From contig CP070693.1 of the NCBI GenBank assembly GCA_020353235.1, forward strand, positions 836,844 through 900,843: 64,000 bases of DNA, written 5' to 3'. Below the pieces are notes generated by a model, which worked only from the letters and a program-made list of their open reading frames with translations, did no database searches and was not told the origin of the DNA. Position numbers and translations under genes: made by a program. The DNA is from Dehalococcoidia bacterium. GTDB lineage: Bacteria > Chloroflexota > Dehalococcoidia > Dehalococcoidales > JAUYDJ01. This document shows, piece after piece, positions 1 to 64,000 of the stretch (its first letter is position 1; each line of letters opens with the position of its first letter).

Positions 1-527
1 CTGGTGTGTAGGTCAAGCATGAAGTTAATCAGGGCGCGCTGCAGGTGTGAGCCCAGCCCTTCTAAGACATAGAAGCGGCTGCCGGAGAGCTTGACCCCTC
101 TTTCAAAGTCAATGATGCCCAGCTTTTCCCCCAGCTGCCAGTGGGGTTTGGCGGTGAAGTCAAAGCTTTTCGGCTCGCCGCTGGTGCGCACCACCACATT
201 GTCGCTGTCATCCTTGCCCAGTGGCACCGAGGGGTGGGGGACATTGGGTACCTGAAGCAGCAGCTCGGCAAGCTGCTCGTCAATGTTTCTTACCTCGTCC
301 TCCAGCCCCTTTATCATCACGCGCAGGTCGCGTCCCTCTTCTACCTTGGCTCTCTTCTGGCGGGAGACCTCTTTGCGCTCCCGGCGTAGGTCTTCCAGCT
401 CAATCAGCTTGCGGCGGCGCTCGGTGTCCAGCTCCAGAATCTCGTCCAGCGGGGCGCTGTCCCGGCGCTTCTTTAACGACTCCCTGACCAGGTCCGGATT
501 CTCCCGAATAAACTTAGGGTCAAGCAT
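1..527 (-). CDS. serS: Seryl-tRNA synthetase, N-terminal part (gene runs off the left edge)
   Basis: Absent from the ORF track because no stop lies in the window. Reverse complement from the ATG at 527 reads MLDPKFIRENPDLVRESLKKRRDSAPLDEILELDTERRRKLIELEDLRRERKEVS...GEKLGIIDFERGVKLSGSRFYVLEGLGSHLQRALINFMLD. This is the SerRS N-terminal coiled-coil arm plus the start of the class II core. Confidence 0.85.
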   Translation of the reverse strand, partial: MLDPKFIRENPDLVRESLKKRRDSAPLDEILELDTERRRKLIELEDLRRERKEVSRQKRAKVEEGRDLRVMIKGLEDEVRNIDEQLAELLLQVPNVPHPSVPLGKDDSDNVVVRTSGEPKSFDFTAKPHWQLGEKLGIIDFERGVKLSGSRFYVLEGLGSHLQRALINFMLDLHT

Positions 528-536
528 TACTCTGCC

Positions 537-2018
537 TCAATCTTTCTCCTTGAGCTGGGGGAAGAGAATCACCTCGCGGATTGAGTGCTGGTTGGTGAAG
601 AGCATCACCAGCCGGTCAATGCCCACCCCCAGCCCGCCGCTGGGGGGCATACCGTGCTCCAGTGCTAACAGAAAGTCCTGGTCAATGGTCTCCACCGGCT
701 CACCCTTAGGGTGGCGTTGCTTCTGCTGCTTTAGGAAGCGCTCCCTTTGCTCGACTGGGTCGTTGAGCTCGGTAAAGGCATTGGCAATCTCCAGACCGCC
801 GGCGAAGGCTTCAAAGCGCTCCACCAGGCGGTTATCATCGGCTTTGGTCTTGGCCAGCGGCGACATCTCCACCGGGTAGTCAACAAGTATGGTCGGCTGT
901 ATCAAGTTGGGCTCAACGAAGGTGGCGATAAGCTCGTCAACCAGCCGCCCCCGGTCCTTCTGCGGGTCGACTTCTATGTCCAGCTTGAGCATCTCCGCCC
1001 GTAGTGCATCAGCATCGGGGAACTGCATAAAGTCAATGCCGCTATGCTTTTTAATTACCTCCTTCAGGCTGAGCTGCGGCCAGGGCGGCTTGAAGTTGAT
1101 TATTTCGTCGCCGAACTTAACCCGATGGGTGCCCAGAACCTGCTGGCAGACCTTGGCCACCATCTCCTCCAGCATCTTCATCACGTCGCGGTAGTCGGCG
1201 TAGGCTTCATAGCTTTCCAGCATGGTGAACTCCGGGTTGTGCTTGGTGGAAATACCCTCATTACGAAAGGTGCGCCCCAGCTCGTAGACCTTATCCAGAC
1301 CGCCGATAATCAGCCTCTTTAGGTGGAGCTCCAGGGCAATGCGCAGGTAGAAGTCCTGGTCGAGGGTGTGGTGGTGGGTGGTGAAGGGCTGGGCTAAGGC
1401 ACCGCCGGCGGCGGGTTGTAGCACCGGCGTTTCCACCTCAATAAAGCCCCGCTGGTTGAGAAAGTGGCGGACGGACGCAATCACCTGGCTGCGTATCTGG
1501 AAGATTTCCTTGATCTCGTTGTTGCTGATGAGGTCTAGATAGCGCTGGCGGAAGCGCTTGTCAATATTGCTCAGCCCGTGCCACTTCTCGGGCAGGGGCT
1601 GGAGTGACTTGGCCAGCAGGGTAAAGTCAGCTACCTCAAGGGTGGGCTCGCCGGTCTTGGTCCGGAAGAGCCACCCGCGGGCACCGATAATATCGCCGAT
1701 ATCAATTTCTTTGAACAGCTTGAGGCTAGTCTGGTCCAGGCTTTCGCGGTTGAAGTAGAGCTGAATCTTACCCGAGCTATCATGGATGTCAACGAAGGAG
1801 ATTTTACCCATCGCCCGGTTAGCCCTGACCCGCCCGGCGAGACTGACATCAGATGCTTCTTTTTGACCTGATGCCTCCTGCTGCTGAACTAGGGCTATCG
1901 CCTGCTGGGCGGTGTGGCTGCGGTGATAGCTGGCCGGGTAGGGGTTAACCCCCAGCGCCCGGATGCGTTCCAGCTTCTGCTGTCTTTGCTTGGTGATGCG
2001 TTCCAGTCTGGTTGCCAT
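537..2018 (-). CDS. lysS: Lysyl-tRNA synthetase, class II
   Basis: 493 aa with an N-terminal OB-fold anticodon-binding region and a class II core (FRNEGISTKHNPEFT, GGLGVGIDRLVM). It ends 9 nt upstream of the serS start. Confidence 0.95.
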   Translation of the reverse strand: MATRLERITKQRQQKLERIRALGVNPYPASYHRSHTAQQAIALVQQQEASGQKEASDVSLAGRVRANRAMGKISFVDIHDSSGKIQLYFNRESLDQTSLKLFKEIDIGDIIGARGWLFRTKTGEPTLEVADFTLLAKSLQPLPEKWHGLSNIDKRFRQRYLDLISNNEIKEIFQIRSQVIASVRHFLNQRGFIEVETPVLQPAAGGALAQPFTTHHHTLDQDFYLRIALELHLKRLIIGGLDKVYELGRTFRNEGISTKHNPEFTMLESYEAYADYRDVMKMLEEMVAKVCQQVLGTHRVKFGDEIINFKPPWPQLSLKEVIKKHSGIDFMQFPDADALRAEMLKLDIEVDPQKDRGRLVDELIATFVEPNLIQPTILVDYPVEMSPLAKTKADDNRLVERFEAFAGGLEIANAFTELNDPVEQRERFLKQQKQRHPKGEPVETIDQDFLLALEHGMPPSGGLGVGIDRLVMLFTNQHSIREVILFPQLKEKD

Positions 2019-2034
2019 TTCTCTAATAATATCG

Positions 2035-2064
2035 CAAAAAGGCGGGGAGTTCTATACTCCCGGC
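2035..2064 (-). terminator. Candidate intrinsic terminator after recO
   Basis: Minus-strand RNA GCCGGGAGUAUAGAACUCCCCGCCUUUUUG. It has a GC-rich stem (GGGAGU/ACUCCC, extendable with one mismatch), a 5-nt loop and a U5 tract. Confidence 0.4.
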
Positions 2065-2082
2065 ATATATTTTATCTCTGGT

Positions 2083-2865
2083 CTAGGCTGGAGTGCTCTG
2101 GCTTGATTTCAACTGGGCTAGATTATTAAGCCAGGCAGTTGACTTTATCTCCCGTTCCAGCAGGAATCGCTGGTAGTATCGCATCAATATTTCCAGCTGG
2201 TGGGACAGATCCGGGGTTAGTTTTAGCCTCTGGGCAGTGGGGTAATCGCTGGCCTGCAAAAAGCGGAGCACCTTCAGTGTTTCCGGTGATAGGGGATAGC
2301 CCAGCGGCTGGCCCGGTCGGCAGTTGGGGCAGAGCATACCGCCAGCATCAGGGCAGAAGTAGTTGGTCACCGGCTCCAGGGGTGTCTGGCAGGTGATACA
2401 CTGCTGAAGCTGGGGGCGGTAGCCGACTTTATCTAAGAGTTGCAGTTCAAAGTAGCGCAGGACTAATTCTTTATTATTTGCCTGGCAGAGCTGTTGCATT
2501 GTCTCCAAGAGCAACTGGAACAGGGGTTGGTTTTCCTCTTCGTCGGGGGTAAACTTATTGACCAGCTCGGTGAGATAGAGGGCGTAGGAAGCCAAGTCCA
2601 AGTCACTTTTGAGGGGTAGGAAGCTGTTGATGGTCTGGCTGCCAGTGATGGTATCCAGATTTCGGCCCCGGGCCAGCGAGACCAGACTGTGGGTTAAGAG
2701 CTCAAGGTGCCCGGCCAGCTTGCTGCGGGGGCGGCGCACTCCTTTGGCGAATCCCTGAATTTTGCCCAGGTGGGGGGTATAGAGGGTGAGGATTCTATCC
2801 GCTTCACCCAGCTTGGTCTTTTTAATAATAATCGCTTCGGTCTGATAATTTCTTGGCTTGGCCAT
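2083..2865 (-). CDS. recO: DNA repair protein RecO
   Basis: 260 aa. It has the N-terminal OB-fold pattern (EAIIIKKTKLGEADRILTLYTPHLGKI) and a C-terminal zinc-finger-like CxxC...CxxC (CITCQT...CPNC). Confidence 0.9.
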   Translation of the reverse strand: MAKPRNYQTEAIIIKKTKLGEADRILTLYTPHLGKIQGFAKGVRRPRSKLAGHLELLTHSLVSLARGRNLDTITGSQTINSFLPLKSDLDLASYALYLTELVNKFTPDEEENQPLFQLLLETMQQLCQANNKELVLRYFELQLLDKVGYRPQLQQCITCQTPLEPVTNYFCPDAGGMLCPNCRPGQPLGYPLSPETLKVLRFLQASDYPTAQRLKLTPDLSHQLEILMRYYQRFLLEREIKSTAWLNNLAQLKSSQSTPA

Positions 2866-2867
2866 TT

Positions 2868-4631
2868 CTATTTACGCCCGGCAAGTATCTGCTTGACCTG
2901 CTCGATTGTCTGGCGGACATATTTCTCATCCAGCACACCGACGGCTGAAGGGGTCTCAAAGATACGCTTGGGCAGGTGGTAGTCATCTAGCGAGAAGCCC
3001 TCTCTGAACTTGAAGCGATATTTTTCACTGTGAATTTCTTCGCCAAGGCGATGAAGGTCTTCGGGAGCAATATCAAAGCCGGCTATCTGGAGCGCCCTGG
3101 AGACTAAGTCTGGTTTGTATATGTCCCGTGCAAAGAAACAGATAGCCAGGCTGGTCAAAATCTGACGCCAACGCTCCTCTTTGAGCAGGGTTTCGGCAAG
3201 CTCCCTGGGGGTGAGCTTTTCTTTGACCAGAACCTTCTGGTCAACGCTGTAGCCGGCATTATCGCAGTGATGGTGTCGGGTGGCGATAAAAGCGCCGATG
3301 TGTGCCGCTGGTCCGGTGTGATAACCAGGCATTTCGTTTTTACCGAAGGCGAGAGCAAAGTCCATGCCGCCATAGATAGAGGCGGCATGCACCACTCCCC
3401 GCGCCAGTGCCTGGTAGAAGTCATTGGGCTGTTCCACAATGAGCGGTATCGCCTTCAGGTAGCTGGTGTAATCCCCCCAGCTGAGATTGATGCCAGATGT
3501 TTCCTTTTCGGAGATGAGACCTTGCTCCTGGGCTTCGGTGGCCCAGGCCAGGATTACGCCGGTACTCATCGCATCCAGAGCCACCTCATCTACCTTTTCC
3601 AGCAGCTTGAGCAGCCCTCTGGCATCGGAGATGCCGAGCATTGGCCCCATGGCATAGAGGGGCTCGTAGTCATAGGCAATCATTGAGGTTTTATAGAAGA
3701 AGTCCTCATCTCCGTAGGGCTCTCTCAATGCCGCCAGATGGATGCAGGCTACCGGACAGTGAGCACAGGCAAGTCGCCGGCCCAAATAATGTTCGGCAAA
3801 GGTTTCCCCGGAAATCTGGCTGGCACCTTCAAATTGGGCATCCTTCAGATTCCGGGTAGGCAGGGCGCCTATCTTATTCAGCGGCAGGACATTCTCCGGC
3901 GTGCCTAGGTCATGATATTTCTTCATCGCCGACGTGTTGACGGCTGCCTGGTAAATCTCATCGTATATCTTCTGGTACGATTTGGGGTCGCTTACCGGCA
4001 GGGAGCCTTTACCGGAGATGACCAGCGCCTTCAGTTTTTTGCTGCCGAAAACAGCCCCCAAGCCGAGCCGGCCAAAGTGGCGGTAGGTCTCGGTGGCAAC
4101 GCCGGCGTAGGGAATGAGCTTCTCCCCGGCTCGGCCGATACGCATAATAGTCCTGAATCCAGCAGCGGTCTCTTTACCTCTGATAACCCGGCCGGCCGTA
4201 ATCACGCTTCTCATTCCCCACAGGGCAGACGCATCCCGGAAGTGAACTTGATTGTTATCAATGGTCAGATAAAGCGGAATTTCGCTGGCGCCTCTAATCA
4301 CGATGGCGCCATAGCCGGCCAGGCGGATGGCGATGGCACTTCGCCCCCCGGCGTGGCTCTCACCTAAGTTACCGGAGTGCGGTGATTTGAATAGAGTTAT
4401 CGTTTTGGAGGCAACTGGGAACAGGCCATTCAGGGGGCCAACGGCAAGTATAATTGGATTTTGGGCACCGAGGGCATCGCACCCGTTGGGGCATTCTTCA
4501 TGGAGAAGTTGTATGCCGACACCAACGCCACCGATGTACTTGTCAAAGAGGTTTGGTCTTTTCTCAACCCAGAATTGCTTCTTGGAGAGGTCAACATATA
4601 GGACGTTAGCTAGAGTATCATCTTTTAGCAT
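2868..4631 (-). CDS. aor: Aldehyde:ferredoxin oxidoreductase family (tungstopterin enzyme)
   Basis: 587 aa. The N-terminal AOR domain pattern is present (YVDLSKKQFWVEKRPNLFDKYIGGVGVGIQLL, SPHSGNLGESHAGG), as is an internal Cys cluster region (CAHCPVAC). It overlaps the ferredoxin gene by 14 nt. Confidence 0.9.
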   Translation of the reverse strand: MLKDDTLANVLYVDLSKKQFWVEKRPNLFDKYIGGVGVGIQLLHEECPNGCDALGAQNPIILAVGPLNGLFPVASKTITLFKSPHSGNLGESHAGGRSAIAIRLAGYGAIVIRGASEIPLYLTIDNNQVHFRDASALWGMRSVITAGRVIRGKETAAGFRTIMRIGRAGEKLIPYAGVATETYRHFGRLGLGAVFGSKKLKALVISGKGSLPVSDPKSYQKIYDEIYQAAVNTSAMKKYHDLGTPENVLPLNKIGALPTRNLKDAQFEGASQISGETFAEHYLGRRLACAHCPVACIHLAALREPYGDEDFFYKTSMIAYDYEPLYAMGPMLGISDARGLLKLLEKVDEVALDAMSTGVILAWATEAQEQGLISEKETSGINLSWGDYTSYLKAIPLIVEQPNDFYQALARGVVHAASIYGGMDFALAFGKNEMPGYHTGPAAHIGAFIATRHHHCDNAGYSVDQKVLVKEKLTPRELAETLLKEERWRQILTSLAICFFARDIYKPDLVSRALQIAGFDIAPEDLHRLGEEIHSEKYRFKFREGFSLDDYHLPKRIFETPSAVGVLDEKYVRQTIEQVKQILAGRK

Positions 4632-5043
4632 GTCCCGCCTCCAATTTGGCTAATTCGAGCACCCCGTGAGGACAGTACTTGATGCAGTAGCCGCAGTGGA
4701 TGCATATCATCGGCTTATCGGCTTCATCATCCCAGAAAATTGCCCCGATGGTGCAAGCGTCCTGACAGTTGCCACAGCCGATGCATTTGGTCAGGTCAAC
4801 CCGTACCCCTTTCCCCTTTTTAGCTTTAAGGGCACCAGAAGGGCATACCTTGGCGCAGGGTGGGTCCTCACAGGCACGACAGACGATGACGACAAAGCCC
4901 CTTTCCATTCCGCCCGCTGACCTGACTCTGATGCATGTCCTGCTTAGCCCAGCCTTTCCCATCAGCCGGGAGCAGGCGAACATGCAACTCTGGCAACCAA
5001 TACACCTTTCCGTGTCAACTACGGATAGCTTCATTAGCTTCAT
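4618..5043 (-). CDS. 4Fe-4S cluster ferredoxin-type protein (AOR partner)
   Basis: 141 aa with several CxxCxxCxxxC-type motifs (CIGCQSCMFAC, CIGCGNCQDAC, CIHCGYCIKYC). It appears translationally coupled to aor. Confidence 0.8.
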   Translation of the reverse strand: MKLMKLSVVDTERCIGCQSCMFACSRLMGKAGLSRTCIRVRSAGGMERGFVVIVCRACEDPPCAKVCPSGALKAKKGKGVRVDLTKCIGCGNCQDACTIGAIFWDDEADKPMICIHCGYCIKYCPHGVLELAKLEAGHAKR

Positions 5044-5056
5044 CCTTTCTTCAGTT

Positions 5057-5105
5057 CAAAATAATATAAACCCCAGAGCGGGGGTTTAGCGGGAGAACTG
5101 GGGTT
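5057..5105 (-). terminator. Possible terminator hairpin after recR
   Basis: Minus-strand AACCCCAG...CUGGGGUU forms an 8-bp stem with a long 21-nt loop, followed by UAUAUUAUUUUG. The long loop weakens the call. Confidence 0.3.
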
Positions 5106-5132
5106 AGTATAAAAATTTTTGGGCATAGTTTA

Positions 5133-5726
5133 CTAAAATTCCTGTCTGCCTTCAATAGCCCGGCTGAGGGTAACATCATCGGCATATTCCAGTTCGGTGC
5201 CAAAGGGAAGCCCCCGGGCGAGGCGGGTAACCTTGATACCCAGGGGCGAAATAAGCTTGCTTAAATACATGGCAGTCTGCTCTCCCTCCAGATTGGGGTT
5301 GGTGGCTAAAATAACTTCGTTCACCGGGCTGTCCTTTAGTCGTGCTATTAGCTCCTTGATTCTGATGTCGTTAGCGCCGACTCCCTCGGTTGGTGAGATG
5401 GCACCATGGAGGACGTGATACCGCCCGCGGTAAATTCCGGTATGTTCAAGAGCTAGGATGTCCTGCGGTTGCTCCACGATGCAAATCTGGCTCTGGTCGC
5501 GCTGGTCGCTGCGGCATATGGGGCAGTGGTCGGCATCGGTGACATTGAAGCAGAGAGAACAGAGCTTGATCGCCTTTTTTACGGACAGGATAGCCTCGGC
5601 TAGCGGTCGGGTCTGCTCTTCTGGAGTGCGCAGAAGATAGTAGGCGAGGCGCTGGGCGCTCTTGGGGCCAACGCCGGGTAGCTTGTTGAGCTCTTGGATA
5701 AGCTTATCTATGGCTTCGGCAGTCAT
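5133..5726 (-). CDS. recR: Recombination protein RecR
   Basis: 197 aa with an HhH region ([17 protein letters not shown]), a Cys4 zinc finger (CSLCFNV...CPIC) and a Toprim region. Confidence 0.95.
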
Positions 5727-5766
5727 GATTTAGCTTGCATCTCCTCCCGGTTTATGATGACACCCC

Positions 5767-6072
5767 TTAGGTTAAGCCTGGGATTTTCAGACCGCCGGTT
5801 AGCTTGCCCAGACGCTGGGTGGTGAGTTTCTGTGACTTGGTGATGGCCTCACTTACCGCCTTGAAGACCAGCTCTTCCAGATTTTCGGCCTGGCTCGGGT
5901 CGATTACCTTGGGTGATATCTTTATTGATTTTAGTTTCTGGCGGCCGGTAATGGTAACCTTAACGGCACCCTTGCCTGACTGGGCTTCCAGAATGGTGCT
6001 ATCCAGTTCCTGTTGTGCCTTCTCCAACTTTGCCTTGAGTTGCCAGGCTTGGCTCAGCATAGATAGGTTCAT
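5767..6072 (-). CDS. ybaB: YbaB/EbfC family nucleoid-associated protein
   Basis: 101 aa with the pattern GKGAVKVTITGRQKLKSIKISPKVIDP...LEELVFKAV and a C-terminal GGLKIPG. It sits in the classic dnaX-ybaB-recR order. Confidence 0.85.
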   Translation of the reverse strand: MNLSMLSQAWQLKAKLEKAQQELDSTILEAQSGKGAVKVTITGRQKLKSIKISPKVIDPSQAENLEELVFKAVSEAITKSQKLTTQRLGKLTGGLKIPGLT

Positions 6073-7763
6073 TTTTCCTCCGTATCAACAATTTGGGCAC
6101 CCATATTTAAGGCTGCTTTAAGCAGGTGATTTGCCTCTGGCTCATAGACACAGCGTATATGACAGGGATGCCCTAGGAAGTGACCGAGAATTTTCTCGGC
6201 GGTTTGCTGGTTCTCTGGCTTCTCAATCTGCTCTTTATGATAGGCATACTTGAAGGATAAGACCACTGTGTCACCGTCGAGGCTTACTACTCTGATGCCA
6301 GCGCTTCTCAGGATGGCAATCGCCGGTGTTCTTCGGGTGTCTTCCGGGGCTTGCTCAATAATCTGCTTCCAGTTGGCGCTTATCCGCTCTATTTCACTAC
6401 TGGGTGGGGATGGTGGGGTGGTAACATCGGCTTTGGATTCAACTGGCTCGGCTTTAGCCGGTGGGGTGGTGACTTCTGCCTTGGCTTCTTCGCTAACGCC
6501 GGCTTCGGCTAGGGGGGTAGTAACCTCGGCTTTAGCTTCGACCGCTTCCGGTTTGGCGGCTCGTTTTTTTGGTTTAGCCTTGGCTTCTTCCGGCTGGGGT
6601 GGGGGGGGTGTAACCGTAGGCTCAGCGGCGGCTACCAGCGGGGGTAGTGCCTCTTCAACCTTGGGCGTCGGTAAGGTGGTGACCTCTTTTTCGGTCAGGA
6701 TGGAGTCAACCAGAGCCAGCTCCAGGGGTAGGGTGGAGTAGCTATTAAAACCAGACTCAAGCTCGCCAAAGAGCTTGACTGCGGTCAATATCTGGGGAAG
6801 GGAAGCTTTGGTGGCCAGGTCTTTTAATTCAGCTATCTCCTCGGTGGTGAAATCAAGTGCCTGGTCAGCACCGGTCTTTATTAGTAATACTCCCCGAAGG
6901 TATTCCATAAGCTCGCGGATGAATTGCCTTAAGTCCAGACCATCGCTATTGACGTCATTGATGGTAGCGATACCGGCCGAAACATCTTTATTGGCAATAT
7001 GCTTTATCACCTCTTTGGCCCGCCAGTCTCCGGTGATACCGAGAATCGCCTGCGCTTGATGAAGCCCGATTTCGGTGCCATAATAGGTGGTCAGTTGTTC
7101 CAGCAGGTTCTCGGCGTCGCGCAGGCTGCCCGTGGCGCTCTTGGCCACTAGGCGTAGCGCTTCCGGCTCGATTTTAATACCTTCCTTCTGGCAGATGCTG
7201 GTCAGTTTGGCGGTGATATCGGCCAGTGGTAGGCGGTGGAAATCAAAGCGCTGGCAGCGTGATTGGATGGTAGGCAGGACTTTGTGGGCTTCGGTAGTCG
7301 CCAGCACGAAGATGACAGTTGGGGGTGGTTCCTCAAGGGTCTTGAGCAGGGCATTAGAGGCGCTGGTGCTGAGCATATGGACTTCGTCGATAATATAGAC
7401 CTTATAGCGGGCCTGGTTGGGCGCATAATTAACCTTCTCGCGAAGATTGCGGATGTCGTCAACGCCGGTGTTGCTGGCGGCATCAATCTCAATGAAATCA
7501 ACTGCACTACCTTCGTTTATTGCCCGGCACATGGCGCAGGTATTACAGGGCTCACCCTGACCATTGGTAAGGCAGTTTACCGCTTTCGCCAAGATACGAC
7601 CGGTGCTGGTCTTGCCGGTGCCGCGTGGACCGCAGAAGAGATAGGCATGAGATACCCGGTTGCTGCTCAGGGCATTAAGCAATGTCTGGGTTATATGTTG
7701 CTGACCAACTACTTCGGCTAGGGTTTGAGGACGCCATTTGCGATAAAAGACCTGAGATGACAT
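6069..7763 (-). CDS. dnaX: DNA polymerase III subunit gamma/tau
   Basis: 564 aa with Walker A GPRGTGKTS, a zinc module CxxCxxC (CNTCAMC), DEVHML and a sensor region. A Pro/Ala/Glu-rich linker precedes the C-terminal tau domain. Confidence 0.95.
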   Translation of the reverse strand: MSSQVFYRKWRPQTLAEVVGQQHITQTLLNALSSNRVSHAYLFCGPRGTGKTSTGRILAKAVNCLTNGQGEPCNTCAMCRAINEGSAVDFIEIDAASNTGVDDIRNLREKVNYAPNQARYKVYIIDEVHMLSTSASNALLKTLEEPPPTVIFVLATTEAHKVLPTIQSRCQRFDFHRLPLADITAKLTSICQKEGIKIEPEALRLVAKSATGSLRDAENLLEQLTTYYGTEIGLHQAQAILGITGDWRAKEVIKHIANKDVSAGIATINDVNSDGLDLRQFIRELMEYLRGVLLIKTGADQALDFTTEEIAELKDLATKASLPQILTAVKLFGELESGFNSYSTLPLELALVDSILTEKEVTTLPTPKVEEALPPLVAAAEPTVTPPPPQPEEAKAKPKKRAAKPEAVEAKAEVTTPLAEAGVSEEAKAEVTTPPAKAEPVESKADVTTPPSPPSSEIERISANWKQIIEQAPEDTRRTPAIAILRSAGIRVVSLDGDTVVLSFKYAYHKEQIEKPENQQTAEKILGHFLGHPCHIRCVYEPEANHLLKAALNMGAQIVDTEEK

Positions 7764-7814
7764 CTCTTTTATTATACCTTATATTATCAAATTTCGGAAT
7801 AATTCCAACGGCAA

Positions 7815-7843
7815 TTGAAAAATTGTGAAACTAATCATACAAT
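7815..7843 (+). promoter_or_regulatory. Candidate sigma70-type promoter for the repeat-protein gene
   Basis: TTGAAA (7815-7820), a 17-nt spacer and TACAAT (7838-7843). An AGGGGAAGGG ribosome-binding site follows before the ATG at 7861. Confidence 0.4.
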
Positions 7844-7860
7844 AGGGGAAGGGTTTGGCG

Positions 7861-9567
7861 ATGGCAGATAAGGTTGAAAAATTAGACAAGGTATCTTCCC
7901 GGATTCTTGATGATATGGAAAGCGATACCGATGTTTTCGGCAAAGCGCTCGCCAGAGCTGAGGAACTCAGCCGGTTGGCTCGCGAGGCAGCCGAGGGCTC
8001 AATAAAAGTTTCCCAGGAGGCAATCCGCCGTGCTGAGATATTGAGCCAGGTAGCCAAAGAGACGGCGGAAGAGGCGAAACAGCTGTCGCTGGAAGCAGTG
8101 CGCCGGGCGGAAGAGGTAATCAAGAGCACCCGGGCGACCGCTGAGAAGGCGACCAAGGCTTCCCAGCAAGCGGTGCAGCAGGCTGAGGAAGCTATCCAAT
8201 CGACCAAGTGGGCTACCGAGGCGTTGACTAAAGCCTTTGCTGAAGCGGCGCATAAAGCTGAGGAAACTGCCCAGTCGACCAAGCAGATGGCTGAGGAGTC
8301 GATAAAAGTATCCCAGGAAGCGATCGCCCGGACTGAGGCAATCGACCAATCGGCTAAGCAGATGGCTGAGGAGTCACTCAATATATCTCAGGAGACGATG
8401 CAGCGGGCTGACGAAGTAAGCCAGATGGCGCGCAAGATTGCTAATGAAGCCAAACGGGCATCAATCGAGGCGACCACCAGAGCGGAGAAAGCAGGTCGGG
8501 CGGCTGAGGAAACCGCCAAGTCGACAGAGCGGCTCTTTGCCAAAGCAATGACCCGGGCTGAGGAAATAAGCCGGATTGCGGAGGAGACAGCCGAGAGCTC
8601 GGTCAGGGCATCAGAGGAAGTAGTCAGCCGGGCTGACGGGATAGTCCAATCACTCCGCCAGGCTACTGCTGAGGCCAAGAAAGCCTCTGAGGAAGCCCTC
8701 AATAAGGCTGATGAGGTAGGTAAGTCGGCTTGGCAGACTATTGAGGAAGCCAAAAAGGCGGCTGAGGAAACCATCAGCAAGACTGATGAGACCAGCAAGC
8801 TGGCGGAGCAGACCGTTGCCGAATCGAAGAGGGTATCGGAGGAAGCGGTAAGTCGGGCTGACGAGATTAGCAAGTCGGCGAAAGAAGCCGTGGAGACATC
8901 AGCCAAGGCGTCGCAGGCAGCTATAACTCAGGCTGAGGGAGCCAATAAACTGGCTAAAGCGGCGGCTAAAGAAGCTGCCAAGCTATCACAGGAGGCGGCT
9001 GCGGAATCAAAGAAGGTCGCTGAGGCGGCGGTAAGCCGCTCTGAGGAAGCCGGCCGGTTGGCTCAGGAAACTGCTGCCGAGGCAAAAAAGGCGTCCCAGG
9101 AAGCCATAACCAGGTCTGAGGCAGCCGGTAAATCGGCAAAAGAAGCCGCTGAGGCATCAGCCAAGGCGTCTCAGGAGGCGATGCTGCGGGCGGAGAAGGC
9201 CAGCAAGTCAGCCAAATCGGCGGCGGAAGCATCGGCTAAATCAGCCAAGGAAGCCGCCGAGCAGGCAATAGCTGCTGCCCGAGAAGCGGCCGCAGCCTCA
9301 ATCAAGGCATTTGAGCAGGCTATCGGCGGGCCAGAAGCGGTAAGCCGGCTGACCGCAGTTGCTCAGGAGGCAGCCGGCAGACCCCAGGAAGCCGCCCCGG
9401 GTAAGGCGGCCAAAGCCAAGGAAAAGAAAGAAGAAGCAACGAAGGTAGGCCGGGATATTGAGAGCCGTTTGGAGTTTTTAGCCAGAATGTTTGCCGAAAA
9501 TAAGACCAAACGAGCCAGAAAAAGGGAAAGTGAGGAAGAGAAAGAGACTGAAGAAGAGGAAGAGTAA
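7861..9567 (+). CDS. Long Ala/Glu/Lys/Ser-rich alpha-helical repeat protein (25-residue repeats), function unknown
   Basis: The track ORF starts at a TTG (7855). The ATG at 7861 with the upstream RBS is more likely. There is no signal peptide and no TM segment. The tail is RLEFLARMF followed by basic then poly-acidic residues. Confidence 0.8.
   Translation: MADKVEKLDKVSSRILDDMESDTDVFGKALARAEELSRLAREAAEGSIKVSQEAIRRAEILSQVAKETAEEAKQLSLEAVRRAEEVIKSTRATAEKATKASQQAVQQAEEAIQSTKWATEALTKAFAEAAHKAEETAQSTKQMAEESIKVSQEAIARTEAIDQSAKQMAEESLNISQETMQRADEVSQMARKIANEAKRASIEATTRAEKAGRAAEETAKSTERLFAKAMTRAEEISRIAEETAESSVRASEEVVSRADGIVQSLRQATAEAKKASEEALNKADEVGKSAWQTIEEAKKAAEETISKTDETSKLAEQTVAESKRVSEEAVSRADEISKSAKEAVETSAKASQAAITQAEGANKLAKAAAKEAAKLSQEAAAESKKVAEAAVSRSEEAGRLAQETAAEAKKASQEAITRSEAAGKSAKEAAEASAKASQEAMLRAEKASKSAKSAAEASAKSAKEAAEQAIAAAREAAAASIKAFEQAIGGPEAVSRLTAVAQEAAGRPQEAAPGKAAKAKEKKEEATKVGRDIESRLEFLARMFAENKTKRARKRESEEEKETEEEEE
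7942..9204 (+). repeat. In-frame 75-bp (25-codon) degenerate tandem periodicity inside the repeat-protein gene
   Basis: The landmark triplet (R/K/Q)-(A/T/S)-(E/D) recurs at track residues 34, 59, 84, 109, 134, 159, 184, 209, 234, 259, 284, 309, 334 and 359. It then recurs at 395, 420 and 445. Counted by hand. Confidence 0.85.
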
Positions 9568-9594
9568 CACTGAATTACGGCAATAGGTAATTAG

Positions 9595-9641
9595 GGCACA
9601 AGTACCTTGACTTTTCACGGGGCAAACCATATACTTGTGCC
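9595..9641 (+). promoter_or_regulatory. Candidate promoter bracketed by a perfect 10-bp inverted repeat
   Basis: TTGACT (9607-9612), a 17-nt spacer and TATACT (9630-9635). The inverted repeat is GGCACAAGTA (9595-9604) and TACTTGTGCC (9632-9641). The right arm overlaps the -10. Confidence 0.4.
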
Positions 9642-9682
9642 GAAAATTCGCAAGATTTCATATTAAAGGGGGGTATTTTCTT

Positions 9683-10165
9683 ATGGTAGACCCGAAAGAG
9701 CAAGCTCAGAAGGTGGAGAAGAAAACCGAGGAGCCAGTAGTGGAACCAGCGGCTGAGGTTCAAGGAGAGGCCCTGGCTGAGGCTCAGGAACAGGCCGTGG
9801 AACCCTTGGCTGAGGTTCTGAAAAGGGTAGAACATGCCTATGCTGCTTATGTTGATGCGGAGAAAGAGGTGGCTAGGGTCTACAAGTCAAATGAGCAGCA
9901 GGTGGAGAAAGCCTACAAAGAGGCTGAGCAGCAGGCCAATATCGCTTGTGAGCAGGGCGTGGAAAGAGCCGCCCGAAATCGCGAGCGGGCGGAACAGCTG
10001 GCTGAGGAAGCGTATCACCGAGCCCGGGAACAGGCTAAGAAGAATTATGAAGAAAGTGTCAAGCGGAGCCTGGAAGCCCGTAGGGAAGCTATAGAACAGG
10101 CTTGGGTGGTTCGCACCGAATCTGTAGAACGGTCCTGGAAATTCTACTCCAAAGAGAAAAGATAA
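9683..10165 (+). CDS. Charged alpha-helical protein with hendecad-spaced aromatic residues, function unknown
   Basis: The likely start is the ATG at 9683 (MVDPKEQ), preceded by AAAGGGGGG. The track start at 9635 adds an implausible leader. The composition is Glu/Ala/Lys/Arg-rich, with no TM segment. Confidence 0.7.
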   Translation: MVDPKEQAQKVEKKTEEPVVEPAAEVQGEALAEAQEQAVEPLAEVLKRVEHAYAAYVDAEKEVARVYKSNEQQVEKAYKEAEQQANIACEQGVERAARNRERAEQLAEEAYHRAREQAKKNYEESVKRSLEARREAIEQAWVVRTESVERSWKFYSKEKR

Positions 10166-10193
10166 AGAGGCAAGCTAGCTAATCTCGGGTAAG

Positions 10194-11369
10194 TTACAGT
10201 AGCGAGGGTATATCGCGGAAGGCGTCCTCGATTCCTCGGTGTTCGTACTCTATCCCTTCCCATCTCGTCTTATAGGAGGAGATATACCTAATAGCTCTGG
10301 TAAAGTACTCCATGACCTTACCGACGTTAGTAAGTTCAGATAGTATCAAAGTGACTTCTATGGCCCGTTTTTCCCGGGGATAATCACCACTCCTGATTAT
10401 GGCTTCTGTGGCCACACGTTTGAGGCAACCTCCGATTTCATTAAGCAGTGACATGTTCAGTTCATCGGGTGGTGCGGAGAGGAGATACAGAGCTCGCTTG
10501 GCATCTGAGGGACGGCACTTAAGCGACAGGTCACTTATGGCATCACTCATTGCCTGAACCCCCCGGCGGCTTTCAACCGGCTGCTTCCTGAAATCCGAGG
10601 TTCCACCAAAGGCAAGCTTGAGCATTGGTATCTGAGTCCTACCATGGCCAATTACCGTCCACCCCGACAGGGTCTGAATTATGTCTCCGGCGTCGATAAT
10701 CTTAGCACCGATGTATTTCGGCTTCTTCTCTTCACCGGCGCAGAGCAGGTTATAAAAGGGGCTGACCAACCGGGCATTAATCTTGGCCAGGTTATGCTGA
10801 AGCGAGGCATCTTTGGTAATATACCGCTGGTTGTCAATCAGAAAGACGGCATCAGCCACCAGGTAAGCCGATTTGAGGCAGGTGGCGGTGTTGTATATCG
10901 TTCTCTCCTCCACCTTCTCTTCATGCCTGAAGGGAAGGACAATAACGTTGTATATCGGCTTTTCTGGGTAGCGCTCTTTGAGGTTTTGGGTCAGTATCGA
11001 TATTGCTCCCGAACCGGTACCGCCGGCGGCGCTGGCAATGACTACGAAGGCATCGGTCTCGTGGAATCGCTTGGTGTTTTTAACCGCTTCGGAGACCTTA
11101 TCGCCATCTTCCCGGGCTATCTCAGCACCTAGTTCGTTTATTTTGCCGACACCGTGACCACCTGTCTTTTGAGCGCCGATAAGCACTCGATGTGCTTGGT
11201 CTGGCCTGATGAAGGATAGTCCGCTTAAATCAGCAATATCGGTGTTGACGGCAATAATGTTGCTGATTATATCAATGCCACGCTGACCGCGTGCTCTTCC
11301 GTTGAGACGAGCAAACTCATCGGCAATCCGACCACCACACTGTCCGCAACCAATAACTAGTAGCTTCAC
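10194..11369 (-). CDS. Tubulin/FtsZ-superfamily GTPase, CetZ/tubulin-like (paralog A)
   Basis: 391 aa with a GTG start. Motifs are MKLLVIGCGQCGGRIAD (T1 loop), GHGVGKINELGAEIARED, SAAGGTGSG (tubulin signature), FLIDNQRY, a T7-like IIDAGDIIQTL, SGDYPRE and LILSELTNV, ending in DIPSLL. Confidence 0.85.
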   Translation of the reverse strand: MKLLVIGCGQCGGRIADEFARLNGRARGQRGIDIISNIIAVNTDIADLSGLSFIRPDQAHRVLIGAQKTGGHGVGKINELGAEIAREDGDKVSEAVKNTKRFHETDAFVVIASAAGGTGSGAISILTQNLKERYPEKPIYNVIVLPFRHEEKVEERTIYNTATCLKSAYLVADAVFLIDNQRYITKDASLQHNLAKINARLVSPFYNLLCAGEEKKPKYIGAKIIDAGDIIQTLSGWTVIGHGRTQIPMLKLAFGGTSDFRKQPVESRRGVQAMSDAISDLSLKCRPSDAKRALYLLSAPPDELNMSLLNEIGGCLKRVATEAIIRSGDYPREKRAIEVTLILSELTNVGKVMEYFTRAIRYISSYKTRWEGIEYEHRGIEDAFRDIPSLL

Positions 11370-11402
11370 TTTTTACCTTGATACTAAAAACCAACTTTTT
11401 CC

Positions 11403-12578
11403 TTATAGCAATGTCGGGATGTCTTTGCCAACTTCTTCCAGGGTTCTAAGCCTGCCCGCGGTCTCTTCTTCTCTCCGTTTGAACTCGGGGATGAGAGTGG
11501 TTGATTTACTATAGTACTCCCTGACCTTCTCCACGTTGCTCAATCCAGACAGGATCAGGGTAACCTCGACATGGGTTCTCTCCCGTGGGTAGTCACCATT
11601 CCTGATGGTAGCTTCTGGAGCAATACCTCTCAGATAGTCGCCAAGTTCTTTAACCAGGTCCATATTCATTTCTTTATGCGGTGCCGCCAGGAGGTATAGT
11701 GCCCGGCTGGCATCCGAGCAATCGCAGGTAATGGAAAGCTCACTCATCGCTTCATCCATTGCCTGTATTCCCTTATGGATTTCGGTGCTCTTGGTCCTGA
11801 AGTCAGACTTGCGGGGCAGAGGTAGATTAAACAAGGGCACATCTGATTGACCGTGACCGATGGTGGTCCAACCGGTCAGTGTCTGATTGATATCGCCGGC
11901 ATCGACGGTTTTGGCACCAATGTATTTGGTTTTCTTCTCCTCACCGGCGCAGAGCAGGTCATAGAACGGCTCCACAATCATTTCATTAATCTTGGTGAGG
12001 TTATTTCTGAGGGAGAAGTCCTTTCTGATATACCGCTGGTTGTCAATCAGAAAGACGGCATCAGCCACCTGATTGACTGATTTAATGCAGAGCGCCGAGT
12101 TATAAATAGCTCTTTCTTCGGTTGACTCTTCATGCTCAAAGGGCAAGATAACCATGGCATATAGTGGTTTATCTACATAGCGTTCTTTGATGAATTTGGT
12201 TAAGACTGGCAGCGCCCCTGAGCCGGTGCCACCGCCCGAAGAGGCAATCAGTAAGAAGGCGTCTGATTCATAGAACCGCTTGGCTCCTCGGATGGCATCA
12301 ATAACTTTATCGCTATCATCTCTGGCTATCTCAGCGCCCAGCTCGTTTATTTTACCGACGCCATGGCCACCGGTCTTTCTGGTTCCAATCAGGATTCTAT
12401 GCCGGTAATCAGATTTTATGTTGGACAGCCCGCTCAGGTCAGCCGCATCGGTGTTTACGGCGAAGACACCGGGGGTTATTTCAATGCGGCGTTGGCTACG
12501 TGCCCTTTTATTTATCCGGGCGAATTGGTCGGCAATCCTGCCGCCACACTGTCCGAACCCAATCACCACTAATTTCAT
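11403..12578 (-). CDS. Tubulin/FtsZ-superfamily GTPase, CetZ/tubulin-like (paralog B)
   Basis: 391 aa, preceded by a strong RBS (GAGGTGGG). It is colinear with paralog A without gaps and matches at 70 of the first 100 residues by hand count. Motifs are GQCGG, SSGGGTGSG, FLIDNQRY, TVDAGDINQTL and NGDYPRE, ending in DIPTLL. Confidence 0.85.
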   Translation of the reverse strand: MKLVVIGFGQCGGRIADQFARINKRARSQRRIEITPGVFAVNTDAADLSGLSNIKSDYRHRILIGTRKTGGHGVGKINELGAEIARDDSDKVIDAIRGAKRFYESDAFLLIASSGGGTGSGALPVLTKFIKERYVDKPLYAMVILPFEHEESTEERAIYNSALCIKSVNQVADAVFLIDNQRYIRKDFSLRNNLTKINEMIVEPFYDLLCAGEEKKTKYIGAKTVDAGDINQTLTGWTTIGHGQSDVPLFNLPLPRKSDFRTKSTEIHKGIQAMDEAMSELSITCDCSDASRALYLLAAPHKEMNMDLVKELGDYLRGIAPEATIRNGDYPRERTHVEVTLILSGLSNVEKVREYYSKSTTLIPEFKRREEETAGRLRTLEEVGKDIPTLL

Positions 12579-12607
12579 TTCCCACCTCAGTCTTAAATAT
12601 TTTACCT

Positions 12608-12637
12608 ATTTTACTCACACAAAGGTACTGATGTCAA
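12608..12637 (-). promoter_or_regulatory. Candidate promoter for the tubulin-like gene pair
   Basis: On the minus strand: TTGACA (12637-12632), an 18-nt spacer and TAAAAT (12613-12608). It lies in the 91-nt gap downstream of gap. Confidence 0.45.
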
Positions 12638-12669
12638 TAGCCGATAAGTAACGGGGGTGTAGTCACTAT

Positions 12670-15503
<2,834 letters not shown>

Positions 15504-15532
15504 TTTTTGATAAGAGTTCTGGCTTATATGAA

Positions 15533-15562
15533 ATTATATCACCTAAATCTAAGTATTAGCAA
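15533..15562 (-). promoter_or_regulatory. Candidate promoter upstream of the LOG-eno-gap string
   Basis: On the minus strand: TTGCTA, an 18-nt spacer ending in TGA, then a perfect TATAAT. Confidence 0.4.
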
Positions 15563-15566
15563 AAGA

Positions 15567-18205
<2,639 letters not shown>

Positions 18206-18323
18206 CTAATCGGGTTGCTTAAAGTATAGCACAGCCTCAGGCTAGGCAAAAGCAGAGCGTTTATGCTAAATTCAATCTTAAATAAGCTTTCTTTGCTAAA
18301 TAAAGATAAACGGGGGTCAGGCA

Positions 18324-19034
18324 ATGAAGGGACTGAAAGAATTGTTTCTGGTAGTGGGGATACTGGGGATAATATGCCTCGGCGGCTATATTGTTTACCA
18401 GATAGCCCATGCCGGCGGGGAGGTGGTGGGCTATGAGCGCGGCTATGTGGTGGGGGAGGGGGCGGGCTACAGCGTCGGTAAGCAGGACGGCTATCAGCAG
18501 GGCTATACGGTGGGCGAGACGGCTGGCTTTGATACTGGCTATGACGAAGGCAAAGACGTGGGCAAAGCCGAAGGCTATGACGAAGGCTATTCATCAGGGC
18601 AGACCGATGGCTACGACCAGGGCTATGAGATAGGCGTGGCTGATAGTCTGGGTCACGGCTATACTCTGAGAGACCCCACTTATAAAGAGGTGCTCAGCTT
18701 TCTCCGGCAGGATAAGACCGACGAAAATGAGTATATTGAGGACACCTACGGCGTCTATGTATGCAGTCACTTTGCCCGCGACGTGGGCAATAATGCCGAG
18801 GAGGCGGGATTGCGCGCCGCCTTTATCGAGTTGCGTTATCTGGATGGAGGACACGCCATAATTGCCTTTGATACCGTTGATGAGGGGCTGGTCTACTTTG
18901 ATCCGCGCACCGATGATAGGGCAAGACCAGTGGTGGGCAAGCGTTATTATGAGTGTGTTGAGCCCAGGCCCGGTCTCTCTTACGCGGAGCCTGATTTTGA
19001 CGACACCATAATGGACATTCTGGTTATCTGGTAA
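18324..19034 (+). CDS. Single-pass membrane protein with a long Gx3 (GYxxGYxxGxxx) repeat and a C-terminal putative Cys-His-Asp (transglutaminase/papain-like) domain
   Basis: 236 aa. The N-terminal TM segment is LFLVVGILGIICLGGYIVYQI. Glycines fall at every 4th residue from 32 to 104. The C-terminal region has C147 (YVCSHF), H177 (GGHAII) and D193 (YFDPRTD). Confidence 0.6.
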   Translation: MKGLKELFLVVGILGIICLGGYIVYQIAHAGGEVVGYERGYVVGEGAGYSVGKQDGYQQGYTVGETAGFDTGYDEGKDVGKAEGYDEGYSSGQTDGYDQGYEIGVADSLGHGYTLRDPTYKEVLSFLRQDKTDENEYIEDTYGVYVCSHFARDVGNNAEEAGLRAAFIELRYLDGGHAIIAFDTVDEGLVYFDPRTDDRARPVVGKRYYECVEPRPGLSYAEPDFDDTIMDILVIW

Positions 19035-19118
19035 AAAACTTGTCTCAGTTGGGGGCAATACGGTAAACTGAGTAATTAGCGGATTTCTCTTTATTTTTCA
19101 GGAAAGGGAACAGCAAGA

Positions 19119-20429
19119 GTGGCTGAGGTTCAACCATTTCGCGGCGTTCGTTATAACCAGCAACTGGTTAAAGATTTGGCCTCGGTTATCTGTCCCCCCT
19201 ACGACATAATACCCCCCCAGATGGAGCAGGAACTCTACCTCAGCAGTGACTATAACTTTGTCCGTTTGGAAGCGGCTCGGGAGTTACCCCAGGATATGGG
19301 TGAAGACAACAAATATACCCGTGCCGCGGCTACCCTGAAACAGTGGCTGGAACAGGGGGTGCTTCAGGTTGATGGAGTGCCCGCCATCTACCTTCACCAT
19401 CACCATTTTACCCACTCAGGAAAAGAGTACTGGCGCCGGGGCATGCTGCTCAGGGTCAGGCTGGAGGAATGGGACCGGATGGTGGTCCGCCCTCATGAGG
19501 GCACACTGAGCAAACCCAAGGCTGACCGCGTAAGTCTGCTGTGGGCGCTTCAAGCCAATACCAGCCCGATTTGGGCACTGTTTCAGGATGAGCAAAAACG
19601 GGTAGCTCAGGTGCTAACCGAAGAGGAGAAAAAAGAGCCGGTCATTAACTTTGCCGGTCATGGTGGGGAGAAGCACGTTGTCTGGGCGGTCAGTGACACT
19701 GCCGCCATTAACCAGATAGAACGCAGTCTGGCCCGGCAACCCATTTACATTGCCGATGGGCACCACCGTTATGAGAGTGCCCTTACCTACCGGCGGGAGA
19801 GGTTAACTCTGGCTGAGGCTTCATCTGAAGATGAAGCCTTTAATTTTGTCCTGATGATGCTGGTTGATTTCGCTGACCCCGGTCTGGTTATCCTGCCACC
19901 GCACCGCCTGATTCGGGGTATTTCCAGATTAACTCTGGATGAGATGGTCACCAGGTTGAGGTTATTCTTTGCCGTGGAAGAACTGCCCTTGAGTGCTGGT
20001 GTCTGGCAGCAGGTCGACCGACTGCTGGCTACCGAGGTAGACCAGCCCAAGGTGGTCCTTTTTGGGCTGTCCACCGAGAAACTTATGGTATTGAAGCTGC
20101 GTGACTTTGCCTCAGCCAGCCAGATGATGCCCTATTTCCATTCCGAGCTATACAAGCGGCTGGATGTGAGTGTGGTTGACCATATCATACTGGAGAAGGT
20201 GCTGGAACTCAGCAGCGAGCGGGAAGAGGTCACCCTCAGTTATAGCCATACTCGGCAGGATGCGGTGGATAAAGTTTTGAGTGGCGAATACCAGCTGGCG
20301 TTTCTGTTAAGCCCGGTCAGGGTGGAGACCATCAAAGCTATCGCTGATATTGGCGACCGGATGCCCCGCAAATCAACCTACTTTTACCCCAAAGCCCCGG
20401 CGGGACTGGTTTTCTATCGGCTGGGCTAG
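19119..20429 (+). CDS. DUF1015 family protein
   Basis: 436 aa with a GTG start. The N-terminus MAEVQPFRGVRYN...VICPPYDIIPP and the internal IADGHHRYESAL match my recollection of the DUF1015 (COG4198) family. Confidence 0.7.
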   Translation: MAEVQPFRGVRYNQQLVKDLASVICPPYDIIPPQMEQELYLSSDYNFVRLEAARELPQDMGEDNKYTRAAATLKQWLEQGVLQVDGVPAIYLHHHHFTHSGKEYWRRGMLLRVRLEEWDRMVVRPHEGTLSKPKADRVSLLWALQANTSPIWALFQDEQKRVAQVLTEEEKKEPVINFAGHGGEKHVVWAVSDTAAINQIERSLARQPIYIADGHHRYESALTYRRERLTLAEASSEDEAFNFVLMMLVDFADPGLVILPPHRLIRGISRLTLDEMVTRLRLFFAVEELPLSAGVWQQVDRLLATEVDQPKVVLFGLSTEKLMVLKLRDFASASQMMPYFHSELYKRLDVSVVDHIILEKVLELSSEREEVTLSYSHTRQDAVDKVLSGEYQLAFLLSPVRVETIKAIADIGDRMPRKSTYFYPKAPAGLVFYRLG

Positions 20430-20437
20430 GTTTTCAG

Positions 20438-22015
20438 TTAAAGCTTTACCACTTTGGCGCTATCGACATTGGGGATAGCCAGTATTTTCTTTTTCTGGGC
20501 CTCGGTCAGGGGTTCGTCCAGGGCTAATACCATCAGGGCTTTTCCCCGCGGCTTGAGGCGGCTGACATGCATGGCGCTGATATTAATATCGGCATCGCCG
20601 GTTACCTTGCCCACGGCACCAATAAGACCGGGACGGTCTAGATGGTCAGCGAACAGGAAGTAACCCCTGGTGGGCACAATGTCCATCCAGTAGTTATTGA
20701 CCTGGACGATGTGTGGCTCGTTGCGGATTACCGTCCCCGCCACGGTGGTAGTCCCGGCGCTGGTAGTAGCCTCTGCGGTCACTAGGCTGGCGTAGTTTTC
20801 GCAGGTTGCCTCACTCTTTTCCACCACTTTTAGACCGCGGCGGGAGGCTACCAAATCGGCGTTGACCAGGGTAACCCTTTCCTCACTTACATTCTCTAGT
20901 AAGCCGCCTAGCACGGCGGCCTTCAAAACATTGGTATCACACTCCGAGACCTCGCCATCATAGCTTATCTTGATGGCTTTCATCTGCCCCTCAGCCAGCT
21001 GGCTGACCAGTCTGCCTATCAGCGAGGCTACATTCATCAGGGGAGCCAGTACCGAGAGCATTTCGGGCGGGATAAAGGCGGCATTGACCGCGTAGCGGGG
21101 TAGCTTGCCCTGGGCAACATCAATAATCTGTTCGGCAATATCAGTGGATGCCAGCACCTGAGCCTCAGTGGTGGAAGCACCCAGATGGGGGGTGACAATG
21201 ATATTATCCACACCGAAGAGGGGGCTTTCGGTAGCCGGTTCCTTGGGGAAGACGTCTACGGCGGCACCGGCTATCTTTTTCTCTTTGACGGCGTTGGCCA
21301 GCACCTCTTCATCAATCAGTGCCCCCCGGGCGGTATTGATGATGCGCGCCGTCGGTTTGATAAGCGCCAGTTCTTTGGCACCGATGAGCCCCTTAGTTTG
21401 CGGTGTAAGGGGGAGGTGAAGCGAGATAAAATCGGACGCTTTGAGCAATTGCTCCATCGGGACCAGCTCTACCTGAAGCTTTTTGGCATACTCATCGGAG
21501 ACAAATGGGTCATGGCCGATGAGCTTCATTTCCAGGCCCCGGACGCGTCGGGCCACTTCTGAGCCGACATTGCCCAGCCCAATCAGCCCCAGCGTCTTAC
21601 CCCTTAGCTCGGTGCCCATAAATTCGCTTCGCCGCCATTCCCCGCCTTTGAGTGAGGTGTTGGCGCGGGGAATGTTGCGGGCGAGGGCAAACATCAGGGC
21701 AATGGCGTGTTCCGCCGCCGAGACGGTGTTGCCGGTGGGGGCATTGACGACAATGATACCCTGCTGGGTAGCCGCTTCCACATCAATATTATCAATACCG
21801 ACCCCGGCCCGGCCGATAATCTGCAGCTTCTGGCCGGCTTTGATGACCTCGGCGGTGACCTGTGTCTGACTGCGCACCGCCAGGGCATCATAATCGCCGA
21901 TTATTGGGATAAGTTCCTCAGGTTTGAGCCCGGTCTTAACATCCACCTCGGCATGCTCGCGCAGCCTTTTTACAGCTTCTTCCGAAAGGGGGTCACTAAC
22001 TAATACTTTCATCAT
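20438..22015 (-). CDS. serA: D-3-phosphoglycerate dehydrogenase (long form with ASB and ACT domains)
   Basis: 525 aa with NAD-binding GLIGLGNVGSEVA and the catalytic region of the 2-hydroxyacid dehydrogenases. The C-terminus is ACT-like. Confidence 0.9.
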   Translation of the reverse strand: MMKVLVSDPLSEEAVKRLREHAEVDVKTGLKPEELIPIIGDYDALAVRSQTQVTAEVIKAGQKLQIIGRAGVGIDNIDVEAATQQGIIVVNAPTGNTVSAAEHAIALMFALARNIPRANTSLKGGEWRRSEFMGTELRGKTLGLIGLGNVGSEVARRVRGLEMKLIGHDPFVSDEYAKKLQVELVPMEQLLKASDFISLHLPLTPQTKGLIGAKELALIKPTARIINTARGALIDEEVLANAVKEKKIAGAAVDVFPKEPATESPLFGVDNIIVTPHLGASTTEAQVLASTDIAEQIIDVAQGKLPRYAVNAAFIPPEMLSVLAPLMNVASLIGRLVSQLAEGQMKAIKISYDGEVSECDTNVLKAAVLGGLLENVSEERVTLVNADLVASRRGLKVVEKSEATCENYASLVTAEATTSAGTTTVAGTVIRNEPHIVQVNNYWMDIVPTRGYFLFADHLDRPGLIGAVGKVTGDADINISAMHVSRLKPRGKALMVLALDEPLTEAQKKKILAIPNVDSAKVVKL

Positions 22016-23106
22016 TAGCCTCCTGCAAAGCCGGCCTGGGGTAGGGCCACTTTTAGCGCTGATATTACTCCGGCGATATCCTTTTCGTTAACCCAGCCAA
22101 GGTGACCGATGCGGAATATCTTACCGCTCAGGTCCTGCTGGCCACCGGCCAGTACTACTTGGTGCTCCTCTCTTAGAATCTTAAGTAGGGCTTTGACATC
22201 CAGCCTGTCGGGGGCCACTACCGGGGTGACGGTCTCGGAGACATATCTCTCGTCGGCAAACAGGGACAGCCCCAGTGATTTGATGCCATCCCGAGCCGCT
22301 TTAGCCACCCGGATGTGGCGGGCGAAGACGTTGGCCAGACCCTCTTTCAGTATCATGTCCAGGGCTACGTTGAGGGCGAAGACAATAGAAACGGCCGGTG
22401 TCCACGGTGTCTGCCCCTTTTCCAGGTAGCTCTTGGCTTTGCTGAAATCAAAGTAGAAGCGGGGCATTTTAGCCTCAGCATGGGCCTTCCAGGCTTCTTC
22501 ACTGACGCTGACCATGGTCAAACCCGGCGGGACCATCCAGGCTTTCTGGGAGCCGGTGACGGTAACATCGCAGTGCCACTTGTCTACCGGCAGGTCAATG
22601 GCACCAAGGCCGCTGATGGCATCAACCAGCAGCAGCTTGTCAAACTCTTTGACCACCGGGCAGATTGCCGCCATGTCATTGGTAACCCCGGTGGAGGTCT
22701 CGTTCTGGGTGACCAGTACCGCCTTGATTTTGGGGTCAGCCTGGAGCGCCTTGCGGATGGCGTCAGCATCGGCGGCCTTACCCCACTCAAAGGTAAGGGG
22801 GGTGACATCGGCGCCATAGGTCTGGGCGATTTTGGTGAAGCGGTCACCGAAGACACCAATTGAGGTGGCTAAGACTTTATCCCCCGGCGATAGCGTATTA
22901 ACGATAGCCGCTTCCAAACCACCGGTTCCGGCGGCGGTAAGGGTAAGCACATCGTTCTTGGTCTGAAACACGGTTTTCAGTTTGGCGGTCACGTCATTCA
23001 TGAGTTCCTTAAATTCAGGACCACGGTGGTTTATCATCTGCATGGCCATTGCCTTGAGAACTTCATCAGGTACCGGAGTCGGTCCCGGAATACGTAGGTT
23101 TGTCAT
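22015..23106 (-). CDS. Class V aminotransferase (serine-pyruvate / phosphoserine aminotransferase type)
   Basis: 363 aa with IPGPTPVPDEVLKAM...NHRGPEFKEL and a PLP lysine region (TGSQKAWMVPPG). It overlaps the serA start by 1 nt. Confidence 0.8.
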   Translation of the reverse strand: MTNLRIPGPTPVPDEVLKAMAMQMINHRGPEFKELMNDVTAKLKTVFQTKNDVLTLTAAGTGGLEAAIVNTLSPGDKVLATSIGVFGDRFTKIAQTYGADVTPLTFEWGKAADADAIRKALQADPKIKAVLVTQNETSTGVTNDMAAICPVVKEFDKLLLVDAISGLGAIDLPVDKWHCDVTVTGSQKAWMVPPGLTMVSVSEEAWKAHAEAKMPRFYFDFSKAKSYLEKGQTPWTPAVSIVFALNVALDMILKEGLANVFARHIRVAKAARDGIKSLGLSLFADERYVSETVTPVVAPDRLDVKALLKILREEHQVVLAGGQQDLSGKIFRIGHLGWVNEKDIAGVISALKVALPQAGFAGG

Positions 23107-23183
23107 TTACTTTTCCCCCTTCATTTTTTGCTATGTAGTAATAATTAATTTGCAAAGTGGGATTAGAAAACAAGGCGGCGACG

Positions 23184-24362
23184 TTAAGTGAGTTTAAGAT
23201 AACGTCGCTTACCCACTTTTATTATACTACCTTTGGGGACAATTTCATAGGCATTGATTACCCTCTGACCATTAACGCTGACCGAACCCGCTTGAATTAA
23301 GCGGTGGGCTTCGCTGCCACTTTCGGTTGTGCCCGATTTTACCAGTAGCTGGGTGATGGGCATGTCCCCCGGCTGAACAAACTCGGGTATTTCTTCGGGC
23401 AGCTCCCTCTTCTGAAAAACCCTGGTGAAACTATTTTCGGCTTCAGTGGCTGCTTTCGGGTCATAGAGCTGGCCGACAATCTCATGTGCCAGCCGCTTCT
23501 TGGCTGTCATCGGGTTCAGATGCTCGCTTTTTACCCCCTGCTTCAGTTCTGCCAGCTCTTTGTCGGGAACATCGGTCACCAGTTCAAAGTAGTCCCAGAT
23601 GAGGCTATCGGGGAGGGACATCACCTTGCCGTATATTTCATCGGGTGGTTCAGCCACGCTGATGTAGTTGCCCAGGCTCTTGCTCATCTTCTGGCTGCCG
23701 TCGGTGCCGATGAGCAGGGGGGTCATAAAGCACTGCTGGGGGGTTTGCCCCAGCATGGTCTGGAGCTCTCGGCCGGTGAGCAGATTGAATTTCTGGTCAA
23801 TACCGCCGAACTCCACATCTGCTTTTATCTCTACCGAATCGTAGGCCTGGAGCAGCGGGTAGAGGAATTCAGTGAGCGCAATCGGTCGCCCGGCGTCATA
23901 GCGGCTGCTGAAGTCCTCACGGGCCATCAGTTGGGCGATGGTAAAGCGGCTGGTGAGCTTGATGACATCACTGAGGGTGAACTTGCCGAACCACTCGCTC
24001 TGCCACCTTACCTCTGTTTTTTGCCGGTCAACCACTTTGAAGAACTGCTTCATATAGGTTTCGGCATTAGCTTTGACTTCGGTGGCGGAAAGCATTGGGC
24101 GGGTAATGGAAACACCGCTCGGGTCACCAATTTGAGCCGTCCAGTCGCCAACAATGAGGACAACCTGGTGCCCCAGTTCCTGAAACTGGCGCAGTTTTCT
24201 CAAGGCGACCATATGCCCCAGGTGAATATCGGGGAAACTGGGGTCAAAGCCTTCTTTCAGGCGCAGTTTACGCTTTGAGCTCAGCAGCTTCATCATCTCG
24301 TCTGCGACGATGATTTCGGCTACCCCTCGCTTTAGCAGGTAACTAAATTGTTGATTGCTCAT
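23184..24362 (-). CDS. tyrS: Tyrosyl-tRNA synthetase
   Basis: 392 aa with class I motifs HLGH (DIHLGHMV) and KMSKS, plus a C-terminal S4-like domain. Confidence 0.95.
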   Translation of the reverse strand: MSNQQFSYLLKRGVAEIIVADEMMKLLSSKRKLRLKEGFDPSFPDIHLGHMVALRKLRQFQELGHQVVLIVGDWTAQIGDPSGVSITRPMLSATEVKANAETYMKQFFKVVDRQKTEVRWQSEWFGKFTLSDVIKLTSRFTIAQLMAREDFSSRYDAGRPIALTEFLYPLLQAYDSVEIKADVEFGGIDQKFNLLTGRELQTMLGQTPQQCFMTPLLIGTDGSQKMSKSLGNYISVAEPPDEIYGKVMSLPDSLIWDYFELVTDVPDKELAELKQGVKSEHLNPMTAKKRLAHEIVGQLYDPKAATEAENSFTRVFQKRELPEEIPEFVQPGDMPITQLLVKSGTTESGSEAHRLIQAGSVSVNGQRVINAYEIVPKGSIIKVGKRRYLKLT

Positions 24363-24369
24363 AATTACC

Positions 24370-25296
24370 TCAACAATCCAATATCGCCCGGCTCAGTTTT
24401 ATGTCCTCGGCGATCTGTTTTTTCAGCTGGTCGGGGCTGTCAAATTGCTTTTCCGGGCGGAGCCGCTTGATAACGTCAATTTTTAGCTCACACCCATATA
24501 GCTCACTACCGTAGTCCAGAATATGGACTTCAATAGTACGTTTGTTTCGGCCAAAAGTAGGGCGCTGGCCAATGTTGGTCACCGATTTATACGCTTGGCC
24601 GTTTATGTAGGCACGGGTGACGTAAACACCATCGGTGGGCAGGGCTTGCCGGGGGTCTATCTCTATATTGGCGGTGGGAAAACCAATCTCTCGCCCGGCG
24701 CCAGTGGCCACGCGTCCGTGCAGGCTGAAGGGGCGCCCGGTTAGATTGAGCACCCTCTCCATGTTTCCCTTAGCCAGGGCCTGGCGAATAGCGGTGCTGC
24801 TTACCACGGCGCCATCGAGCACAATATGGGGGACGACGATAACATCAAAGTTCATATCCCTGCCTAGTTTATGCAGGGCATTGCAGTCGGTTTCCTGGTT
24901 CCGGCCAAGGGTAAAGTCAGGCCCGACCAAGAGGGCGCGCATTCTGAGGTATTTCTGGAGCAGGCTGATGAACTCCCCGGCGCCCAGCTGGGCTAATTCG
25001 GTGGTGAAAGATAAAGTAACGATGGCGTCAATGCCTTCCGCTTTGAGGAGACCGGTCCGGGTGGGGAGGTCGGTCAGGAAAGCCAACCCGGTTGGGGATG
25101 GCAGCACCTCCAGGGGGTGCTGGCGGAAGGTGACCACTCCGCTGAGCAGGTTCTGCTGCCGGGCGTGTTCTTTTAGCTGGGAAAGCAGGTATTTATGACC
25201 GAGATGGACTCCGTCAAAGACGCCAATGGTCAGCATAGTATCTTTCTCGGCGGAGAATCCAGCTAGCTCTTCCTCTACCTTCATCATTTTTACCAA
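24370..25296 (-). CDS. ribF: Bifunctional riboflavin kinase / FMN adenylyltransferase
   Basis: 308 aa with IGVFDGVHLGHKYL in the N-terminal FAD synthetase part and GFPTANI...GVY in the riboflavin kinase part. The true start may be one of the nearby internal Met codons. Confidence 0.9.
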   Translation of the reverse strand: MVKMMKVEEELAGFSAEKDTMLTIGVFDGVHLGHKYLLSQLKEHARQQNLLSGVVTFRQHPLEVLPSPTGLAFLTDLPTRTGLLKAEGIDAIVTLSFTTELAQLGAGEFISLLQKYLRMRALLVGPDFTLGRNQETDCNALHKLGRDMNFDVIVVPHIVLDGAVVSSTAIRQALAKGNMERVLNLTGRPFSLHGRVATGAGREIGFPTANIEIDPRQALPTDGVYVTRAYINGQAYKSVTNIGQRPTFGRNKRTIEVHILDYGSELYGCELKIDVIKRLRPEKQFDSPDQLKKQIAEDIKLSRAILDC

Positions 25297-25416
25297 GCAA
25301 GCTATAGGTTTAAGGGTGTATCATATTGAGGAGGGGAGTTAGCCTATACTAGCATAAGCCCGTTTTTAGCGTCAAATGGTTTTATGCTATACTACTATAC
25401 TAAGCCAGCAGCCGTT

Positions 25417-25488
25417 GCCAGCGTAGCTCAGGGGTGGAGCAGCGGTTTCGTAAACCGCCGGTCGTCGGTTCGAATCCGACCGCTGGCT
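25417..25488 (+). tRNA. tRNA-Thr (anticodon CGT)
   Basis: The hand-folded cloverleaf has acceptor GCCAGCG/CGCTGGC, D stem GCTC/GAGC, anticodon stem GCGGT/ACCGC with loop TTCGTAA, T stem GTCGG/CCGAC with TTCGAAT, and discriminator T. CCA is not encoded. Confidence 0.9.
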
Positions 25489-25508
25489 TTTTCTGTATGG
25501 TGGTGAGC

Positions 25509-26534
25509 ATGAAAGCCCAGGTTTTGACCCGGATTGCTCCGGTTGAAAGTAGGCCACTCAAGCTGATGGAGCTGCCCCTCCCCCAGCCGGAGCAGGGGAA
25601 GGTTCTGGTAAAGGTCTCCGCCTGCGGGGTCTGCCACACCGAGCTGGATGAAATCGAGGGCAGGCTGCCTCCCAAACTGCCCATAGTTCTGGGTCATGAG
25701 GTGGTGGGCGTGGTGGCTGGCCTGGGGGCGGGGGTTACCCAGCTTAAGGTGGGTGACCGGGTCGGTATTGCCTGGATACACTCTGCCTGCGGCAGGTGCC
25801 ATTTCTGTAAAAAAGGCCAGGAGAACCTGTGCCCCGATTTTGTGGGCACTGGCTGTCAGGCTAACGGCGGCTATGCCGAGTACACCATCGTGCCGGCTGA
25901 TTTTGCCTACCCAATTCCGGAACACTTCACTGATTCCCAGGCAGCGCCCCTGCTCTGTGCTGGCGCCATTGGCTACCGTGCCTTGAGGCTGAGCAACCTT
26001 AAAGATAATCAGGTTCTGGGGCTGTTCGGTTTTGGCGCTTCGGCTCACATTGTTATCCAGCTGGCCAAGCATAAATATCCCCATTGCCGGGTATTTGTCT
26101 TTACCCGCGCCGGGCAGAAAGAGCACCAGGAGCTGGCTTTGAAGCTGGGTGCCGATTGGGTGGGGGCCACCGGAGAGACCCCGCCCGACAGGCTCAGTTG
26201 TGCCATTGATACCACCCCCGTCTGGCGGCCGATTGTGGAGGCATTAAAAGTTATCGATAAAGGGGGCAGGGTGGTCATCAACGCCATTCGCAAAGAGGAA
26301 ATTGACAAGCCGTCTCTCCTGGAGCTGGACTATTGCACTCATCTCTGGCAGGAAAAAGAAATAAAGAGCGTGGCCAACATTACCCGCCGGGACGCGCAGG
26401 AGTTCCTGCCCCTGGCGGCGGAGATTCCGATTGTCCCTGAAATTCAGGAGTTCAACCTGGCTGAGGCGAATGAAGTCCTGCTCCGGCTCAAGCGGGGTAA
26501 AATCCAGGGAGCCGCCGTTCTCAAGATAAGCTAG
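25509..26534 (+). CDS. Zinc-dependent alcohol dehydrogenase family protein
   Basis: The start is trimmed to MKAQVLTR because the track ORF runs through the tRNA. Motifs are GVCHTELD, GHEVVGVV, the structural zinc CGRCHFCKKGQENLC and GLFGFGASAH. Confidence 0.85.
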   Translation: MKAQVLTRIAPVESRPLKLMELPLPQPEQGKVLVKVSACGVCHTELDEIEGRLPPKLPIVLGHEVVGVVAGLGAGVTQLKVGDRVGIAWIHSACGRCHFCKKGQENLCPDFVGTGCQANGGYAEYTIVPADFAYPIPEHFTDSQAAPLLCAGAIGYRALRLSNLKDNQVLGLFGFGASAHIVIQLAKHKYPHCRVFVFTRAGQKEHQELALKLGADWVGATGETPPDRLSCAIDTTPVWRPIVEALKVIDKGGRVVINAIRKEEIDKPSLLELDYCTHLWQEKEIKSVANITRRDAQEFLPLAAEIPIVPEIQEFNLAEANEVLLRLKRGKIQGAAVLKIS

Positions 26535-26543
26535 ATTGAAGGA

Positions 26544-26700
26544 CTAGGCTCCGTTAGCCTTCTGAAATAGATAGCCGACCCCCGGTTCGGTGATAACATA
26601 TTTGGGCAGTGGCAACGGCTCTCAATCTGGTGGCTCCATCCTGGCTGGTTTGGGGGTAGCCGGTGTCGCTTATCTCTTCATCTGATATAATCCGGCTCAT
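26544..26700 (-). pseudogene. Remnant of an OmpR/KdpE-type response-regulator gene (C-terminal winged-helix end only, frame-disrupted)
   Basis: One minus-strand frame reads (stop)EPLPLPKYVITEPGVGYLFQKANGA(stop), which matches the characteristic ...P.YI.T..GVGY.F C-terminus. An adjacent frame reads ...ATRLRAVATAQ. No receiver domain is present. Confidence 0.45.
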
Positions 26701-26852
26701 TTCTCTCCTTTCTCGTTTTCTGCTGAAGTCACAATTTCATTCTAGGCAAGCCGGATTAATTGCCCATAAAAATGGTGTTATAACGGCATTAAAATATGAC
26801 AGTTGTCCGCTTAATTGACGGGGAGGGGGTGAATTAGCTGAGGGGCGATAGC

Positions 26853-27413
26853 CTAGCTCAGCTCTTTTAGCGCTAGGCAGTAGCCTTCATAGGCTCGGGG
26901 ATAGAAGAGCACGAAGACCACCTCTTTCAGTGAGGTGGTCTCTTCCTTGAGAAACGAAGCCACTGTGGTAACGGCAAGCCGGGCGGCTTCATCCAGTGGG
27001 TAGCCGAAGGCACCGGTGCTTATTGACGGGAAGGAAATGCTGGTCAGTTGGTGCTCGGTGGCTACCTTGAGGCTCTCCCAATAGGCACTGGCCAGGAGCG
27101 CTGCTTCTCCCTTATCACCACCGTGCCAGACCGGGCCTACGGTGTGGATGACGTATTTTGCCTTCAGATTGCCGCCGCCGGTTATCACTGCCTGGCCGGT
27201 GGGCAGGCGGCCCTGCTGGGCCACGATTTGTCGGCACTCTTCTCGGATAGCCGGTCCGCCGGCGTGGTGGATGGCACCGTCCACCCCGCCACCACCTATC
27301 AAGCCGGGGTTGGCGGCGTTAACGATGGCCCCGGTAGCCTGCCGGGTAATGTCGCCCAGTATTATAGACAGCCTGGTCGGCCCGATGAGTATCTCGGTTG
27401 GTTTTTTAGCCAT
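26853..27413 (-). CDS. Macro domain protein (ADP-ribose / O-acetyl-ADP-ribose binding or hydrolase)
   Basis: 186 aa with GDITRQATGAIVNAANPGLIGGGGVDGAIHHAGG and SISFPSISTGAFGYP. Confidence 0.85.
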   Translation of the reverse strand: MAKKPTEILIGPTRLSIILGDITRQATGAIVNAANPGLIGGGGVDGAIHHAGGPAIREECRQIVAQQGRLPTGQAVITGGGNLKAKYVIHTVGPVWHGGDKGEAALLASAYWESLKVATEHQLTSISFPSISTGAFGYPLDEAARLAVTTVASFLKEETTSLKEVVFVLFYPRAYEGYCLALKELS

Positions 27414-27507
27414 CAGTCAGTCCTTTTCCGGTTGTCCCGTAATATATTCTAGCACCAGGGGGCGCTGAATTGAATTCCCGGCGCATTTCTTCTATAATTT
27501 TTCACTA

Positions 27508-28305
27508 ATGAGCAAGTTTATCGACCGGCTCAATCAGGTATCGCGGGTGGCGCCCCAAACGATGGGGTTCAGGGCGGGAGCATCACTGTTCGCCAAACCC
27601 AAAATGCTGCTGGTAGCCAGCCTGGTGGGGGCTGATGTTGCCCAACTGGCTAAACGGGTGGCTGGGGCTGATGCCGGGCTGATTGCCATTGCCAAGGCAA
27701 GTCTAGCCGCTAAAACCTTCACCAAAATTACTCAGGCGGCGCCCAAGATAATATGGGGTGGCTGGCTGAAGGACATTGCCGTCAAAGATGTGGCGCCGGT
27801 GGCTAAAGCCGGTGCTGATTTCATTGTCTTTCCGGCAGCGACCACGCCGATAAGCATTGCCCAGAACAAGGGGCTGGGCAAGGTACTGGAGGTAGAGGCA
27901 TCACTGGGCGAGGGCTTGCTCCGGGCGGCGGGCGAGCTGCCGGTGGATGCGGTGCTTATCAATGGTAGCCAGAAGGACAGCCTTACCTGGCATAATCTGA
28001 TGCTCTTCCAGCGCTTTGCCGAATTACTAGCCAAACCCATGCTGGTCTCGGTACCGGCTGAAGTAACCGCCGGGGAGTTTCAGTCCCTGTGGGAGGTGGG
28101 GGTGGATGCGGTGGTCGTGGAAGTGGGGGCGGGGCAGGCTATGGACAGGGTAAAAAATCTGCGGGGGATAATTGACAAGCTGACTTTTCCGCCCCAGCGC
28201 AAGCGCAAGAAAACTGAGGCATTACTGCCCCGTGTCGTTCCCGCCGCCGAAGCCGCGGCTGAAGAGGAAGAAGAGGAAGACGAAGAGTCGGATAGACTCG
28301 ACTAG
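27508..28305 (+). CDS. Hypothetical protein, alternating beta/alpha pattern (possibly TIM-barrel-like) with a basic-then-polyacidic tail
   Basis: 265 aa. About eight short hydrophobic strand-like segments (LLVASL, GLIAI, IIWGG, FIVF, VLEV, AVLIN, MLVSV, AVVVEV) alternate with helical stretches. The tail is QRKRKKTE...AAEEEEEEDEESDRLD. Confidence 0.5.
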   Translation: MSKFIDRLNQVSRVAPQTMGFRAGASLFAKPKMLLVASLVGADVAQLAKRVAGADAGLIAIAKASLAAKTFTKITQAAPKIIWGGWLKDIAVKDVAPVAKAGADFIVFPAATTPISIAQNKGLGKVLEVEASLGEGLLRAAGELPVDAVLINGSQKDSLTWHNLMLFQRFAELLAKPMLVSVPAEVTAGEFQSLWEVGVDAVVVEVGAGQAMDRVKNLRGIIDKLTFPPQRKRKKTEALLPRVVPAAEAAAEEEEEEDEESDRLD

Positions 28306-28310
28306 TCCCG

Positions 28311-29555
28311 TTATTTCCCCACCAGGCTCTTTATCAGGCGGAGCTCGTCCCTTAGCAGTCGGGTCATGAGGAAGTTCTGTCTGACGGTTTCCTTGCCTTC
28401 TTTACCCAGGCGACGCGCTACCGCCGGGTTTTGCAGCAGATAGACTATTTTGTCGGCGCATTCCTCCACGCTGTTGACCAGGTAATTGCTCAGCTCACCG
28501 GGCATTTGCAGTGGAATGCCGCCGGCATTACCGGCCACCACCAGGGTTTCTTTCCACAACGCCTCGGCGACCACCAGCCCGAATCCCTCCCTGATTGACT
28601 TCTGAATAATCAAATCAGAGGCTCTCTGGAAGGCATTGACCTCCATATTGCCGACACCGGTCAGGTTGGAGAAGACGAAGATATCATCATCCTTGATGGC
28701 TTCAGCGTTAATGGCGGCGTGCATATCCCAGGACTCGGGGTCGTCGGGGGCAAAACTGCCCACCATGGCGAGCTGAAGCCCGGGCACCTTTTCTTTAGCC
28801 AGGCGGTAGGCAGCCATGGTGCCGAAGGGGTCTTTCCAGCGGTCAAAGCGGGAGACCTGGGTGATGATAAGGCGGTTGATGTCAAAGCCCAGGTTGTCCA
28901 GCATTTCACGGCAGACGTGTTTTTTGATGTACATGTTCTTGGAACTGAAGGGGCAGATAGCCGGTGCCATGGTGGCGATATTGGTGATATTAAGGCTCTG
29001 GGGGATAAACTTCTCAGTGGTAAAAATGGCGGCGTCGTGCTGCTCAATATAGGGGCGCAGGAAGTCCCACACCGCTTCATCCGGCTGGGAACTATCAACA
29101 TGGCAGCGCCAGATCCATTTGGCGTTATTTTCGGACAGATAGTGGCGCAGGGCGGCGGGCTGGGGGTCATTGACGATGAAAACATCGTAATTGGTATCCA
29201 GCTCACGGGCGTTGGCCAGGTTGTGGTTCTGATATTCCCGTCTCGTCTTCGGTTGCTCAATGGCGGCGAACGAGGCACCCTGCAGAGCATTGTGCAGGGC
29301 TTTGGTGATGGTGAAGAAGCGGCGGTCACCACGGATGACCTGCCAGTCGGCGCAAATACCCAACGAGCGCATCAGTGGAATATAAGAGACCAGGAGCTCA
29401 GCCACCCCGCCACCGAAGGGGGTGGAATTGATGTGGCACAGCCTCAGCCCCTTGAGGTCATTACCCAGACTGACAACTTCATCAACAATGTCCTCGGCTT
29501 CTACCCAGCGGTATTTGTTGATGTCAGCGGTGCCCAAGGAGACCTTCTGAAGCAT
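28311..29555 (-). CDS. treT: Trehalose synthase TreT-like glycosyltransferase (GT4)
   Basis: The start is trimmed to MLQKVSLG (ATG at 29555). Long stretches match my recollection of Thermococcus TreT: HINSTPFGGGVAELL, FFTITKALHNALQG, NDPQPAAL, WIWRCHVD, ITQVSRFDRWKDP, VNAFQRASDLIIQKSIREGFGLVVAEALWK. Confidence 0.8.
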   Translation of the reverse strand: MLQKVSLGTADINKYRWVEAEDIVDEVVSLGNDLKGLRLCHINSTPFGGGVAELLVSYIPLMRSLGICADWQVIRGDRRFFTITKALHNALQGASFAAIEQPKTRREYQNHNLANARELDTNYDVFIVNDPQPAALRHYLSENNAKWIWRCHVDSSQPDEAVWDFLRPYIEQHDAAIFTTEKFIPQSLNITNIATMAPAICPFSSKNMYIKKHVCREMLDNLGFDINRLIITQVSRFDRWKDPFGTMAAYRLAKEKVPGLQLAMVGSFAPDDPESWDMHAAINAEAIKDDDIFVFSNLTGVGNMEVNAFQRASDLIIQKSIREGFGLVVAEALWKETLVVAGNAGGIPLQMPGELSNYLVNSVEECADKIVYLLQNPAVARRLGKEGKETVRQNFLMTRLLRDELRLIKSLVGK

Positions 29556-29556
29556 G

Positions 29557-30705
29557 TTAACTTCCCTTAAGAGCCGATAGCTGCCATATCTTGCCTTCGG
29601 TAACAATAGATGGCGCGATTACCATCTCAACTTTTTGCATCTCGGGAATGGTAGTCACCCCGCAGACACCCATCGCGGTGCGCAGGGCACCGGCCAGGTT
29701 TTCTCGGCCATCGGTAACCGAGGTCGGGCCGAAGAGGATTTGCTCTAGTGAACTGCTGGTGCCCACTTTTATGCGTGTCCCCCGCGGAAGTGCCGGGTGG
29801 GGGTGGGACATACCCCAGTGGTAGCCGTGACCGGGGGCTTCCTTGGCTTTGGCGAAGAGGGAGCCAATCATGACCGCATCAGCGCCGGCAACAACCGCTT
29901 TACATACGTCACTGCCCTTGGTGAAGCCGCCATCGGTAATAATGGGCACATAGCGGCCTGATTCTTTCTTATATTGCTCTCGGGCGGCGGCGCAGTCCAT
30001 AGTGGCGGTTATCTGGGGGACGCCGACGCCGAGGACTTCCCGGGTGGTGCAGGCGGCACCGGGGCCGACCCCGACCAATACACCGGAAACACCGGTCCGC
30101 ATTAACTCGAGACAGGCGCTGTAGCTGACGCAGTTACCGACCACTACCGGCATCGGTATGGATTGGCACAGTTCGGCGAAGACCAGTCCGCGGTAGCTTT
30201 TGGAGACATGGCGGGCGGTGGTAACTGTGGACTGGACGAACAGAATATCGGCTTTGGCTTCCGCCGTCAGGGGGGCGAAGCGTTTGGTATTGGCGGGCGT
30301 AACCGAAGCGGCACAGGTTGCCTTGGCCTTCTTGACGGCCTGTATCCGCTCGCCGATGAGGTTTTCCTTGATTGGCGCTGAGTATATCTTCTGTAGTAGT
30401 GCCGTGACCTGGCTGTCGGAGGCTTGGGCGATTTCAGCGTATATCTCTTCGGGGTTATCGTAGCGGGTCTGTATCCCCTCCAGATGGAGCAGCGCCAGAC
30501 CGCCTAGCTGGCTCATTAAGATGGCCATCTTGACATCGGTGACCGCGTCCATGGCGGCGGCTAGAATGGGGATGGAGAAGGTAATCTTGCCTATCTTGAA
30601 GTCAATGTTGGTCTGGTCGGGATTGACGGTAACATCGCCGGGCACAATAGCCACTTCGTCAAATCCGTAGGCAGGCCGGAGCTGCTTAAATTGGGGTATC
30701 GCCAT
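29557..30705 (-). CDS. IMP dehydrogenase-related protein (GuaB3-like, no CBS pair)
   Basis: 382 aa with [12 protein letters not shown]...[13 protein letters not shown] and an IMPDH/GMPR TIM-barrel pattern. The region includes [18 protein letters not shown]. Confidence 0.7.
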
Positions 30706-30788
30706 TCATTCCTCCTTAAATATTAAGATATTATCACCAGCATCGGGAGCCAGCTGGGAGTGCCGGTAAACTCGTCACCAGAGTGACT

Positions 30789-31745
30789 TCACCCCTGTTT
30801 TCTGAGTTCTACCAGCTTGCCGGTTGAGTCCCTGAGCATATTACGCACTTCCTGGGCGCTGTAGGTCGGCTTATAGTCGAGCAGGCGCTTTGCCTTGCTG
30901 ATATCCAGGCTGCATTCAAAGGGCAGGGTGGTGTCCATGGTGATGCTCGGGTCGCCTTGCCATTTATCCGCCGGTATAATCTCCAGCTTTGACGAAGAGG
31001 CGGTCAGCTCAAGGACGACTCTGGCTAAGTCCAGCCAGGTGAGATAGGCACCGCTGGTCAGGTTAAAGACCTGTCCAAAGCCCTTTTCGTTCAGGGTGGC
31101 GGTGAGAAAGCCGCGGACAGTATCCTCATTGAGGATAAAGTCCCCACCACCCTTGTCGGGGAGTTTGATTACCTCCCCTTTGAGGGCATTGTCAATCATG
31201 GCTTTGAGCACCTTTCCCTGCATTGGCTGGGTAGGGTCAATGGAATACCACCACCTGAGCACGGTAAAGGGCAGCCTGTGTTCCCGCCAGTAGGTGAGGC
31301 CAATCTGCTCTCTGGTCAGTTTGGAGAGGGAATACAGCGGGCGCCGCGACTCTTCGGGGTGGAGGGGGTGCTCCTCGTCCATGGGGGCATATCTAGGTTT
31401 GCCATAAACCCGATGGGTGCTGGCGAAGAGGAAATGCTTGACCTTATTGGCAACAGCTGCTTCCAGGAGGTTGACCAAGCCTTTAATGTCAACATCAACT
31501 ACCTCGTAGGGGTCGGAGGAAAATGTCTCTGCCAGGTGGTAGATGACATCGGCACCTTTGACGGCCAGCTTGATCTTTGCCCGGTCTTCAATACCGCCTT
31601 CAATCAGCTCGACAGCTGGACTCTTCATTTCGGCAAGATTGGCCATGTTTTTATCCAGTACCTTGACCTTATCACCGCGGGCCAGCAGTTCATTTATCAG
31701 CTTTTTGCCGGTAAAACCAGCCCCACCAGTAATTAAAGCATTCAT
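30789..31745 (-). CDS. NAD-dependent epimerase/dehydratase (extended SDR)
   Basis: The start is trimmed to MNALITGGAGFTGKKL (ATG at 31745, with a GGAGG RBS upstream). The YxxxK region is YSLSK. Confidence 0.8.
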   Translation of the reverse strand: MNALITGGAGFTGKKLINELLARGDKVKVLDKNMANLAEMKSPAVELIEGGIEDRAKIKLAVKGADVIYHLAETFSSDPYEVVDVDIKGLVNLLEAAVANKVKHFLFASTHRVYGKPRYAPMDEEHPLHPEESRRPLYSLSKLTREQIGLTYWREHRLPFTVLRWWYSIDPTQPMQGKVLKAMIDNALKGEVIKLPDKGGGDFILNEDTVRGFLTATLNEKGFGQVFNLTSGAYLTWLDLARVVLELTASSSKLEIIPADKWQGDPSITMDTTLPFECSLDISKAKRLLDYKPTYSAQEVRNMLRDSTGKLVELRKQG

Positions 31746-31897
31746 CAATGCACCTCCTCTCGGGGAAAGTTGACCATGCGGTTTCAGATATAATGGAATT
31801 ATAAGCAAAGGCTTTTGGGGTGTCAATAACGCCCCAGTCAGGCTGAGGTAGACGGAGGGTGTTTTATCCATTATAATAGCTCAGGATACAGACGGTT

Positions 31898-32713
31898 ATG
31901 TCCACGCTTTATGTGGTGGCTACCCCGATTGGCAATCTGGAAGATGTGACACTACGTGCCCTGCGCTGTTTACGTGAGGTGAAGCTGATTATCGCTGAGG
32001 ACACTCGCAAGACCAAACGGCTGCTCACTACCTACGACATCAAGACCCCCCTGACCAGTTATCACGAGTATAGTCGGCAGGCCAAGCTTGATTACCTGCT
32101 GCGCCGGCTTGAAGAGGGGGACGCGGCGCTGGTCTCAGAAGCGGGGACGCCGGGTATCTCTGACCCGGGCTACGACTTGGTCGTGGCCGCCAGCGAACGG
32201 GGCATTGCGGTGGTGCCCATTCCCGGTCCTTCGGTGGTTATCAGTGCCCTGGTCATCTCCGGACTACCCACCGACCGCTTTAGCTATCTTGGCTTTCTGC
32301 CCCATCGGGCTGGGGAGCGGCGGCGCCGGCTGGAATCGGTAGCCGCTGAAAAGGGCACCGTAGTGGCACTGGAGTCCCCCCACCGCCTGCTGGCTGCCCT
32401 GAAGGACATACAGGCTGTCCTGGGCGACCGTCGGATAGCGGTCTGCCGTGAATTGACCAAAATCCATGAGGAGGTCTTTCGGGGGAAGGTAAGCCAGGCC
32501 ATCGCCCATTTTACCGAGCCGAGGGGGGAGTTTGCCCTGGTTATTGAAGGTAGGCGTGAGGCAGGTAAGCCTCAGCTAACGGAAGATATCGCCCGGAAGT
32601 TACAGGAGATGCACCGGTCGGGGATACCGGCGAAAGAAGCTATAGCACAGGTCGCCAGGGATACCGGTTTAGCCAAGCGAGAGCTGTATCGGGCCTGGCT
32701 TAAGAAAGATTGA
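31898..32713 (+). CDS. rsmI: 16S rRNA (cytidine1402-2'-O)-methyltransferase
   Basis: 271 aa with LYVVATPIGNLEDVTLRAL...IAEDTRKTKRLL, the tetrapyrrole-methylase-fold RsmI pattern. Confidence 0.9.
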   Translation: MSTLYVVATPIGNLEDVTLRALRCLREVKLIIAEDTRKTKRLLTTYDIKTPLTSYHEYSRQAKLDYLLRRLEEGDAALVSEAGTPGISDPGYDLVVAASERGIAVVPIPGPSVVISALVISGLPTDRFSYLGFLPHRAGERRRRLESVAAEKGTVVALESPHRLLAALKDIQAVLGDRRIAVCRELTKIHEEVFRGKVSQAIAHFTEPRGEFALVIEGRREAGKPQLTEDIARKLQEMHRSGIPAKEAIAQVARDTGLAKRELYRAWLKKD

Positions 32714-32745
32714 TAGATAACTCACTAGAGATGGGAGGGTTAGCC

Positions 32746-33024
32746 ATGAGACGGGGTTCTATCTCTTTAGGACAGATAAAGTGCGATGATTGTCAGGGTA
32801 TTATACCGCATCCAGAGCGTTACCTCGCCATTGAGAAGGAAGATGGCACCACCGAGCGCCTCTGCGTTGACTGTGCCCTGAAGAGGGGCTGTGCTCACTA
32901 TAAAATGGAGCGCGGGGAGCTGGTGTTGACCTTTATGGAGGAAGAGGTGGGGCAAAAAGGGGAAGCGAAAGGCGAGGAACAAGAGGCAGAGAAAAAGGAA
33001 GCAACCGGGGAAGAGGAAGAGTAG
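32746..33024 (+). CDS. Small zinc-ribbon protein with acidic tail, function unknown
   Basis: The likely start is MRRGSISL, with a GGGAGGG RBS 7 nt upstream. The Cys motif is CDDC...CVDC and the tail is GEEQEAEKKEATGEEEE. Confidence 0.55.
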   Translation: MRRGSISLGQIKCDDCQGIIPHPERYLAIEKEDGTTERLCVDCALKRGCAHYKMERGELVLTFMEEEVGQKGEAKGEEQEAEKKEATGEEEE

Positions 33025-33033
33025 ACGACAGCG

Positions 33034-34725
33034 ATGAGTGAGCGGATTTTTATTGGGGTAGCCTGGCCCTATGCCGATGGCCCGCTGCATCTGGGGCACA
33101 TCGCCGGGGCGTATTTGCCGGCGGATATCTTTGCCCGCTACCACCGGGCCAGGGGCAACCAGGTATTGATGGTATCCGGTTCTGACCAGCACGGCACGCC
33201 GATAACCATCAAGGCGGAGCAGGCGGGGAAAACCCCGGCCGAGATAGCCACCCGCTATCACCAGCAGTTTCTTGAGTCCTGGCAGAAGCTGGGTATTTCC
33301 TTTGACTTGTTTACCGCTACCGGTACCGAAAATCATGCCCAGGTAACCCAGGACATCTTCCTTACCCTGCTTAATAAAGGCTATATCTATCGTAATACCG
33401 TTTCCCAGCCCTTCTGCCCCCAGTGTAAACGGTTTCTGGCTGACCGCTATGTTGAGGGCACCTGCCCTTACTGCCGGGCGGCTGGCGCCCGTGGCGACCA
33501 GTGTGATGCCTGCGGCAAGCCGCTTAATGCCGCCGAGCTGATTGACTATCAGTGCCGTCTCTGTGGAACGACGCCCCAGTTCCAGGACTCAGAGCACTTC
33601 TTTTTGAAGCTGAGCGCCTTTGAAGACCAACTGCTAGCCTGGGTGAAGGATAAGAACTACTGGCGTCAGAATGTGCTTAACTTTACCCGGCGCTATCTGG
33701 AGGAGGGGCTGAGGGACCGGGCGATTACCCGTGATATAGACTGGGGGATACCGATACCGGTCAAGGGTTTCGAGAAAAAGCGCATCTATGTCTGGTTTGA
33801 GGCGGTTATCGGCTACCTTTCGGCGAGCAAGGAATGGGCTAAGTCCAGCGGCGATGAAGACGGGTGGCGTAAGTTCTGGCAGGAGGAGGTAAAGAGCTAT
33901 TACTTCATCGGCAAGGATAATATTCCCTTTCATACCATTATCTGGCCGGCAATGCTGATGGGCTATGATGACAAGCTTAATCTGCCTTATGATGTACCGG
34001 CCAATGAATTCCTGACCATTGAGGGCAGCAAGCTTTCCACCAGCCGCAACTGGGCAGTCTGGGTGCCCGATTATCTCTCCCGCTATGACCCTGACCCGCT
34101 GCGCTATCTTCTTTCTATAAATATGCCGGAGACGGGGGATGCCGATTTTTCCTGGCGCGAGTTCATCCGCCGCAACAACGACGAGCTGGTGGCAACCTAT
34201 GGCAATCTGGTCAACCGGGTGCTTACCTTTGTCTATCGTAACTTTGACGGTTGTGTGCCCGCCTATGATGAAATAGACGGCAGGGGTAATGAATTAATCA
34301 ACATGGCTGATTCGGTATTTAATACTATATTCGCCGATAACGGGCTTCTTTATAACTGCAATTTCAAGCAGGCATTGAAAATGGCGATGACCGTCGCTCA
34401 GGAAACAAACCGTTATCTTGATGAAAAATCGCCCTGGAAAATAATTAAAGAGGACAAACAGGCGGCGGCTGACTCACTGTACGTAGCTCTGGGCATAATT
34501 TCCCGCCTGAAAACGATGCTGTATCCCTTCTTGCCCTTCAGTTCGCAGAAGGTGCATGAGTATCTCGGTTTTGAGGGCAAAGTGGAGGACTATGCTCAGA
34601 AGAAAGCGCTGAAGCCTCTGCCCGAGCCGGGGCAGAGATTACAGAAGCCCCAGCCTCTGTTTTCGAAATTAGATGAGGCACTGGTTGAGGAAGAGACCGT
34701 TCGCTTGGGTTCAGCTGGTAATTAA
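33034..34725 (+). CDS. metG: Methionyl-tRNA synthetase
   Basis: 563 aa with PLHLGHIAGAYLPADIFARYHR, a zinc knuckle region (CPQC...CPYC, CDAC...CRLC) and the KMSKS-equivalent SKLSTSRN. Confidence 0.95.
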   Translation: MSERIFIGVAWPYADGPLHLGHIAGAYLPADIFARYHRARGNQVLMVSGSDQHGTPITIKAEQAGKTPAEIATRYHQQFLESWQKLGISFDLFTATGTENHAQVTQDIFLTLLNKGYIYRNTVSQPFCPQCKRFLADRYVEGTCPYCRAAGARGDQCDACGKPLNAAELIDYQCRLCGTTPQFQDSEHFFLKLSAFEDQLLAWVKDKNYWRQNVLNFTRRYLEEGLRDRAITRDIDWGIPIPVKGFEKKRIYVWFEAVIGYLSASKEWAKSSGDEDGWRKFWQEEVKSYYFIGKDNIPFHTIIWPAMLMGYDDKLNLPYDVPANEFLTIEGSKLSTSRNWAVWVPDYLSRYDPDPLRYLLSINMPETGDADFSWREFIRRNNDELVATYGNLVNRVLTFVYRNFDGCVPAYDEIDGRGNELINMADSVFNTIFADNGLLYNCNFKQALKMAMTVAQETNRYLDEKSPWKIIKEDKQAAADSLYVALGIISRLKTMLYPFLPFSSQKVHEYLGFEGKVEDYAQKKALKPLPEPGQRLQKPQPLFSKLDEALVEEETVRLGSAGN

Positions 34726-34736
34726 GCGGGGAGACC

Positions 34737-35702
34737 TTGAAGCTAAACAAAATCTATAAACCGATTCAGCAGGAGCTGGTTAGGGCAGAAGAAAGCCTGG
34801 CGTCGGTCACTAGGGTTGAGCCTAACTGGCTGGCTAAAATGCTGGACTATAGCCTGAGCGGTGGGGGCAAGCGAATCCGCCCCGCCCTGGCGCTGCTATC
34901 GGGTAAGCTCTATGACTATAACCTTGACTACTTGTTGCCGATGGCGGTGGCAGTTGAGCTGATGCACACTGCTACGCTGGTTCATGATGATGCCATTGAC
35001 AACTCGCTGGTGCGCCGGAGCAAGCCGACGATTAACAGCGTCTGGGGTGAGGAAAAAGCGGTACTGCTGGGGGACTATCTGTTTGCCCGCTCTGGAGAGT
35101 TTGCCGCTGATACTCAGAACCTGCGGGTGGTCAGGCTGTTCAGCCAGACGCTGGCGATCATTTCTACCGGGGAACTGGAACAGACCTTCACCGCTTTCAA
35201 TACGGACCAGAGCTGGCAGGACTACCTCAAGCGAATTTCCCATAAAACAGCCTCTCTCTTCTCGCTAGCGACGGAATCAGGGGCTATCCTGAGCCAGGCG
35301 CCGGAGAAGTCAATCGAGATTCTAAAAGATTACGGCTATAATCTGGGTATTGCCTTTCAGATAGTGGATGACATTCTGGACTTTATCGGCACTGAAGAGG
35401 AACTGGGCAAGCCGGTAGGCTCTGATTTGTCTCAGGGCACTCTTACTTTACCGGCGATACTCCTCTTGGAGCAGTATCCTGATGATAATCCGATAAAGAA
35501 GTCATTTAGTGATGCGGACAGGCCGAAGAATATCGAACTAGCCTTAAATATGGTTCGAGACTCATCAATTCCGGAGGCATGCTATCAGGTCGCCGCTGAT
35601 TATTGCGCCAAGGCCTGCCGCAATCTCAATCTTCTGCCTGATAATGACAGCCTGCAGTCGCTAATACAGCTGGCTGGCTTTATTGCTGAAAGAAGAGAAT
35701 AA
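34737..35702 (+). CDS. Polyprenyl diphosphate synthase (trans-IPPS, long-chain type)
   Basis: 321 aa with a TTG start after GGGGAG. First Asp-rich motif is LVHDDAIDNS and the second is FQIVDDILD. Confidence 0.85.
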   Translation: MKLNKIYKPIQQELVRAEESLASVTRVEPNWLAKMLDYSLSGGGKRIRPALALLSGKLYDYNLDYLLPMAVAVELMHTATLVHDDAIDNSLVRRSKPTINSVWGEEKAVLLGDYLFARSGEFAADTQNLRVVRLFSQTLAIISTGELEQTFTAFNTDQSWQDYLKRISHKTASLFSLATESGAILSQAPEKSIEILKDYGYNLGIAFQIVDDILDFIGTEEELGKPVGSDLSQGTLTLPAILLLEQYPDDNPIKKSFSDADRPKNIELALNMVRDSSIPEACYQVAADYCAKACRNLNLLPDNDSLQSLIQLAGFIAERRE

Positions 35703-35706
35703 CTGC

Positions 35707-36114
35707 TTATCTCTTCTCAATGGCAAAGCTGCCGTCCAAGTAGGTCTCTTTTTTCCGGGTGGGCATTTTTTCCTTAAATTGGTCGATGGCGTACTGGCAA
35801 GCAGCAAAGCTGTCCTGGCGGTGGGCGGAAGCCAGGGCAATGACCAGATTGACATCGCCTACTTTCAGTTTGCCAACCCGGTGGTATATGGCGATGTTAT
35901 TCAGCTCCCATTTCTGTTTAACTTCGCTGGCTATCTGGCACAGGGTATTTTCCGCAGTACCATCAACATCTTCATATTCTACAGAGAGCACCGCTTTGTG
36001 GTGGGAAGAGTCGCGAATCAAGCCGATATAGAGTACCACACAGCCGCTACTACTGGTCTTGACCCGGGCGGCCACGCTTAGGGGAGAGATGGGCTTATCG
36101 GTAATCTTGATCAT
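35707..36114 (-). CDS. moaE: Molybdopterin synthase catalytic subunit MoaE
   Basis: 135 aa with the family pattern G.VV.Y.G..RD...HKAV..L.YE and IAIYHRVGKLKVGDVNLVIALASAHR. Confidence 0.75.
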   Translation of the reverse strand: MIKITDKPISPLSVAARVKTSSSGCVVLYIGLIRDSSHHKAVLSVEYEDVDGTAENTLCQIASEVKQKWELNNIAIYHRVGKLKVGDVNLVIALASAHRQDSFAACQYAIDQFKEKMPTRKKETYLDGSFAIEKR

Positions 36115-36122
36115 GCCGTCTT

Positions 36123-38066
36123 TTAATCAGGGGTAGCCGGAGTCTGTTTCGGGACAAGGCGGGGTACTGCAGGAGCTTCACTGGGTTTGGCGGCCGGTTC
36201 TTTTTCGGCTACTGGTTCGACGGGAACCGGGGTCGGTTTTACTCTGGCTTTGCGGGCGCGTTTGCCGCCTTTGCTCAGCAGTGCTTCTAGGTCTTCGCCC
36301 TCAAGCGTCTCCTCGGCGATAAGCTTTTCGGCTATGAGAATCAGCTTTGATTTATTATCGGTTAAAATCTTGCGAGCCGTTTCGTGAGCATCCCGAATAG
36401 CCTTGTTGACTTCCTCATCAATGGCGTCAGCTATCTTGTCGCCGTAGTCTTTTTGTTCTGATATCTCACGACCGAGGAAGACTAGTTCCTGTTTGTCACC
36501 AAAGGTGCGCGGCCCCAGTTTGTCGCTCATGCCGAAGTCAGTTACCATCTTGCGAGCCAGCGCGGTAGCCCGTTTGATGTCATCATAAGCGCCGGTGGTT
36601 ACGTCATTAAAGATTAGTTCTTCCGCGGCGTGACCGCCGAGGAAGGTGGCCACCATATCTTTGATTTGAGAGCGTGAGGTAAGGTAGCGGTCTTCAACCG
36701 GCAGTTGTTTGGTGTGACCAAGAGACATACCCCGGGCCACGATGGATATCTTGTGTACCGGGTCAGCGTTAGGCAGCATTTTAGCCACCAGAGCATGCCC
36801 GGACTCGTGGTAGGCGATAATCTCTTTCTCTTTAGGGTTTATCTTGCGGCTCTTCCGCTCCGGACCGGCGATTACCCGGTCAATTGACTCCTCAAGCTCT
36901 TCCATGCTGATTATCTTTTTGTTCCGTCTCGCCGCTAGAATGGCTGCTTCATTAAGCAGATTAGCCAGGTCGGCGCCACTGAAACCAACCGTTCCTTTGG
37001 CCAATACGGCTAAGTCAACTCTCTTATCCAGGGGCTTGCCTTTGGCGTGGACCTTGAGAATGGCAGTTCGGCCATTGATATCGGGCTGGTCCAGGACAAC
37101 CCGGCGGTCAAAGCGCCCGGGGCGAAGCAGGGCCGGGTCGAGAATATCGGGGCGGTTGGTCGCCGCCATGACAATGACGCCGGCATTGGTGTCAAAGCCG
37201 TCCATTTCGGTCAGAATCTGATTGAGGGTTTGCTCCCTCTCGTCGTGGCTGCCACCCAGACCGGCACCGCGCTGGCGGCCCACGGCATCAATCTCGTCAA
37301 TGAAGATGATGCAGGGGGTATTGCGCTTGGCTTGGTCAAAGAGGTCACGCACTCGGGAGGCACCAACGCCGACGAACATCTCGACAAATTCGCTGCCGCT
37401 GATGGAAAAGAAGGGAACTCCAGCCTGGCCAGCCACTGCTCTGGCCAGCAGTGTTTTGCCGGTACCAGGCGGACCGACTAGCAGTACCCCTCGGGGGATA
37501 CGGGCGCCCAGGCTCTGGAACTTCTCCCTTGATTTGAGAAAATCTACCACTTCTGCTAATTCTTGTTTGGCTTCCTCAACCCCAGCGACGTCGTCAAAAG
37601 TTACCGTAGGCGTATCGGCTGGGAAGAGGCGGGCGCGGCTGCGGCCAAAGCTGAGTGCTTGGCTATTAGCCCCGCGTGCCTGCCGGAAGATAAAGAATAG
37701 CAAGCCGACTAAAATAATGAGGGGGATGAAGTTAATCAGCAGTGCCCCCCAGTCAATTCCAGACGAGTCCTTGACCTCGACCACTACCCCTTCCAGGTTA
37801 AGCCCGGCAATATCATGCAGGCTGTCGTTACCTTCTTTGAAGGCGACCATCTCAATGCCATCAACGGTGGTCAGCAGTAGCTTGTCACCCTCTACCAGAA
37901 TCTCGGCTATCTGGCCCTTTTGTGACATGGCTACCAGCTGGCTTTGCGGAATTGTCTCCGGTTTTTGCATATTGGTCATAATATGTGTGAACAGGAGGAC
38001 AGCGGTAATGAGCAGGGCGATATAGATTAAGCCACTACCTTTCCAGAAAGGCTTCATTATTCGCAT
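36123..38066 (-). CDS. ftsH: ATP-dependent zinc metalloprotease FtsH
   Basis: 647 aa with two N-terminal TM segments, Walker A GPPGTGKT, an SRH region and the zinc site HESGHAL. The start may be the Met at 38057. Confidence 0.95.
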
Positions 38067-38169
38067 TCACCTCGACTTATATTTAACTTCTTATATTATA
38101 GCAGAGATGACAAGTCAACAAAAATTAGTCTCTTTTAACGGGGTGGGGATAATAAGACGGGGCTATCTT

Positions 38170-38997
38170 CTAGAGGCTCATATAGGCTTCTTTGAGCAGC
38201 AAGGCATCCCTTTCCAGATTGGGGCTTTCGCAGATGATTACCCCCCCCACTTGGTAATCACGCAGCGCTTTGACTAGCTCGGGGTACTGAAAGTCCGAGT
38301 CCTTGAGGTCAAGGTGGCTTATCTCCCCCTTCCAGCCATACCTGATGCCGGAGACATGGACATGAATGTTGTCCAGGGCGGCCCTGCCCAGACGCTCCTC
38401 AACCTGTCGCAGGATGGCGGTAAACTCGGGGTAAGAGTTAGACTTGCCATCGCGGGCATGCCAGTGGGCAAAGTCAATACACGGCGCCAGCCCCTCCAGC
38501 TCGGTGCACAGCTTGAGCACCTCGTCGATAGTGCCGAACGCGCTTGGTTTACCCATGATTTCCGGCCTGATGCAGACCGGATTATGTTCCCGTTTGAGCT
38601 GGTCAAGCACTTCCGCAAGGTGCTGCTTGACATTCTGGTAGGCTTTTTGGGACGGGTCGCCGAGGTAAAAAGCGGGGTGGAAAACAATGCTTTCGGCACC
38701 ACACAATCCTCCGATGCGGGCGGTCTGGAGCAGCCTGTCCTGACTGGCCCTTATCTTTTCTGGCTCGCGGGCGTTAAGGTTTAGGTAGTAGGGGGCGTGG
38801 GCGGATAGCTTTATCCCCTCTTTAAGGGCGGTCTGGGCAACTAGGCGGGCTCCCGCCTCACCCATTTTTACTCCCTGGACAAACTCTATCTCCATAGCGC
38901 CGAGTCTAAGCTCGGCAATACGCCTGATGCCATCAATAGTTGTCTTGGGCCAGGCACTGCGGGGAACGCCAGCGGTGCCGAAAAGCAGCTCGGCCAT
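38170..38997 (-). CDS. Xylose isomerase-like TIM-barrel protein (AP endonuclease family 2 / Nfo-like)
   Basis: The start is trimmed to MAELLFGTAGVP (ATG at 38997); the 50-aa leader in the track ORF looks spurious. The pattern is SAHAPYYLNL...IVFHP...CIDFAHWHA...HVHVSG. Confidence 0.6.
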   Translation of the reverse strand: MAELLFGTAGVPRSAWPKTTIDGIRRIAELRLGAMEIEFVQGVKMGEAGARLVAQTALKEGIKLSAHAPYYLNLNAREPEKIRASQDRLLQTARIGGLCGAESIVFHPAFYLGDPSQKAYQNVKQHLAEVLDQLKREHNPVCIRPEIMGKPSAFGTIDEVLKLCTELEGLAPCIDFAHWHARDGKSNSYPEFTAILRQVEERLGRAALDNIHVHVSGIRYGWKGEISHLDLKDSDFQYPELVKALRDYQVGGVIICESPNLERDALLLKEAYMSL

Positions 38998-39103
38998 TTT
39001 GTTTTTCCTTATTTTTAGTGTAGCATAGCCATCCAGACCAGCCAAATTTTTGACTTGACCTTTTCTTCTGGCTTGGCTACAATTTTTAGTAGCCCGATGT
39101 TTC

Positions 39104-39466
39104 ATGACTGGGAGCGGTAGGCTGGAAGCAATAGAGGTTGCCCGCAAGGCAGTAGAAGCGGCTAGCGATAAGCAGGCTAGTGATATTTTGCTTTTGGATA
39201 CCCGCCAGGTATGTGGTTTTGCTGACTATTTTGTCATCTGCAGCGGCGACTCCGGCCGGCAGATTCAGGCGATTTATGATGAAGTCGGTCATTCCCTGAA
39301 GAAAAGTGGCATTCGGCCGCACCATGCTGAGGGTGCCTTGGACTCAGGCTGGCTCCTGCTTGATTTTGGCGATGTAATTGTGCACATTTTTGCCCTCGAC
39401 GAGCGGGATTATTATCAACTGGATAAGCTGTGGAGCCAAGCAGTCCCGGTACTCCGGGTTCAGTAG
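39104..39466 (+). CDS. rsfS: Ribosome silencing factor RsfS (iojap)
   Basis: 120 aa with DILLLDTRQVCGFADYFVICSGDSGRQIQAI and WLLLDFGDVIVHIF. Confidence 0.9.
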   Translation: MTGSGRLEAIEVARKAVEAASDKQASDILLLDTRQVCGFADYFVICSGDSGRQIQAIYDEVGHSLKKSGIRPHHAEGALDSGWLLLDFGDVIVHIFALDERDYYQLDKLWSQAVPVLRVQ

Positions 39467-39879
39467 TCCCCGATTTCATCCTCATTGAAGAAGAGCCCGA
39501 TTTCCTTCCCGGCAGTCTCAACTGAGTCCGAACCATGAACGGCGTTGTGTTCAATATTTAGGCCGAAATCAGCCCTGATGGTGCCGGCTTCAGCCTTGGC
39601 CGGGTCAGTTGCCCCCATTGCCTTTCTGATTACGGCGATGGCATTTTCCCCGGCAAAAACGGCGGCCACAATTGGCGCCGAGCTGATGTAATCTACCAGA
39701 CCCTGAAAGAAGGGCTTGTCCTTATGGATGGCATAGTGTTTTTGGGCCAGGGCTTTATCCATCTGAAGCCTCTTGAAGGCGACCAGCTTAAGCCCCTCCC
39801 CCTCCAGGCGGGCGATAATAGCGCTGTCTAACCCCCGCTGCATGGCATCCGGCTTGATGAGAACTAAAGACCTCTCCAT
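39460..39879 (-). CDS. ndk: Nucleoside diphosphate kinase
   Basis: 139 aa with MERSLVLIKPDAMQRGL and NAVHGSDS (active-site His). Confidence 0.95.
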   Translation of the reverse strand: MERSLVLIKPDAMQRGLDSAIIARLEGEGLKLVAFKRLQMDKALAQKHYAIHKDKPFFQGLVDYISSAPIVAAVFAGENAIAVIRKAMGATDPAKAEAGTIRADFGLNIEHNAVHGSDSVETAGKEIGLFFNEDEIGDY

Positions 39880-39909
39880 TTAAAGCTCCTGTTATTTAAT
39901 TAATAAGCC

Positions 39910-40617
39910 TCAATTTGTTTCCGGCTCACTTATTATTCTTTGCCGCTTCTTCGGCTGGGTAATCGGTGGTCGCCTGAGATAAAGGGGTTGCAGGGTGGTC
40001 AGGTCATCATACTGGCCAGCCTTAAGCCGTTTCAGTCCCAGCTCAGCTAAAGAAACCGCCCGGCACAGGGTGGGGGCAGGGGATATTAGTATCGCTTTGG
40101 ACTTGAGCCGGCTTCTTATCTGCCGGGCAGTGTCGGGGGTTATTTCGCCGCAAAATATAGTTTGGCTGTTTATTAGGGCACCTAGCGCTTCAGTGGTGGT
40201 GATGTGCTCGGCAACCAGCTGGCACCACTGCTGGCGCTGCTGGTACAGGGCGGTGGCAATCTCGCCCCGCCCGGCATTAAATACGGGGCAGACGGGCAGG
40301 CCGGTCTCGGCGTGGGGATAGGCGGCGGCCTCTAAAGTGCTGATGCCGATAATGGGACATCCCAGGCTGAAGGCTAGCCCCTTGGTAGTGCTGATGCCCG
40401 CCCGCAGCCCGTTGAAGCTGCCCGGTCCTTTAGCGACAATAATGGCGCTGACCATCTCTAGCCTCGCTTCAACCTGAGTGAGCAGCTGGAACAGGTGGGG
40501 CAGCAGTTCGGTGGTATGGCTCAGCTGGCACTGCCAGCTGAGTTCGGCCAGCACCCGGCTATCCTGAACGATAGCAATACTGGCGGTTTCGGTTGAGGTG
40601 TCTATGGCCAGTTGCAT
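39910..40617 (-). CDS. tsaB: tRNA t6A37 biosynthesis protein TsaB
   Basis: 235 aa with LAIDTSTETASIAIV...VAKGPGSFNGLRAGISTTKGLA. Confidence 0.85.
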   Translation of the reverse strand: MQLAIDTSTETASIAIVQDSRVLAELSWQCQLSHTTELLPHLFQLLTQVEARLEMVSAIIVAKGPGSFNGLRAGISTTKGLAFSLGCPIIGISTLEAAAYPHAETGLPVCPVFNAGRGEIATALYQQRQQWCQLVAEHITTTEALGALINSQTIFCGEITPDTARQIRSRLKSKAILISPAPTLCRAVSLAELGLKRLKAGQYDDLTTLQPLYLRRPPITQPKKRQRIISEPETN

Positions 40618-41096
40618 TAGTTTTGCCTTCCCAGAGAGCGTTTTAGCTGGGCGAGCATATCCCGGTAGCGCCTGCCGTCGGGTTTGAAGTTGAGGCAGCG
40701 CTCGGTATCAGCAAGGTAGTCAATTTCAATCAGCAGGTATTCGGTGGGCAGTTCACTGAACCCCTTCTCGGCCCATTCCACGACACAGACGCCCTTTCCG
40801 TAGAGGTATTCATCCAGCCCCAGCTCGGCAATCTCGGCGGTCTGGTCAAGGCGATAGAGGTCAATGTGGTAAAGCGGCAGTCTGCCGTAAAGCTCCCTGA
40901 CGATAACGAAAGAGGGGCTGAGCACGTAGTCCTTGATATCCAGCCCGCGGGCAATGCCCTGGGTGAAGCAGGTCTTGCCGCTGCCCAGTTTGCCGACCAG
41001 AAGCAAGATATCACCGGCTAGGGCCAGCCTTCCGAGGTGAACGCCAAGCTCCTGGGTCTGCTCCGGGCTATGACTGATTAACTCGAGGTGGCTCAT
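40617..41096 (-). CDS. tsaE: tRNA t6A37 biosynthesis ATPase TsaE
   Basis: 159 aa with P-loop GKLGSGKTCFTQGIARGL, then SPSFVIV..Y and HIDLYRL. Confidence 0.9.
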   Translation of the reverse strand: MSHLELISHSPEQTQELGVHLGRLALAGDILLLVGKLGSGKTCFTQGIARGLDIKDYVLSPSFVIVRELYGRLPLYHIDLYRLDQTAEIAELGLDEYLYGKGVCVVEWAEKGFSELPTEYLLIEIDYLADTERCLNFKPDGRRYRDMLAQLKRSLGRQN

Positions 41097-41130
41097 ATCT
41101 TTTCCCGGTGATGGATTGGGTGGCTATTCT

Positions 41131-42141
41131 CTATCGGGCGGCAAAGTGGTCCCAGCCGGTTTTGCCCAGGTCAAAGGGCCTGTCCTGGCTATCAATCAGG
41201 GCTATCTCCGTCTTGCCGGCCACGATTTCACCAATTATAGTTACCGGGCAGGCAATAGCCTGTTTTACCCTGGCTATAACCTCACTGCTGGCGGTAAAGA
41301 GCAGTTCGTAGTCCTCGCCGCCGGCCAGGGCCAGTTTAAGTGCCTGGTCACTGAGGTTATCGCTGACCAAGGGCAGAATCGGCACATGGTCAATCTCTAC
41401 GTGTGCCCCGACCCGGCTGGCCTGGCAGATATGATTTAAATCGGAAAGCAGGCCATCGCTGATATCGATGGCGGTCTTAACCCCATTTGCCACCAGCGTC
41501 TGTCCTTCGGCGATGCGGGGGTTGGGCTGGCGGAAGGCTCTGGTTAGGATAGCGCTGGCTTCAGCCTCAGCCTGAGCCTGCCCCTTGAGTATGGCCAAAC
41601 CGGCAGCGGCAGTGCCGAGGTAGCCGGTAACGGCTATTTTCTCACCGGGCCTGGCGGTGGCGCGGGTGAGTATATGCTTGGCCTGGCCTGAGGCGCTGCC
41701 GAGGACGGTAATATTAATCATTACCTGGGGGGCATTGGTGACATTGCCGCCGACAATGGCAACCTTGAACTTCTCGGCGAGCTCAATCATTCCCTGGTAC
41801 ATGAGAGAGACATCGTCAACTTCGGTAGTCCCGGGCAGGGCGAGGGATACCAGGACATATCTGGGTATTCCACCCATAGCGGCGATGTCACTCAGGTTGA
41901 CTGCGAGCGCCTTCCAGCCCGTTTCCCGCCAGGGAAGCAGACCGGCGGGAAAGTGAACCCCCTCAATAAGAGAGTCAACCGTGGCCAGCTGTATTGAGGT
42001 GTCGCCCTGCCAGGCAGTGGCATCATCGCCGATATCAACGATGAGCTTTTGCCCGGGGGCAGACGCCTTGCTCCGGGAATGGGTAACCATTTCCGCCATG
42101 AGGTCAATCAGCCCGAACTCTCCCAGTTCCGAGACCTTCAT
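41131..42141 (-). CDS. thiL: Thiamine-monophosphate kinase
   Basis: 336 aa with GEFGLID, IGDDAT, an AIR-synthase-like fold pattern and DISDGLLSDL. Confidence 0.9.
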   Translation of the reverse strand: MKVSELGEFGLIDLMAEMVTHSRSKASAPGQKLIVDIGDDATAWQGDTSIQLATVDSLIEGVHFPAGLLPWRETGWKALAVNLSDIAAMGGIPRYVLVSLALPGTTEVDDVSLMYQGMIELAEKFKVAIVGGNVTNAPQVMINITVLGSASGQAKHILTRATARPGEKIAVTGYLGTAAAGLAILKGQAQAEAEASAILTRAFRQPNPRIAEGQTLVANGVKTAIDISDGLLSDLNHICQASRVGAHVEIDHVPILPLVSDNLSDQALKLALAGGEDYELLFTASSEVIARVKQAIACPVTIIGEIVAGKTEIALIDSQDRPFDLGKTGWDHFAAR

Positions 42142-42224
42142 CGCAGGGTTGATTATAGCACGCCCTTCATTTGGCTCACAACTTGACTCTAGCCATAAAA
42201 AAGCAAAGGTGTTATAGTCAATAG

Positions 42225-42959
42225 GTGCGTTATGCCTTGATGGCTGATATTCACTCTAACCTGGCCGCCTTCCAGTCAGTGCTGGGTGATGTTGCCGTGA
42301 GGGGTGGGGTGGCTGAAATCTGGTGCCTGGGGGACGTGGTCGGCTACGGCCCTGACCCCGGCCAGTGTATCGAGCTGCTTGGTCAATATGAGCACGTCTG
42401 TGTTGCCGGCAACCATGACTGGGCGGCGATAAACAAGCTGGATACCGCCTACTTCAATCCCCCCGCCGCCGCTGCCTGTCACTGGACGGCACAGCAGCTA
42501 ACTGATGAGGATAGGGACTATCTTGCCCATCTGCCCCTAACTATCAAGAAGGGTGATTTTACGCTGGTGCACGGCAGCCCCCGCGAGCCTATCTGGGAAT
42601 ACCTGCTGTCAGTGGGGGAGGCTGAGGAAAACCGGGCTCGCTTCAAGACGAAGTTCTGTCTGGTGGGACATTCCCATGTGCCGCTGGTCTTCAAGTATAG
42701 TGAAGGCAGCCGTTGCTCCCTCAGTCCGCTGTCGGATGGGGAAGAGGTAGTGCTGGGTGAAGCTCGACTGATTATCAACCCAGGTGGGGTGGGGCAACCC
42801 CGCGATGGCGACCCCAGGGCCAGCTATGCCATCTATGACGAGGAGACCAGAATGGTAACGCTGCACCGGGTTGCCTATGATATTAAGGCTACCCAGAAAA
42901 AGATGATAAAGCAGGGCTTGCCCATGCCTCTGGTGACCCGTTTGAGCTACGGGATGTAA
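42225..42959 (+). CDS. Metallophosphoesterase (calcineurin-like, YfcE/MJ0936-type)
   Basis: 244 aa with a GTG start. Motifs are DIHSN, GDVVGYGPDP, GNHD and GHSH. Confidence 0.8.
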   Translation: MRYALMADIHSNLAAFQSVLGDVAVRGGVAEIWCLGDVVGYGPDPGQCIELLGQYEHVCVAGNHDWAAINKLDTAYFNPPAAAACHWTAQQLTDEDRDYLAHLPLTIKKGDFTLVHGSPREPIWEYLLSVGEAEENRARFKTKFCLVGHSHVPLVFKYSEGSRCSLSPLSDGEEVVLGEARLIINPGGVGQPRDGDPRASYAIYDEETRMVTLHRVAYDIKATQKKMIKQGLPMPLVTRLSYGM

Positions 42960-42962
42960 CCG

Positions 42963-43835
42963 ATGACCAAGAAGCCAGTCCGCAGAGTATTACCGGAGGA
43001 GTCGCTTTTACCGCAGACTAGGCGGTTGCTGCGCCGCTTTGGCCTTCAGGCGAGAAAGGGGCTGGGGCAGCACTTTCTCATTGATGAAGAGGTGCTCAAG
43101 CGCATTGTTGCCTCGGCCGAGCTTTCCGCCGGTGATGTTGTCCTGGAGATAGGCCCCGGTCTGGGGATGCTGACCGGAGAGCTGGCCAGTAAAGCGAGGC
43201 GGGTGGTGGCTATTGAGCTGGATAATAAATTGGCCGCCGTATTAAAAAAAATGCTGGCTTCTTTCAATAATGTGGCTATCGTCAACGCCGATATCCTTGA
43301 CCTTGACCCGGCGCAGCTGATACCGAAACAAACTGGCTACAAGGTTGTCGCCAATCTGCCTTACTATATTGCCTCGGCGGTGTTGCGCCATTTTCTGGAG
43401 GCTTCGCTCAAACCGAAAACAATGGTGGTTATGGTGCAGAAAGAAGTAGCCGAGGCGATTGCGGCTAAACCCGGCCGTATGAGCCTGCTCAGTGTCAGTG
43501 TGCAGTTCTACGGGCAGCCGGAGATAGTAGACTATGTGCCGGCGCACTGTTTCTACCCCCCGCCGGAGGTAGACTCGGCGGTACTGCGCATTGACCTTTA
43601 TCCCCGGCCGGCGGTAGCGGTAGCTGATGAAAAGGGCTTTTTTGAGCTGGTGCGGGCTGGCTTTACTGCTTCCCGCAAGCAGATAGGCAACTCTCTGGCT
43701 CAGGGGCTGGATATGCCCAAGACCGAGGTCTTATCTCTATTGGCAAAAGCCAATATTATATCCCAGCGGCGGGCGGAGACACTGAATCTGGAGGAGTGGG
43801 GCGTATTATGGCGGGTATTCAAGGCGGGGAAATAA
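42963..43835 (+). CDS. rsmA: 16S rRNA (adenine1518/1519-N6)-dimethyltransferase
   Basis: 290 aa with GQHFLIDEEVL, EIGPGLGMLT and NLPYYI. Confidence 0.95.
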   Translation: MTKKPVRRVLPEESLLPQTRRLLRRFGLQARKGLGQHFLIDEEVLKRIVASAELSAGDVVLEIGPGLGMLTGELASKARRVVAIELDNKLAAVLKKMLASFNNVAIVNADILDLDPAQLIPKQTGYKVVANLPYYIASAVLRHFLEASLKPKTMVVMVQKEVAEAIAAKPGRMSLLSVSVQFYGQPEIVDYVPAHCFYPPPEVDSAVLRIDLYPRPAVAVADEKGFFELVRAGFTASRKQIGNSLAQGLDMPKTEVLSLLAKANIISQRRAETLNLEEWGVLWRVFKAGK

Positions 43836-43836
43836 T

Positions 43837-44700
43837 ATGCTGACAGTTCCAGCACCAGCCAAGATAAACCTGACCCTTGAGGTCCTGGCTGAGCGGGGGG
43901 ATGGCTTCCACGAAATCCGCAGTGTGATGCAGGCGGTGAGCCTGTGTGATAAGCTCCACTTCCGCCCCAGTCGGGAAGTCGGCTTAAAGAGTGATATGCC
44001 CGGCTGGGTTGTCCAGGAGAGCCTGGTGGCCAAAGCTGTCGATTTGGTAAGAGAGACCACCGGGTGCGGTAAATGGGTTGAGATAGATATTGAAAAACAC
44101 ATTCCCCTGTTGTCGGGGCTGGGTGGGGATAGCAGCGATGCCGCCGCTGTCTTGCGCGGGCTCAACCAGCTCTGGGGGCTGGGTCTATCTCAAAGTGAAC
44201 TGGTTGAGATGGCGACCCGGCTGGGTTCTGATGTTGCCTTCTTTCTCTACGGGGGCACGGTGCTGGTCGGAGGCAGGGGAGAGATGGTAACCCCGCTGCC
44301 TCCCTTACCTCGTAGCCGGGTTGTCTTAGTGCTGCCCTCGGTAGCCAGACCGCCGCGGAAGACAGCACAGCTTTACGCTAACCTTAAAACCAGTGATTAC
44401 AGCGACGGGCAGATTACGCAGAGACTGGTGGCGGTGCTGAAGGCGGGGAGGGCACTTGAAGCGGCACGGCTGTTCAATGTCTTTGACCGTATCGCCCCGG
44501 CCCAGTTTGCCGGGCTGGATAAATACCGGGAGCAGATGATGAGTCTCGGTGCCACCGATGTTCACCTGGCCGGTTCCGGGCCAGCCCTGTTTACTCTGCT
44601 AGAAGATAAAGCTCGGGCGGAAGAGCTATATCACTATTTCCAGCAGCAGGGATGGGAGGCTTATTTGGCCGAGACCGTGGCTGAAATAGACAATATATAG
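43837..44700 (+). CDS. ispE: 4-diphosphocytidyl-2-C-methyl-D-erythritol kinase
   Basis: 287 aa with PAKINLTLEV and the GHMP motif GLGGDSSDAAA. Confidence 0.9.
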   Translation: MLTVPAPAKINLTLEVLAERGDGFHEIRSVMQAVSLCDKLHFRPSREVGLKSDMPGWVVQESLVAKAVDLVRETTGCGKWVEIDIEKHIPLLSGLGGDSSDAAAVLRGLNQLWGLGLSQSELVEMATRLGSDVAFFLYGGTVLVGGRGEMVTPLPPLPRSRVVLVLPSVARPPRKTAQLYANLKTSDYSDGQITQRLVAVLKAGRALEAARLFNVFDRIAPAQFAGLDKYREQMMSLGATDVHLAGSGPALFTLLEDKARAEELYHYFQQQGWEAYLAETVAEIDNI

Positions 44701-44752
44701 CTCAAAAACCTATAATGATTTCAGTGAGTCTTGCTAGCAGCGGAGGTGTTTA

Positions 44753-45256
44753 ATGGGAAACACTCAGGATAATTTACAGGCTACTTTTGCCGGCGAGAGC
44801 CAGGCTAACCGCCGTTATCTTTTCTTTGCCGAAAAGGCGGAAGAAGAAGGCCAGCCCCAGGTAGCTAAATTATTCCGGGCGGTGGCGGAGGCGGAAACGG
44901 TTCATGCCCGCAACCACCTGAAGGTTATGGGTGAGGTAAAGTCAACCCAAGAGAACCTGGCGGAAGCCATCAGCGGGGAGAACTATGAATTCAGCCAGAT
45001 GTACCCCGCTTTTATTGAGCAGGCTACCGCCGAGCAAAATAAGGACGCCCGCATTAGTTTCAGCTATGCCAATAAAGTGGAGAAGATTCATCACGGGCTA
45101 TATCAAGAGGCACTGGATGCGGTTAAGTCAGGTCAAAAGCTGACTGATGCGCCTTACTTTGTCTGTCAGGTCTGTGGCTATACCGTGGTCGGGGAAGCCC
45201 CCGGCTCCTGCCCCGTCTGCGGCGCCTCCAGCGAAGAGTTCAAGTGGGTGGACTAG
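44753..45256 (+). CDS. rbr: Rubrerythrin
   Basis: 167 aa with a diiron four-helix-bundle region (E..A...Y, EAETVHA) and a C-terminal rubredoxin-like CQVCG...CPVCG. Confidence 0.9.
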   Translation: MGNTQDNLQATFAGESQANRRYLFFAEKAEEEGQPQVAKLFRAVAEAETVHARNHLKVMGEVKSTQENLAEAISGENYEFSQMYPAFIEQATAEQNKDARISFSYANKVEKIHHGLYQEALDAVKSGQKLTDAPYFVCQVCGYTVVGEAPGSCPVCGASSEEFKWVD

Positions 45257-46511
45257 GAGAACCTTTTAGACACCCCTTGACCAAGTCTATCTCCCCCTGT
45301 TTAGAGGCTACTTTGCCATCCAGGCTTGCCTCGTGGAGGTGGTGCAGAATCTCTTTGATTTTCGGTCCCGGGGGGATGCCCATTTTCAGTAGGTCGTCGC
45401 CGGTGAGGGCAGACTTGACATAACGCAATTTGTCCCGGAATAGCTGGAGATGCTGGCGGGGGATAGGGGCTTCACTAGCCAGCCAGTTGGCGGTAAGAGC
45501 TACTGGAGAAAAGCCATGAAGCAGCCAGTAAATACGGCTTGGCTTGAGCCCGGGGTCAGCCAGAGAATCAAGCCCGGCTTTGAGTTTAATCGTATCGCTG
45601 AGGGGCTGGGCGACCCGCTTGGGCAGGCGGAGATAATAAACCAGCCCTTCAATTTCGGCTGAATTCAGGTGGTAAAACCATAGCGACAGATAGAGGGCGA
45701 TTGGTGGCAAATCGGGAGCACTGCTTTGTCGTGCCTCTCTGAACTTTTCCGCCAGCCCGCCATCGCCCCTGAGCGATGGCTGCAATCTGGCTAATGCGCC
45801 CAGCTCTTCCGCCCGGCGCAGCACTTTCTCCGGTAGTTCTTCCTTGAAGATACACTCCAGCTCACAGCGGATGCGGTCGCCGCTGATGGTGGCCAGCATG
45901 GATATGTCTCGCTTAAGCAGTTTCAGGGTAGCTGCTTCCAGATGGAAGTCCAGTCTCTGCTCGTAGCGCAACCCGCGCCAGATGCGGGTGGCGTCATCAC
46001 TAAAGCTCTTCTCGTGTAGAATGCGGATGAGCTTGTGTTCAAGATCGTCTTTACCATCATATAAGTCAACCAGTTCGCCATAGTGGGTGGGGTTAAGGTG
46101 AACCGCCATGGCGTTAATGGTGAAGTCGCGCCGGAAGAGGTCGCTTTCGATAGAGCCCGGCTTCACACGGGGTAGGGCACCGGGTTGGGGATAGGTCTCG
46201 GAGCGGGCGGTGGTTAAATCAACACTCCATCGGTCCCACTGGAGCTTGGCGGTGCCGAAGTGGGGGTGGGTGGTCAGTTTCATTGCCTCAGGCTGGTGTA
46301 GTTGCTTGGCCAGATTGATGGCATTGCCCTCCAGCACCAGGTCAAGGTCAAAGTTGGCTTTTGCCAGGAGTAGGTCGCGGACCACACCACCAACAAGATA
46401 TAGGTTTTGCCCCTGACTAGCGGCAATTTTGCCCGCCGCCTGCATGAAGTTGACCAGCTCAGCCGGTAGCTGTTGCTTAATTTGACCGGATAGCTTAATT
46501 TTGTTGACCAT
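45240..46511 (-). CDS. cca: CCA-adding enzyme / poly(A) polymerase-family tRNA nucleotidyltransferase
   Basis: 423 aa with head-domain motif YLVGGVVRDLLL...DLDLV and RRDFTINAMA. Confidence 0.8.
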   Translation of the reverse strand: MVNKIKLSGQIKQQLPAELVNFMQAAGKIAASQGQNLYLVGGVVRDLLLAKANFDLDLVLEGNAINLAKQLHQPEAMKLTTHPHFGTAKLQWDRWSVDLTTARSETYPQPGALPRVKPGSIESDLFRRDFTINAMAVHLNPTHYGELVDLYDGKDDLEHKLIRILHEKSFSDDATRIWRGLRYEQRLDFHLEAATLKLLKRDISMLATISGDRIRCELECIFKEELPEKVLRRAEELGALARLQPSLRGDGGLAEKFREARQSSAPDLPPIALYLSLWFYHLNSAEIEGLVYYLRLPKRVAQPLSDTIKLKAGLDSLADPGLKPSRIYWLLHGFSPVALTANWLASEAPIPRQHLQLFRDKLRYVKSALTGDDLLKMGIPPGPKIKEILHHLHEASLDGKVASKQGEIDLVKGCLKGSPSPPT

Positions 46512-46634
46512 TTTATAGTAAATCGGTTATAGATTTGCCCGAATTATAGCACAGGTTGATATTGAGTTCACCACAGCTTTAGCCATTGTTATTTGCTGGC
46601 TATTTTCTTATAATTAACCCAATCTAGGTGGCTA

Positions 46635-47180
46635 ATGATGAAGGTGATCTCAATCGTGGGCATGGCCGGCGCCGGTAAAACCGAGGTGGCCAGTGTATTT
46701 GAGAAGCACGGCTTTAAACGAATAAGATTTGGTGATATTACCGACGAGGAGATAAAAAAGCGGGGTTTGACCCTCAACGAAGCTAGTGAGTGTCTGGTCA
46801 GAGAGCAGTTGAGACAGGAACAAGGGATGGACGCCTATGCCAAGCTGAATCTAGCCAGAATTGATGAAGCCCTAAAATATGCTGATGTGGCTATTGACGG
46901 ACTCTACTCTTGGGAGGAGTATATTTTTCTGAAAGAGTATTATGGCCCGAATTTTTATGTGGTCGCTGTTTGGTCAACGCCGGAGACAAGATATGCCCGG
47001 CTCACTGGTCGGCAGAACCGCAGCCTGACCTTAGAAGAGGCTATAAGTAGAGATAGGGAAGAAATAGAGGAAATAAAAAAGGGTGGGCCGATCGCTATGG
47101 CGGACTTTACTATTATAAACGAGTCCTCTCTGCAGGAATTAAGGAAACAGACGGAGAAAGTTATAGCCGGGTTAAAATGA
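46635..47180 (+). CDS. P-loop nucleotide/nucleoside kinase-like protein (CoaE/UPF0200-like)
   Basis: 181 aa with Walker A GMAGAGKT. Its stop overlaps the dCMP deaminase start (ATGA at 47177-47180). Confidence 0.6.
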   Translation: MMKVISIVGMAGAGKTEVASVFEKHGFKRIRFGDITDEEIKKRGLTLNEASECLVREQLRQEQGMDAYAKLNLARIDEALKYADVAIDGLYSWEEYIFLKEYYGPNFYVVAVWSTPETRYARLTGRQNRSLTLEEAISRDREEIEEIKKGGPIAMADFTIINESSLQELRKQTEKVIAGLK

Positions 47181-47659
47181 AGCAAGTAACCAGACCGGAT
47201 ACCGATGAGTATTTTCTGAAGATAGCCCTGGTGGTGGCGGAGCGCTCCACCTGCCGGCGGCATCATGTGGGCGCGGTGGCGGTGAAGAACAAGCATATCC
47301 TGGCTACGGGCTATAACGGTGCCCCCGCTGGGCTTAAAGATTGCCTGGAGCTGGGCTGTCTGCGCAATGAGATGAACATACCCTCGGGGACAAGGCATGA
47401 AATATGCCGCGGTATCCATGCCGAACAGAATGTAATCATACAGGCCTCCCTTCATGGCGTCAGCCTTGAGGGGAGCACTATTTATTGTACTCACACCCCA
47501 TGCAATTTATGTGCTAAAATGCTGGTAAATGCCAAGATAGGGCGTCTGGTCAGCTTTGGCGAATATGATGACAGCGCCTTTATCGATCTGTTCCAGCAGG
47601 CGGACATTAAAGTTGACATAAAGAAAAGACCACGATTGCAAATCAGCTATCTGGATTAA
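47177..47659 (+). CDS. Deoxycytidylate (dCMP) deaminase, ComEB-type
   Basis: 160 aa with zinc motifs HAEQN and TPCNLCAKML. Confidence 0.9.
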   Translation: MKQVTRPDTDEYFLKIALVVAERSTCRRHHVGAVAVKNKHILATGYNGAPAGLKDCLELGCLRNEMNIPSGTRHEICRGIHAEQNVIIQASLHGVSLEGSTIYCTHTPCNLCAKMLVNAKIGRLVSFGEYDDSAFIDLFQQADIKVDIKKRPRLQISYLD

Positions 47660-47692
47660 GCGCCGGGCTTAAGAGTGGAGAGGGGGTGGCTA

Positions 47693-48604
47693 ATGGTAAA
47701 GCCGCAGGTTAAGGTAATTATTAATCCGGCGGCAGGCGCCTACTCAACGCGCCGCAAGTGGCCTCGTATCAATCGGTGGTTAAGAAAAGTCGGTTTATTA
47801 TTTGACCAGGTGTTCACTGAGGAAATGGGGCATGCCATGGAGCTGGCCAAGGCAGCGGTCAGCAATGGTTACCGCCGCATTGTGGCCGTCGGTGGCGACG
47901 GCACGGTAAATGAAGTAGTCAACGGGGTGCTTGCCTCCGGCGCAAGCGGGGTGGCTATCGGGGTGATCAGCACCGGCACCGGCAGTGATTTTATCCGTTC
48001 TGTCGGAATTCCCCGTGATTATAACGATGCCTGCGCCTGCCTGATCGGTCAGCGCAGCCTGCAGATTGACATCGGGGTGGTTGAGTATCAGAGCCAGGGG
48101 CAGATGATGCGGCGCTTTTTTGTCAATGCCGCCGGGGTTGGCTTTGATGCTGCGGTGGTGGCAGCCACGGAGCGCTTCCCTAAGTATATGGGTGGTACCA
48201 TTCCCTATCTGGCCGGACTGTTCGGCTGCCTCTTCAGCTACCGGAATAAGCTGGTAAAGCTCCGCCTTGAAGATGTGGTTGAGGCAAGGCGCGTCTTAGC
48301 GGTGGTAGTTGCCAACGGGGGCTATTTGGGTGGTGGCATGCACATTGCCCCTCTGGCTAAGATTGACGATGGCTTGCTCGATGTGGTCACGATTGACGAT
48401 ATCGGCAAGTTTGAGCTGCTCAAAGAGCTGCCGAGGGTATATAAGGGCACTCACCTTAGCCATCCTAAAGTCAGCCTGTCAAGGACGAAGCACATCACCA
48501 TTGAATCTCCGGAGACGGTTTTAGTCCACGCTGATGGCGAGCTTCTGGGCACATGCCCGGCTTCCTTCTGGCTGGAGCCGGTGGCGCTGAACATCCTGGT
48601 CTAA
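47693..48604 (+). CDS. Diacylglycerol kinase-family lipid kinase (YegS/DagK-like)
   Basis: The start is trimmed to MVKPQVKVIINPAAG, with a GAGGGGGTGG RBS upstream. The signature is VAVGGDGTVNEVVNG. Confidence 0.85.
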   Translation: MVKPQVKVIINPAAGAYSTRRKWPRINRWLRKVGLLFDQVFTEEMGHAMELAKAAVSNGYRRIVAVGGDGTVNEVVNGVLASGASGVAIGVISTGTGSDFIRSVGIPRDYNDACACLIGQRSLQIDIGVVEYQSQGQMMRRFFVNAAGVGFDAAVVAATERFPKYMGGTIPYLAGLFGCLFSYRNKLVKLRLEDVVEARRVLAVVVANGGYLGGGMHIAPLAKIDDGLLDVVTIDDIGKFELLKELPRVYKGTHLSHPKVSLSRTKHITIESPETVLVHADGELLGTCPASFWLEPVALNILV

Positions 48605-48610
48605 AGAGAC

Positions 48611-49123
48611 CTAGATATTCTCCCTCTGATAAGCACCCTGGTAGCCGGCGGTCTTTTGAGTTAATTTCAGGAAAACCAGTTGCACAATCCGGGCGTTGCG
48701 TTGCAGGCGGAAACCCTGCGGGTTATAGACCACCATCAGCGACTGGGCACGACCATGATAGCCGGCATCCCATACCGCGGTGTATATGTTGACACTGCAG
48801 CGGAGCAGGCTTGAGCGGGGGAAAGCCAATGCCATGATGTTATCGGGTAGGTGGACAATCTCATTATAGGTGATAACATAGGCGCCGGGCACCAGTTGGA
48901 TAAAATCAAGCCCGTCAAACATCAGCGGCGCCAAATCGGGCACCAGTCGCTGGGTATCTTTAACCGCTATCCGGCCCGATGCTTGGGGCAGGGCTATCTC
49001 ACGCAGGGTGAGGTCGATGCCATTGGGCTGAAGCTGCTCTTTCAGATTAAAATACTCCTCGATTAGGGGAGGTTTTTGCTTCAGTAGCTTTTGGATATCG
49101 GCCCTGGCCAGAATAACTGTCAT
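48611..49123 (-). CDS. dCTP deaminase / dUTPase family protein (Dcd-Dut trimeric fold)
   Basis: 170 aa with NGIDLTL, AFPRSSLLRCSV....AVWDAGYHGR and RIVQLVF. The deaminase versus dUTPase activity cannot be decided by eye. Confidence 0.75.
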   Translation of the reverse strand: MTVILARADIQKLLKQKPPLIEEYFNLKEQLQPNGIDLTLREIALPQASGRIAVKDTQRLVPDLAPLMFDGLDFIQLVPGAYVITYNEIVHLPDNIMALAFPRSSLLRCSVNIYTAVWDAGYHGRAQSLMVVYNPQGFRLQRNARIVQLVFLKLTQKTAGYQGAYQRENI

Positions 49124-49243
49124 TTCTAATCAAGCATTTTACCATACTGGTAATAACCGTTGTATTGACAAAATGTGTGGATGCTTTATACTTATATCAA
49201 TTGTTTGCTGGCTTCAAACCGACTTGATAAAGAGGAGAGACTA

Positions 49244-50083
49244 ATGGCAGTAAAAATAGTCACCGACAGCAGTGCTGATTTAAGTCCTCAGCAAATTGAG
49301 GAGCTAGGGATTACTGTGGTGCCACTATATGTGCGTTTCGGGGATGAAGTATTACGTGACCAGATAGATATCACCGCCGATGAGTTTTACCAAAGGTTAC
49401 AGCATGACCCCATTCACCCCAGCACCACTCAGCCCACCCCACAGGACTTTGCCAATGCCTATCAGAAGGTAGCTCCGGAAGCGGATGGTATTGTTTCAGT
49501 CCACCTCTCGGCTAAGTTGAGCGGCACCTGTAATTCGGCAATTCAGGGCCAGAATATGACCGCCGGGAAGTGCCCGATTGAGGTGATTGACTCAGAAACA
49601 CTGACCATGGGTCTGGGCATTATATGTATTGCCGCGGCTAAAGTGGCTAATGCCGGGGGGAGCATGGAGAAGGTGGTGGATGAGGTAAAAAAGATGATTC
49701 CTCGGATACATCTGCTCTTTACTCTTGATACCCTCAAATACCTGGCTCTCGGCGGGCGTATCGGTAAGGCGAAAGCGCTACTGGGCTCGGTGTTGAATGT
49801 GAAACCGATACTGGCCATTAAAGACGGGGAGGTATTGCCGGGGGGTCAAGTCCGCAGCCGTTCTAAAAGTATAGACCGGTTGGTTGAGTTTGCCCAGGGT
49901 GCGAAAAATATTCAGGATTTAGCCGTCATATATAACACCACTCCCGATGAGGCACAGGCGCTGGTTGAGCGTGCAGCCTCCTTCTTTACTAAAGGGAAGA
50001 TTATGACGGTCAGATTGGGCCCGATGTTGGGGGTACATGCCGGTCCGAGGGCACTGGCGGTGGCCTATTCCGAAAAAGAATAA
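49244..50083 (+). CDS. DegV family fatty-acid-binding protein
   Basis: The start is trimmed to MAVKIVTDSSADL; the track ORF has a 23-aa leader. The pattern is typical of DegV, including SAKLSGT. Confidence 0.85.
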   Translation: MAVKIVTDSSADLSPQQIEELGITVVPLYVRFGDEVLRDQIDITADEFYQRLQHDPIHPSTTQPTPQDFANAYQKVAPEADGIVSVHLSAKLSGTCNSAIQGQNMTAGKCPIEVIDSETLTMGLGIICIAAAKVANAGGSMEKVVDEVKKMIPRIHLLFTLDTLKYLALGGRIGKAKALLGSVLNVKPILAIKDGEVLPGGQVRSRSKSIDRLVEFAQGAKNIQDLAVIYNTTPDEAQALVERAASFFTKGKIMTVRLGPMLGVHAGPRALAVAYSEKE

Positions 50084-50100
50084 GCTGAGATTATCTCAGC
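50084..50100. terminator. Perfect 7-bp hairpin between convergent genes (possible bidirectional terminator)
   Basis: GCTGAGA-TTA-TCTCAGC lies immediately after the DegV stop codon. The U tracts are weak on both strands. Confidence 0.35.
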
Positions 50101-50130
50101 CTACTTTAAGGTCTCCAGTAGCGGCGATAG

Positions 50131-50394
50131 CTACGACTGATAGCTTATAACTAACTCCGCCCCTTCGGCATCAAGGGTTACTCCCTTGAGATTCTGGGCC
50201 AGGTTGGCTTCCACGACCAGAACGGTGGTGCCCTCATGTTTCACCAGTCTATCACCGGGCATCTCTATGTCTATGCCTAAGCCTAGCTTGCCTTGGCCCC
50301 GGTCCATGAGCCGCAGGCGCCCCTGTGGCATATCTATGTGAGCATTAAGCAATTTTCTTAATGCCTGTTTGGCTGGCTTGGTAACATTTATCAT
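50131..50394 (-). CDS. Hypothetical small protein (possible IscA/HesB-like fold but lacking the Cys ligands)
   Basis: 87 aa. INVTKPAKQALRKLL...RLRLM...LGLGIDIEMPGDRLVKHEGTTVLVV loosely resembles the HesB/IscA layout. No conserved cysteines are present. Confidence 0.35.
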   Translation of the reverse strand: MINVTKPAKQALRKLLNAHIDMPQGRLRLMDRGQGKLGLGIDIEMPGDRLVKHEGTTVLVVEANLAQNLKGVTLDAEGAELVISYQS

Positions 50395-50610
50395 TTTGTC
50401 TTATCCGGCATTAAGGCTTACGCCTTTTCACCGTAGCTATTTTAACATGAAATACAACCACTGTGTATATTACTTTAGTCGCATTACTGACGATGCCAGA
50501 ACTAGTAACCGCTGCAATGGCTTGACTAATTATTCACCTACTTAAGTTTAACATAAATTGTCAGGTCAAGCAAATTGTTGGGTTGTCGGGTGGGTAGGGA
50601 GTCACAGTTG

Positions 50611-50898
50611 TTAAGTATCCTCAGTTGAGTCTTCTTCAATTGCCTCGGGCGCTTCTGCAGTTTCCTCAGCAGAGAGCGGCTCTTCTTTTACTTCAGCCTT
50701 AGCAAGCCTCACTTTGACTGCCGCTGGACGACCATCTCGCCCCTGGCCCTTCTCAAACTCTACTTCCTGCCCTTCCCTAAGGCTATTAAATTCCACTCCT
50801 TCAAGCTCGTTGCGATGGAAGAAGAGGTCTGTGCCCTCCGCTGTCTGGATGAAACCAAACCCTCGGTCTGTGAGTCGTCTGATTGTTCCCTTAGCCAT
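50611..50898 (-). CDS. Cold-shock domain protein with acidic C-terminal extension
   Basis: The start is trimmed to MAKGTIRRLTDRGFGFI (ATG at 50898, with AAGGAG upstream). RNP1-like GFGFI is present. The tail is EEPLSAEETAEAPEAIEEDSTEDT. Confidence 0.8.
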   Translation of the reverse strand: MAKGTIRRLTDRGFGFIQTAEGTDLFFHRNELEGVEFNSLREGQEVEFEKGQGRDGRPAAVKVRLAKAEVKEEPLSAEETAEAPEAIEEDSTEDT

Positions 50899-50920
50899 AT
50901 GATACTCCTTTTTGAACTTG

Positions 50921-50949
50921 AGTTTAGTCCTAGTTAACGGGTTTGTCAA
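50921..50949 (-). promoter_or_regulatory. Candidate promoter of the cold-shock-domain gene
   Basis: On the minus strand: TTGACA, a 17-nt spacer and TAAACT, about 25 nt upstream of the start codon. Confidence 0.4.
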
Positions 50950-51077
50950 TAAAACCCCCACGAACCCCATTGAAGGTGATATAGAGTAGTATAATTAAGG
51001 TGGGTTTAGATTTGTAAAAAGGGGGCTAATTAGCTATAAAACACTGCCTACTTTCTACACGCTCTAAAAAAGGACTA

Positions 51078-51707
51078 TTAACCCCTTGCTTTCCTGAATA
51101 GCACAGCCAGCAGAATGACGGGGACAATGAATGTAATAGTCCACAGACCAGCGATATTGACAAGTTCTGGCCAATATATTTGCAGGAGAATGGGAAATAC
51201 TAAAATCCCGTTCGCGATGAAGAGGTAACGAATCCAGCGTTGTAGCTTACCATCTGTGAAGGCGAAAGCTACAAATAATGTTGCTAGGCTCTGGAATCCG
51301 TATCCGAGAACATCAATTGCGAATAAGAAAGAGCCGTGTTCGAAAATTAGCACCGCAATTTCTTCTGTTTGACCGCGTATCATATTTGGTATTGCTATCC
51401 CAAGTTGGACGTAGTAAGCGATACATACCAGAACTGCGTATATTATGGCAAACGAGAGTCCAGTAAGGCTCCAGATTTTGCGTTCATCCCGAACGAATTG
51501 GTGTATGCTGACCATGAGAACAACAAACGACGGAGCCAGAAAAAGCGATGGAGTCATAAGCCATGTTAGTTCCCAATGCTTTGCTGGAGTAAAAAATAAC
51601 ATAGAGATAATCTGGGGAGTAATAAACCCTATGCTGAATAGCGCTGTTAGAATAGCCGCCCAGAACCCAAGTCGGGATACTGATTTTTTATTAATATTAG
51701 CCACCAA
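51078..51707 (-). CDS. Polytopic membrane protein (about 6 TM segments), function unknown
   Basis: 209 aa and strongly hydrophobic, with regularly spaced TM-length segments. GC is visibly lower and codons are more A/T-ending than in neighbouring genes. Confidence 0.6.
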   Translation of the reverse strand: MVANINKKSVSRLGFWAAILTALFSIGFITPQIISMLFFTPAKHWELTWLMTPSLFLAPSFVVLMVSIHQFVRDERKIWSLTGLSFAIIYAVLVCIAYYVQLGIAIPNMIRGQTEEIAVLIFEHGSFLFAIDVLGYGFQSLATLFVAFAFTDGKLQRWIRYLFIANGILVFPILLQIYWPELVNIAGLWTITFIVPVILLAVLFRKARG

Positions 51708-52055
51708 TCCTACCCTTTCTAGTTTAGCGTTGTATTAACAATCAAAAGGTTTGCTAGTGCCTTAATTAACCTAGACGGACTCAGCTATCCCCTTTCGAAC
51801 AGCAGGTAGTGGATAATATTTGTCCCATAACCTGTAGCCTGATAGGTATGTAGATGCCATCCCTCCATAATGTGCTTCTGTATCACCTCAGCAATTTTAT
51901 TGTGATGGTTTACTTGAACACACTTATATTCCTTCATCGTGTCTCTAACTCCTTTTTAGATAATAAACCCAGACTGATTATACCACCGGCTTTAAATATC
52001 AAATTAAGTAGAGGACTGCTAGTCCCTTGGTCTTCTACGGCTCTAAATGAAAAAG

Positions 52056-52127
<72 letters not shown>

Positions 52128-52255
52128 ACGAAGGTTTATTGTAGCTAATCATAGTCTCAGTGTCAAGGAATCTATGCTTGCGGTTCTCTATGGTAATAAG
52201 TCTGCCAATAGCCGCTGTTTGTCAGAAAACTTGGGTTGAACCGCAGTCGGTTGAT

Positions 52256-53845
52256 TCAATGCCAGAAAGTCTGCGTCAGGTTTAGTATCGCTATGGCGGG
52301 TTTGACTAATATCTCTCTAACTAATGTTCTTAGCAATTCATTCTCGGCGATGAATTCAGCTATCGGTGGGCTAACCGCATAGTACCCGGCTACAATCTGG
52401 GCGCCCCAGTAGTTGGGCAATAAAACTCTATCCCGGAAGTCTCTCAGGACGCCTATTTCCGGTGCGGTGTCAGTCCCGTAGGCGGCGGTGGCGATAAAAC
52501 AGCCTTCATCTTCCTCAGGTTCTGGTGCTGGCTCTGTTGCTGGTGCTGGCTCTACAGCCGGCGCTGACTCCGGTGCTGGTGCCGCCTCTGGTTCCTCAGC
52601 TGGCTCTTCGGTAGTAGCTGTGGCTACCACGGTAATATAATTAGTGGAAGTGGTGGCCATGTTCCATACATTATCGTAGCCTCTGGCCTTACAGGTAATC
52701 TCACCCGCCGGGTAGGGGCCCCCGATGTAGATGCAGCGGGAGCCAAGGCAGGTCTTTACTAGGGAGCTGTTGACCCATATCTGTAAACCTCCGATGCCGC
52801 TGGCATCTTTAGCGTAGGCAGTAAAGGTGATGTTATCCGTGATAGTGGGGTTTATCGGTGAATAGGTCATGCTCACAAAGGGTGGTGTGGTATCCTGGGC
52901 CGCCTTTTCCACGATAAGGTAGAGGGTATCGGTTGATTGCTCATTGCCCAATTTATCCCAGGCCCTGACCTTATAGGTAACCATACCCACCGAGTAGGGC
53001 CCGATTACATAGGTGCAGGGGGAAATGGTACAGGTCACCGGCACCACAGCGCCGGTGACCCATAGTTGTACACCTCCGATGCCGCTAGCATCTTCCGCGG
53101 TGACCGTAAAGGTGAGTATATCATCGCTGGTGGGATTCATGGGAGAATAGGTTATACTTATTGAGGGTGGGGTGGTATCTTCAAAAATCGGCTTTTCAAC
53201 GTTAAGGTAGAGGGTACCGGTTAATTGCTCATTACCCGCTTTATCTCGTGCCTTGGCCTGATAAGTAACCTTACCCTGAGGGTAAGGTCCCCCGGTGTAG
53301 GTGCAGTAGGCGGTGGTGCACATCCTTACCCACTCGTCGTTGACACGTATCCAGACGGTGTCGATGCCGCTAGCATCTTCCGCGGTGGCGGTAAAGGTAA
53401 TCCTGTCATCGGTGGTGGGATTCGTTGGCGAATAGGTTATGTTCACCGAGGGTGGGGTGGTATCCTGGGGGGTCTCTCCGACGGTAAGGTAGAGGGTGTA
53501 AGTGGATTGCTCATTACCCGCTTTATCCCGTGCCTTGGCCTGATAAGTAATCGTGCCCTCAGGGTAAGGTCCCCCAGTGTAGGTGCAGTAGTCACCAGAG
53601 CAGCTCTTTACCCAATCGCCGTTGACACGTATCCAGATGATATGGATGCCACTGGCATCCTCAGCATAGGCAGTAAAGGTAATCTTGTCCACTGCCGTCG
53701 GATTTGGCGGGGTATAGAATATGCTTACCGTGGGCGGTATGGTATCATCCGCGGATACTATGCTGGTGGGCACTATCATTGAGATGGCAAATACCAGCAT
53801 TAGTGCCATCACAACGGTAATAATCTTTTTACTACCTGTGCCCAT
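52256..53845 (-). CDS. Secreted/cell-surface protein: signal peptide, four Ig-like repeats of about 95 aa, Pro/Ala/Glu linker, C-terminal CFIATAAYG-box domain
   Basis: 529 aa. The N-terminal signal-like segment is KKIITVVMALMLVFAISMIVPTSIVSA. Four units begin D(D/T)T(I/P)PP. The linker is TTEEPAEEPEAAPAPESAPAVEPAPATEPAPEPEEDEG, followed by CFIATAAYGTDTAPEIGVLRDFRDRVLL. Confidence 0.8.
   Translation of the reverse strand: MGTGSKKIITVVMALMLVFAISMIVPTSIVSADDTIPPTVSIFYTPPNPTAVDKITFTAYAEDASGIHIIWIRVNGDWVKSCSGDYCTYTGGPYPEGTITYQAKARDKAGNEQSTYTLYLTVGETPQDTTPPSVNITYSPTNPTTDDRITFTATAEDASGIDTVWIRVNDEWVRMCTTAYCTYTGGPYPQGKVTYQAKARDKAGNEQLTGTLYLNVEKPIFEDTTPPSISITYSPMNPTSDDILTFTVTAEDASGIGGVQLWVTGAVVPVTCTISPCTYVIGPYSVGMVTYKVRAWDKLGNEQSTDTLYLIVEKAAQDTTPPFVSMTYSPINPTITDNITFTAYAKDASGIGGLQIWVNSSLVKTCLGSRCIYIGGPYPAGEITCKARGYDNVWNMATTSTNYITVVATATTEEPAEEPEAAPAPESAPAVEPAPATEPAPEPEEDEGCFIATAAYGTDTAPEIGVLRDFRDRVLLPNYWGAQIVAGYYAVSPPIAEFIAENELLRTLVREILVKPAIAILNLTQTFWH
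52610..53749 (-). repeat. Four in-frame tandem repeats of about 285 bp (coding)
   Basis: Each unit has the pattern DTTPPxVxITYSPxNPTxxDxITFTAxAEDASGIxxxWIxVN...C....C.YxGGPYPxGxxTYxAKARDKAGNEQxTxTLYLxV. The fourth copy is the most diverged. Confidence 0.85.
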
Positions 53846-53899
53846 GTCCTTCCCTTTAGCGAAAACAACCCAAATAAAGCTATCTTACGAAACGATTTG

Positions 53900-53928
53900 A
53901 GTCTAGCCCTATGGAGTGGGGTTGTCAA
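53900..53928 (-). promoter_or_regulatory. Candidate promoter of the surface-protein gene
   Basis: On the minus strand: TTGACA, a 17-nt spacer and TAGACT. Confidence 0.4.
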
Positions 53929-53995
53929 TATTTGGCGTAAAGGGGCAAATTACGGGGAATTTTTAGCTTGCGGCGGGGCAGGATTCGACCATTCA

Positions 53996-54118
53996 TTAGC
54001 CAAGGACAGTGTTTACGAATAAACCAATGGCAAAACCAGCGGCGATTACTTCTACGAAGAACAGGATAGCGAGAAGCAATATTATTCTGGCTAAGGCATT
54101 GGCTATTTCTTGCTGCAT
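53996..54118 (-). CDS. Candidate 40-aa hydrophobic micro-protein
   Basis: Below the track size cutoff. The sequence is MQQEIANALARIILLLAILFFVEVIAAGFAIGLFVNTVLG, preceded by GGAGGGCGAG directly upstream of the ATG. Confidence 0.4.
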   Translation of the reverse strand: MQQEIANALARIILLLAILFFVEVIAAGFAIGLFVNTVLG

Positions 54119-54232
54119 CTCGCCCTCCTTATTCCAATTTATTCCGGTATGCGGTTTATAGTTTATTTAAGCTCTCTTTGGGTTGAAAAACAATCACCCG
54201 TTTATATGATTGTTGTCGCCGAAAAGAGTGAT

Positions 54233-55312
54233 TTAGCCCCTTTTCAGGACATGGACAGCGGTAGCCTTGAAGGTGGCATAAAGCGGTTTGTCTTTGGTCA
54301 GGTCCATTTCCTGGGCGGACTGGGTGGTGACCACGGTGATTAAGGAGAAACCGCAGTCTATCTCAATCCGGGTGAGCGCCCCGACCGTGGTCAGCCGGGT
54401 TATTCGGCCCCGAAACGAGTTTCGGGCGCTGCTCGGCGCCGATGATGGGGACAGGGTAATATCTTCGGGGCGGATACAGGCGTAGACCCTGGCTCCAGCC
54501 GGGTAATCGGAGAGCGCTTCGATAGATTTGCCGTTAATATCTAGGCTAACCAAGCCGGCTTCGCTGGCAGCAACCACCCCGTCGATGATGTTTTCCATGC
54601 CGACAAACCGGGCAACCTCCTTGTTTTCCGGCGAGGTGAAGAGCTCGGTTGCCGCCCCGATCTGGTGGACTTCGCCGTTTATCAGCACACCCATCCGGTC
54701 AGCCAGCCGTTGCCCCTGGGCGATATCGTGGGTGGCCATTATTATGGTGGTGTTGTGCTGCTGGATAATATCGCTGACCAGCTCCTCAATTCTGGCGGTG
54801 GAGTTCGGGTCGAGGTTTGCTGTCGGCTCATCAAGCAACAGCAGCTCTGGTTCGGTGGCGATTGCCCGGGCGATGGCTACTCTCTGGGCTTCACCACCGG
54901 ACAGGGTGCGGGCGTTTCTATCCTTACCATTGGAGAGGCCGACCATGTCCAGAATACGGTGGACTCTCTGCTGAAGGCTGCTTCTGGCTAAGCCCCGCCA
55001 TTTTAGACCATAGGCGATATTGTCATACACGCTGGTGTTGAAGACCACCGGTTTCTGCAGAACGAAGGACATTCGGCGGCGTATCTTCAGCCTCAGCTTG
55101 TCGGAGCGACTAGCTTCCAGCCCGTCAAAATAGATACTGCCCGAGGCCGGCGTATCCAAGAGGTCCAGCAGACGCAGCAAAGTGGTCTTACCGGCACCAG
55201 TCGGGCCGATGAGGGCAAAGACCTCACCCCGTGCCACCTCCAGGTTGATGTCTTTCAGGATATCTCGGTCTTCATATCTCTGGCATAAAGCCACTGTTTT
55301 AACTAAAGACAT
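54233..55312 (-). CDS. tupC: ABC transporter ATP-binding protein with C-terminal TOBE/Mop-like domain (tungstate/molybdate type)
   Basis: 359 aa with Walker A GPTGAGKTT, signature LSGGEAQR and Walker B LLLLDEP. The C-terminal half is an oxyanion-binding-like beta domain. Confidence 0.75.
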   Translation of the reverse strand: MSLVKTVALCQRYEDRDILKDINLEVARGEVFALIGPTGAGKTTLLRLLDLLDTPASGSIYFDGLEASRSDKLRLKIRRRMSFVLQKPVVFNTSVYDNIAYGLKWRGLARSSLQQRVHRILDMVGLSNGKDRNARTLSGGEAQRVAIARAIATEPELLLLDEPTANLDPNSTARIEELVSDIIQQHNTTIIMATHDIAQGQRLADRMGVLINGEVHQIGAATELFTSPENKEVARFVGMENIIDGVVAASEAGLVSLDINGKSIEALSDYPAGARVYACIRPEDITLSPSSAPSSARNSFRGRITRLTTVGALTRIEIDCGFSLITVVTTQSAQEMDLTKDKPLYATFKATAVHVLKRG

Positions 55313-55314
55313 AT

Positions 55315-55998
55315 TTACCTCTGCTGAATACGGTTCAGGACGAGGTTAACGAGTAGGGCAATAGTGATAAGAATTATGCCCAGGGCGATGGACAGTTCCA
55401 GGTCGCCCTTAGATGTTTCCAGGGATATGGCAGTGGTGATGACCCGGGTGAAGCCCTTGATGTTGCCGCCGACCATAAGCGCCACGCCCACCTCGGATAT
55501 AGCGCGGCCAAAGCCCATAATAACCGCCGCCACAACGGCAAACCTTGCCTCTCGGAGAACAACGGTTGCCGTCTGGAGCTGGCTGGCACCGAGGGAACGA
55601 GCCGTATCGGGAATTGCCTTATCAATGCCGCTGAGGGCGGAGATGGTCAGGCCGAGCAGTATTGGGGTAATCAGTATCATTTGGCCAATTACCATAACCG
55701 TCGGCGTGAACAGCAGGTTCAGCCCGCCCATCGGCCCTGCCCGGGAGAAGAGGATAAAAACGAAAAGCCCGATGGCGACAGTAGGGATACTGAAGAAGGT
55801 CTGAATCAAATTGATTAAAGCCCGCTTGCCGGGGAAATGGCTGAAATAGATGAGGCTGGCCAGCGGCAGGCAAATCAGCGAAGCCAGCACGGTTGCCGCC
55901 ACTGAAATCTGGAGCGACCGGCCAGCTATCTCCATCACCTCCGGGTCAAGGGAGATGATGAGCTCGATGGCTTTAATCAGCCCGTGCCATAGTTCCAT
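55315..55998 (-). CDS. tupB: ABC transporter permease (tungstate/molybdate type)
   Basis: 227 aa with about 5-6 TM segments and an EAA-like loop region (ARSLGASQLQTATVVLREARF). Confidence 0.75.
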   Translation of the reverse strand: MELWHGLIKAIELIISLDPEVMEIAGRSLQISVAATVLASLICLPLASLIYFSHFPGKRALINLIQTFFSIPTVAIGLFVFILFSRAGPMGGLNLLFTPTVMVIGQMILITPILLGLTISALSGIDKAIPDTARSLGASQLQTATVVLREARFAVVAAVIMGFGRAISEVGVALMVGGNIKGFTRVITTAISLETSKGDLELSIALGIILITIALLVNLVLNRIQQR

Positions 55999-56009
55999 AC
56001 TATGCTAGC

Positions 56010-56141
56010 CTACTTCTTGGGGCGAATCTCATACCTGCCCTCGCAGGCAATCTGGTCACCGCAGTTAGGGCAGAACTTCCAGTCTGATCTTATCTCGTAA
56101 CCACACTTCTTGCACTTGACCACCATAGCGATAACTGGCAT
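56010..56141 (-). CDS. Candidate 43-aa zinc-ribbon micro-protein inside the transporter operon
   Basis: Not in the track. The sequence is MPVIAMVVKCKKCGYEIRSDWKFCPNCGDQIACEGRYEIRPKK, with an AGGAGGTG RBS 4 nt upstream of the ATG. It fills the tupA-tupB gap exactly. The track ORF 56065..56277 is in a different frame. Confidence 0.55.
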   Translation of the reverse strand: MPVIAMVVKCKKCGYEIRSDWKFCPNCGDQIACEGRYEIRPKK

Positions 56142-56170
56142 ATGGCACCTCCTTTAATTTTAGTAGTTTA

Positions 56171-57043
56171 TTATTTCGGCTCCGCCCCGGCACAGGGGGT
56201 GAAAAGCTGCCTTCCGTACTCTTCAACCCCGTAGCTGCCGATAAGCTCCTGTATCTGGGGCGAAGTGAGAAAAGCAATCAGATTATGAGCCATATCAACT
56301 TTCGTTTTGGGGTTCGCTGCCGGATTTACTGCAATTGCCGAGTAGACATTGAGCAGTATATCACCCTTATCTACTATCGGTACCAACTCCAGCTTGCCCT
56401 TATAGGCAAGGTAAGTGCCCATATCAGTCAGGGTATAGGCCTGTTTTTCACTGGCCATCATCAGTGTTGGCCCCATGCCGCTGCCGGCTTCAATATACCA
56501 GCTGCCCGCCTTTCTGACCGCTTCATAGGCATAACCGGCAGCCTGCCATATTTTCTTCTCTTTAGCGTGTGTTCCCGAATCATCACCCCGGGAAACAAAG
56601 CTCGCTTTAGCTGAATCCATTAGCCTCTGGAGAGCTTCCTCCGGGCTCAAACCCTTGATGCCGGCCGGGTCAGCCGGCGGGCCCAAGATGAGGAAATAGT
56701 TGTAGGCAAAGGGGACTCGCTCGACCCCGTAGCCCTCAGCGATGAATTCCTCCTCACGGGCTTTGGAATGCACGGTGATAACATCCACATCCCCTCGTAT
56801 CCCGTACTCCAGAGCCTTGCCGGTGCCGGCATACATAACATCCAGCTCAACGTTGTATTTTTGCTCAAACATAGGCTCAAGGTATCCCCAGAGACCGGTA
56901 TCGTAGAGGCTGGTGGTGGTCGCCACGCGCAATCTCGGCTGGGGCGGCATTGCTTCGGCTCCCGGGGCAGCGCAGCCTAAACTGCTCAGCAACAGGCTGG
57001 CAAGCACCAATATAACTAACGAATAAAGAAATGTCTTTTTCAA
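56171..57043 (-). CDS. tupA: Tungstate-type ABC substrate-binding lipoprotein (TupA-like)
   Basis: 290 aa with a TTG start. The lipoprotein signal is LLLSSLGC. RVATTTSLYDTGL matches the TTTS motif I associate with TupA-type binding proteins. Confidence 0.7.
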   Translation of the reverse strand: MKKTFLYSLVILVLASLLLSSLGCAAPGAEAMPPQPRLRVATTTSLYDTGLWGYLEPMFEQKYNVELDVMYAGTGKALEYGIRGDVDVITVHSKAREEEFIAEGYGVERVPFAYNYFLILGPPADPAGIKGLSPEEALQRLMDSAKASFVSRGDDSGTHAKEKKIWQAAGYAYEAVRKAGSWYIEAGSGMGPTLMMASEKQAYTLTDMGTYLAYKGKLELVPIVDKGDILLNVYSAIAVNPAANPKTKVDMAHNLIAFLTSPQIQELIGSYGVEEYGRQLFTPCAGAEPK

Positions 57044-57071
57044 TGTTTCATCTTTCTAATTTTAGCTGCCG

Positions 57072-57100
57072 ATAATAGAAAAGCACCTCAAGGAGGTGCT
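57072..57100 (-). terminator. Intrinsic terminator forming the expression platform of the riboswitch
   Basis: Minus-strand AGCACCUC-CUU-GAGGUGCU is a perfect 8-bp stem, followed by UUUCUAUUAU. It sits between the aptamer and the tupA start. Confidence 0.7.
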
Positions 57101-57120
57101 CGGCATAATAAATGCACTGC

Positions 57121-57222
57121 CAGCTCTCCTTTCCAAACACGGGAGGCAATGCCGTTTCCAGTATTACCCTTTCGGCCAATCTCCATAGCGTTGCCTTCAG
57201 GAGAATTGGCTCGGAGAGGTAT
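57121..57222 (-). promoter_or_regulatory. Molybdenum/tungsten cofactor (Moco RNA motif) riboswitch aptamer
   Basis: The minus-strand RNA is CCUCUCCGAGCCAAUUCUCC...GGAGAUUGGCCGAAAGGGUAAUACUGGAAACGGCAUUGCCUCCCGUGUUUGGAAAGGAGAG. It has the conserved UCCGAGCC, GGCC, GCCUCCC and GGAAAGGAG blocks. P1 is closed by CUCUCC/GGAGAG. Confidence 0.75.
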
Positions 57223-57235
57223 TTAATTTAAACCC

Positions 57236-57263
57236 ATTTTATCATATCTTGGCTAAAGGTCAA
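57236..57263 (-). promoter_or_regulatory. Candidate promoter driving the riboswitch-tup operon
   Basis: On the minus strand: TTGACC, a 16-nt spacer and TAAAAT, about 15-20 nt upstream of the aptamer. Confidence 0.4.
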
Positions 57264-57325
57264 GCTATTCTGGAAGGGACTTGGGCAGGTGTGCTAAAAT
57301 CGGACGGTGGAAAGGAGACAAAAGG

Positions 57326-58525
57326 GTGTCTATTTCTGACAAGATTCGCCGGAGCATGACCGAAGGGTCATGGATTCGGCGTATGTTTGAGGAGGGGGCT
57401 GTCCTCAAGCAGCGCTATGGTGACGAAAACGTCTTTGACCTTTCGCTGGGTAATCCGGTGATGGAACCCCCGCCTGGGTTCAAGCAGGAGCTGAAAAGAC
57501 TGGCCGAACATCCCTTGCCCGGCATGCATCGTTATATGGAGAACGCCGGCTATGCGAAGACGAGGGTGGCGGTAGCCAAGCAGCTCTCGCTGGAGACTGG
57601 TATTAAATTTACCGAGCAGAATGTGGTCATGACCTGTGGGGCGGCGGCGGCGCTGAACGTGGTGCTGAAAGCAATACTTAATCCTGGTGATGAAGTCATT
57701 ATATTCGCTCCTTACTTTGTGGAGTACGGCCACTATATTGACAATCACAACGGGGTGGCTAGAGTCCTGCCCAGCGATGAGCATTTTATCCCCCAGCTTG
57801 ATGCCCTTGAAGCAGCCATTGGTGCTAAAACCAAAGCGGTAATCATCAATTCCCCCAATAATCCCACCGGCGTGGTGTATAGTGAAGGCTTTATCCGTAA
57901 ACTGGGCGGGCTGCTGGCGAAAAAGGAAGCCGAGTACGGGACGTATGTCTATCTCATCAGTGATGAAGCCTACCGCAAGATTATCTACGATGGCTTGAAA
58001 TACCCCTTTGTTTTTTCCCATTACCCCCAGAGCATAGTGGTCACCTCCCACTCCAAAGATTTAGCATTGCCCGGCGAGCGCATTGGCTATGTTGCGGTGC
58101 ATCCCGATTGCCACCAGCCGGAAGAGTTGGTGAACGGCTTAATCCTGTGCAACCGGATACTGGGCTATGTCAATGCCCCGGCATTGATGCAGCGTATTGT
58201 ACGGCATTTGCAGGCGGTGACCGTCTCGGTGGCTGAGTACCAGCGGAAACGGGACTTTCTCTATGACCGTCTGGTCAGGATGGGCTACCAGGTGGTCAAA
58301 CCGCAGGGTGCCTTCTATATGTTCCCCAAATCTCCACTGGAAGATGATGTTGCCTTTGTGGCTGAGCTGCAGAAATTGAGGGTGCTGACCGTGCCCGGTA
58401 GCGGCTTTGGCACACCGGGCTATTTTCGTCTGTCCTATTGCGTTACCGACCAGACCATTGCGGGCTCTCTAGCCGGGTTGGAGAAGGCTATTTCCCCCGC
58501 TTTTCGTAGTCGGGGCACCAGGTAG
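57326..58525 (+). CDS. Class I/II PLP-dependent aminotransferase (AspC/AlaT-like)
   Basis: The likely start is the GTG at 57326 (VSISDKIRRSMTEGSWIRRMFEEG), after GGAGA. The PLP lysine motif is SHSKDLALPGERIGY, with INSPNNPTG also present. Confidence 0.85.
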   Translation: MSISDKIRRSMTEGSWIRRMFEEGAVLKQRYGDENVFDLSLGNPVMEPPPGFKQELKRLAEHPLPGMHRYMENAGYAKTRVAVAKQLSLETGIKFTEQNVVMTCGAAAALNVVLKAILNPGDEVIIFAPYFVEYGHYIDNHNGVARVLPSDEHFIPQLDALEAAIGAKTKAVIINSPNNPTGVVYSEGFIRKLGGLLAKKEAEYGTYVYLISDEAYRKIIYDGLKYPFVFSHYPQSIVVTSHSKDLALPGERIGYVAVHPDCHQPEELVNGLILCNRILGYVNAPALMQRIVRHLQAVTVSVAEYQRKRDFLYDRLVRMGYQVVKPQGAFYMFPKSPLEDDVAFVAELQKLRVLTVPGSGFGTPGYFRLSYCVTDQTIAGSLAGLEKAISPAFRSRGTR

Positions 58526-58664
58526 CGTTGGGGCGCTCGGGGTAGTGGCAGGTGGTGCGCCAGTTCCACTTGCAGGTATCACACAGGAAGATATTCATGC
58601 CCAAGGCTTTCTTCAGTCTGAGCTTGATATTGTGTGTCCAAGGTGGCTTCATCCGGTAGTTCAT
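58488..58664 (-). CDS. Candidate 58-aa Cys-containing micro-protein
   Basis: Below the track cutoff. The sequence is MNYRMKPPWTHNIKLRLKKALGMNIFLCDTCKWNWRTTCHYPERPNATWCPDYEKRGK. Its 3' end overlaps the convergent aminotransferase gene by 38 nt. Confidence 0.35.
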   Translation of the reverse strand: MNYRMKPPWTHNIKLRLKKALGMNIFLCDTCKWNWRTTCHYPERPNATWCPDYEKRGK

Positions 58665-58744
58665 TGCTAACTAACCAATCTGGAGTAAAGGGCTTTTCAG
58701 TATATCAGGTTGGGTGCTATCCAGCAATAAGTAAACATAAGTAG

Positions 58745-58773
58745 TTCCCACTGCCACATAATTGTGGTAGAAT
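58745..58773 (+). promoter_or_regulatory. Candidate promoter of corA
   Basis: TTCCCA, a 17-nt spacer ending in TGG (extended -10-like), then TAGAAT, about 40 nt upstream of the corA ATG. Confidence 0.3.
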
Positions 58774-58812
58774 ATGGCGGGTTTTACCGAAAAAGTGAAC
58801 GGGTAGTTTATC

Positions 58813-59775
58813 ATGAATGTACCAAAGGCGGGACCGGGAAAACAGCTAAATCTGGAGCAGGTTACTTGGGGTGACCTGACCTGGATTAATATTGAGAACC
58901 CAACGGCACGGGAGACGGAGTATCTCACGGAGAACTACTCTTTCCATCCCCTGGACCTGGATGATTGTCTCAGCCGGCAACAGCGCCCCAAGATAGACGA
59001 ATATAAAGAATACCTTTTTATCGTCTGCCACTTTCCCGTTTTTGATAAGGAAGCCCGCAAGACCAATCCCAGCCAGCTATCGGTATTCATTGGCGAGAAC
59101 TATCTGATCACCCTGCATAAGGGGGAGCTCAAGCCCCTGGTCAAGCTGTTCAAAGAATGCCAGCTTGATGAGGAATCACAGCAGGAATATTTGGGTCCGG
59201 GCTCCGTCTTTCTGCTCTACCGCATCGTGGATAGACTGGTTGACTCCAGTTTCCCCATCCTGGCTAAGGTCTTTGACAATATTGAGGCGGTTGAGGATGA
59301 AATCTTCGCCGATAGGCGAAGCGGTATGATAAAAGAGATCTCTATCCTCAGGCGCGATGTCATTGCCTTCCGCCGCATTATCTGGCCGATGAGAGCAGTT
59401 ATCGGCAGCCTACAGAACAAGCTGAGGCGCTTTGTTAAAGACGATACCGCCAAGCAGGATTTAGAGGTCTACTTCGGCGATATGACCGACCATGTGGACA
59501 AAATCTGGGATACCCTCGATGAGTCTAAAGAAATCATTGAAGGGTTAAATGATACCTATGATTCTCTGGCCAGCAACCGCACCAACGAGGTCATGAGAAT
59601 CCTGACCATCATTGGTACCGTACTTCTGCCCCTGGTTGTCGTCGCCAGTGTCTACGGAATGAACATCCCCTTGCCCTTCCAGAGTTCCCATTATGCCCTG
59701 CTGCTGGTGTTCGTGGTCACGCTGGTTATCGTTGGCGGCATGCTCCTCTTCTTCCGGCGTCAGCGCTGGATTTGA
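58813..59775 (+). CDS. corA: Magnesium/cobalt transporter CorA
   Basis: 320 aa with a cytoplasmic N-domain, two C-terminal TM helices and the YGMN signature (VYGMNIP). Confidence 0.9.
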   Translation: MNVPKAGPGKQLNLEQVTWGDLTWINIENPTARETEYLTENYSFHPLDLDDCLSRQQRPKIDEYKEYLFIVCHFPVFDKEARKTNPSQLSVFIGENYLITLHKGELKPLVKLFKECQLDEESQQEYLGPGSVFLLYRIVDRLVDSSFPILAKVFDNIEAVEDEIFADRRSGMIKEISILRRDVIAFRRIIWPMRAVIGSLQNKLRRFVKDDTAKQDLEVYFGDMTDHVDKIWDTLDESKEIIEGLNDTYDSLASNRTNEVMRILTIIGTVLLPLVVVASVYGMNIPLPFQSSHYALLLVFVVTLVIVGGMLLFFRRQRWI

Positions 59776-59801
59776 TTCCTTAGGGTATAATAAGCCTGAA
59801 G

Positions 59802-60467
59802 ATGATTATTTCTCACCGACTGGTGTTTGTCGCGGCTCTCTTTATCACCTGCTTAATCACGGCTAATATCATTGCCGTCAAGGTAATCAGCCTTGGTCTT
59901 CTTATCCTGCCCGCCGCCATCGTTATTTTCCCCCTGAGTTACATCTTCGGTGATATTCTCACCGAGGTCTACGGCTATCGCTGGGCAAGAAAGGTCATCT
60001 GGCTCGGCTTTCTGTGTAACCTCATCTTTGTTGTCTTTGCCTGGGTTGGGCAAATGCTGCCCCCCGCCCCCTTCTGGGAAGGGCAGGGGGCTTATGAGAG
60101 CATATTAGGCTACACGCCGAGGCTGCTTATCGCCTCTTTCAGCGGCTACCTGGTGGGCGAGTTTGCCAACTCCTTTGTCTTGGCCAGGATGAAAATTCTG
60201 ACCGAGGGGCGCTGGCTGTGGAGCCGGACGATCGGCTCCACGGTAGTCGGGCAGGGGCTGGACACTTCAGTATTTATTACCCTAGCTTATATTGGCACCG
60301 CATCTTTTGCGCCGGTAATGATTCTATACCACTGGCTGGCGAAGACGCTTATTGAAGCGGCGGCTACGCCACTGACCTATGCTGTGGTAAACTTCTTGAA
60401 GAGAAAAGAAGCGATTGATACCTACGACCACCAGACCAGTTTTAACCCGTTTCGCATCTTTGATTAG
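59802..60467 (+). CDS. yhhQ: Queuosine precursor transporter (YhhQ/DUF165, VUT family)
   Basis: 221 aa and polytopic, with FPLSYIFGDILTEVYGY and GYLVGEFANSFVLARMK, both typical of the family. Confidence 0.8.
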   Translation: MIISHRLVFVAALFITCLITANIIAVKVISLGLLILPAAIVIFPLSYIFGDILTEVYGYRWARKVIWLGFLCNLIFVVFAWVGQMLPPAPFWEGQGAYESILGYTPRLLIASFSGYLVGEFANSFVLARMKILTEGRWLWSRTIGSTVVGQGLDTSVFITLAYIGTASFAPVMILYHWLAKTLIEAAATPLTYAVVNFLKRKEAIDTYDHQTSFNPFRIFD

Positions 60468-60492
60468 GCATTATTGAGGCCGGGAGGAAACA

Positions 60493-61263
60493 ATGGAAAT
60501 CCGGTTCCTGGGGGCGCATAACTGCGAATCAGAGAGCACCAGATACACCAGCCTGCTCATTGACGATATTTTAGCTATAGATGCCGGTGGGCTTACCTCA
60601 AGCCTTTCTTTTGCCGCCCAGCAGCAGCTCAAGGCAGTCCTGCTCACTCATCAGCACTATGACCATATCCGGGATATTCCGGCGATTGCCATGAATCTAT
60701 TTCTGCACGAGACCACGGTCAGTGTTTACGCCATCCGGCCGGTATATGATGCCTTGGCCAATCATTTCTTTGGCAGCAAGCTCTACCCCAATTTTCTGGC
60801 TGAGCCGGCGGGGAACCCCACCATCAAGTTCACCGTAATCGAGCCCGATAAGACAGAACAGATTGCCGGCTATGGTATCCTGGCGGTTGAAGTGGACCAC
60901 TCGGTGCCGTCGGTCGGCTACCAGGTCACCTCAGCGGATGGTAAAATAGTGTTCTATAGCGGAGATGTCGGGCCGGGGCTGGCTAAGTGTTGGCCGAAGG
61001 TCTCCCCGCAGCTGATTATTACCGAGGTCACCGCCCCCGATATATACGAGGAATTTGGCCGGACATCAAAGCATTTCACGCCGAGCCTGCTCAAGCCGGA
61101 GCTAATCAGCTTCCGGGAGCTTAAGGGGTATCTCCCCGAGGTGGTGGTCGTCCACATGAATCCTAGGCTGGAGAAAGAAATAACCTCGGAGATTAAAGCG
61201 GTTGCCCAGGAACTAAAGAGCCCGGTTAGACTGGCTTATGAGGGGATGCGCATTAATTTATAA
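60493..61263 (+). CDS. MBL-fold metallo-hydrolase
   Basis: 256 aa with the HxHxDH motif (THQHYDHI) and downstream His/Asp ligand positions. Confidence 0.8.
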   Translation: MEIRFLGAHNCESESTRYTSLLIDDILAIDAGGLTSSLSFAAQQQLKAVLLTHQHYDHIRDIPAIAMNLFLHETTVSVYAIRPVYDALANHFFGSKLYPNFLAEPAGNPTIKFTVIEPDKTEQIAGYGILAVEVDHSVPSVGYQVTSADGKIVFYSGDVGPGLAKCWPKVSPQLIITEVTAPDIYEEFGRTSKHFTPSLLKPELISFRELKGYLPEVVVVHMNPRLEKEITSEIKAVAQELKSPVRLAYEGMRINL

Positions 61264-61274
61264 GAGACTGGCTG

Positions 61275-61766
61275 ATGGAAGGCTGGAAGTTTATCGTTGA
61301 CCATAATGTCGGTAAGCTCGCCAAGTGGCTGAGGATGATGGGTTACGATAGCCTGTTTTTCAACGGCAGCGACGACTCAAGCATGGTGAGGACGGCACTG
61401 AAAGAGGGCAGGGTGATACTGACTAGGGACACCCAGATCATGAAAAGGGGACTGGTGACCAGCGGGCGGCTCAAAGCCGTCCTGATTGGCAGTGACAGGC
61501 CCCGCTTACAGATGAGTCAGGTGATAAGAGAGTTGAAACTGGACTGCCAGTTCAAACCCTTCAGCCTCTGTCTGGAGTGCAACCAGCCCCTGTTAAAAAG
61601 AAGTAAGGCTGAGGTGGAGGGGTGGGTGCCGCCCTATGTTTTCCAGACGCAGGAGCAGTATGTGGAGTGCCCTGCCTGCCACCGCATCTACTGGAAGGGC
61701 ACCCACTGGCAGGCAATGACCCGAAAGCTTGAACAGTTTGGGGAATACCCCGAGGAGGAAACATAA
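61275..61766 (+). CDS. Mut7-C RNase domain (DUF82, PIN-like plus zinc ribbon) protein
   Basis: 163 aa with FIVDHNVGKLAKWLRMMGYD, ILTRDT, and zinc ribbon CLECNQPL...CPACHRIYWKGTHW. Confidence 0.75.
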   Translation: MEGWKFIVDHNVGKLAKWLRMMGYDSLFFNGSDDSSMVRTALKEGRVILTRDTQIMKRGLVTSGRLKAVLIGSDRPRLQMSQVIRELKLDCQFKPFSLCLECNQPLLKRSKAEVEGWVPPYVFQTQEQYVECPACHRIYWKGTHWQAMTRKLEQFGEYPEEET

Positions 61767-62365
61767 TGGATATCTATCAGACGGCTACCCAGCGGCGCTC
61801 CATAAGGGAGTTCAAGGATAAAGCCGTGCCCTATGAAATTCTGGAGAAGTGTGTCAATGCCGCCCGGCTGGCGCCGAGCGCCGCCAACCGCCAGCTCATT
61901 GAGTATGTCATCGTGGATGACGAAAAGCTGATGCCCAGCATGTTTGATGCCGTGGCCAGCTGGTTTGGCGTGTCCCGACCGAAAGAGGGCTGGCCGCCGG
62001 GGCGCCGGCCGAAAGCCTATATTGTCAGCCTGATTGACCTTGAGGCTGAGGCAGAGCGGGGGGTGGGCAGGACCAACGCCCTCTTTGATGTGGGCATGGC
62101 GGCGGAGAATATAGTACTGGTCGCCGAGGAGGCGGGGCTGGGCAGCTGTGCCATTACCGGGTTCAGCCCGAACCGGCTGCGGCAGGTGCTTAATGTCCCC
62201 GCTAAATACGAGACCGCCCTGATGCTGGCGCTGGGTTATCCCGATGAGAGCCCGGTCGTTGAGGTAGCCACCGATTCCATTGAGCGCTATATGGACGACA
62301 AAGGGGTGCGGCATATCCCCAAGCGGGAACTGAAGGATATCCTCCACCGCAACCGCTTCCCCTAG
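61766..62365 (+). CDS. Nitroreductase family protein
   Basis: 199 aa with RRSIREFKDKAVPYEILEKCVNAARLAPSAANRQ. The start overlaps the preceding stop (ATAATGG). Confidence 0.85.
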   Translation: MDIYQTATQRRSIREFKDKAVPYEILEKCVNAARLAPSAANRQLIEYVIVDDEKLMPSMFDAVASWFGVSRPKEGWPPGRRPKAYIVSLIDLEAEAERGVGRTNALFDVGMAAENIVLVAEEAGLGSCAITGFSPNRLRQVLNVPAKYETALMLALGYPDESPVVEVATDSIERYMDDKGVRHIPKRELKDILHRNRFP

Positions 62366-62432
62366 GGACAAGGTTGACCTCAGGTGGGGATGCTGTTACA
62401 CTCAAATCAATATAGTCTTTGAGTGAAAACCG

Positions 62433-63995
62433 ATGAAAGTAGTCACCACCGATGAGATGCAGCGGATAGAGCAGGCGTGTGTCCAGATGGGCATAACCAC
62501 TGACATACTTATGGAGAACGCGGGCCGGGCGGTAGCCGAAGAGGTCAGGCGAATCCTGGGTAAGATTGACAAGCAGCCAATCCTGTTTCTCATCGGTCCG
62601 GGTAATAACGGCGGCGATGGACTGGTGGCAGCCCGTTATCTTGGTGAGTGGGGGGCCAAGGTTAGCCTTTACCTGCTCAGCAAGCGAGCACCGGATGACC
62701 CGAACCTCAAGCCGGTTCGGGAGCGTGGCTTGAATTGTGTTGACGCCGCCAAGAGTCTGGATGGGCTGGAGGAATCGCTGGCTTCATCTGGTGCTGTCGT
62801 TGATGCCCTGTTTGGCACTGGCAAGGGCCGACCACTGGAGGGCCTCTTCCGGGAGGCTCTGGAAAAAGTGAGTCAGGCCAAAAAGGAGCACCCGGCGTTG
62901 CATGTTTTTGCCCTTGATTTGCCCTCCGGGCTTGATGCTGACACCGGTAAGGCTGACCCGGCCTGCCTTTATGCCGACGACACTATTACCCTGGGCTTTC
63001 CCAAGCCGGGCCTGTTCAGCGCCTCCGGGGTGGAGAGAGCCGGCAGAATAAAGGTGGTTGACATCGGTATACCGGCTCACCTCGCCGGGCCGGTAAGTAA
63101 CGAGCTTATGACTGGCGAGTGGGCTCAGTCGGCTTTACCCCGACGCCCGCTTGAAGCCAATAAGGGGAGCTTCGGCCGGATACTGGTGGTGGCTGGTTCC
63201 ATAAACTATATCGGCGCTGCCTATCTGGCCTGTAGTGGCGCCATGCGGGTGGGGGCGGGGCTGGTCACTTTGGCGACGGCTGCCAGCCTGCAGCCCATTC
63301 TGGCGTCAAAGCTGACCGAGGTAACCTATTTGCCCCTGCCTGAGTCCAGTCCGGGCATTGTCGCTCCGGAGGCGGTCAGTGTAATCCAATCGGAGCTGGA
63401 GCGTTATCAGGTTTTGCTTTTCGGTTGCGGACTGGGGCAGAGCCCGTCCGCCATAGACTTTACCAAATCTCTGCTGCTGGAGAAAAAGGCAGCGCTGCCG
63501 GCGCTGATTCTGGATGCTGATGCCCTTAACATTCTGGCCGGGATTCCCGACTGGTGGCAGAAGCTGGCGGCCGATGCCATAATCACCCCCCACCCCGGTG
63601 AAATGGCCCGGCTGGCCAAGTCATCGATTGATGAGGTGCAGGCGGATAGAAGTGGGGTGGCTACCCAGAAGGCGGCCGAGTGGCGCAAAACAGTCGTCCT
63701 CAAGGGCGCCTATACCGTTGTTGCCGCGCCGGCGGGGAGGTCCCGAGTTAGCCCCTTTGCCAACCCCGGGCTGGCCTCAGCCGGAACCGGCGATGTCCTG
63801 GCCGGGGCAATCGCCGGGCTGGTGGCGCAGGGGTTGTCCCTCTTTGACGGGGCCGCCCTGGGTGTCTATCTCCACGGCAAAGCCGGCGATATCGTCAAGG
63901 CGGTAATGGGCGACACCGGCATGACGGCGGGTGACCTTTTACCGGTGCTGCCCCTGGCGATTAAAAGATTGAAGGGGAGTGCTCAGCCACTTTAG
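62433..63995 (+). CDS. nnr: Bifunctional NAD(P)H-hydrate repair enzyme (epimerase + ADP-dependent dehydratase)
   Basis: 520 aa with an N-terminal YjeF_N domain (GPGNNGGDG) and a C-terminal carbohydrate-kinase-like domain (GSFGRILVVAGS...GTGDVLAG). Confidence 0.9.
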   Translation: MKVVTTDEMQRIEQACVQMGITTDILMENAGRAVAEEVRRILGKIDKQPILFLIGPGNNGGDGLVAARYLGEWGAKVSLYLLSKRAPDDPNLKPVRERGLNCVDAAKSLDGLEESLASSGAVVDALFGTGKGRPLEGLFREALEKVSQAKKEHPALHVFALDLPSGLDADTGKADPACLYADDTITLGFPKPGLFSASGVERAGRIKVVDIGIPAHLAGPVSNELMTGEWAQSALPRRPLEANKGSFGRILVVAGSINYIGAAYLACSGAMRVGAGLVTLATAASLQPILASKLTEVTYLPLPESSPGIVAPEAVSVIQSELERYQVLLFGCGLGQSPSAIDFTKSLLLEKKAALPALILDADALNILAGIPDWWQKLAADAIITPHPGEMARLAKSSIDEVQADRSGVATQKAAEWRKTVVLKGAYTVVAAPAGRSRVSPFANPGLASAGTGDVLAGAIAGLVAQGLSLFDGAALGVYLHGKAGDIVKAVMGDTGMTAGDLLPVLPLAIKRLKGSAQPL

Positions 63996-64000
63996 CTTGA

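Follow-up and report, generated by a model that had tools for sequence, protein, structure and literature searches.

A P3-lacking Moco-family riboswitch as a probable terminator-based OFF switch on a Dehalococcoidales tungstate uptake operon, with a conserved RAPP-ending upstream ORF in its expression platform

The element described here precedes a tungstate uptake operon as its 5' leader. It comes from a bacterium of the Dehalococcoidales (Chloroflexota) that is uncultured, and it lies on the minus strand of a stretch of 64,000 nucleotides (contig CP070693.1), which is called the window below. As read from the sequence, the order of the leader and the operon is a sigma-70-like promoter, the aptamer, an antiterminator, a terminator, tupA, a 43-aa zinc-ribbon ORF, tupB and tupC. 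The promoter and the genes are the following.

57236..57263, minus strand: candidate sigma-70-like promoter, with TTGACC at 57263-57258, a 16-nt spacer and an extended -10 element, TGnTAAAAT
56171..57043, minus strand: tupA-like gene for a periplasmic tungstate-binding protein, 290 aa, TTG start
56010..56141, minus strand: zinc-ribbon ORF (CxxC...CxxC), 43 aa, between tupA and tupB
55315..55998, minus strand: tupB-like gene for an ABC permease, 227 aa, matching ABC_perm1 (236 bits) and BPD_transp_1
54233..55312, minus strand: tupC/wtpC-like gene for an ABC ATPase, 359 aa, with ABC_tran and a C-terminal TOBE domain

The candidate promoter has 10 of the 12 consensus matches in addition to the TG; by consensus match its -10 hexamer (57241-57236) implies a transcription start at ~57229, and it is located just upstream of the start of the Rfam match described below (57228). 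The tupA-like protein carries a probable lipoprotein signal (...LSSLGC) and VATTTSLYDTGL, which is the TTTS anion-binding motif. TupA was its sole NCBIfam match, with a score of 190 bits that is below the 400-bit equivalog cutoff (NF041772); the product also matches the PBP_like_2 domain, and its best solved relatives are 3LR1, a tungstate-binding protein (E 1.5e-63), and 5MY5 (E 1.1e-57). The TupB match of the permease (184 bits) and the best match of the ATPase, WtpC (303 bits), are below cutoff as well. An exact-protein look-up with the TupA of the window matched no recorded contig, and the organism was placed through relatives with identities of up to 89%. The zinc-ribbon ORF has a strong Shine-Dalgarno sequence (AAGGAGGTG) and is kept in 30 related tup loci at 57-93% identity, and no promoter or terminator motif was found when the tupA-tupB gap was scanned for them. 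A TupA-like transporter with a TTTS motif had been placed downstream of the leader by a preliminary description of this DNA; the motif, the adjoining tupB and tupC and the two solved relatives bear this out, and the assignment of the operon to a TupA-type tungstate ABC transporter is supported in silico. The AOR (2868-4631) and MoaE (35707-36114) genes that the same description listed in the window do exist, both on the minus strand.

A covariance-model search matched the minus strand at 57228-57110 to the Moco RNA motif of Rfam (RF01055) with 78.9 bits (E 1.9e-17), where the gathering threshold is 36 bits, and the match spans the full model (positions 1-135). The preliminary description had recognized a Moco-motif riboswitch by eye and had proposed exactly this search, whose outcome confirms the recognition. 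The parts of the aptamer are as follows.

57110..57228, minus strand: Moco RNA motif aptamer (RF01055), P3-lacking subclass, from the covariance-model alignment
57218-57213 (CUCUCC) and 57129-57124 (GGAGAG), minus strand: aptamer P1
57210-57175, minus strand: aptamer P2
57170..57174, minus strand: P3 site, empty, with only 5 nt, CGAAA, separating P2 from P4
57144..57169, minus strand: aptamer P4, GGGUAAUACUG-GAAA-CGGCAUUGCCU, aligned to the P4 of the model
57143-57133, minus strand: aptamer P5

The sequence blocks listed earlier, namely P1 CUCUCC/GGAGAG, UCCGAGCC, GGCC, GCCUCCC and GGAAAGGAG, were all located in the window, and the conserved junction blocks CCGAG, GCC after P2, GCCUCCC and GGAAAGG, together with the short P5 pairing, are all present and nearly invariant. 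The P2 helix needed a small amendment: its strands GCCAAUUCUCC and GGAG-AUUGGC are there, and the AAUCUCC given before omits one bulged U. P4 of the window forms 10 of the 11 pairs of the RF01055 P4, with one A-C mismatch. In 69 unique relatives P1, P2 and P4 covary, and compensatory (double-sided) changes were seen in 15 of the 24 predicted pairs; for example, P2 columns 14:54 are CG in 44 relatives and UA in 24, and strong covariation runs across P4 columns 62-85, columns 67:80 being CG (32), AU (10), GC (9) or UA (8). P5 is invariant and therefore gives no covariation evidence either way. The GAAA tetraloop of P4 (GGAAAC) and the receptor half CUAUGG in P2 are both present, and because the 5' half of the receptor reads CCUGAAG in the window and CCUAAG or CCUAAAG in most relatives, it is a variant receptor of the 11-nt type. 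The same Moco motif was found upstream of tupA in essentially all Dehalococcoidia relatives, and the element is almost certainly a P3-less riboswitch of the Moco family.

The preliminary description had drawn a candidate P3 (GGUAAU...AUUGCC with a GAAA loop) and had regarded an aptamer with P3 upstream of a tungstate transporter as a test case. When the P3 alignment was inspected, as that description had suggested, the drawn helix turned out to be the GAAA-capped P4 of RF01055 and no P3 hairpin was found: the P3 columns (model positions ~58-72) are deleted in the window alignment, and the P2-P4 junction (columns 55-61) is equally short in 69 of the 69 aligned relatives. Since the true P3 site is just the five nucleotides CGAAA, the aptamer falls into the P3-lacking "Tuco" class. 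That it is a P3-containing aptamer of the Moco type, standing ahead of a tungstate transporter as an exception to the P3 rule, is ruled out by the covariance-model alignment and is extremely improbable, even though the GGUAAU/AUUGCC helix on which such a reading would rest does exist. The link of P3-lacking variants with tungsten, which that description had cited, agrees with Regulski et al. 2008, in which P3-less RNAs were associated with tungsten-related genes (PMC2408646). Lacking P3, the aptamer therefore matches an association already described, and is a conforming case rather than a test case. The tungsten gene association of the subclass is seen here in the adjoining TTTS-motif tupA-like gene, tupB and tupC, and in the AOR-family gene of the window; in Eubacterium limosum, a P3-less association was reported for tupABC, with data consistent with W dependence (PMC11725836).

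The P3-less subclass is the proposed sensor of the tungsten cofactor, and we infer that the ligand here is Tuco rather than Moco. It appears unlikely that the aptamer senses Moco, or both metal forms, with the transporter supplying molybdate as well as tungstate and the absence of P3 not coding for tungsten, but this reading has observations on its side. P3-containing aptamers were found before tupA orthologues in three further relatives (L109, L110, L124) and also precede more distant TTTS-type TupA genes, so that the gene association is not a strict rule and Mo versus W cannot be cleanly predicted from P3 status. The TupA match does not reach the equivalog cutoff, MoaE, which serves both Mo and W cofactors, is encoded in the same window, and the literature searched yielded no direct ligand-binding measurement for any P3-less RNA. 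Against it, an AOR-family enzyme is encoded in the same window and enzymes of this family typically use tungsten, and the binding protein has tungstate binders as its best solved relatives. The published correlation between P3-less RNAs and tungsten metabolism (PMC2408646) and the fit of the E. limosum data to W dependence (PMC11725836) also favor Tuco.

Downstream of the aptamer, two hairpins are predicted that share one strand.

57072..57101, minus strand: predicted intrinsic terminator, GAGCACCUC-CUU-GAGGUGCUU at 57101-57081, followed by the U-rich tail UUCUAUUAU
57090..57131, minus strand: predicted antiterminator hairpin, AAGGAG (57131-57126) paired with CUCCUU (57095-57090)

The terminator is placed 3' of the aptamer and 5' of the tupA ORF and is conserved in relatives. 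It had been described as a perfect 8-bp hairpin with a U tract, which stands with one addition: the hairpin 57101-57081 has eight Watson-Crick pairs and one G-U (nine pairs; -13.0 kcal/mol). In the folding of nascent RNA, its pair probability is 0.82 once the 3' end of the transcript is at or beyond 57080. As a separate observation, the left arm CACCUCCUU mimics the anti-Shine-Dalgarno end of 16S rRNA. The complementarity of AAGGAG in the P1 3' strand to CUCCUU of the left arm, pointed out before, proved to be the minimum-free-energy fold of the nascent RNA (-15.1 to -16.2 kcal/mol), in which the pairing is extended by GCU:AGC and an inner hairpin GGCA...UGCC; its pair probability is 0.97 with the 3' end at 57088-57084. 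AAGGAG is part of the P1 3' strand and CUCCUU is made of the left arm and the loop of the terminator, so that the pairings are mutually exclusive, and the predicted order of folding is P1, then the antiterminator, then the terminator. The antiterminator forms in 35 of the 35 related leaders of the short type, in which the inner stems differ in sequence while complementarity is kept; against spacer shuffles, the mean z over these leaders is -1.4. In full-length folds the aptamer with the terminator has -53.1 kcal/mol and the antiterminator fold -52.1 kcal/mol, and because the terminator plus P1 state is as stable or slightly more so, the OFF/ON decision seems to be kinetic. On paper, the RNA-only antiterminator is sufficient.

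With the cofactor bound, P1 (CUCUCC/GGAGAG) would stay closed and make AAGGAG unavailable, the hairpin 57101-57081 and its U tract would form, and transcription would halt ~30 nt before tupA. With no ligand, the emerging left arm would capture AAGGAG, and the resulting antiterminator would let RNA polymerase read through. The alternative pairings support in silico the terminator/antiterminator OFF-switch logic proposed earlier, and a terminator-based OFF switch is very probably what this platform encodes. Our core claim, that a P3-less riboswitch of the Moco family switches the tup operon off through a terminator, is in our judgment just as probable.

The expression platform also contains a conserved upstream ORF (uORF) ending in RAPP, which the preliminary description had missed.

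57088..57117, minus strand: uORF, GTG CAT TTA TTA TGC CGA GCA CCT CCT TGA, encoding MHLLCRAPP*

The uORF has nine codons and is interlaced with the RNA structures on both sides. As its Shine-Dalgarno sequence it has the GGAG (57129-57126) in the 3' strand of P1, 8 nt before the GTG; its RAPP codons occupy 57102-57091, the Ala-Pro-Pro codons being the left arm of the terminator, and the TGA, 44 nt before the tupA start, takes up the terminator loop and the first bases of the right arm. We assessed its conservation by raw counts over 35 unique related leaders, considering ATG and GTG start codons at an offset of 12-22. Among 36 candidate start codons 31 are in the Pro-Pro frame (31:2:3 over the three frames), at start-to-Pro distances of 18, 21, 24, 27 or 30 nt. 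Stop codons are depleted 7-10-fold in the Pro-Pro frame, with 3/393 compared with 30/394 and 20/412 in the others. Arg or Lys precedes APP in 26 of 27 intact uORFs, whereas this is the case in 4 of the 9 leaders without one (Fisher p = 0.0018); the first residue of the motif in the 27 is Arg (18), Lys (7) or Gln (1) before APP, and the remaining uORF has RTPP (L006). About 8 of the 35 leaders are without the frame or the start codon, the latter being absent in L066, L072, L073 and L092. Codons 2-7 of the short uORFs show no third-position bias (0.61/0.51/0.56), so that conservation is limited to the frame, the start codon and [R/K]APP. The counts suggest that the uORF is probably translated and under selection.

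As would be expected of an arrest peptide, RAPP stands at the end of a small ORF that precedes a regulated gene, and the open frame and the start codon appear to be kept by selection across the 35 unique leaders. Arg, however, is not invariant at the first position of RAPP, since about 30% of relatives have Lys or Gln there. With 9 residues (8-13 among the relatives) the peptide is too short to emerge from the exit tunnel, and no signal sequence, transmembrane segment or sensing domain was found in it. A metal-binding role of the Cys before the Arg was considered and dropped: the frequent Cys is explained by CAUGC, which pairs with the start-codon region within the inner stem. Longer leader ORFs in relatives (28-55 codons) were likewise rejected as conserved peptides, as they have no coding signature; pairwise differences are equal at codon positions 1/2/3 (e.g. 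5.74/5.86/5.77), frameshifting indels are present, and their 'R-x-P-P' appears to be mainly a CCNCC motif of the RNA that resembles an anti-Shine-Dalgarno sequence.

One possibility is that the aptamer, the antiterminator and the terminator suffice as an RNA-only riboswitch and that the uORF is untranslated or a harmless relic, whose Shine-Dalgarno sequence in P1 and start codon once drove tupA and whose 'RAPP' is a by-product of the CACCUCC left arm. The presence of the antiterminator in all 35 leaders, with inner stems that vary and are still complementary, is what such a switch would need, and the lack of codon-position bias fits it as well. GCA-CCU-CCU in the left arm is nearly invariant at synonymous sites, as an RNA pairing constraint predicts, and 'APP' is therefore partly a by-product of CUCC:GGAG complementarity. 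In addition, the Shine-Dalgarno sequence of the uORF is predicted to be paired at every transcript length (unpaired probability <=0.34), either in P1 or in the antiterminator, the AUG is paired in the inner stem in many relatives, the four start-less leaders persist, and the leaders of L017, L135 and L137 are of the RNA-only type. In L014, L117, L119 and L099 tupA itself has the P1 GGAG as its Shine-Dalgarno sequence; these direct leaders would provide a source for a relic start codon, and they also indicate that the P1 GGAG is a working ribosome-binding site in the clade. However, a relic would not hold start codons in the Pro-Pro frame over five different distances, would not lose stop codons in that frame only, and would not limit the codon before Ala to Arg or Lys specifically where the uORF is intact. 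On balance we regard this RNA-only reading as rather unlikely.

If the uORF is translated, a ribosome-based layer can be proposed on top of the RNA switch. Translation would be gated by the ligand through P1, a strand of which is the Shine-Dalgarno sequence: when the cofactor is scarce, P1 would open and a ribosome would load on the GGAG of the aptamer, and it would stall eight codons later on the terminator stem, with Pro-Pro in the P and A sites, to act as an antiterminator, a 5' stabilizer of the mRNA, or both. The footprint of the stalled ribosome (~57111-57080) would cover both arms of the terminator, and the stall would thereby fix the ON state of the leader instead of removing the antiterminator and allowing the terminator to fold. 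A functional coupling of RAPP stalling to the terminator or to the state of the leader is plausible but tentative. That ligand-gated translation of a minimal RAPP arrest peptide is the immediate output of the riboswitch, beyond RNA refolding alone, is a still more tentative proposal.

A stalled ribosome as the sole antiterminator was considered and is kept as a reinforcing layer only. With just nine codons we judge this role kinetically unlikely, since the polymerase must have arrived at the terminator loop before a ribosome can initiate; unless the polymerase pauses, there is hardly time for initiation and for translation up to the left arm before transcription gets to the U tract. The kinetic inference that the polymerase passes before the ribosome arrives would fit a post-transcriptional role of the uORF, in which the riboswitch gains a second handle: a parked ribosome would stabilize the tup mRNA, an effect that ribosome stalling has in erm leaders, or would feed ribosomes to the tupA start, which is weak (TTG, with a poor Shine-Dalgarno sequence). 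The uORF stop of some relatives runs into the tupA start, by overlap (ATGA in L121) or by in-frame fusion (L015 and L108), and the RSPP codons of the P3-containing relatives (CGCUCGCCUCC) resemble an anti-Shine-Dalgarno sequence for the GGAGG of the downstream tupA. In the window, by contrast, 44 nt separate the uORF stop from the tupA start, and no pairing between the left arm and the tupA ribosome-binding site is predicted; by eye, the left arm could make only 5 pairs with the Shine-Dalgarno sequence of tupA. We consider a purely post-transcriptional role improbable.

On the evidence of its sequence, the aptamer is a Dehalococcoidales addition to a known class that obeys the published P3 rule. 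The orthologous tupA leaders with P3-less or P3-containing aptamers are natural matched pairs for the question of P3 and of Moco versus Tuco selectivity. The platform packs three devices into 60 nt, namely a strand of P1, a mini-ORF with its Shine-Dalgarno sequence, and a terminator stem that contains an arrest motif; surveys of RAPP peptides that rely on annotation do not see mini-ORFs of 8-13 codons. In the literature searched we found neither a riboswitch with an arrest peptide nor a RAPP uORF linked to tungstate or molybdate. If the stall is functional, the leader would link the fields of riboswitches and nascent-peptide arrest, and would be a compact model for the conversion of a translational signal, Shine-Dalgarno access, into a transcriptional one. 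If ligand-gated arrest indeed operates here, no earlier hybrid of a riboswitch and an arrest peptide and no shorter natural RAPP arrest peptide would be known, and RAPP stalls would be controllable at initiation and not by release.

With the P3-lacking subclass of the Moco motif, the aptamer shares P1, P2, the GAAA-looped P4, P5, the conserved junctions and the absence of P3, as well as the association with tupABC and tungsten metabolism and the OFF logic; in the family, both terminator-type and Shine-Dalgarno-sequestering platforms have been described. It differs from the known P3-lacking cases in its host, which belongs to the Dehalococcoidales (Chloroflexota), and to our knowledge no Moco riboswitch upstream of tup has been described in Dehalogenimonas or Dehalococcoidales. 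In Dehalogenimonas, Moco riboswitches were reported upstream of moaA and moaC (PMC13390414), and those of E. limosum belong to tupABC, wor1, fetABC and focA (PNAS 2024; PMC11725836). The platform differs from those of the family by the conserved RAPP-ending uORF on the Shine-Dalgarno sequence of the P1 3' strand, which was not found in the literature searched.

Leaders that combine an aptamer with a short ORF are known, and so is the ribosomal blocking of a terminator. In the pyrBI leader, the translating ribosome physically blocks an intrinsic terminator, and UTP-sensitive polymerase pausing couples ribosome and polymerase. Here too the leader ORF enters the terminator hairpin and a ribosome on the left arm would prevent termination; no pause signal was identified, in contrast to pyrBI, and the ribosome would be held in place by a stall motif and not by close coupling. 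The leader of the Mg2+ riboswitch of Salmonella mgtA holds the Pro-rich mgtL, the proline codons of which are the sensitive element. A riboswitch-gated uORF is also known from M. tuberculosis, where a B12 riboswitch controls the uORF of ppe2 (PMC11260477). In mgtA and ppe2, as proposed for the present leader, an aptamer and a short translated ORF occur together and translation of the ORF affects downstream expression. The mgtA uORF, however, adds an independent signal (proline or translation status), and ppe2 couples by termination and reinitiation, whereas here the Shine-Dalgarno sequence of the uORF is a P1 strand and the stall codons are the terminator stem itself.

Ribosomes arrest robustly at the RAPP/RxPP motif with its two Pro codons in the P and A sites, and the arrest is refractory to EF-P (PMC12992588; PMC10951233); Arg is irreplaceable in the arrest peptides ApdA, ApdP and ApcA (PMC12992588). 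Like these and SecM (RAGP) and CruR, the uORF has RAPP at the C-terminus of a small ORF directly before a regulated gene, and its putative stall site overlaps an RNA element that would otherwise repress downstream expression. For a metal-related operon whose transcription is permitted by a RAPP stall there is a precedent in CruR of Bordetella, in which the RAPP-stalled ribosome promotes transcription of the downstream operon (PMC9426467). The known peptides are secreted or membrane proteins of 50-150 aa in which pulling force, or metal bound by the nascent chain, releases the stall, whereas the uORF peptide has 8-13 residues and no signal sequence, so that nothing beyond the exit tunnel could relieve a stall. 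The input here would instead be initiation, gated by the riboswitch, and the target would be an intrinsic terminator rather than Rho or a Shine-Dalgarno-sequestering hairpin.

An Rfam scan of the whole window returned a single riboswitch match, at 57228-57110 on the minus strand, to the Moco RNA motif (RF01055; model covered in full; E 1.9e-17; 78.9 bits, where the gathering score is 36), and the 64 kb hold no other Moco-motif RNA. The match agrees with the preliminary description, which had placed a Moco-motif riboswitch here, and all the sequence blocks it named were found in the minus-strand leader by direct reading of 57270-57030.

Elements of the leader (all minus strand)
57263-57236: promoter-like site by motif match (TTGACC, 16 nt, TGnTAAAAT), just 5' of the aptamer
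57218-57213 and 57129-57124: P1, CUCUCC / GGAGAG
within the aptamer: conserved block UCCGAGCC
within the aptamer: P2, GCCAAUUCUCC...GGAG-AUUGGC
within the aptamer: conserved blocks GGCC, GCCUCCC and GGAAAGGAG
57117 (GTG start): upstream ORF (uORF) of 9 codons by sequence reading, GTG CAT TTA TTA TGC CGA GCA CCT CCT TGA = MHLLCRAPP*
57101-57081: terminator-like hairpin by sequence scan, GAGCACCUC-CUU-GAGGUGCUU, then UUCUAUUAU

The aptamer blocks, the terminator-like hairpin and the promoter-like site together are far more than chance would bring about, and the riboswitch is well supported. The helix GGUAAU...AUUGCC had been labelled P3, and a P3-containing aptamer before a tungstate transporter had been proposed as a test case. 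In the covariance-model alignment, this helix falls on P4, the helix with the GAAA tetraloop cap, which rules out the label; the alignment has a deletion where the model places the P3 hairpin (consensus guggcaauuugccac), with CGAAA alone (57174-57170) between P2 and the next helix, and the window aptamer is thus without P3. Regulski et al. (2008) divided 176 Moco RNAs by the presence or absence of P3 and tied the 58 without it to tungsten-cofactor metabolism, in terms of both organisms and genes (PMC2408646), and in a 2024 study of Eubacterium limosum, RF01055 elements without P3 precede tupABC and other operons (PMC11725836). Because P3 is absent and this link is published, the window aptamer is, as judged from its sequence, a conforming case of the known P3-less "Tuco" subclass and no exception to it; all testable defining features of the subclass were found. 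Seen only through the mislabelled helix, the riboswitch finding is ordinary. Its value is raised by a conserved uORF that ends in RAPP and lies within the platform, for which the mechanism is a proposal, and also by the coexistence of P3-containing and P3-less aptamers at orthologous tupA genes.

TupA scans of genome and metagenome collections gave 142 loci, the nearest being uncultured Dehalococcoidales (TupA amino-acid identity up to 89%), and essentially all Dehalococcoidia-type loci had an RF01055 match directly 5' of tupA. A look-up of the exact sequence gave no match. An alignment of 69 unique aptamers, which leaves out four longer ones (L109, L110, L124 and L128), gave a consensus with P1, P2 and P4, compensatory double changes at 15 of 24 predicted pairs and a short P2-P4 junction in every aptamer. 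L128 merely has a longer P2; in the other three, whose TupA is 68-71% identical to the window's, the model aligned a short hairpin to P3. Clearly P3-containing aptamers were found 5' of a more distant group of 11 TTTS-type TupA homologues (42-49% identity; Acutalibacteraceae/Clostridia and Anaerolineaceae), where the Shine-Dalgarno sequence (SD) of the gene sits within P1.

P3-containing aptamers directly 5' of TTTS-motif TupA-family genes
Dehalococcoidia-like clade: L109:936-1068, L110:933-1066, L124:937-1070
Distant group: L040:2866-3019, L049:2732-2873, L028:2857-3005, L039:2854-3010
Distant group, further loci: L023, L026, L031, L032, L033, L035, L041

Since these aptamers precede TTTS TupA genes, the association of P3 status with gene class is not strict, and they contradict a strict rule that P3-containing RNAs occur only with Moco genes. 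The natural "P3 before TupA" test cases are these loci rather than the window, and the matched leaders with and without P3 5' of orthologous tupA make Moco-versus-Tuco selectivity experimentally tractable. A decayed aptamer lies 5' of the tupA orthologue of another locus (L106:1020-1110), with the P1 5' strand, P2 and the P4 5' strand intact and the 3' half (P4 3', P5, P1 3') swapped for unrelated sequence, and the tup locus L138 has no aptamer at all.

The aptamer's downstream genes are as follows.

Genes of the operon (all minus strand)
57043-56171: TupA-like binding protein, 290 aa; TTG start, probable lipoprotein signal, motif VATTTSLYDTGL
56141-56010: zinc-ribbon ORF, 43 aa (MPVIAMVVKCKKCGYEIRSDWKFCPNCGDQIACEGRYEIRPKK), between tupA and tupB; strong SD
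55998-55315: TupB-like permease
55312-54233: ABC ATPase with TOBE domain

TupA was the only NCBIfam family match of the binding protein (190 bits, under the equivalog cutoff of 400), and among solved structures its closest relatives are tungstate-binding proteins (3LR1, E 1.5e-63). The zinc-ribbon ORF, below the length for the window's ORF list, also occupies this position in 30 related tup loci, with 57-93% identity. On the 3' side of tupC lies a gene for a 529-aa protein (52256-53845, minus strand) with four ~95-aa repeats (…TFTA.AEDASGI…CTYTGGPYP.G.VTYQAKARDKAGNEQ…), then a linker rich in Pro, Glu and Ala and, at the C-terminus, a GCFIATAAYG segment that probably serves for surface anchoring; next comes a tRNA gene (52056-52127), and one is also found 3' of tup in relatives. 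The AOR-family gene and MoaE noted earlier are both present on the minus strand. The former (AFOR_N + AFOR_C) shares 14 nt with the 3' end of the gene for a 141-aa poly-ferredoxin (4618-5043; whole region 2868-5043, minus strand), and the Rfam scan of the 64-kb window found no RF01055 element 5' of this pair.

A terminator-like hairpin with the tail UUCUAUUAU was found on the minus strand, in keeping with the terminator and U tract claimed in the preliminary description, and the claimed complementarity of AAGGAG (57131-57126) to CUCCUU (57095-57090) was recovered in the predicted antiterminator fold, where GCU:AGC and, inside it, the hairpin GGCA...UGCC lengthen the pairing (local energy about -15 to -16 kcal/mol). 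In whole-leader folding, aptamer plus terminator (-53.1 kcal/mol) and the antiterminator fold (-52.1 kcal/mol) were nearly isoenergetic. Along the growing transcript, the pair probabilities, which are equilibrium values, were 0.97 for freshly transcribed P1, 0.97 for the antiterminator with the 3' end at 57088-57084, and 0.82 for the terminator with 0.81 for P1 from 57080 on. This folding order and these probabilities imply that the switch must be kinetic: the ligand would have to keep the left arm from invading P1 for a brief time. Each of the 35 unique related leaders that share this terminator type has the same antiterminator as its predicted nascent-RNA fold, and their inner stems vary in sequence yet remain complementary (mean z = -1.4 versus spacer shuffles). 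The platform probably behaves as a conventional terminator/antiterminator OFF switch. Its left arm, CACCUCCUU, matches exactly the anti-Shine-Dalgarno end of 16S rRNA.

The uORF GTG sits 8 nt past GGAG in the 3' strand of P1, the Ala-Pro-Pro codons form the left arm of the terminator and the stop codon lies in its loop. Equivalent ORFs in relatives have 8-13 codons up to the motif (MKSVRAPP, MSLELCRAPP, MAFIASCRAPP, MTVFTPCRAPP, MGMNNAYCRAPPH, MTLLASCKAPP). Among 35 unique related leaders, ATG or GTG at offset 12-22 occurred 31 times in the Pro-Pro frame versus 2 and 3 in the others, and an ORF ran stop-free from such a start into the left arm in 27 versus 1 and 2; stop codons numbered 3/393 in the Pro-Pro frame versus 30/394 and 20/412. 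The start and the left arm move together, and the start-to-Pro distances (18, 21, 24, 27 or 30 nt) require at least four frame-preserving length changes. Arg (CGA, AGA or AGG) or Lys precedes Ala in 26 of 27 intact uORFs versus 4 of 9 leaders without one, where Glu, Gly or stop is also found (Fisher p = 0.0018, a value that, like the other uORF statistics, overstates independence because the leaders are related to one another). In L014, L117, L119 and L099, the same P1 GGAG and start codon are the tupA start itself, indicating a working ribosome-binding site in the clade. In the predictions the uORF SD is mostly base-paired whatever the length of the transcript, the frame or start codon is lost in ~8/35 leaders, Lys or Gln replaces Arg in 8/27 uORFs, and codons 2-7 of the relatives' short uORFs have no third-position bias. 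Taking these together, we consider it likely that the uORF is maintained and translated. Synonymous sites hardly vary in the GCA-CCU-CCU codons, which is what RNA pairing would require by itself, and regulation of the leader by RNA only, which expects this constancy, is a live alternative.

In the proposed mechanism, the aptamer would gate uORF translation via P1, and an initiating ribosome would end parked on the terminator, leaving the leader ON. The leading edge of a standard ribosome footprint is at about +16; with the P site on CCU 57096-57094, the footprint would extend to ~57080 and cover both terminator arms. Arg-Ala-Pro-Pro is an established arrest motif at which ribosomes stall with the P site on the first Pro codon and the A site on the second, and the stall withstands EF-P; RxPP (x = Gly, Ala, Ser, Pro) supports arrest, its strength tuned by the few residues just N-terminal to the motif (PMC12992588, PMC10951233). 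In Bordetella CruR, the RAPP stall is needed for transcription of a downstream metal-related operon (PMC9426467). Without polymerase pausing, however, a ribosome could hardly initiate and translate 8 codons before the polymerase gets to the U tract. A post-transcriptional role of the uORF, in mRNA stabilisation or in bringing ribosomes to tupA with its weak start, is also a live alternative, and we propose functional coupling of a RAPP stall to the terminator or leader state only tentatively.

Close relatives carry the same aptamer on three different platforms: the P1 GGAG as the SD of tupA (L014, L117, L119, L099), a long leader of ~170-190 nt (L003, L018, L079, L094, L005, L011 and others), and the short uORF plus terminator of the window. 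The long leaders hold an open frame of 28-55 codons with an R-x-P-P / CCNCC motif, and these ORFs have no coding signature at all. Some of their N-termini (MTKSANL...) are similar to the TupA signal peptide of L099, a resemblance that hints at a leader ORF derived from an old tupA 5' end. In the P3-containing L110, L124 and L109 leaders (~1055-1200 per locus), the uORF begins 5 nt past the P1 GGAG, runs through a terminator-like hairpin whose arms vary among loci with compensatory changes, and has the conserved ending ...RCYFCSRSPP..., in which the codons for RSPP (CGCUCGCCUCC) resemble an anti-Shine-Dalgarno for the GGAGG of tupA downstream.

One riboswitch leader with a regulatory uORF is that of the mgtA Mg2+ riboswitch, where the uORF is the Pro-rich mgtL. 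Another is the B12-controlled ppe2 uORF of M. tuberculosis (PMC11260477), and RAPP uORFs are already known 5' of diverse genes (PMC12992588). In the literature searched, we found neither a RAPP-type mini-ORF with a riboswitch P1 strand as its SD and with stall codons that make up an intrinsic terminator, nor a RAPP uORF tied to tungstate or molybdate genes. Arg is invariant in RAPP arrest peptides and supposedly irreplaceable (PMC12992588), whereas window-type uORFs also have Lys or Gln, and the N-terminal targeting or sensing segment of those peptides is missing from the window uORF. Because of these two differences, we describe the uORF not as a member of the RAPP family but, by analogy, as one that may work like a RAPP arrest peptide.
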